Virus record (IMG/VR): IMGVR_UViG_3300028837_003833
Span: 113,910 to 135,493 of that record
Direction: 5' to 3' (one strand)
Origin: a virus
Length of the DNA: 21,584 nucleotides
The notes beneath the pieces were generated by a model. The model had not been told where the DNA came from and did not search any database. It saw nothing but the letters and a program-made list of their open reading frames with translations. Of the stretch, positions 1 to 21,584 are shown one piece after another. The position numbers and the translations under genes were made by a program. Numbering within the stretch: position 1 is the first letter of the stretch; each line of letters begins with the position of its first letter.

Positions 1-612
1 ACTGATCCTACTGTACCTTTTGCTAAAAAGGGAGATCCGGTTATTCAGCTTGATCCGGTTACAGGAAAAGAAACTTTGGTGTTTTGGGATGGTGGTAGGC
101 AAGTATCTCAGGAAGAAATTGAAAAACAAATTGATCAGGGTATAATGACTGAAGAAAGATTAAAAGAATTTTATGAAAGAGGTACTCCACAGATCAAAAC
201 TTTTATAAAACCTCTTATTGTCCGGGCAAGAAATAAATCTAATATTATAAGAGAAAAGCTCTCTTATATCATAAATAGACTTGATAAATTAGGGTACTCA
301 ATTTTAGTTAACAAACTTAATACTGTTATTGAAAATTTTAACAAAGTAGCTGGAGATGTAAAGGAAGAGCATACTATTCCGAGTATAGAAGAGATTTATG
401 AAGATAGCAGCTCTCCTAAAGATTTTGGTAAAGAAGTAAAAAAACTCATAAGTGTGCATGATAAGATTATTGATTTAGTGAAAAAATTTGATAAACAAAA
501 AGATAAAATAGATTCGAGTAATTTGTCAGAAGATGAAGCGGTAAAGAAAACTGTAAAAATTGTTCGTGATGTTGGTAAAGCTACAAATTCTGAATTAAAA
601 AAAATATCTTAA
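1..612 (+). CDS. Hypothetical protein, 5'-truncated (possible virion-internal protein)
   Basis: Frame 1 is open from base 1 (TDPTVPFAKKGDPVIQLDPVTGKETLVFWDGG...), so the TTG at 76 is probably internal. Contains the helical hairpin LSYIINRLDKLGYSILVNKLNTVI followed by KVA. Confidence 0.75.
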   Translation, partial: TDPTVPFAKKGDPVIQLDPVTGKETLVFWDGGRQVSQEEIEKQIDQGIMTEERLKEFYERGTPQIKTFIKPLIVRARNKSNIIREKLSYIINRLDKLGYSILVNKLNTVIENFNKVAGDVKEEHTIPSIEEIYEDSSSPKDFGKEVKKLISVHDKIIDLVKKFDKQKDKIDSSNLSEDEAVKKTVKIVRDVGKATNSELKKIS

Positions 613-624
613 ATTGGAGGTCTT

Positions 625-882
625 ATGAGTGGTTTGTTTAGGGGTCCTGATGGTAAGACTAGTATGATGCGCGTATCTACTTTTCTTGTTGTAGTACCTA
701 TAATATTAGTTTTCATAGCTCATAATGTAATTTCAATGATAGCTGGAGGAGCTTTTGTTTCTATAGGTGCTCCTGAAGCTATGCTTATTGCAGGGGTACT
801 TGGTATGAAGTCTGTACAGAGTTTTTCAGAAAATAAAAAAACTGTTGGGAGTTTTCCTGATAGTAAAATGCCTGTTAAATAA
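625..882 (+). CDS. Small 2-TM membrane protein, holin-like
   Basis: SD GGAGG upstream; two hydrophobic segments (VSTFLVVVPIILVFIA; AMLIAGVLGM); DGKTSMMR...KSVQSFSE pattern typical of small phage membrane proteins; charged C-terminal tail. Confidence 0.55.
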   Translation: MSGLFRGPDGKTSMMRVSTFLVVVPIILVFIAHNVISMIAGGAFVSIGAPEAMLIAGVLGMKSVQSFSENKKTVGSFPDSKMPVK

Positions 883-893
883 TGGAGAAACGT

Positions 894-1091
894 ATGCCAG
901 ATCCTAATAAATTCTCGGATAAGCAAGATTTTATGGATGCATGTATGCACCAGGTAGTTAAAGTTGAGGGAAAATCTCAACCACAAGGCGTTGCCCAGTG
1001 TATAGGAATGTGGGAGAGTCGTAGTAAAAAGAAGAAAAAGTGTGCTTCAGATCTTATTAGGGAAACATCAGAAAAATTACTTGAAATATGA
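894..1091 (+). CDS. Small phage protein with helical 'F..CM...A.C...W' domain
   Basis: The ATG at 894 has an SD (GGAG-6 nt) and the ATG at 882 does not. MPDP...QDFMDACM...EGKSQPQGVAQCIGMW resembles a small domain often attached to phage head-maturation proteins. ATGA overlap with the next gene. Confidence 0.6.
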   Translation: MPDPNKFSDKQDFMDACMHQVVKVEGKSQPQGVAQCIGMWESRSKKKKKCASDLIRETSEKLLEI

Positions 1092-2386
1092 TTCGATCAA
1101 TTACATCAGCATTATCTAAAAAGGAGATAATTGAAGCTCCTAAATCAGGGATACCTGTTGTTTTTCTTGGGGGGAGTTGTAAGGATAATGATTGGCGTAA
1201 AGAGATTGAGGATGAGTTTGGAGAAGATTTATTTCTATTAGATCCTTTTGATAAAAAATATGATCCGGAGACAAATACACATAAAGAGTTAGCTGGTATA
1301 GTAAATTCAGATTATGTTATTTTTTATAGGGGTGGTGAACAATCTGCTCGGGAGAAAGAATTTCTTGATCTTATAGGTAGAAGAGATAATCTTATTAAGA
1401 CTTTTAGTACCATTAAAGATCTAAAAAAGTTTTTAAATAAAATAAGGAAGATTAAATTGGAAGATATAGGATCAAAAATAAGAAAATGTGCGGAGGATCT
1501 TTTAAAAGAATCTGTACCTTATTTAGATACTCCTATGGTAAAAGGAGATTATTCTGGTATTGATCTTCGTTTTGAAAAGCTCGATATTGATTCTATTTAT
1601 AAAGTGGTACAAGATATTTTAAATGGTGAGACTATTAAGATACCTAAGTTCCGGAATAATACTACTATTTTACAGGAATTTAATATAAATGATCTTGGTC
1701 AAGATAAAAAAATACTTGATTTTTTAAGACTCTACACTAAGGATAAAATAGAAAAACAATATAGAAATCGTGATCCTGAGTCTATTCTTTTTACTTATAA
1801 CGATAGGACTAATACATATAAAGATATAAGAGTTAATAAGCCTGAGTTAGCGATGGCTCGTGTAGCTAAAAAGGGTGCTACTTATAGTAGGTCTTGTGTT
1901 ATGATTAATCTTCCTGAGAACCTTTCTAAAGAGATAATGGAATGGGGAAGAAAAAATGTACAAGATGATAAGCTCTATACTGAAGAAGATTCTCAAGGTA
2001 GAGAAGATACTATACATGTTACATTGTTTTATGGAATAACAAGTAATGATCCGGATAAAACAGCTAAACTACTTTCAAAGGTCAAACCTTTTGAAATAAG
2101 ATTAGGGCTCATAAATGCTTTTAAGAATGATAATAACTATGATGTTCTTAAAATAGAGGTAGAATCTTCTGAATTAGAGAAACTTCATTATGAGATTTCT
2201 GATAAAATTGAAAATACTAATGATTTTGCTACTTATGAGCCTCATGTAACGATTCTTTATGCTAAAAAAGATTCTATAAATAATCTTATAGGTGATGAAT
2301 CCTTTAAGGGAAAAATTTTTAAATCTGATGATATAGTGTTTTCTGGTAGTGACAAGAATGAAACCAAGTTAAATCTTGGTAAATAA
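1088..2386 (+). CDS. Fusion: nucleoside 2-deoxyribosyltransferase-like domain + unknown middle domain + 2H phosphoesterase (T4 57B/Acb1-like)
   Basis: N-terminal VFLGGSC..DWR...LDPF...E....SDYVIFY...S..E fits the Nuc_deoxyri_tr2/NDT-like pattern. The C-terminal domain has two HxT motifs (HVTLFYG at 2015; PHVTILY at 2243) with YDVLKIEV between them, typical of phage 2H phosphoesterases. Confidence 0.8.
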   Translation: MIRSITSALSKKEIIEAPKSGIPVVFLGGSCKDNDWRKEIEDEFGEDLFLLDPFDKKYDPETNTHKELAGIVNSDYVIFYRGGEQSAREKEFLDLIGRRDNLIKTFSTIKDLKKFLNKIRKIKLEDIGSKIRKCAEDLLKESVPYLDTPMVKGDYSGIDLRFEKLDIDSIYKVVQDILNGETIKIPKFRNNTTILQEFNINDLGQDKKILDFLRLYTKDKIEKQYRNRDPESILFTYNDRTNTYKDIRVNKPELAMARVAKKGATYSRSCVMINLPENLSKEIMEWGRKNVQDDKLYTEEDSQGREDTIHVTLFYGITSNDPDKTAKLLSKVKPFEIRLGLINAFKNDNNYDVLKIEVESSELEKLHYEISDKIENTNDFATYEPHVTILYAKKDSINNLIGDESFKGKIFKSDDIVFSGSDKNETKLNLGK

Positions 2387-2429
2387 TATATAAATTATAT
2401 CCTAATAACATTCATAAGGAGATGAAAAT

Positions 2430-3731
2430 ATGTTAGCGTTGAAAGAGTATAAGGCGATTCAAGATTTTTCTTTAAATCTTGGTGATGGGAAAAATGTTAC
2501 TTATGTAAAACGTGGTGACTTTTTGAAGTTTGATGGTTTAAATGTAACTTTTCGTGGTGAGAGTGGAGCTGCACGTTCATTATCTAAAGTTATAGGTGAG
2601 TGGATTATTCCTATAGGTAAAAAAGTTGCTGAGATTAAAGTACTGCCTTCAAAAAGACTTGCACGTCCTCCTCGGAATGCTACTGCAGGAAAAGTTATTG
2701 AGCACAGTGATTATACTTCTGATCCTGATGTTGGTATCATAAATCCCCCAAGCGATTCAGTAGAGACATTATTAAAGAGTTATGAACGGACTCCTCCTAC
2801 TAAACTTGTTAATGGTAAGAGAGAAGTTACCAGTAATCTAGATGATATCAAAAAAGAAGTTACTATTATCCACGAAGAAAACAATATCGTAAGAAAAGTC
2901 AGAGCTGTTGATGAAGGTACTACAAATAAAAATAGTGTAGAAATGGGTGACACTAAGAAAGTAAAAAGAACAGTGCTTTTTCCGGAAGGCGATATAGCTA
3001 AAAAGACAAATTATTCAGGTAAAAAAGCAGAGACTACTGAAAGAAAAAAGTTAAAAATTGACTATGAAGCTTCAGGTGTTGAGGTTCGTAAAGTTTCTAC
3101 TAATAAAACTCCTGTAGTAAAGACTGCTGCAAAGACTGAAGTATTTGAGAATGAAATTGATGTCGGTGAAGCATCTTATCCTGCTACTCAAACGACTGAT
3201 GTTGGATCAAGTACTCAGGCACAGATTGAAAGTAATAAAACTCCAGCTAAAAAATCTTCGACTAAAAAAGCTCCAACTAAAAAAGCTCCAACTAAAAAAG
3301 CTCCAACTAAAAAAGTTGCAGCAAAGAAAGCTTCTGTAGCAAAGAAAGCTTCTGTAGCAAAAAGACCTTTATCTACAGCTCCTACAGTAATTAAGGGTCC
3401 TGTGGTAGATTCTGATGGTCAAGAAGCTATAGTAATAAGTAAAGTGAAACGTGCTGATGCTTCTCGCGTAGAATCTACAGATGGTATTGTTTCTAAAGTG
3501 ACCATAGGTGCTTCGGGAGATATGGATGTTGGTGAGGTTCAATTTTCATCTAACAGTGATTTTGAAGAACCAGGGGTAACTATCAGTAGTAGTGAACAAA
3601 CTCCTCTCGATATGATCGATCCTAGTATTCTTAATGAAGATGTAGAAATAGTTGAGGATTCTTCGGTTGATACGGGTGTTATTGCAGTTGATGATGATGT
3701 CGATCTTAATAATCTTTTATCGGATATATAA
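2430..3731 (+). CDS. Hypothetical low-complexity protein with histone-H1-like Lys/Ala/Pro repeats and acidic tail
   Basis: SD AAGGAG; PAKKSSTKKAPTKKAPTKKAPTKKVAAKKASVAKKASVAKR; acidic end DDDVDLNNLLSDI. Confidence 0.7.
   Translation: MLALKEYKAIQDFSLNLGDGKNVTYVKRGDFLKFDGLNVTFRGESGAARSLSKVIGEWIIPIGKKVAEIKVLPSKRLARPPRNATAGKVIEHSDYTSDPDVGIINPPSDSVETLLKSYERTPPTKLVNGKREVTSNLDDIKKEVTIIHEENNIVRKVRAVDEGTTNKNSVEMGDTKKVKRTVLFPEGDIAKKTNYSGKKAETTERKKLKIDYEASGVEVRKVSTNKTPVVKTAAKTEVFENEIDVGEASYPATQTTDVGSSTQAQIESNKTPAKKSSTKKAPTKKAPTKKAPTKKVAAKKASVAKKASVAKRPLSTAPTVIKGPVVDSDGQEAIVISKVKRADASRVESTDGIVSKVTIGASGDMDVGEVQFSSNSDFEEPGVTISSSEQTPLDMIDPSILNEDVEIVEDSSVDTGVIAVDDDVDLNNLLSDI
3261..3361 (+). repeat. In-frame tandem repeats: 15-bp unit x3.7 then 18-bp unit x2.3
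   Basis: actaaaaaagctcca at 3261, 3276, 3291 (partial at 3306); gcaaagaaagcttctgta at 3321 and 3339; all exact copies. Confidence 0.95.
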
Positions 3732-3734
3732 AGA

Positions 3735-5324
3735 ATGAATCAGATGGTCAGAAATGTTATAGCACGATATTATGCGGATCCTCAAGATGCTCTTCGTCCT
3801 ATAGATAAAAAGACTTGGATGGAATATGTTGAGGAAAAAGTTAAAGGTATAGCTGCTGACCCTGATAATCCTGTTTATGATATGCTTAAAGGAAAGACGG
3901 AGTTAAATCCGTCTTTTCATACTACTAATCCATATAATAAAGATTGCCCTTCTAATAGTCCTAAGGATCAGGATGATTCTCCACCATTTGTAAGTGAACC
4001 TATTTATCCCTCGAATATAGTTACGATTAATAGACCCGATAATTATGGAGAGGGGCATAGTCTTCATGAGTGGTGGGATGTAAGGGAAGAGGATTGGACT
4101 GAAGATGAGCAGGAGCAACGTCCTGCTATGAGTCTTACTAATAAGTATTCTGCACAAACAGTTCCTATAGATTTGCTTTCACGAATTGTTATTTCTAGTG
4201 ATGATTTTTTTGATTTTATGATGAGAACTAAAGTAGCAGCTACTTTAGATGAAATCATTGCAAAAGATTTTCATTATAAAAATGATTTAAAAATGCAACG
4301 TGCTGATAGATGTCAAGTTATATGGGCTAATAAGAATAATCCCAATCAGTATGAAAGAGGATTATTTACTTTCAGGGTATCATCTCCAGGATCGAAAGAG
4401 GGTCCTCATAATGTTTATATGCAATTTTTAAGAGATGATAATAAACCTGCGCCTAAGTATGTAGATTATCCGGTACATATAGGCTGTACTTGTAAATCTT
4501 TCCTTTTTAGTGGTGCTCAGTATTATGCTGTTCAGGATGGTTATATGTATATGCCAGCTTTTAAACCTGATTTAATAGGCCCACGTTCTCAGAATCAGTA
4601 TACTATTTCAGTGAGTCCAAGATATCCTAAAGGCAAAAAAAATCCTGGAAGAGGATTAAATTCCAGGGTATGCAAGCATATACTTGCAGTTTTTGATGAG
4701 ATAAAAAATACTCCTATAGAAGTACATTATAAAAAATATCCGGTTACTTCTCCTCCATCTAAGATTATGAATAAGGATGTATGGAAAGATCTTATGAAAT
4801 TTCCTTTTACTGAAGATGAGGTTAAGAAGAGACTGACTAGTAGCTATCCAAAAGTACCTGCTTATTTTAATCGTGAAAGTGTTACTCCCGCAGTCATTGA
4901 TTGGTTTAATAATACTTGGTTCCCGAGAACTGATGAACAAAAGTTAAAGTCTTTAAAAGAATTTGCTATGTATCCTGAAAGAGTGTTCTTCATTCTCATT
5001 GAAGAAGCATATTTAAAGCGTAAACAAGGAGAACATATTTCTAAGAGACTTATAGATGAGGGTTATGATATGATGGCAGATATTGTTCAACCGGATAATG
5101 ACTCTAAACCCCAATCAATTCCTGAAAATGAGGATGAATCAACAGGTACAGGTAAGATTGATATACCAGGTACAAAACCTCCTGAAGATGTCGAAGAGGA
5201 AGAAACTAAGAAACCTATTACACTTAATTATCAGACTCCAGCTAAGAAAGTAAAGAGTCCAAGTAAAATGAAACGACCAGATAAGATTAAGACACCATTG
5301 ACGGTTCAACCAGCAATAAAATAA
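3735..5324 (+). CDS. SWIM-type zinc-finger protein
   Basis: IGCTCKSF (CxC at 4485) ... NPG...RVCKHILAV (CxH at 4671), preceded by beta-rich FTFRVSS...HNVYMQF; disordered N- and C-terminal extensions. Confidence 0.7.
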   Translation: MNQMVRNVIARYYADPQDALRPIDKKTWMEYVEEKVKGIAADPDNPVYDMLKGKTELNPSFHTTNPYNKDCPSNSPKDQDDSPPFVSEPIYPSNIVTINRPDNYGEGHSLHEWWDVREEDWTEDEQEQRPAMSLTNKYSAQTVPIDLLSRIVISSDDFFDFMMRTKVAATLDEIIAKDFHYKNDLKMQRADRCQVIWANKNNPNQYERGLFTFRVSSPGSKEGPHNVYMQFLRDDNKPAPKYVDYPVHIGCTCKSFLFSGAQYYAVQDGYMYMPAFKPDLIGPRSQNQYTISVSPRYPKGKKNPGRGLNSRVCKHILAVFDEIKNTPIEVHYKKYPVTSPPSKIMNKDVWKDLMKFPFTEDEVKKRLTSSYPKVPAYFNRESVTPAVIDWFNNTWFPRTDEQKLKSLKEFAMYPERVFFILIEEAYLKRKQGEHISKRLIDEGYDMMADIVQPDNDSKPQSIPENEDESTGTGKIDIPGTKPPEDVEEEETKKPITLNYQTPAKKVKSPSKMKRPDKIKTPLTVQPAIK

Positions 5325-5349
5325 AAATATTATATAATATGGATTTTCT

Positions 5350-5649
5350 ATGTATGAGTTACCTACATATGTTATGGAATTCGATAAGAATTTATTCAAA
5401 AAAGCAGTAGAGTGTGCTTTTTATTATATAGAACTTCAAGATGACATCGTAGGAGTCATCTTTGCCAATCCAGCTACGATTAAAAGAATTGTGCTAGAAT
5501 TTCCGGATGAAGTTACCTTTGATTATGTATATCAAGGTATCGGACGTTTTCGCACAGCTTATTTAAAATATCTTCCTTCGGTAAAAGAAAATGGAATCTT
5601 ATTTTTAAATCAGCATGAAACTCTTAAATTGAAATTATTATTAATATAA
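5350..5649 (+). CDS. Small protein resembling the A-domain of the co-encoded major capsid protein
   Basis: Residues 23-53 align without gaps to MCP 173-203 with 10/31 identities (AF..IE..D..V...F.N......I.....D). Confidence 0.6.
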   Translation: MYELPTYVMEFDKNLFKKAVECAFYYIELQDDIVGVIFANPATIKRIVLEFPDEVTFDYVYQGIGRFRTAYLKYLPSVKENGILFLNQHETLKLKLLLI

Positions 5650-5670
5650 AAATTATATAGGAGATGACTT

Positions 5671-6108
5671 ATGCCCACTTATGATTATCAATGTAGGGAG
5701 TGTGGTTTTATAAAAGAAGTAGCACACTCTATTAAAGAAGAACCAATTATCTTATGTCAAAGATGTGAAAAAGGGATAAAGATGGAACGTCTTATATCTC
5801 GCAATACTTCTGGATTTATCTTTAAACAATGGACTGAAGCTCAAACACATAAGATAAGCCGTGATAAAATGAAACAAAATTCTAATCTTGAAATGCGACA
5901 AATTGAGCGGTATGGTTCGGGTCCTAGTCTTAAACCTAACGTTGCTGGGATGGAAGTTGATTCCTGGAGTGATGCTAAAAAACTCGCTAAAGAAGCTGGA
6001 ATGAATACTGCATCTTATAATACGAAGATAGCCAATGAAAAAAATACTTCTAAATCTTCAAATGTTAATGATCATAAATGGAAAGCTGCTAAAGAAGCTG
6101 CAGGTTAA
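5671..6108 (+). CDS. FmdB-family zinc-ribbon protein with C-terminal extension
   Basis: MPTYDYQCRECG...CQRC...MERLIS...GFIFK is the canonical FmdB/CxxC_CxxC pattern; SD AGGAG. Confidence 0.85.
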   Translation: MPTYDYQCRECGFIKEVAHSIKEEPIILCQRCEKGIKMERLISRNTSGFIFKQWTEAQTHKISRDKMKQNSNLEMRQIERYGSGPSLKPNVAGMEVDSWSDAKKLAKEAGMNTASYNTKIANEKNTSKSSNVNDHKWKAAKEAAG

Positions 6109-6161
6109 AAACTTTATTTTTATTATAAATTTTAAGAATAAATAATAATACTAGTATCTTA

Positions 6162-6190
6162 TTGTAGATCCCGTTTTATTCGAGTATAAT
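6162..6190 (+). promoter_or_regulatory. Sigma70-type promoter for the 6208-7216 cassette
   Basis: TTGTAG-17 nt-TATAAT with AT-rich upstream sequence, followed by SD GGGAG and ATG 6208. Confidence 0.65.
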
Positions 6191-6207
6191 AATAGTAGGG
6201 AGATACT

Positions 6208-6696
6208 ATGAATATAAAAATTTTTATCATGATACTTAGTTCAGCAATCATCTGCTTAGGCAATAATATCTTTGATATGTATGACAGTTATGAGTTAGTC
6301 GATTCAGTGACCAAAATGAATAAAGCCTTTACCGGTCCAATATTTTTTAAAGGTGGGGCTAATATGGAACTTGGCGTATATATTAAAGAATGTGAACCTA
6401 CTAATATAGGAAGAATTGAAACTAATCAAATAGTACTTAACGGAGACTCAATAGAAGCAGATGAAGTTTTTTCTTTTAAAAAAATCGATTTTTACAAAGT
6501 AACTAAAGATTCAATGACTTTTCATATCATGTATATGAAACAACCCGGAACCCCTTTTGAAACTATTTTAGAACTCAGAGAAGGTACCTTCTTTGATAGA
6601 AGCTTATATTTCTTTAAAAATAAAAAAGAATACAAGCTCATCTTATATGTGTATCCGGAAAATGTAAAAATTCGAAAGAATACCACGGACATTTAA
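6208..6696 (+). CDS. Hypothetical exported protein
   Basis: N-terminal MNIKIFIMILSSAIICLG resembles a signal peptide; SD GGGAG. Confidence 0.6.
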   Translation: MNIKIFIMILSSAIICLGNNIFDMYDSYELVDSVTKMNKAFTGPIFFKGGANMELGVYIKECEPTNIGRIETNQIVLNGDSIEADEVFSFKKIDFYKVTKDSMTFHIMYMKQPGTPFETILELREGTFFDRSLYFFKNKKEYKLILYVYPENVKIRKNTTDI

Positions 6697-6720
6697 CCTA
6701 TAACCCTTGAGAAGGTCACC

Positions 6721-6978
6721 ATGAAAAATATCCTTGTCGCTCTATTATCTCTTATCGTAATAGCTTCCTGTACACCTGACATGGAAAACCAGGTAATTGT
6801 TTCTAAGTCTTCCCGTAATCACAAAGCCTATAAGGACAAATTAAAATGTTGGTATAATTTGAAAGGCGTGAGTATTGGATTTTATGCGCCATGTGACTGC
6901 TATGAAGTCGGGGACAGCACGAACAAGTATATGCGGTATTATCAAGAGCACAATAAAAAGAACATCTCAGAAATTTAA
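6721..6978 (+). CDS. Putative lipoprotein
   Basis: MKNILVALLSLIVIAS|C: basic N-terminus, hydrophobic core, lipobox IASC; YEVGD small beta-barrel-like motif. Confidence 0.65.
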   Translation: MKNILVALLSLIVIASCTPDMENQVIVSKSSRNHKAYKDKLKCWYNLKGVSIGFYAPCDCYEVGDSTNKYMRYYQEHNKKNISEI

Positions 6979-6994
6979 AATAAGGAGAGTCTGT

Positions 6995-7216
6995 ATGTTA
7001 GGAAAAGATCTCATCAAAATGATACAAGAACGAGGATTTGAAGAATATGATTTCTGTATCACCGACCGTCAAATGGGCATCCTTAAGAGAAGTGCAACAA
7101 ATGTCTGCACATGGGACAATGCTAAAGATAATGGTGAGTTCATGGGACACCATAGTTATGAGACTGGATCGAACGGTTTCGGAAACAACGCAAAGGTAGC
7201 TATACTATCTAATTAG
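6995..7216 (+). CDS. Hypothetical protein (73 aa)
   Basis: Start moved from 6875 to ATG 6995, which has SD TAAGGAG and does not overlap the upstream gene; MLGKDLIKMIQE is a typical small phage protein start. Confidence 0.65.
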   Translation: MLGKDLIKMIQERGFEEYDFCITDRQMGILKRSATNVCTWDNAKDNGEFMGHHSYETGSNGFGNNAKVAILSN

Positions 7217-7276
7217 AAGAATAACTGAGATAATTACCTGAAGCTCTTATTGAATATCTTATTATTCTGATCAAGC

Positions 7277-8368
7277 TTAAACTTTATCCCAAAGATCTTT
7301 TAATATAGACTTATCTTTCTTATTAGGACTAAAACTTACCTCTAAATTATTCTCATAATCATTTAAAAGTAGCTGTCGTACCTGCCTTCTACAAGCACTC
7401 TCATCTTGGGGCTGTGTCTTGAATCTATCTATAAACTTATCCCTCTTATCCATAGGAGAAGTACTTAATAGATACTCCCTAAATTCATACCAAGTCTTAA
7501 ATTTTTCAGGTAATTTACTAGTACTAAAAACACTATCCTCACCCGCGTATATAGACGCGACATGAATACCAGATATTCTTTTTACCAGCTTACTAAATGT
7601 ATCAGGCTCATATACTTGAAGATCACCTAAAATCTTGAAACTCTTCTCGTGTATAAGATTACTCACCCGCATAGTCTTATAAAAATTTTTATTTGATCGA
7701 TACATCTTATCATACACGGCATTATAGGGAAGATCATTATCCGCTATGTATTTCCAAACGTCTCCTACTCCCCAATCATAAAGAGGATAAAATCTATAAG
7801 TATTTCTACCTGTAGTTTTGGTACTCCAATTAATATCCTTCCACCCTGGATTCTTGATAACTGACCTAAGCCTGTTTAAACTCTCCTCCGCCCGTAACCC
7901 TATAAAAAATGCTGTGTCAGGATTACTCTTCTCCATCCATTTAAAAAAACCATAAAACCTACTTGGATAACTAATGTCAATTGAATGTATAGCCAAAGGA
8001 TCCTTATCCCTTACCCAAATCTCCCCCTCATCCCAAGCATAAAACATACACTCTCTATAAGATGTAGTGTTAGTCATATACAATGGAACCTGATACCACA
8101 AAGGATCTACAAGATCATGACTCATCATTCTTCTTATAAGATCTACACTACTTTGATATTCAGCCTCTTGATCAAGAAAAAATACTTTTACTCTCCTATT
8201 TCTTCTTTCCGCTTCCCTTACAACAAGCCAATACAATGTTGTACTATCTTTACCACTACTAATAGAAACTATGATATCTTTAAAACTATCAAATACTATC
8301 GAAACCCTCTCCTGAGCTTTATGGAATACATTTTCTTCAAGGTATACCCGTTTAAGTTCTGGTAGCAT
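7277..8368 (-). CDS. ibrA: IbrA-like PAPS-reductase family (PP-loop) protein with DUF3440-like C-terminus
   Basis: VSISSGKDS PP-loop; FFLDQEAEY; IGLRAEESLNR; FYPLYDW...DVW; YNAVYDKMY; MRVS; EPDTFSKL..RI.G; LPEKFKTWYEF..YLL. Confidence 0.9.
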   Translation of the reverse strand: MLPELKRVYLEENVFHKAQERVSIVFDSFKDIIVSISSGKDSTTLYWLVVREAERRNRRVKVFFLDQEAEYQSSVDLIRRMMSHDLVDPLWYQVPLYMTNTTSYRECMFYAWDEGEIWVRDKDPLAIHSIDISYPSRFYGFFKWMEKSNPDTAFFIGLRAEESLNRLRSVIKNPGWKDINWSTKTTGRNTYRFYPLYDWGVGDVWKYIADNDLPYNAVYDKMYRSNKNFYKTMRVSNLIHEKSFKILGDLQVYEPDTFSKLVKRISGIHVASIYAGEDSVFSTSKLPEKFKTWYEFREYLLSTSPMDKRDKFIDRFKTQPQDESACRRQVRQLLLNDYENNLEVSFSPNKKDKSILKDLWDKV

Positions 8369-9194
8369 CCAGTAAAGTCCTTACAAACTCATTTACATTA
8401 TTTATATATTTGAAAAATTCCTTCTCTAATAAATCATCCACTTTTGCATCAGACACTACTAATGTCCGCTCACCAGATTTATATTGATCATATACTCTAA
8501 AAAGGTATGAAGAATTAAATCCTTTTTTAAGATCCGGTACCCTATCATTAATAAATTTTTTCAATTTTCTGGTTAAAATAATAGGGCTACCCTCTGTCTC
8601 AAATAACTGCTCCTTATATACCTGATAATCCTTTTTTATCTCTTCGGATAATTCTATTCTTTTCACGATAATATCATCATGAAATACCTCCTGCAGAGAA
8701 GTATCAGTAGCTACTGCCACTTTCTTAGCAAGCATGGAACAATCATATGGATTTACGTCCCCAATAACTTTAGCCCCCTGAAAAGCATAACAATGGGGAT
8801 ACCCTAATAAACTTTTATCAAAAAAACTCCAGAGAAAATAACACCAATAAACATCCCTTTTTGTTAAAAAAGGATGCTCCTCAACTACTAATTTATACCC
8901 CTTAAGAACAGTTTGATGCATATCAATGTTACGGTCCATTATATCGTTTAATCTAGGGTACTTTAATACAAAAAAATCATTTTCTGAGTTATCCATAAAC
9001 ATTGGTATATTTACAGGATCCATAGTTTTTTCTAAAGGTAAAAAAGTATAGTCAGGTAAACTATCTTTTATAATATCTATATTAGGGCACTTTTTACCAT
9101 AAACATAAAATTTACGTCCATAACCCTCGGAATACTTATTAATCTTATCAAGTTCATAGTTAAGATCGTCAGTTAAGATTACCCTACCCTTCAC
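8352..9194 (-). CDS. Hypothetical protein, probable degenerate SNF2-like ATPase lobe
   Basis: GTG at 9194 has SD GGGAGG-6 nt and overlaps the IbrB stop by 11 nt. YKLVVEEHPF...LWSFFDKSLLGYPHCYAF and IELSEEIKKDY..YKEQL resemble the SNF2 motif-III region and the helices after it; no Walker A or DEAH. Confidence 0.55.
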   Translation of the reverse strand: MKGRVILTDDLNYELDKINKYSEGYGRKFYVYGKKCPNIDIIKDSLPDYTFLPLEKTMDPVNIPMFMDNSENDFFVLKYPRLNDIMDRNIDMHQTVLKGYKLVVEEHPFLTKRDVYWCYFLWSFFDKSLLGYPHCYAFQGAKVIGDVNPYDCSMLAKKVAVATDTSLQEVFHDDIIVKRIELSEEIKKDYQVYKEQLFETEGSPIILTRKLKKFINDRVPDLKKGFNSSYLFRVYDQYKSGERTLVVSDAKVDDLLEKEFFKYINNVNEFVRTLLDATRT

Positions 9195-10836
9195 TATATA
9201 CCTCCCAGGATTTACTATACTCATTATTAGCCAATATTTTTGCACAACCAATTTGCTGACGTAATCTTAACAACTCTTCACCTTCCATACCTAAATGATT
9301 GGCTATTTGTTCATCTGACCAGCCTTGCTCATATAGATCTTTAACAATAACCCCCATCAAATCCACCTGATGCCTTCCACGAGCTCTGTTATGACGAATA
9401 GTCGAAGCCATTCTATCTTTTATGGATTTATCAAGAACAACAACAGGAACTTTACTACATTTAAAATGATTTATCAATACAGTATACCTGTGAAAGCCAT
9501 CAATGACTATAAATTTATCCTGCTCAGGATCATGATAAACTACTATAGGCTGGGTAACACCATCTTCTTCTATGCTGTGTATAAGTAATTCCATTTCAGG
9601 AGCTGCTACTTTATTAGGATTATACCCATTACTTTGCACCTTAGATGCATCTACTAACTTTACAGACATACAAGGGAATTTTAATGAATCCACCATAACA
9701 CGCTTTCTCTTAGGCTCAATACCTAATGACCTACGTATACCCGCTATAGTATTTCTCCCAAAGCCGTACTTTTCACCAATTTCTACATCTGTCATACCAC
9801 TCTTAAAATGCTCCTTAAGAACATCCTCCAGGGGCATTTTCCTAATATTTATCTTTGTCTTTAAACTACCTTCTTTTAATTTATTTTTTATTCCTTCTAT
9901 GTATAATTCTTTAGAATCTTTTATCGGGCACCCCAAATTTACTCTGTCTTCAACAAAAGAATCCCCCGAAAATCTTACTGGTATCTTAAGTTTATTACAT
10001 AAATCCAAATGATATGATACAATATCTTTTACTGTATACCTATCAGGAACCTTATCCCCAGTAATTTTATATCTCATGGAAGGTATTATATAAGGATCTA
10101 TAAGGTTGTAAAAATGATCCCTACTCTCAGACTTAATGTAGATATTATAATAACCCTTTTTTATATCATGATTCTGCAGTGTAGTCTTCAAACTAAATTT
10201 ATTTTCCAAAGTATCTCGTAAATTATTTCCCTCTTCTTTTGTAACATTTCCTACGCATAAGTATGCCCCATATTCACTGTACTTTCCATCATCCATATAC
10301 CAAAAAGCTAATCCTTCAGGATCTATATCCGCTATTATATCCTCAAACATATATTTCTTATGCTTACCATGAGAATAAAATCTCTCAAAGTATGGGATAA
10401 GATTGTCATGTCTATTTGTGTATACTTCAATGGCATTAACCTCTTTTTTGTAGTGGATGGAAGAAACATAAGAGTCTAAGCATTCCGCAATGTGGTAAGT
10501 ATATGGTAACTGACCCATACCATGTGTTACTCGGTAGTATTTTGGTTCCGACATACTAGCATCCCCTAATAATGTCCCAATAAGCATCTGGTGCATATGA
10601 GAAGATATAATAGGATTACTAATGCGGGTGTCGTTAAGTGGGGCCCTATAAACTATACCTAGGCACTTAATAATATGCTCTAATTGGTAGGACTTCAGAC
10701 CATAAGCGATACTAAGATCTTTAATAGTTAAGGTACCGCTTATAAGATGAGTCTTTATCTCTTCCTTAGAAAAAGTCCCATACTTATTATGAAGTATAAG
10801 ATCGGTACCTTTTTTTTCAGTAAAAAATGAGGGCAT
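9184..10836 (-). CDS. ibrB: HTH + LAGLIDADG endonuclease + HTH + IbrB (ParB/Srx-like) fusion
   Basis: Start moved to ATG 10836 (AGGA SD; the listed start runs through the terminator). LIGTLLGDAS and LAFWYMDDG...YIIPSMRYKI (LAGLIDADG_2 type, about 10063-10600); HTH GMTDVEIGEKYGFGRNTIAGIRRSLGI; IbrB from 9696: NGYNPNKVAAPEMELL..SIEEDG.TQPIV, IDGFHRY, RMASTIRHNRARG, GWSDEQIA..LGM. Confidence 0.88.
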   Translation of the reverse strand: MPSFFTEKKGTDLILHNKYGTFSKEEIKTHLISGTLTIKDLSIAYGLKSYQLEHIIKCLGIVYRAPLNDTRISNPIISSHMHQMLIGTLLGDASMSEPKYYRVTHGMGQLPYTYHIAECLDSYVSSIHYKKEVNAIEVYTNRHDNLIPYFERFYSHGKHKKYMFEDIIADIDPEGLAFWYMDDGKYSEYGAYLCVGNVTKEEGNNLRDTLENKFSLKTTLQNHDIKKGYYNIYIKSESRDHFYNLIDPYIIPSMRYKITGDKVPDRYTVKDIVSYHLDLCNKLKIPVRFSGDSFVEDRVNLGCPIKDSKELYIEGIKNKLKEGSLKTKINIRKMPLEDVLKEHFKSGMTDVEIGEKYGFGRNTIAGIRRSLGIEPKRKRVMVDSLKFPCMSVKLVDASKVQSNGYNPNKVAAPEMELLIHSIEEDGVTQPIVVYHDPEQDKFIVIDGFHRYTVLINHFKCSKVPVVVLDKSIKDRMASTIRHNRARGRHQVDLMGVIVKDLYEQGWSDEQIANHLGMEGEELLRLRQQIGCAKILANNEYSKSWEVYSEG

Positions 10837-10855
10837 TATTTTTATCCTATGCACT

Positions 10856-10895
10856 GTATATTGACAATATACTCTAATGCTTAAGACAATAACAA
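10856..10895 (-). promoter_or_regulatory. Candidate sigma70-like promoter with overlapping palindromic operator
   Basis: Minus strand TTGTTA-18 nt-TATATT; perfect inverted repeat GTATATTG-A-CAATATAC at 10856-10872 covering the -10 and start-site region. Confidence 0.45.
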
Positions 10896-10898
10896 TAT

Positions 10899-10936
10899 AA
10901 ATAAAAAGGGCATGTGTTTTAAAACACACGCCCTTT
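10899..10936 (-). terminator. Rho-independent terminator after the MCP gene
   Basis: Minus strand AAAGGGCGTGTGTT-TTAA-AACACATGCCCTTT followed by TTATTT. The single mismatch is a G-U pair on the minus-strand transcript. Confidence 0.85.
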
Positions 10937-10960
10937 AAAACCAACTAATTAAGATGCTAT

Positions 10961-11845
10961 TTAACGAGCAATCTTGACTCTGGTAATAGCGAGAGGATTG
11001 TGACATCCAATGCCGAGATTCTCGAACACTGAGAACCCTATACGTCTTGCTTTAGGATCATCAGCACTAAGAACAGTTAATTCAGTTCTTACAGGGATAC
11101 GACCAAAGAACTCTGGCTCTGCACAAACATATGCATATCCAGGAGAAACTTTTCTGCTAACGATGAATTGAGCACCCCAAGCAGTAGCAAGAAGACCACT
11201 CTTGAGCAATGTTCCCTGAGTCTCGATATCAAGAACATCACGTCCCCATTTCCTGATGTCTGCGAAATCCAGAGCATTCATGAAAACACGAGCAACACGA
11301 AGATCATGAGTCTCAATACGTGCGAAAGCATCAATAAGATTTGAAGGTGTAAGAGGAGCAACAGCATTAACCTGTGCGTTAACGTATGCGCTTCCTAAGT
11401 TATCAAAACCAAACTGAGAAACAGCATCCATAACATCAAATGCACGTGCATCTTCAGCAGCTTGAATCTGTGCTTTTGCAAGATCTTGTGCTCTCTCAAT
11501 GAGGTCAAAACGACGCTCTTTGATCTGAGTCAATGGAAGTTCAGGGTTTGATGCAATTTCGAAAAGAGGGAAAATCACACGGCGAGGTTTTGTGATCGCC
11601 AAAATGTTTTCACCTTCTTCGCCAACAACAAAAGCTGTCACATTTGGGTCTTTGTCGTAAATTGGCAGCGCACCATCAGGGAGCTGTTCTACGAGGAAAG
11701 CCTTACGTGCAACAGATGTATAATCTCTACGAAGACGTAGAGGCTGAATCATTGAAGCAGCAAGCTTCGCACGACCAGCAGCAGTTTTGATGTACTCACC
11801 AATGATCTGTTGTTTCAGTTCATTGGAAATAGTTCCATTCTCCAT
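10961..11845 (-). CDS. Major capsid protein (HK97 fold, Bxz1/encapsulin-like family)
   Basis: LAASMIQPLRLRRDY..VARK..LVEQLPDGALPIYD, RRVIFPLFEIASNP, IERAQD...IQAAED, GFSVFENLGIG..NP; strong SD AGGAGG; last gene of the head module; no delta domain. Confidence 0.92.
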   Translation of the reverse strand: MENGTISNELKQQIIGEYIKTAAGRAKLAASMIQPLRLRRDYTSVARKAFLVEQLPDGALPIYDKDPNVTAFVVGEEGENILAITKPRRVIFPLFEIASNPELPLTQIKERRFDLIERAQDLAKAQIQAAEDARAFDVMDAVSQFGFDNLGSAYVNAQVNAVAPLTPSNLIDAFARIETHDLRVARVFMNALDFADIRKWGRDVLDIETQGTLLKSGLLATAWGAQFIVSRKVSPGYAYVCAEPEFFGRIPVRTELTVLSADDPKARRIGFSVFENLGIGCHNPLAITRVKIAR

Positions 11846-11920
11846 TTTAATTCCTCCTAAAAAAAATTCATAAGTGTTTATTAGATCATACTATGGATTG
11901 ACTTCATGGCTATCTATCAA

Positions 11921-12493
11921 TTAGATAGTAAGCTGAACAACCATAAATGGATCAGTAGCACTCGGAGCAACAAGGACAATACCTACGACAAAAGAAGTAA
12001 CAGCAACAGCTGTACTTGCAATATTCTCAAACATACCGTTCTGTGAGCAATAAAGAGAATCTCCAGGTGAGTATGTGTTTGCTGCAGCAGCCTGCGAAGT
12101 AGTCTCATACAGATCTGTTGAGATAACAGTACCGTTACCATGAAGATATGGGCACTTTCCACTTGCAACACCTGAGCTTGATTCGTAGGGATAACCAACA
12201 GCATTATTAATCGCTACACCAAGGGGGCGACCAATAAGAACTGAAGGGGTTGCATTAGTACCAGTACACGCAACGACTGTGCCACTCACTGTTCCTGCAC
12301 AAACGATCTGACCTGCAAGAATACCTTTAGGTGTATCAGCACTAAGACGAGTATTCGCTGTAGCCTGAGCGTTTGCACCATAGTTATCTCTTGTGAGACC
12401 AGCGTCGGTCAGATTCATGAGGGAATTCATTGTCACGCGATAGAGAATGTTTAATCCTCTGTCAGGAACAATTCCACTTCCTTCACCAAACAT
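11921..12493 (-). CDS. Probable capsid decoration/cement protein
   Basis: Gly/Ala/Thr-rich and beta-rich (GILAGQIV, PLGVAIN, ASGKCPY, YSPGDSLY...G); lies between scaffold and MCP; SD GGAGG. Confidence 0.6.
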   Translation of the reverse strand: MFGEGSGIVPDRGLNILYRVTMNSLMNLTDAGLTRDNYGANAQATANTRLSADTPKGILAGQIVCAGTVSGTVVACTGTNATPSVLIGRPLGVAINNAVGYPYESSSGVASGKCPYLHGNGTVISTDLYETTSQAAAANTYSPGDSLYCSQNGMFENIASTAVAVTSFVVGIVLVAPSATDPFMVVQLTI

Positions 12494-12518
12494 GTTAAAC
12501 CTCCAACTTTAAGATGAA

Positions 12519-12544
12519 ACCCAATCCCTAACAGCAGGGCGGGT
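12519..12544 (-). other. GC-rich hairpin in the 5' leader of the decoration gene
   Basis: Minus strand ACCC-G-CCCTG-CTGT-TAGGG-ATT-GGGT in an otherwise AT-rich intergenic region. Confidence 0.5.
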
Positions 12545-12583
12545 AAATTATTGTTAAAATCTTATATAAATTTTTTATCAAGA

Positions 12584-12607
12584 ACACTCCCCTTTGCAGA
12601 AGAGTGT
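12584..12607 (-). terminator. GNRA-tetraloop hairpin after the scaffold gene (weak terminator or processing/stability element)
   Basis: Minus strand ACACTCTTCT-GCAA-AGGGGAGTGT: 10-bp stem with two G-U pairs and a poor U-tract (TCTTG). Confidence 0.6.
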
Positions 12608-12617
12608 CTAATACTTA

Positions 12618-13607
12618 TTAATTGAAAACGTCTTTTACATCTGGAGCTGAAGACCAAAGATTTGAGAGTTCACCAGTACCGCTTGTAGAAGCTTCTTTCT
12701 TAACCATACCTTTAAGACTTGATGCACCCTTCTTAACTGGAGAAGGCATGACACCAATAAAAATCTGATCAAGAAGACTTGCGTCAGAAGCTTCAACTTC
12801 TGACGCTTCTTTATCATCTTTTTCGTCATCCTTTTTGTCATCCTCTTTATCATCCTCACCACCATCATCAGAAGCTGACTTAATTTGAGCTTCAAGCTCT
12901 TCAGCTTGTTTTTTAAGAGCAGCAAGTTTTTCTTGAGGAGTAGGTTCTACTGCAGCTTCTTTTTCATCTTCTTTTTCATCTTTTTTTTCATCTTCATCAT
13001 CTGCAGCAGCTTTTTCCTCTACTGCAGCTTCTTTTCCTTCTTCATTTTCTTCATCTTTTTCATCTTCATCATCTGCAGCAGCTTTTTCCTCTACTGCAGC
13101 TTCTTTTCCTTCTTCATCTTTTTCATCTTCAGAAGAATCAGCAGCAGCTTTTGCAATCATTTTTGCAAGACCTTCTTGATTAGCAAGAGTTGCGTTAAGA
13201 CCGTCTTCAGGGAGATGCATCAGAATACCAGCCTGCTTCTCGATAATTTCATCGGTAGCACCAGGAAGCATTCTCTGTGAAGCAATGATAGCTTTAACAG
13301 CTTTTTCTTCAAGTCGACGAGCATTTGCAATAGCTTCAGTAGCAGCATGCTTATCGATAAGAGGTGCATGTCCTGTATCTTCACGTTTCTGATCATCTTT
13401 TGCAGGATTACCCTTATGAACATCCTCTGCCCATGCTGAAGGATCACCCTTTGCATACTCACTGACACTTGGATCATTTTTCTCATGTCCGGTATCATTC
13501 ATGTTATAAACATCATTATCAATACCAGAACCTTTATCCTCTACTTGTGTACCAGGCTTTGATTTCATATCAGCAGCCGTTCTGTTAGTTAATCGAATAC
13601 GAGACAT
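12618..13607 (-). CDS. Capsid scaffolding protein
   Basis: Highly acidic, helical, low complexity; lies between protease and decoration/MCP; ordered C-terminal LSNLWSSAPDVKDVFN; SD AGGAGG; many KxA motifs. Confidence 0.75.
   Translation of the reverse strand: MSRIRLTNRTAADMKSKPGTQVEDKGSGIDNDVYNMNDTGHEKNDPSVSEYAKGDPSAWAEDVHKGNPAKDDQKREDTGHAPLIDKHAATEAIANARRLEEKAVKAIIASQRMLPGATDEIIEKQAGILMHLPEDGLNATLANQEGLAKMIAKAAADSSEDEKDEEGKEAAVEEKAAADDEDEKDEENEEGKEAAVEEKAAADDEDEKKDEKEDEKEAAVEPTPQEKLAALKKQAEELEAQIKSASDDGGEDDKEDDKKDDEKDDKEASEVEASDASLLDQIFIGVMPSPVKKGASSLKGMVKKEASTSGTGELSNLWSSAPDVKDVFN
12984..13117 (-). repeat. 62-bp exact direct repeat (72-bp period) in the scaffold gene
   Basis: 12984-13045 is identical to 13056-13117; encodes EEGKEAAVEEKAAADDEDEK twice. 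Confidence 0.9.
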
Positions 13608-13674
13608 GCGTGTCCTCCTGTGTCAATTTATTTATGAAGTTCTATAGAACTAATAGTTTTCAGATAAAAAACGG

Positions 13675-13690
13675 ATATTAATAGATTATT
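13675..13690 (-). promoter_or_regulatory. Conserved intergenic motif, candidate late promoter (copy 1)
   Basis: AATAATCTATTAATAT upstream of the scaffold gene. Confidence 0.55.
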
Positions 13691-13707
13691 AATTTAAATA
13701 TTTTTTA

Positions 13708-16587
13708 TTATTCAAAGTGTGATAAAATCTTAGCCCATGAAGCTAACTTTTTATTTTCGTAACGACTCGGTTTACGCCCTATTTCCACAATGATATCAGT
13801 AAAAAAAGGCACCATACCTCTTGATCCAATTTTGACTCTTGATAATGTTTTAACTGCATCTACACCCACTGGATTATTTGAAGTACTTTTATCAATAAAA
13901 TGCAAAATCCCTAAAACATCATCACGATTATAGCCATATTTTTTAAACTGATTCCAATTTTTTATACTAGAAAGAATCATAAGACCATTATATAAACGAT
14001 CGTTCTTTATGCTCTTTGCTGAGGCTAAAACTTTATTAAAACTAGCAGATTTAGCTACTAAATTATCATTAGTAGAAGTCTCAAGTTCACTTGGTCGCTG
14101 ACTATCTTCACCTTGTTGTTTAGCTTGCTCCTTCAAGATCTCTCTTCGGATTTGATTTAAAAGTTGCCTCTTTACCATATCTTTAACTTCTGTGACAGTA
14201 GCATCCTCTTTTGGTTCCTCTATCTGAGGCTCTGGAGGAGCTGCAGGAGCACCATCCAAACTACCGCCACCTTCTGCCGGAGGTGCTGCACCTTCTGCTG
14301 GAGGAGCACCTAAGGAATCAGCAGGAGCCTCTCCCTCTGTAGGAGGAGTATCTACTTCAAGAGGTTTATCAGATTCAGGAGGAGCTTCTGGAAAACTAAA
14401 ATCATCTTTTGGAGGTTCAGCAGGAGGAGCATCACCTTCAGCAGCTTCAATCTCATTTACCAATTCTGTTGCAGCTTTTAATGCTGCAGACTTTAGATAC
14501 ATACCAGGCATATACTTAAAACCAGGCATAGCAACAGCCTTTTGAAATTTTTCAGAAAGATCTTTATCTCCAGTTGGTAAAACCTTATAGAGTACAGCTC
14601 CCTCAAAAGCAGGTTTACGCACCCAACTAGCATCTATGAACTTGCAACTATCAGGTTTATCAGAGCTACCACAGAGTTCAGCAATTATTCTTTTTACGCC
14701 ATTTTTATCATAGAAATAATTACCTTTAAAGTACTTTACATGTTTACAGGATTGTGACTCATCTTCTGCAATACGACCACACTGTGTGCATATTGAAAAT
14801 TGAATTAAACAACCCATACTGACAGCACTGTATTCCCCTGATTGAATCTTCTCCACTAAATCAGTATGCTTCTTGTTTGTAGCTATAAGAATATCAACAT
14901 ACATTGTAATAAGGTCTTCACCATTAATTCCTTTTGCAAAAGGCACTTCTCTTAACGCTACATCAATAATTTTTCCTTTTGATAATTCAGGGATCTGAAC
15001 ATGTTCACAGTTATGAACCACCACCCCTTCAGCTATGTATGAGTTATCATTATCTACTTCAATGTTATAAACTTCACAAGAGACATTACTTTCTTTCACC
15101 GAGTTTATCTTAGATACTATCCATTTTCCTTCTTCATTTTCAAAAGCATGGGTTATTTTCTTAGATTGTCTACTTGCTATTTTTATATCCCCATATCCAA
15201 CTATATCATTTAACTTTTTAGAATCTCTTGTTGAGAATCTCAATAAATAACCCGGTCTCGATTTTTTTCCTGTTAAAGGATCAGTAAATATTTCAAAACC
15301 ATCTGCTATCTCACAATCGGAATACCTTGGTAAGACCCCAACTTCCCTATATGTAGGAAGCATACCTAAACGCCAAGATACCCAATTAAACTGCTGTATG
15401 ATATCTTTTGATTTTAATTCTAAAGAATATCCCCTTGAAATGTACTCACCACACCCATCCCCATTAAGACAAGACTTAAGTATAATGGCTTGTAGCTTCT
15501 TTGGTAACCACATTGCTTCTTCAGGCATTTTTTTTGCCCAAGAATATTTACCGCACCATTTCTTAAAAAATTTAGCTATATCAGCATTACTAATAGAAAG
15601 CATATAAGATCCGGACTGGGACTCGTATATCCTTGGTAGACAATCCGCTCTAAATGTATCCCCAAATTCTTTAATTAATAGATCTTTAAGTCTTTCCGCC
15701 ACATCAATTTCATCATTACCAAGAGCAAAGGACACCCCAGATTCTTCATCTGAAGATTTATTTTTATTATCATAAAAACCTTCAGCAAGAAACCACCCTA
15801 TTAATTCTGCCCTATTCTCATTTATCTCACTGTTAGATATTTCTACAGCGGATACCGGGTGTGTGAAAAAATCCCTATCAGGATTTATACTATTAGCCTC
15901 TACCCAATTTGGGGTTAAGCCCTCTGGAAAAACCTCACCAGAAGATCTATGTACACCAACAGAAAAACCTGTCCAAGTATCTAATAAACAAAAATTTGCT
16001 TCTTTATCAAATAAATTAGGACGCCCTGTTTTTGGGCAAGTTTCACGGGCATGGTATATCCAAAAAGGATGTTCTTTAGTAACAAACATATTTCTTGATA
16101 GGATATTTAACCCAGACACCTCTACTAAGTTATTTGCTTTATGTCTAAATGTCTTTGTGACATTACCTATCTCACCTTTTCTATTTATTACCCTATCACC
16201 TTCTTTTATATCCTGAATAGGCTTATAGGTACCATCTGACATAAGTACACGGGTACCAGCAGCAAAACAAAAGTTATCTGCACCAAGAAAACTTTTTGAA
16301 GCTATCTTGAGAAGATTACGTTCCCAGCTATCACCATTATTATTTACAAAAATTGAGTAATCAGGTTTGATCAAATAGTTACTTTTAGGATTGGATGGAT
16401 CGGCTAAATCAGTATCTACTGATGCCATAATCGTGGTATGAGAAAGTAACCATTTTGAAGGATCAAACTGGGCTATTACTTCTTTTGCTACTTTTAAACG
16501 ACCTTTAGGAACAACATTGTCGACCCATTTACCTGGGCAGACAACCTTATTCACTACAGCAGCATGTCCAAACTTAAGCATTGCCAT
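13708..16587 (-). CDS. Prohead (maturation) protease precursor with intein
   Basis: Exteins: NNNGDSW...FLGADNF|CEH...KGKIID (His), KIQSGEYSAVSMGC (Ser), CTQC...CKH Zn site, ASWVRKPAF; then a Pro/Ala/Glu linker and a helical C-terminal domain. The spliced product is 539 aa. Confidence 0.88.
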   Translation of the reverse strand: MAMLKFGHAAVVNKVVCPGKWVDNVVPKGRLKVAKEVIAQFDPSKWLLSHTTIMASVDTDLADPSNPKSNYLIKPDYSIFVNNNGDSWERNLLKIASKSFLGADNFCFAAGTRVLMSDGTYKPIQDIKEGDRVINRKGEIGNVTKTFRHKANNLVEVSGLNILSRNMFVTKEHPFWIYHARETCPKTGRPNLFDKEANFCLLDTWTGFSVGVHRSSGEVFPEGLTPNWVEANSINPDRDFFTHPVSAVEISNSEINENRAELIGWFLAEGFYDNKNKSSDEESGVSFALGNDEIDVAERLKDLLIKEFGDTFRADCLPRIYESQSGSYMLSISNADIAKFFKKWCGKYSWAKKMPEEAMWLPKKLQAIILKSCLNGDGCGEYISRGYSLELKSKDIIQQFNWVSWRLGMLPTYREVGVLPRYSDCEIADGFEIFTDPLTGKKSRPGYLLRFSTRDSKKLNDIVGYGDIKIASRQSKKITHAFENEEGKWIVSKINSVKESNVSCEVYNIEVDNDNSYIAEGVVVHNCEHVQIPELSKGKIIDVALREVPFAKGINGEDLITMYVDILIATNKKHTDLVEKIQSGEYSAVSMGCLIQFSICTQCGRIAEDESQSCKHVKYFKGNYFYDKNGVKRIIAELCGSSDKPDSCKFIDASWVRKPAFEGAVLYKVLPTGDKDLSEKFQKAVAMPGFKYMPGMYLKSAALKAATELVNEIEAAEGDAPPAEPPKDDFSFPEAPPESDKPLEVDTPPTEGEAPADSLGAPPAEGAAPPAEGGGSLDGAPAAPPEPQIEEPKEDATVTEVKDMVKRQLLNQIRREILKEQAKQQGEDSQRPSELETSTNDNLVAKSASFNKVLASAKSIKNDRLYNGLMILSSIKNWNQFKKYGYNRDDVLGILHFIDKSTSNNPVGVDAVKTLSRVKIGSRGMVPFFTDIIVEIGRKPSRYENKKLASWAKILSHFE
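15010..16269 (-). mobile_element. Intein (420 aa) with LAGLIDADG homing endonuclease
   Basis: Block A CFAAGTRVLMSDG; block B VTKEHPF; block C LIGWFLAEG; block E SCLNGDG; blocks F/G VYNIEVDNDNSYIAEGVVVHN; +1 residue Cys. Confidence 0.95.
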
Positions 16588-17156
16588 TATGCTGATTCCT
16601 CACTCGATGATTTCGCTTTGTAGATCTTACTTATAGCTGATCTCATAAAACCGTCTGAACAGATATTCTCATACTTAGGGTATAAATTCTGGTATGCCTG
16701 TATGTCAGACATACCTTTACTTATACACGAAATCACATCCCCAGCTACTTTGCTTACAACACTATCAGCAAAAGTATTTGCTACACTGGAAGCCATTTTA
16801 GAGATTCTTTTTTCAGAAGCTTCCTTAGCAGCCACATCTTTAGCCATCTTCTTAACTTCGTCACGGAGAGTTCCGTAATTCTCATTAGAGACAGCTTTAT
16901 CATAGCTACTGTAACCTGTTTCTTCATCAACCGGAGTAGTGCCTGTAAAAGGAGTAATAAGGATAAGCTCAGTAGGATCTTTTTGTTGATTCCCACCAAT
17001 AGGAAAATCTACCCATACCTTATTGATACCAGGACAAACTTCTGTCACGACACCTACATAAGGAGAAATAGATTTTTCGCTGGTGAACCACTTTACTTGA
17101 TCACCAACCTTATATGTATCTGCCCCACCCGATGGATTAGGATATAAACCTGCCAT
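16587..17156 (-). CDS. Hypothetical head-module protein (SH3-like N-domain + helical C-domain)
   Basis: YKVGDQVKW...GVVTEV.P...KVWVDFP.G is an SH3/KOW-like barrel; TAATG overlap with the protease start. Confidence 0.7.
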   Translation of the reverse strand: MAGLYPNPSGGADTYKVGDQVKWFTSEKSISPYVGVVTEVCPGINKVWVDFPIGGNQQKDPTELILITPFTGTTPVDEETGYSSYDKAVSNENYGTLRDEVKKMAKDVAAKEASEKRISKMASSVANTFADSVVSKVAGDVISCISKGMSDIQAYQNLYPKYENICSDGFMRSAISKIYKAKSSSEESA

Positions 17157-17172
17157 GATTTTTATCCTTTCC

Positions 17173-17745
17173 TTATTTTACGATTTGATAGGGGAGCTTC
17201 GTTGATGCGTCCTTACCAAGTTGATTCTTTTTAAACTTCTGAGCAAGCTCATCACTGGTATCTGTGTTGAATTCTTTCATATAAGGCTCGTCTTTATCAG
17301 TCTCAAATGCACCAGCATGAAAAAACTTTCTCATGAAAGCTTCATCACTATCTGATTCAAGAGTAGCAGCTTCTTTTTTACCTTCGATAACATCAGAAAC
17401 TCTATCAATCTCAAAAGCAAGTTTCAAGAGTTCAGGATCTTTTTGATTTTCAAGAAGACCAGCGATATTATCTAAAGATGCTACTACTTCTTCTGTAGCT
17501 TCCTTTTCAGTCTTTTTCTTAGGAGCTTCTTTCTTGTCCTCTTTTTTATCGTCTTTCTTAGGACCACCAATTTTCTTTTTACACTTTAAGCAGTAACCTG
17601 TAGCTTTAAGTACCTTACCACCACAAGTAGGGCATTTGATCATTTCAGCTTTACCTGCTTCTTTATCTTCACCAGCAAGCACTTCCAAAGCTGCTAATTT
17701 AAGTCTAGTAGCTTCAATCTCACTCATGATAATCACTTTATCCAT
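17173..17745 (-). CDS. Hypothetical head-module protein with zinc ribbon
   Basis: CPTCGGKVLKATGYCLKC followed by a Lys-rich tract, both flanked by KEA motifs; SD AAGGAGG. Confidence 0.75.
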   Translation of the reverse strand: MDKVIIMSEIEATRLKLAALEVLAGEDKEAGKAEMIKCPTCGGKVLKATGYCLKCKKKIGGPKKDDKKEDKKEAPKKKTEKEATEEVVASLDNIAGLLENQKDPELLKLAFEIDRVSDVIEGKKEAATLESDSDEAFMRKFFHAGAFETDKDEPYMKEFNTDTSDELAQKFKKNQLGKDASTKLPYQIVK

Positions 17746-17781
17746 CCGAATCCTCCTTAAAAAATCTATATCAGTTTATTA

Positions 17782-18204
17782 TTAAGACTTTCCCATATTA
17801 TCTAATAACAAGTTATAGGTAGATGCATTTATCTTATTAGCATATTTACCATCATTTAAAGTAGCTATAGCTTTTGTCAGAGCATCCTCCATAGCAATTC
17901 TTCCATCATATTCCTTTATAACCGGATCTATAAGTTTACTAGCATGTTTTGATATAGCCTGAAAATCAGCTTCTTTAAGATCATACTGGGTACGTGGCAT
18001 GATAGATGCTTCTGTGTTCAAATCTCCACGGGGAACTACAGACTCAATAACCGTCTGACCATTTTTGTTATGGAAAAGATCCCTGGAGCTAAAAAGAATT
18101 TCAGGATGATTTTTTAAAAAACCCTTAGCATTTTTACGAGCAGAATCTTTCTCTTTATCTCCTGGTTTAACCTTAAGATTTTTCGTATCTTCATTTTTTG
18201 ACAT
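17782..18204 (-). CDS. Hypothetical head-module protein
   Basis: Tightly packed ORF with SD GGGG, downstream of the conserved motif. Confidence 0.7.
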   Translation of the reverse strand: MSKNEDTKNLKVKPGDKEKDSARKNAKGFLKNHPEILFSSRDLFHNKNGQTVIESVVPRGDLNTEASIMPRTQYDLKEADFQAISKHASKLIDPVIKEYDGRIAMEDALTKAIATLNDGKYANKINASTYNLLLDNMGKS

Positions 18205-18249
18205 AAAATTCCCCAGTAATTGTATTCATAAGAAGTTACTACTATTCAT

Positions 18250-18265
18250 ATATTAATAGAATATT
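18250..18265 (-). promoter_or_regulatory. Conserved intergenic motif, candidate late promoter (copy 2)
   Basis: AATATTCTATTAATAT, 15/16 identical to copy 1. Confidence 0.55.
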
Positions 18266-18271
18266 ATGATA

Positions 18272-18580
18272 TTAATACTTACTGCTACTAGACAGAAACT
18301 TATCTACTACACTTTTAGCAACACCAGGACTTACTTCAGTAGCAAATCGATTATTAGCATAATATTGATCAGTAACCGCTTTTTCCATATTCGTCTTAAA
18401 AATCTCAAGATCATTACGGAGATCCATCGCTTTAGTACGAATCTTTGTTAAAGGCTCTATAAAGTCCTTACCATAATTATCAATTTTAATCTTATTGTTA
18501 TCGATCAGATCATTCACACTTCTAATAGCTGATGCTATAATCTCAATTTGATCTATAAGCTCTTTAGGTGGCTGTGGCAT
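18272..18580 (-). CDS. Hypothetical helical protein
   Basis: SD AAGGAG; amphipathic coiled-coil-like sequence. Confidence 0.7.
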   Translation of the reverse strand: MPQPPKELIDQIEIIASAIRSVNDLIDNNKIKIDNYGKDFIEPLTKIRTKAMDLRNDLEIFKTNMEKAVTDQYYANNRFATEVSPGVAKSVVDKFLSSSSKY

Positions 18581-18598
18581 AACCGTTCTCCTTTTATT

Positions 18599-18988
18599 CT
18601 AAACTGAAATTTTTTTCTTATATGTACTCTTAGGACCATCAACTTCCTTATCTTTACCATCCGCACGATACTCCGTCATATAATCTTTCATAAGATTAGT
18701 CTTATTATCATCATTCCATTTTTTCTTATGTTCTAATTCCTTACGAGGACGACGCTGCTCCGGGGGAGCTGTATGCTTTAATGGAATATCATCTATCAGA
18801 GTAACTTTTTTATGTTGTACTATCTTTTTCTCCCCTGGAGATTTTGTAATATAACCTTCTTCAGATATTTCTTCTTCAGAAGTTTCATTTAACATCGTTC
18901 TATCACCTATACTAGCATCTGAAGGAGTGTTGTCCCGTTCAATAAAAGATGCTAATCTACGAAGCGTATCCGATATAGAAATTATCAT
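18599..18988 (-). CDS. Hypothetical protein
   Basis: Directly follows the portal gene; basic C-terminus with MKDYMTEYR. Confidence 0.65.
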   Translation of the reverse strand: MIISISDTLRRLASFIERDNTPSDASIGDRTMLNETSEEEISEEGYITKSPGEKKIVQHKKVTLIDDIPLKHTAPPEQRRPRKELEHKKKWNDDNKTNLMKDYMTEYRADGKDKEVDGPKSTYKKKISV

Positions 18989-19004
18989 AGCTTAATTACC
19001 ACGC

Positions 19005-20945
19005 TTAATTACCATTTGATAAATATTCAGAGATCCTATCCAACTTATCAGGATTCTTTAAAACAACTGCCATCAATTTAGCAAGTGCTGTCTGACGCTT
19101 ACTATCCAATCCCTTAGATGCAAATCTAGGCATTCCACCTCCCAAACCTCCACCTAATTCACCAGCTCCTTCTTCCCCCGGAGGAGGCGGAGGAAGTTCT
19201 TCCAAATTCATATAACCCGCTAACCGATCGGTTACCGTATACTTTTCTACCAAAGCCTGACCAGCTGCAGTATAAATATTCGACATAAGCTGATTAAATG
19301 CAAAGTCATTTACCGTAAACAAATCAGCTTCAATCTTCTTACGAGTAGATATAGGATCAATATTAAGCATATCAAGAATAACATCAATTGATATTGATCC
19401 CTTATTATAAAGCTGCATAGCCTGATCAAAAAACGTATCATTATCTTTTATAGCAAGACGTGTGAAACTTAATTTTGGATAAATAAGTTTTTCCCTACCG
19501 TATTTATCTTTTTCAACAAAACCCTTTTTCTTAGCCACAGGTTTGAAAAGATAATCTTCAACATATTCCTGAAGAAGTTCCCGAAAAAGCAAATACTGAG
19601 TATTTAAAATCTCAAGAGTCATCCGATTACCAGCATAGGTACCTTCACCGGTTAAAATCTCCCGAGTCACACCAAGACCAGCAAATAAACTATTCTCGAT
19701 GTGCTCATACTCACCAGATAATTCAAGAAGTCGACCATTAGATCCCATTTCTTCCCAATGAACTTCATAGTTGGCTATAATAGAAAAATCCGGATCAACA
19801 AGAGCAAGATCTACCTGCTCCCTTAAATTCTCAATATCCATATCAGATAGATCCTCAGCCCATACTATCCTTATAGGAGTCATATGACGTGATGCTATCT
19901 GTGTTTGTGCTTGACGAAGTTTATCATGAAGAAGTAAGGAATTTATACAACGTTCAAGTATTGATACTCCAAGAGTCTCATATTGACTCTTCTTACGAGC
20001 CATATGATAGACATAAGATCCACTATAAGGATCAGTATCAAGAGGAATACTACCATTACGCTGAAGATCCCGGGAAAGAGTATGCGGAAGCCTTGGCATA
20101 GCATTTTCTTCTTCAGGACTTAAAGGATAATATGCAGGATCTTGTGTATTAAGAATACTCTTCCGAGTTTCCGGATCAGGGATAAACTCTATAAGACTCT
20201 CATCTGAAAATGGGATTTTTTTGATACGGACTTGATCCGGAGGAAGAATAATTAATTTTTTCCATCCAGTATAATTCGGATCTTTATCTATTACCTTAAA
20301 TTCCTTATATAGCCTTTCAGATTCCTGCTTACCCCATTCCTTCATTTCACCTACTTTAGCTTCGCCCTCTTTATCCCCTTCAGCTACTTCATAGGGATTA
20401 TGATCTTCTGAATAGATAAATGCATTCCCCAAAAGTACGTATTCATGACTTATCTCAAGAAGAGTTTTAAATAACTTGTTTTCATTACACATTTCCATGA
20501 AAAATTCATAGACATAATCAATTTGTTCTTGATTTTTTCCATGTGGTTTTTCGAGTCTTATTTTAGAAAGAGGAAGTGTAGAATGAAGATCGAGTGCTTG
20601 CCCAACATATTCGTTAGAGTTATAAAAATGTCGATACCAGGCACGACGTTCTCGCAAATTCTGTGGTTTTTCGAGAAAATCAGTAGAGAGTTGTGGAGAG
20701 TAAAAGTTCCCCGCCATACTTTCAGATACATTCCCATATCCCCCATAAGCTTGGCGGGTATTAAATCCCATACTACTAGTCGTAGCATATTTTTTAATCT
20801 TACGAACAGCGATCTCTTTTTCCGTTAATTTACTGACAGGTTTGATATTATCACCGTTTCGTATAGTAGCAGCAGTCCTTACCTTACCAGTACTTGCAGT
20901 CTTTGACCGTACGGTAGTTTTAGTACGAGTACCCACTTTATTCAT
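19005..20945 (-). CDS. Portal protein
   Basis: FYSPQL..DFLE.P...E...WYRHFY.....V..ALDLH..LPLS; HEYVLLGNAF; YETLGVSILERC; LRQAQ..IA.RHMTPIR; size and position upstream of protease-scaffold-MCP. Confidence 0.85.
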   Translation of the reverse strand: MNKVGTRTKTTVRSKTASTGKVRTAATIRNGDNIKPVSKLTEKEIAVRKIKKYATTSSMGFNTRQAYGGYGNVSESMAGNFYSPQLSTDFLEKPQNLRERRAWYRHFYNSNEYVGQALDLHSTLPLSKIRLEKPHGKNQEQIDYVYEFFMEMCNENKLFKTLLEISHEYVLLGNAFIYSEDHNPYEVAEGDKEGEAKVGEMKEWGKQESERLYKEFKVIDKDPNYTGWKKLIILPPDQVRIKKIPFSDESLIEFIPDPETRKSILNTQDPAYYPLSPEEENAMPRLPHTLSRDLQRNGSIPLDTDPYSGSYVYHMARKKSQYETLGVSILERCINSLLLHDKLRQAQTQIASRHMTPIRIVWAEDLSDMDIENLREQVDLALVDPDFSIIANYEVHWEEMGSNGRLLELSGEYEHIENSLFAGLGVTREILTGEGTYAGNRMTLEILNTQYLLFRELLQEYVEDYLFKPVAKKKGFVEKDKYGREKLIYPKLSFTRLAIKDNDTFFDQAMQLYNKGSISIDVILDMLNIDPISTRKKIEADLFTVNDFAFNQLMSNIYTAAGQALVEKYTVTDRLAGYMNLEELPPPPPGEEGAGELGGGLGGGMPRFASKGLDSKRQTALAKLMAVVLKNPDKLDRISEYLSNGN

Positions 20946-20951
20946 AAATCA

Positions 20952-21269
20952 TTAATCCTTTAAAATCTTATCTAATTCTTTCAAAGTTTCATCCTCTTCA
21001 TCAATCTCAAAACCCGATAAATCTGACATTTTTGAAATAAGATTGAAAGATGTCTTTAATGTTGTAAGATTCTTTTTACATGCATAGGATAACTGATGAA
21101 AATCTTCAAGTCCTGATAACTTATGATTATTATGAGAGAATTCATCATGAAATCGATTCTGTACTTCTTTTTCTAGATCAGTATATGTAGAAAGATATTC
21201 TTGTAACTTTTTTAAAATATTCCTTCTCATACCTTTTATATCTGACATCATTTTATTTAAATCAGCCAT
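20952..21269 (-). CDS. Hypothetical helical protein
   Basis: Tightly packed ORF with a TAATG overlap with the upstream gene. Confidence 0.65.
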   Translation of the reverse strand: MADLNKMMSDIKGMRRNILKKLQEYLSTYTDLEKEVQNRFHDEFSHNNHKLSGLEDFHQLSYACKKNLTTLKTSFNLISKMSDLSGFEIDEEDETLKELDKILKD

Positions 21270-21478
21270 TAAATGATCTCTTTTCCTCTTTGCTCTTCCA
21301 TTTGCTTCTTTGTAAAATCTCTTAAGACTTTCATGACACTAGTACCATTATTAACTTTGTTACGCATTTCATCGGGGCAACTACGAGGATTTGTATTAGG
21401 ATCATCATCAATAGGATACCGACGTTCATAGTGTCCAACAAAATTTTGATCCATCTCATTACCAAGTTCACCAGGCAT
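21269..21478 (-). CDS. Hypothetical protein
   Basis: SD AAGGA; downstream of conserved motif copy 3. Confidence 0.6.
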   Translation of the reverse strand: MPGELGNEMDQNFVGHYERRYPIDDDPNTNPRSCPDEMRNKVNNGTSVMKVLRDFTKKQMEEQRGKEII

Positions 21479-21514
21479 AACATTTCCTTTTTTATGAAGT
21501 ATAAATACGCAGCT

Positions 21515-21530
21515 ATAATAACAGATTATT
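21515..21530 (-). promoter_or_regulatory. Conserved intergenic motif, candidate late promoter (copy 3)
   Basis: AATAATCTGTTATTAT, 14/16 identical to copy 1, upstream of the portal operon. Confidence 0.5.
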
Positions 21531-21584
21531 AGCTTTGTATTTATTAAGCTCCAATTTGAGGATCTTTTCGTATTGGTTTTTTTA

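Follow-up and report, generated by a model that had tools for sequence, protein, structure and literature searches.

The 21,584-nucleotide stretch of viral DNA analyzed here (the window) carries three coupled minus-strand genes 3' of the major head gene, with a terminator in between. They encode, in the order B-S-A, an IbrB protein that is preceded in the same frame by a LAGLIDADG-HTH part, a dead SNF2-fold protein, and IbrA. The explanation that we tentatively prefer for the whole is a mobile accessory cassette, in which a derived SNF2-IbrA-IbrB module performs a non-sulfur modification of double-stranded DNA and a homing-type LAGLIDADG protein acts as the leader. DNA modification is the best but unproven reading of what this cassette does.

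The overlaps between consecutive genes are 11 nt (9184-9194, genes 1 and 2) and 17 nt (8352-8368, genes 2 and 3), and an SD-like purine-rich site precedes each start codon: AGGA 8 nt 5' of the ATG of gene 1, GGAGG 6 nt 5' of the GTG of gene 2, and AAGGA 9 nt 5' of the ATG of gene 3. The hairpin listed in Table 1 closes the head gene and is located upstream of the cassette. A first-pass annotation made from the letters alone had described three overlapping genes, each with an SD, and a terminator that separates them from the capsid operon, and the overlaps, the purine-rich sites, and the hairpin with its T-run are all present. An Acb1/2H-like gene is also found within the window, as it is in loci L008 and L009, and an AcrVA2-like gene is located near the cassette in locus L013.

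Table 1. Positions of the cassette genes, their parts, and the flanking features in the window.
Feature	Position	Strand	Description
Major head protein gene	10961-11845		phrog_2522, E 4e-51
Intrinsic terminator	10905..10936	(-)	14-pair stem with 6 GC pairs, then T-run
Gene 1 (LAGLIDADG + HTH + IbrB)	9184..10836	(-)	ATG start, 550 aa, single frame
LAGLIDADG_2 double-motif nuclease core	10111..10590	(-)	residues 83-242, Pfam E 7.5e-27
HTH-like linker module	9697..9825	(-)	residues 338-380; weak GcrA and HTH matches
IbrB part	9184..9696	(-)	residues 381-550; ParB/Srx N-domain and C-terminal HTH
Gene 2 (SNF2-fold protein)	8352..9194	(-)	GTG start, 280 aa
Gene 3 (IbrA)	7277..8368	(-)	ATG start, 363 aa
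PP-loop SISSGKDS	8243..8266	(-)	residues 35-42, IbrA alignment

The product of gene 3 is IbrA, a PP-loop ATP pyrophosphatase of the PAPS-reductase fold with DUF3440. It scores 58.5 bits against PAPS_reduct (PF01507, cut-off 22.5) and 48.0 bits against DUF3440 (PF11922, cut-off 25), matches phrog_2302 with an E of 6e-84, and its model is matched in Foldseek by PAPS reductase, FAD synthase, CysD, TtuA, and TilS. In the PP-loop, residues S35, S37, G39, K40, D41, and S42 do not vary among 11 IbrA homologues, and the IbrA of locus L031 has a true intein inserted directly after this motif. The invariance and the choice of the site by an intein both argue that the PP-loop is important.

The C-terminal part of the gene 1 protein is IbrB, as indicated by matches to ParB_N at residues 392-475 (30.8 bits, cut-off 26.3) and to phrog_2159 at residues 377-547 (E 6e-62). 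Two blocks, DGFHR and RHNRARG, are near-invariant in the alignment of its relatives. A very large number of cupin-ParB proteins share 51-58% identity with this part, and those of them that were examined are paired with IbrA; the cupin domain carried by many IbrB relatives is of the ectoine-synthase type, and the best sequence matches for the ParB part include SerK and SbnI. The identities of IbrA and IbrB proposed in the first-pass annotation are thus borne out by the Pfam and PHROG matches of both proteins, and so is the LAGLIDADG-fused IbrB, because the LAGLIDADG_2, ParB_N, and phrog_2159 matches fall within one 550-aa frame.

Gene 2 gave no match in Pfam, PHROG, or NCBIfam, nor to PF00176 or PF00271 at E up to 1. 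Its predicted model (pLDDT 92), however, has only SNF2 ATPases as best fold matches (Z 11-13.6, approximately 260 residues, rmsd 3.9-4.7), and hhalign of the family profile against a true phage SNF2 protein (locus L004) gave 97% at an E of 4e-11. The motifs required of a motor are missing: the P-loop position reads LTDDLNYE with no Walker A, the motif II position reads VLKYPR without the DE, and within the family GxGK[ST] occurs in 1 of 62 members and D[DE] at motif II in none of the 62. The protein ends approximately 30 residues past a strand and helix that we read as the motif IV equivalent, with most of lobe 2 missing, while longer members of the family (340-410 aa) retain more of this lobe. 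The gene 2 protein is therefore a pseudo-ATPase that cannot be a motor, and the degenerate SNF2 partner suggested earlier stands. The family has 67 representatives among 1.84 billion proteins and lies directly upstream of IbrA in 10/10 contexts looked up via that protein; the same adjacency is seen again in L024-27, L031-34, L037, and L042. Of the 10 protein-anchored contexts, 8 have a ParB gene nearby and two have none annotated, so that a synteny check for co-occurrence of the three functions found it conserved. The loss of the motor together with the strict coupling to IbrA argues for a structural or DNA-binding role of the family.

The N-terminal part of the gene 1 protein scores 94.8 bits against LAGLIDADG_2 (Pfam, cut-off 25). 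Each of its two motifs, GTLLGDA and WYMDDGK, retains the acidic residue, both motifs are retained in 6/6 aligned relatives, and D182, D183, G184, and K185 are invariant over 28 members of the LAGLIDADG family. The HTH-like linker marks the end of the homing-endonuclease-type part, and a stand-alone 377-aa homologue (locus L005) stops exactly there. An intein was considered and rejected, as the ORF opens, from residue 1, with the LAGLIDADG part itself; Pfam gave no Intein_splicing match in gene 1, and there is no HN-Cys/Ser/Thr at the junction between KRKRVM and VDS.

The fusion (547-553 aa) is also present in loci L007-L010 and L032. Because a 99%-identical 550-aa protein represents 7 member sequences and approximately 20 cluster representatives of 546-560 aa (identity 47-99%) have the same architecture, it is not an assembly artefact. 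In L005 and L006 the two halves of the fusion are separate genes that overlap by 4 nt, and both ORFs are retained. There is no ATG at the LAGLIDADG/IbrB junction in the four relatives L007-L010, and therefore IbrB is apparently produced there only as a fusion. For the LAGLIDADG part, dN follows the values of its neighbors, with omega of roughly 0.1-0.3 and dS saturated, and by this comparison the present LAGLIDADG lineage was inherited together with its operon. By sequence comparison, the LAGLIDADG-IbrB fusion is thus old and under purifying selection.

The wider LAGLIDADG family has a sporadic, mobile distribution beside a conserved gene. It is found in 1-4 copies, several lineages, and both orientations in the sister loci, and it is present or absent 3' of the head gene with or without ibr among loci whose MCP is 73-97% identical. 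There are many stand-alone homologues, and in L034, L042, L031, and L037 the closest homologues (45-47% identical) are of this kind and stand ahead of SNF2L-IbrA-ParB; in the tree the fused forms do not make one clade. Judged by these patterns, the family behaves like a homing endonuclease. Copy number, orientation, and the ibr-independent occupancy of the slot suggest that LAGLIDADG may mobilize the cassette rather than aim it.

The slot itself is variable. In the closest relatives (MCP 97% identical in amino acids), which have no cassette 3' of the head gene, homology to the window ends at the head-gene stop codon and resumes approximately 10 kb further along the window. Another relative has an MCP that is 92% identical, but its IbrA is only 54% and its ParB 37% identical and the gene order is different. 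The cassette accordingly looks accessory and fast-changing. In sister phages the slot 3' of the head gene holds either LAGLIDADG-HTH-Mom and a SAM methyltransferase or LAGLIDADG with an N6_N4 DNA methylase (11/42 LAGLIDADG ORFs). LAGLIDADG is fused in frame to three unrelated partners of DNA-modification type, IbrB, Mom, and the N6_N4 methylase, the methylase fusions involving other LAGLIDADG lineages. The DNA-modification system proposed in the first-pass annotation gains contextual support from these alternatives, although the sulfur transfer that it had included is not supported, as discussed below. That Mom and methylases use the same slot is a hint and not proof, since cargo slots hold many kinds of genes.

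We propose that the cassette derives from the SNF2-IbrA-IbrB module that is widespread in phages and that it is mobile accessory cargo, placed in a variable slot just 3' of the major head gene in a large phage. IbrA, with its PP-loop intact, would be the catalytic subunit and would adenylate a substrate with ATP, and IbrB, through its ParB/Srx and HTH domains, would bind DNA, probably in a nucleotide-dependent manner. The gene 2 protein would be what is left of the SNF2 motor of the module after the loss of ATP binding and of most of lobe 2; it has most likely been retained as a partner of IbrA that binds DNA or serves as a scaffold. Because every partner domain (ParB, HTH, SNF2 fold, and LAGLIDADG) is of a DNA-binding kind, a dsDNA target is indicated, and the most likely job is a covalent non-sulfur modification of dsDNA that benefits the phage as counter-restriction. 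The counter-defense neighbors (AcrVA2-like and Acb1/2H-like) are counted in favor of such a role. The LAGLIDADG-HTH part would be a homing-type endonuclease of a slot-colonizing family. Its fusion to the first gene of the cargo is of long standing, and it probably carries the cassette from one sister phage to another during co-infection.

The main alternative, which we regard as possible if on the unlikely side, keeps to the sequence-directed system of the first-pass annotation and makes LAGLIDADG a working part of the enzyme, either recognizing a long site and thereby aiming IbrB and IbrA, or serving as the nuclease half of a restriction-modification-like pair in which the fused modifier would shield the sites of the nuclease. 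The age of the fusion and its three different DNA-modification-type partners fit such a direct role better than a purely selfish LAGLIDADG, and it is further favored by the approximately 20 fused representatives (47-99% identity) with both catalytic motifs intact, by purifying selection on the domain, and by the apparently fusion-only IbrB of L007-L010. A more specific version is doubtful: LAGLIDADG as the leading half of a modular single-polypeptide nuclease-plus-modifier system, joined to IbrB (with IbrA), Mom, or a methylase, which would aim the modifier at a long site or cut unmodified DNA of competitors while the modifier protects the phage's own sites. Against a working role, however, stand the nearest homologues in L034, L042, L031, and L037, which are free-standing ahead of SNF2L-IbrA-ParB and not tied to ParB, the split in L005/L006 with neither ORF lost, the scattering of fused forms in the tree, and the variation in copy number and orientation typical of a homing element. 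Canonical IbrAB systems, moreover, work without LAGLIDADG.

Three further readings are less probable than those. The cassette could regulate transcription or the nucleoid, with IbrB countering silencing on phage or host DNA and IbrA as a nucleotide-processing cofactor, an improbable reading that ParB-family anti-silencers such as VirB, the HTH modules of the gene 1 protein, and the only known phenotype of E. coli IbrAB nonetheless suggest. It leaves unexplained the invariant PP-loop enzyme, the SNF2 partner, and the slot shared with Mom and DNA methylases, and a core regulator would not be expected to be missing at the head gene in the closest relatives. It is still less probable that the cassette acts on nucleotides or nucleotide-derived immune signals, as a counter-defense enzyme pair that alters a small molecule. 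Small-molecule kinases such as SerK and SbnI do have the ParB/Srx fold, FAD synthase and CysD have that of PAPS reductase, the cupin in many IbrB relatives is of a small-molecule-binding kind, and 2H/Acb1-like genes are neighbors, but all accessory domains here (SNF2 fold, HTH, and LAGLIDADG) bind DNA and other cassettes have an active SNF2 DNA motor. Phosphorothioation or another sulfur insertion of the Dnd/Ssp type is barely credible. The ParB-like partner recalls DndB, and IbrA has weak local matches to DndC and BrxP models (PADLOC DndC E 1e-8), but its score against the DndC model TIGR03183 is 28 bits where the cut-off is 290, no cysteine is invariant among the 11 IbrA homologues, there are no DndD/E-like genes within the operon, and no cysteine desulfurase (Aminotran_5) was found in 135 kb of an approximately 29% complete genome. 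The missing conserved cysteine and desulfurase disfavor sulfur chemistry, and the earlier proposal of sulfur transfer is not supported.

IbrA and IbrB are among the most widespread phage and prophage gene pairs without known biochemistry; our literature searches found none for either protein, and IbrA is routinely mislabeled as a sulfur-metabolism gene. What is new here is a defined, previously unannotated dead-SNF2 family that is strictly coupled to IbrA, and a single slot that amounts to a natural 'allelic series' of ibr, Mom, and DNA-methylase cassettes. Of the comparative hints that IbrAB modifies DNA, this alternation is the most direct to date, and matched sister phages with and without the cassette are available for comparison. 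No description of repeated in-frame fusions of LAGLIDADG to DNA-modifying enzymes was found in the literature searches. A new DNA adduct, if IbrAB makes one, would be relevant to anti-restriction in phages and to tools that mark DNA at specific sites. If LAGLIDADG does lead a single-polypeptide nuclease-plus-modifier system, IbrAB would add a third type of DNA modification, with new chemistry, and restriction-modification-like systems would gain LAGLIDADG as a new class of nuclease.

Among known systems, the cassette is closest to the ibrAB island of E. coli and to phage phrog_2302/phrog_2159 pairs, which likewise combine PAPS_reduct and DUF3440, an invariant PP-loop, and a ParB/Srx-HTH partner in one operon; the only published phenotype of IbrAB is the co-activation of prophage eib genes (cited in PMC4490671 and PMC8813620). 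Other IbrB proteins have either no extension or a cupin, whereas the one here has a LAGLIDADG-HTH extension of 380 aa. Many phages also have an SNF2-type gene directly upstream of IbrA or of a ParB-IbrA pair. In Flavobacterium phage FCV-1 (gp07) and Streptococcus phage PY7, this is a short active SNF2 that exceeds the PF00176 cut-off, directly upstream of ParB-IbrA or IbrA-ParB genes. In contrast, the SNF2 protein here, encoded between ibrB and ibrA, is dead: Walker A and the DE of motif II are gone, as is most of lobe 2. It shares with SNF2 ATPases (CSB/Rad26, SWR1, Chd1, INO80, SsoRad54, and ZorD) the fold of lobe 1, the helical protrusions, and the first strand and helix of lobe 2, and profile homology aligns the motif II/III positions, but it has 280 aa instead of approximately 450, no P-loop or DExH, and no lobe-2 region with motifs V/VI and the arginine fingers. 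A precedent is DndH, whose N-terminal inactive SWI2/SNF2 domain is kept as a presumed DNA binder in a system with PAPS-reductase-fold DndC and ParB-like DndB (PMC10853773). DndH, however, has retained the second, C-terminal lobe alone and is part of the restriction half of its system, whereas gene 2 keeps mainly the first lobe and is coupled to the PP-loop enzyme. The likeness to phage Mu Mom and orphan DNA methyltransferases, which in sister phages fill this slot and follow a LAGLIDADG leader of the same kind, is positional only, with no sequence or fold kinship to IbrA or IbrB. The LAGLIDADG part resembles free-standing phage homing endonuclease genes (T4 seg/mob type; LAGLIDADG_2, phrog_11023) in its double-motif core flanked by HTH, in being intergenic beside a highly conserved gene, here the major head gene, and in varying in copy number, orientation, and presence among relatives. 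Unlike the free-standing ones, it is translated in frame with the downstream cargo gene, an arrangement that has been retained over deep divergence.

The window takes up the final 21.6 kb of an IMG/VR virus record 135.5 kb long. CheckV puts the record at 29% complete, and because so long a record is so incomplete, its source is a very large phage. The 11- and 17-nt overlaps between the cassette genes and their SD-like sites were read in the sequence as the first-pass annotation described them, and the terminator it placed between the head gene and the cassette is present as a hairpin. TTG starts at 10944, just 5' of the hairpin and thus upstream of it, and at 9251 were rejected because homologues start at MPSF... 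and M.GKV.... The gene 2 protein (P0002) had no match in Pfam, PHROGs or NCBIfam, and neither the cassette (megablast) nor P0002 (tblastn) matched any of 50,697 phage records.

Features of the cassette in the window and occupants of the same slot in other phages of the group
Feature	Position	Strand	Description
Gene 1	10836..9184	-	550 aa, LAGLIDADG + ParB/IbrB
LAGLIDADG_2 in gene 1	residues 83-242		E 7.5e-27
HTH signals in gene 1	residues around 338-380, again 500-516		weak
ParB/IbrB part of gene 1	residues 377-547		phrog_2159, E 6e-62; ParB_N above cut-off
Gene 2	9194..8352	-	GTG start, 280 aa
Gene 3 (IbrA)	8368..7277	-	363 aa; PAPS_reduct + DUF3440; phrog_2302, E 6e-84
Terminator	10936..10905	-	14-pair, after major head gene (phrog_2522)
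LAGLIDADG-HTH-Mom, then SAM methyltransferase	L035:5001-7121		same slot, other phages; 700-714 aa, in-frame LAGLIDADG_2-Mom family fusions directly after head gene
LAGLIDADG + N6_N4 DNA methylase	L052:8083-10818		same slot, another phage; 911 aa, in-frame LAGLIDADG_2 fusion directly after head gene
Further LAGLIDADG_2 fusions, to Mom family or N6_N4 DNA methylase	L035:2153-4075; protein P0125		same slot, sister phages; in frame, directly after head gene

An AlphaFold2 model of P0002, built with an alignment of its homologues, reached a pLDDT of 92, and almost all of its Foldseek matches were SNF2-family ATPases. The top of an exhaustive structural alignment against 48,161 chains was occupied by CSB, SWR1, the vaccinia enzyme, Rad26, Chd1, INO80, ISW1, Snf2 and ZorD, with Z of 11-13.6 and about 260 of 280 residues aligned. 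By hhalign, the family profile matched the bona fide phage SNF2 (PF00176 + PF00271) of L004, one of the numbered loci fetched for comparison, with 97% probability and an E of 4e-11. This alignment places DFFVLKYPR at motif II, with LK instead of DE, KLVVEEHPF at motif III instead of LTGTP, and LTDDLNYE at the P-loop. Of 62 family members, only one has anything like GxGK[ST], and D[DE] is missing from motif II in every one; most of lobe 2 is missing from the 280-aa forms and is partly kept by members of 340-410 aa. The homology in fold and profile, the motif losses and the shortening of lobe 2 mean that the earlier label "degenerate SNF2" is correct. Searching PDB sequences with the family profile returned nothing meaningful, so the link to SNF2 needed the fold search and hhalign. 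The family is small: an all-against-all HMM search of 1.84 billion proteins gave only 67 representatives of 159-409 aa (mostly 240-410), none of them a full SNF2, and homologues of about 280 aa (26 found) came from metagenomes only. Gp102 of Mycobacterium phage Gaia, an "exonuclease/helicase" upstream of IbrA, was rejected as a member, being unrelated by hhalign. Outside the window, at about 24245-26164 of its own record (G000:C1; also loci L014, L016 and L017), lies a 1430-aa frame in which a SNF2-rel_dom helicase is interrupted by LAGLIDADG_2. This frame probably encodes a genuine SNF2 helicase of this phage that bears an intein.

A synteny survey of ibrA neighbours, proposed as a check in the first-pass annotation, showed a tight partnership. 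All ten contexts reached via family members place the dead-SNF2 gene immediately upstream of a PAPS_reduct+DUF3440 gene, in most cases with an overlap, and a ParB gene is close by, upstream or downstream, in eight. The closest of these family members is 76% identical to P0002 and the most distant has a profile E near 1e-12. Loci fetched by other routes have the same arrangement of dead SNF2 and IbrA. Complex prediction for IbrA and the dead SNF2, using the alignments of IbrA homologues (A4) and of the dead-SNF2 family (A1), gave 0.27 against a mark of 0.32, which speaks neither for nor against binding. The most distant cassette of the 280-aa type has a GNAT acetyltransferase gene between ParB and dead SNF2 (L003:4576-5004), which may hint at the chemistry (acyl transfer).

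The fusion of LAGLIDADG to IbrB in gene 1 is genuine and of long standing. It is shared by about 20 cluster representatives (546-560 aa, 47-99% identical), and both LAGLIDADG catalytic motifs are conserved; the ATG at the junction is absent in four relatives, and L005 and L006 encode the two parts separately, in genes that overlap by 4 nt. With synonymous sites saturated, only the ranking of dN values was used: dN of the LAGLIDADG part follows that of its neighbours, at about 1.2-1.4 times their value, and is well below the saturated dS. An intein reading was rejected, there being no N-extein and no splicing blocks. The family also has many stand-alone homologues (314-437 aa), and in a quick tree of LAGLIDADG parts the fused forms do not group into a single clade. 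In L034, L042, L031 and L037 the closest homologue stands alone ahead of the SNF2L-IbrA-ParB genes. In phages with a head protein 73-97% identical to that of the window, the position directly after the head gene is taken by 1-4 LAGLIDADG genes, from several lineages and in both orientations, or by none, regardless of ibr presence. In its distribution, the LAGLIDADG family behaves like a homing element.

At the DNA level, the window matches its closest relatives, L059 and L052 (97% identity in the head protein), as far as the head gene stop codon and then again from a point about 10 kb on in the window; the cassette, absent after the head gene in both, is therefore part of a variable cargo region. 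Elsewhere in the group, the slot directly after the head gene holds the Mom and methylase fusions listed in the table, and RRXRR and DUF7487 proteins occur in the same variable region (L042:3070-4998 and L035:4069-4896). Among the 42 distinct LAGLIDADG ORFs of the fetched loci, at least 11 have a methylase-like end, a lower bound since the motif scan missed some ORFs, such as the L035 Mom fusion. One relative with a 92% identical head protein has a different ibr cassette in the order S-A-B (IbrA 54%, ParB 37% identical). Against L007, the head gene (window 10961-11845) is 96% identical and the cassette proteins (7277-10836) only 68-77%, with higher dS in the cassette, which indicates that recombination or fast evolution has given the cassette a history different from that of the structural gene. 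A 959-aa frame at 13708-16587 (-), with a short head-maturation-protease match (residues 534-630) and unrelated phrog matches, is consistent with an inserted element. Neighbours of counter-defence type also occur. In L013, another phage contig, the 4 kb upstream of the dead-SNF2/IbrA pair contain an AcrVA2-like gene as well as two Csf3 (type IV CRISPR) genes (L013:2608-3636 and 1-1343). The window encodes a protein of 432 aa whose C-terminal part is 2H/RNA-ligase-like (1088-2386 (+); phrog_755), and relatives of this protein, weakly annotated as 2_5_RNA_ligase2/Acb1, recur a few kb from ibr cassettes (L008:7097-8437; L009:12037-12846).

The PP-loop of IbrA is invariant in 11 homologues, and the fold of its model matches PAPS reductase, FAD synthase, CysD, TtuA and TilS. 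No cysteine is invariant across the same homologues, the DndC equivalog match reaches 28 bits whereas the cut-off for that phosphorothioation protein is 290, and no cysteine desulfurase was found in the 135 kb of this partial, 29%-complete genome. IbrA is therefore likely to perform adenylation or adenylyl transfer rather than to work through a sulfur relay like that of DndC; the sulfur transfer suggested earlier was not supported, and a phosphorothioation system is the least likely identity of the cassette. In L031:7799-10168, a 789-aa IbrA homologue carries a true intein (Intein_splicing + LAGLIDADG_3) right after the PP-loop GKDS; IbrA is an unusual intein host, and this position is a sign of the motif being essential.

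The best-supported reading, which we favour tentatively as a realistic possibility, is a mobile, endonuclease-led accessory element whose cargo would act on dsDNA, most likely by a covalent modification that the PP-loop drives; the dead SNF2 would have been retained as a scaffold or to bind DNA. That the LAGLIDADG domain itself directs the chemistry, the stronger claim of the first-pass annotation, is favoured by the domain having been fused repeatedly to DNA modifiers of three kinds, but its stand-alone forms and a distribution like that of homing elements speak against the claim and we regard it as unlikely. A role as a regulator, which would match the only published IbrAB phenotype, is less likely than either of these readings, as is action on a small molecule.

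Our literature searches gave no relevant paper on IbrA/IbrB biochemistry or DUF3440, and no description of LAGLIDADG-methylase or LAGLIDADG-Mom fusions. The IbrA/IbrB pair and its association with SNF2 are already known; new are a defined pseudo-SNF2 family strictly coupled to IbrA, the conserved LAGLIDADG-IbrB fusion, and a slot common to ibr, Mom and methylase cassettes. A true SNF2 gene is found nearby in L004, L011 and L012. Flavobacterium phage FCV-1 has a 403-aa SNF2 directly upstream of its ParB-IbrA pair, and Streptococcus phage PY7 a 389-aa SNF2 directly upstream of IbrA. Because true SNF2 genes adjoin IbrA/ParB in other phages, the trio in the window derives from an SNF2-IbrA-IbrB module: the SNF2 proteins of FCV-1 (with GSGKT and DES) and PY7 both score above the PF00176 cut-off, whereas that of the window is dead and shortened.

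Follow-up and report, generated by a model that had tools for sequence, protein, structure and literature searches.

Organization of the locus

The window, by which we mean the whole stretch of 21,584 nucleotides of viral DNA analysed, carries a three-gene cassette consisting of an in-frame fusion of a LAGLIDADG endonuclease with IbrB, an orphan gene for a protein of 280 amino acids, and the gene for IbrA. The fusion gene stands at the head of the cassette, which is located directly behind the terminator of the major capsid protein (MCP) gene in a lineage of jumbo phages. The features of this region are as follows.

10961..11845, minus strand: MCP gene, 294 aa (PHROG 2522 major head protein, E 3.9e-51)
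10905..10936, minus strand: intrinsic-terminator-like hairpin with a 14-pair stem and a T run, ending the capsid transcription unit
10837..10895, minus strand: cassette leader, in which promoter-like hexamers are weak and an AGGA Shine-Dalgarno motif precedes the ATG by 12 nt
9184..10836, minus strand: LAGLIDADG-IbrB fusion gene, 550 aa, stop codon included
10612..10836, minus strand: N-terminal three-strand and three-helix (HTH-like) domain of the fusion, aa 1-75 (AlphaFold model)
10051..10611, minus strand: two-motif LAGLIDADG nuclease core of I-SceI type, aa 76-262 (Pfam, phmmer, Foldseek)
9832..10050, minus strand: helical linker region, aa 263-335, the fastest-evolving part (AlphaFold model)
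9697..9831, minus strand: C-terminal HTH of the nuclease module, aa 336-380 (model, weak profile matches, ends of split-form genes)
9187..9696, minus strand: short variable linker and complete IbrB, aa 381-550 (Pfam, PHROG, tblastn)
8352..9194, minus strand: orphan gene, 280 aa, probably starting with GTG at 9194, downstream of a GGAGG motif
7277..8368, minus strand: IbrA, 363 aa, last gene of the cassette, with a PP-loop PAPS-reductase domain and DUF3440

The MCP is 73-97% identical in 80 related loci and forms a conserved anchor upstream of the cassette. A hairpin with a T run, differing in sequence, follows the MCP stop codon in all 16 related loci inspected, and the cassette begins after this hairpin. 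The window shares the leader ACAGTGCAT..AGGA with loci L001 and L003, and L005 has a looser form of it. Since the number of promoter-like matches in the cassette leader is not above the shuffled expectation, a promoter of the cassette is only presumed. The gene order in the fusion loci is always MCP, terminator, fusion, orphan of about 280 aa, and IbrA. Within the window, the orphan gene overlaps the end of the fusion gene by 11 nt and IbrA overlaps the orphan gene by 17 nt, and IbrB and IbrA are arranged in one operon, on the same strand and with only the overlapping orphan gene between them. The two domains of IbrA were recognized by Pfam (E 1.1e-15 and 1.6e-12), and the whole protein belongs to PHROG 2302 (E 6.3e-84). 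The orphan, whose gene immediately precedes IbrA throughout this lineage, gave no match in Pfam, NCBIfam or PHROG and no usable match in the Atlas, and its AlphaFold model is poor (pLDDT 61), with no fold match in PDB.

In the preliminary description of this DNA, a single reading frame of 550 aa had been placed at 9184-10836. The frame exists and is free of internal stops, but its strand has to be corrected to minus: upon reverse-strand translation it starts from the ATG at 10836 and ends with the last codon at 9187 and the stop codon TAG at 9184-9186, while plus-strand translation of the same segment is riddled with stops. The single polypeptide is composed of two working units, a nuclease module (aa 1-380) and IbrB (aa ~385-550).

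The nuclease module and the IbrB domain

The first unit is a monomeric LAGLIDADG endonuclease of I-SceI type, with a full set of catalytic residues and two extra HTH DNA-binding domains on its flanks. The Pfam profile LAGLIDADG_2 (PF03161) is matched almost from end to end, at positions 2-168 of 168, by aa 83-242 (E 7.5e-27; 94.8 bits, cut-off 25), and the core is modelled by AlphaFold with pLDDT above 90 over most of its length. The closest solved relatives, both by sequence and by fold, are I-WcaI and I-SceI, detected by phmmer (2.4e-13 and 8e-11, respectively) with motifs and lysines aligned and by Foldseek with TM 0.69-0.72 between the core model and their chains. In catalytic LAGLIDADG enzymes, the last residue but one of each motif is acidic and binds metal, and each active site has a basic residue nearby (PMC3384342). 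In the fusion protein, the catalytic Asp residues of the two motifs are D92 (codon 10563-10561) and D183 (codon 10290-10288), which align with the Asp of the GDA and MDDG motifs of I-SceI, and K161 and K257 align with its lysines. All four residues are invariant in the 19 aligned full-length fusions (46-71% identity); in the wider set of modules, D183 is present in 57 of 57 rows and D92 in 55, the two exceptions being an N-terminally truncated sequence and one with Asn. The earlier reading that both catalytic acidic positions are intact is thereby extended to the family.

The core shares with I-SceI and I-WcaI not only the family and the fold but also the two motifs, the Asp pair, the two neighbouring lysines and a C-terminal PYIIPSMRYK segment, at 26-27% identity. 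I-SceI and I-WcaI are, however, intron-encoded organellar enzymes of about 230 aa, whereas the phage core is free-standing, is preceded by a beta/HTH domain and followed by an HTH, and is joined in frame to an enzyme domain. An intein was considered and rejected, because no Hint or Intein_splicing profile matches the fusion protein and the module starts at residue 1, leaving no N-extein; the lack of splice elements given in the preliminary description is thus upheld. Profiles of the same library do match a 959-aa head protein in the window and an SNF2 helicase of the same genome, indicating that this genome carries other selfish endonuclease elements in the form of inteins in these two proteins.

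With respect to the flanking domains, the proposed N-terminal HTH is supported by the AlphaFold model only, in which aa 5-58 form three strands and three helices, with block-mean pLDDT of 63-93 for aa 1-75; residues D12 and N17-K18-Y19-G20 of this domain are conserved in the fusion alignment. The second HTH (aa 336-380) is modelled as three helices, gives weak matches to GcrA, HTH_7, Sigma70_r4 and HTH_ParB both here and in homologues, and contains the conserved residues G347, D350 and G360-R361. Its presence had been correctly noted, but it belongs to the nuclease module and not to IbrB, because the genes of the split form (see below) end right after this HTH.

A LAGLIDADG core tethered to an HTH is also found in WhiA (DUF199), a domesticated transcription factor with a C-terminal HTH that has lost both the acidic and the basic catalytic residues (PMC3384342), and WhiA is among the Foldseek matches of the fusion model. 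Unlike WhiA, the fusion family keeps all four catalytic residues, and domestication for DNA binding only is therefore unlikely; the reading as a dead, WhiA-like LAGLIDADG protein was rejected, since these residues are retained throughout the family.

As had been described, the second unit is a complete IbrB; this protein has a ParB/Srx fold and is the partner of the PP-loop enzyme IbrA. The assignment is supported by a ParB_N match at aa 392-475 (Pfam, 30.8 bits; cut-off 26.3), a PHROG 2159 match at aa 377-547 (E about 6e-62), and the tblastn alignment of aa 371-546, at 50% identity, with nearly the whole of the annotated 170-aa IbrB of Streptococcus phage CHPC1230. The unit consists of a ParB/Srx N-domain with a DGFHR motif, an RHNRARG segment and a C-terminal HTH; in the fusion alignment D446, G447, F448 and R450 of the DGFHR motif are invariant and H449 is nearly so. 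Separate production of IbrB from the internal ATG at 9696, which the preliminary description had raised, was rejected: this codon probably does not serve as a start, as it is preceded by no Shine-Dalgarno motif, present for 17 of the 23 genes in the window, and its Met is not conserved in the family.

The pair resembles IbrA/IbrB of E. coli ECOR-9 and the pairs of many phages, such as CHPC1230 and Lactobacillus phage phiAQ113, in the possession of a full-length IbrB, about 50% identical to phage IbrB, and of an IbrA with the PAPS_reduct and DUF3440 architecture. In the usual pairs, however, IbrA comes first and IbrB second, and IbrB either stands alone, with about 170 aa, or is fused to a cupin, with about 305 aa in all, whereas the order here is IbrB, orphan and IbrA, and IbrB carries a nuclease module of 380 aa. 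In phiAQ113 a small SNF2 gene lies directly before IbrA; the orphan at that position here shows no recognizable similarity to the phiAQ113 SNF2 protein (hhalign probability 0.2, with an orphan model of pLDDT 61).

The fusion family and the site behind the capsid gene

A survey of relatives, as proposed in the preliminary description, revealed the same fusion architecture in about 20 protein clusters (46-99% identical), taken from JGI, ENA and Logan assemblies of independent metagenomes; one copy, on another contig, is 99% identical. The lack of an internal stop and this recurrence in independent clusters indicate that the fusion is neither a chance product, nor a one-off, nor an assembly artefact. 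By megablast, the locus gave no match to known phages, and no fusion was found among the INPHARED phages. In the literature searched on IbrA/IbrB, PAPS reductase with ParB, DUF3440, and LAGLIDADG with Mom or methyltransferase, we found neither a description of the fusion nor a biochemical function for IbrAB.

The fused sequences form a clade of 28 rows with deep branches. In its sister group, the nuclease module and IbrB are two genes, with an ATGA overlap located exactly at the fusion linker. The fusion probably arose when a change of frame by one base in the linker joined two translationally coupled genes, and it has been retained through deep divergence. Because synonymous sites are saturated in most pairs, including the window and L001, only dN was compared. 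Between these two loci dN is 0.159 for the nuclease core, 0.154 for IbrB and 0.158 for IbrA, against 0.457 for the region of aa 263-335. As judged from these substitution rates, the core appears to be under purifying selection, and the suspicion that the nuclease is decaying is not borne out.

The site after the MCP terminator is a hot spot, occupied by several LAGLIDADG lineages including tandem and reversed copies, and four loci have an interrupted MCP gene. The module is scattered almost at random over the MCP tree, its 13 carriers requiring at least 10 gains or losses as compared with an average of 11.9 for shuffled labels. In locus L015 the MCP is 97% identical to that of the window and the cassette is missing, homology with the window not extending past the MCP stop codon. 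L049 and L047, which are collinear and 88-93% identical, differ by exactly one gene of 918 nt in an intergenic spacer, which encodes a 305-aa version of the module. Stand-alone modules are known in forms of 298-305 aa, one of which lies on the opposite strand. On the far side of the cassette, the flanking sequence varies from phage to phage. In all IbrB-orphan-IbrA cassettes of this subtype found so far, the module precedes IbrB, to which it is either fused or coupled by the ATGA overlap. Neither a cleavage site nor an empty target site could be identified, and carriers could not be told from non-carriers by any MCP allele or 3'-end cluster, the largest frequency difference being 0.69 and scattered; this search for resistant alleles, run without a defined target site, is a weak test.

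The free-standing homing genes of T4-like phages, represented by the Seg and Mob families, perform intronless homing and encode GIY-YIG or HNH enzymes that are unfused. As with these genes, the module lies between genes next to a highly conserved gene, is sporadic among close relatives with clean differences of presence and absence, and forms stop/start overlaps with its neighbours. It differs in that the nuclease is of LAGLIDADG type and makes one protein with the first cargo gene, and in that cleavage and homing are here predictions.

Possible roles of the fusion protein

The reading that fits best, to which we give about an even chance, is that of an active, selfish, free-standing homing endonuclease heading and carrying a cassette for DNA modification. 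In mixed infections, the nuclease would cut relatives devoid of its gene near the capsid gene, and repair from the carrier genome would copy the nuclease gene together with the downstream modification genes as cargo. IbrB, together with IbrA and the orphan protein, would act on DNA as a modification enzyme, and the fusion would make the cargo dependent on the nuclease for its expression and retention, and would bring IbrB to DNA. This reading is favoured by the intact catalytic residues, the location in a LAGLIDADG-rich hot spot by the most conserved gene, the near-random presence on the MCP tree, and the clean presence or absence of the minimal module in a near-isogenic pair of genomes, and it agrees with the presence of other selfish endonuclease elements, the two inteins, in the genome. 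The interpretation given in the preliminary description is partly supported, and of its two alternatives mobilization of the ibr cassette behind the capsid gene fits best. Four points stand against mobilization. A merely parasitic gene should sometimes be missing from the IbrB-orphan-IbrA cassettes; neither the cleavage site nor a carrier-specific MCP allele was found; two-sided homology for homing of the whole cassette is limited to close relatives, because the far flank differs; and independent fusions have been formed repeatedly and specifically with DNA-modification enzymes.

The last point leads to a second, less probable reading, in which the LAGLIDADG module has been recruited as the recognition and/or cutting arm of modification enzymes, either bringing its partner to defined sites or cutting unmodified DNA of the host or of rivals while the partner protects the phage's own DNA, like a restriction-modification (R-M) system. 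The same module of about 380 aa is fused not only to IbrB but also to Mom, a GNAT, a methylase-like domain and a 189-aa protein of unknown function, and IbrB, Mom and the 189-aa protein also occur as separate genes. Another LAGLIDADG lineage (about 25% identity) has the same Mom orthologue as a fusion partner, and N6/N4 methylases as well; the Mom of this fusion shares 77% identity with a stand-alone Mom and 69% with that of the first-lineage fusion. The catalytic residues are kept in all these fusions, and the recognized non-intein partners of the large LAGLIDADG_2 proteins scanned are DNA-modification domains. Such repeated independent fusions suggest a tie beyond hitch-hiking, and give some support to the domesticated restriction or specificity subunit of the preliminary description, as do the constant association of the IbrB-orphan-IbrA subtype with the module and a nuclease core that evolves as slowly as the enzymes. 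Against a subunit stand the stand-alone forms, the gain or loss of the module as a single gene, its near-random distribution, and the IbrAB pairs of hundreds of other phages that carry no such domain. Moreover, modification genes abound in the hot spot in any case, which biases the choice of fusion partners by location, and a recognition site of about 18-22 bp is ill-suited to a modification protecting the whole genome.

Type IIG/IIC single-chain R-M enzymes couple a nuclease and a DNA-modifying function in one polypeptide. The fusion resembles them in combining a nuclease with a putative DNA-modifying function in one polypeptide or operon, but the putative modification by IbrAB would be other than methylation and would require IbrA. 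To our knowledge, no restriction enzyme with a LAGLIDADG nuclease has been known. A more speculative proposal, which we consider rather less likely than not, is that the LAGLIDADG fusions to IbrB, Mom, GNAT and methylases constitute an undescribed phage class of 'cut-and-mark' systems and that IbrAB is likewise a DNA-modification enzyme; a catalytically intact nuclease with a long site and a modifying enzyme would then work as one unit, to destroy unmodified DNA of rivals or of the host or to direct modification to defined sites.

A neutral read-through fusion, in which a frame change joined two neighbours and the nuclease is a decaying passenger while IbrB works regardless, is improbable. A single indel can indeed fuse phage genes with ATGA overlaps, and the linker and the region of aa 263-335 do evolve fast; the deep branches of the fused clade, the invariant catalytic residues, a core dN equal to that of IbrB and IbrA, and the recurrence of fusions with several partners all argue otherwise. 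That two separate proteins have been joined by an assembly frameshift or separated by an overlooked start is highly improbable: the ATG at 9696 happens to sit at the domain border in this phage, but it has the weaknesses described above, and the in-frame architecture recurs across assemblies of different origin.

IbrA and IbrB are common in phages and bacteria, and the fusion provides a lead on their chemistry and target. The interchange of IbrB with Mom, GNAT and DNA methylases as partner of the module is comparative evidence for IbrB as a DNA-modification enzyme, and these fusions to other DNA-modifying enzymes point to DNA as the probable target of IbrAB. The family also represents a new set of I-SceI-like enzymes with extra HTH domains, the recognition sites of which are probably long. 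If the module were a subunit of the modification enzymes, this would be the first R-M-like system based on LAGLIDADG. Genes for anti-restriction modification may pass from one jumbo phage to another as cargo joined to a homing endonuclease.

Organization of the fusion gene and its product

The 550-residue reading frame that the preliminary description placed at 9184-10836 is real, but it lies on the minus strand, the plus-strand translation of this segment being filled with stops. The cassette of fusion gene, orphan gene and IbrA is arranged behind the major capsid protein (MCP) gene as follows.

10961-11845: MCP gene, preceding the fusion gene
10905-10936: strong terminator-like hairpin between the MCP and fusion genes
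10836 (ATG) to 9184-9186 (TAG stop), minus strand: LAGLIDADG-IbrB fusion gene, 550 aa
9194 (probable GTG start, behind a GGAGG motif): orphan gene, 280 aa, overlapping and following the fusion gene
7277-8368: IbrA (PAPS_reduct and DUF3440; PHROG 2302, E 6e-84), downstream of the fusion gene with the orphan

Since the 135-kb virus record that holds the window is only 29% complete by the CheckV rating, its source is a jumbo phage. In phage phiAQ113, an SNF2-domain protein is encoded in front of IbrA; SNF2 similarity was not found in the 280-aa orphan by sequence, profile and fold comparisons.

LAGLIDADG_2 (aa 83-242, E 7.5e-27) and ParB_N (aa 392-475) were identified by Pfam; PHROGs gave matches to a phage LAGLIDADG family and, at aa 377-547 (E 6e-62), to the IbrB-type ParB family. 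The AlphaFold model, for which 19 homologues were used as input (mean pLDDT 80.6), consists of five parts: an N-terminal domain of three strands and three helices (aa 5-58), the nuclease core, a helical stretch (aa 256-322), an HTH of three helices (aa 337-370) and, after a disordered linker (aa 377-389), the ParB-like domain. By Foldseek, the core is nearest to I-WcaI and I-SceI (TM 0.69-0.72, 26-27% identity), and the C-terminal part groups with the N-domains of ParB, Noc and KorB. In phmmer alignment against PDB, LLGDA and WYMDDG correspond to LILGDA and WFMDDG of I-SceI, and K161 and K257 stand opposite its lysines. In contrast to WhiA-type domesticated LAGLIDADG proteins, which have lost the catalytic set (PMC3384342), the fusion protein retains it by the criteria reviewed there. 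An internal start of IbrB at ATG 9696, raised earlier as a point to check, is not favored: the Met is not conserved, and the site lacks the Shine-Dalgarno sequence present before 17 of the 23 window genes.

As to an intein, no Hint or intein profile matched the fusion protein, whereas two further proteins encoded in this genome gave intein matches with the same library. One is a 959-aa head protein (13708-16587, minus strand), in which Hom_end_hint and Intein_splicing matches mark an intein at about aa 107-527 and a PHROG head-maturation-protease match lies in the C-terminal half; the intein is absent from the homologues in the related loci L015 and L002, where homology to the window skips about 1.26 kb. 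The other, outside the window (G000:C1:23492-27739; L093:1993-6240, minus strand), is a 1415-aa SNF2-family helicase with two inteins, one carrying a LAGLIDADG_3 and the other a LAGLIDADG_2 endonuclease. In a related phage (L041:9448-11817), an intein bearing a LAGLIDADG_3 endonuclease interrupts IbrA itself (789 aa), in a cassette that also encodes a GNAT, a distant orphan homologue, a DUF4379 zinc-finger protein and IbrB.

Two other genes of the window were noted. A 432-aa protein (1088-2386, plus strand) combines a 2H-phosphoesterase/Acb1-like domain of the anti-CBASS type (aa 301-396) with an N-terminus that weakly resembles nucleoside 2-deoxyribosyltransferases, and is a candidate for an anti-defence function. 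Between the head-protease and decoration-like genes, a frame on the minus strand (12618-13607) encodes 329 aa with long acidic repeats rich in Glu/Asp/Lys, probably a scaffolding protein; the Phe/Ser-rich frame on the opposite strand is spurious.

Conservation and partners of the nuclease module

A search of 5.8 billion proteins yielded full-length relatives that share both Pfam domains and come from assemblies of JGI, ENA and Logan (clusters P0002-P0021; 46-99% identity, about 546-560 aa), so that the fusion represents a family and not a single accident. In a 19-sequence alignment, D92, K161, D183, K257, the GFGRN-type HTH and the IbrB motifs DGFHR and RHNRARG are invariant or nearly so. When modules of every architecture are taken together (57 sequences), all have D183 and 55 have D92; one of the two exceptions is N-terminally truncated and the other carries Asn.

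The gene order MCP, terminator, module, IbrB, orphan (about 275-280 aa), IbrA was found in all contexts fetched. In one sister clade, two genes encode the module (377-385 aa) and IbrB (169 aa); their ATGA overlap coincides exactly with the linker of the fusion, and interconversion of the split and fused forms needs a one-base frame change. On the module tree, IbrB-linked sequences form a single group (support 95), in which 8 rows make up a split clade and 28 rows a deeply branched clade of mainly fused forms. The fusion is old and was retained.

Module relatives with partners other than IbrB are 42-48% identical to the module of the window. The Mom orthologue found in fusions of this first lineage is also joined to a second LAGLIDADG_2 lineage of only about 25% identity; in L013, the Mom part of such a fusion shows 77% identity to a Mom encoded on its own in L007.

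Fusions to other partners (P, protein clusters; L, related phage loci)
Module-Mom: P0025, P0027, P0034, P0035, P0044, P0123, P0265
Module-GNAT: P0124
Module and methylase-like domain: P0127
Module and 189-aa protein of no known family: P0122, P0028
Second lineage and N6/N4 DNA methylases: L046, L001 (688 aa), P0132, P0140, P0159

The catalytic residues are present in all these fusions. In L050, the 189-aa protein is a separate gene, ATGA-coupled to the module. Helicases, terminases and ligases with ordinary inteins made up the remaining large LAGLIDADG_2 proteins scanned, except for two with other regions lacking a family match.

The hot spot behind the capsid gene

Among 80 loci gathered (MCPs 73-97% identical), the MCP terminator is followed by nothing, by a single LAGLIDADG gene or a pair of them (several lineages, both orientations), by TnpB genes, or by modification cassettes. 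L015, with an MCP 97% identical to that of the window, lacks the cassette, and DNA homology ends at the MCP stop codon. Between the loci L049 and L047, which run collinearly with 88-93% identity, the difference is exactly a 918-nt gene (L049:8872-9789) that replaces an intergenic spacer of about 30 nt (L047:7894-7924) and encodes a 305-aa module version with N-terminal domain and core, without the C-terminal HTH; just after the junction, both loci have TATGATCC..CTGAATAG. This is the behavior of a free-standing homing endonuclease gene. The MCP tree requires at least 10 gains or losses for 13 module carriers, the average with shuffled labels being 11.9.

Near codon 32, the MCP gene is interrupted in four loci of close relatives, L020, L024 and L031 (about 1.1 kb) and L025 (about 350 nt), giving two tblastn pieces; the insert is probably an intron or intein. 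A resistant allele was searched for in the MCP gene and not found. Between the window (7277-11845) and L001, dS is 0.63 for MCP, far below the adjoining cassette genes (1.3-1.8 or saturated), which could reflect cassette exchange, codon constraint, or a capsid gene that has undergone recombination or conversion.

In several relatives, TnpB/IS605 OrfB-type (Cas12f-like) genes were located close to the hot spot or the capsid region (L013:8104-9219, L009:1247-2614, L007:12462-13158). DUF7487, another domain of no assigned function pairing with nucleases, has a LAGLIDADG_2 nuclease as fusion partner in one case and an RRXRR (HNH-type) nuclease in the other, both at the same hot spot (L052:3325-4803, L049:9954-11831).

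Possible roles of the nuclease and possible target of IbrAB

The simplest account, to which we give about an even chance, is an active, selfish LAGLIDADG homing endonuclease with DNA-modification cargo: its gene lies beside the most conserved gene of the lineage, MCP, the modification genes would travel as its cargo, and the first of them, ibrB, would have become joined to it. A role of the module as a functional or restriction-modification-like subunit is possible but less likely; it is supported by the repeated, independent fusions of two nuclease lineages to DNA-modifying enzymes of four or five types, and by the presence of the module in every cassette seen of this IbrB-orphan-IbrA subtype. 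A neutral, decaying fusion is improbable and fits poorly, since dN between the window and L001 is 0.159 for the nuclease core, 0.154 for IbrB, 0.158 for IbrA and 0.164 for the orphan (dS saturated), indicating that the nuclease is constrained as strongly as the enzymes. An artefact, equally a poor fit, is most improbable.

The comparison of partners gave as a by-product a pointer to DNA as the target of IbrAB: the exchange of IbrB with Mom, GNAT and methylases as partner of one DNA-binding nuclease module argues that IbrAB acts on DNA.
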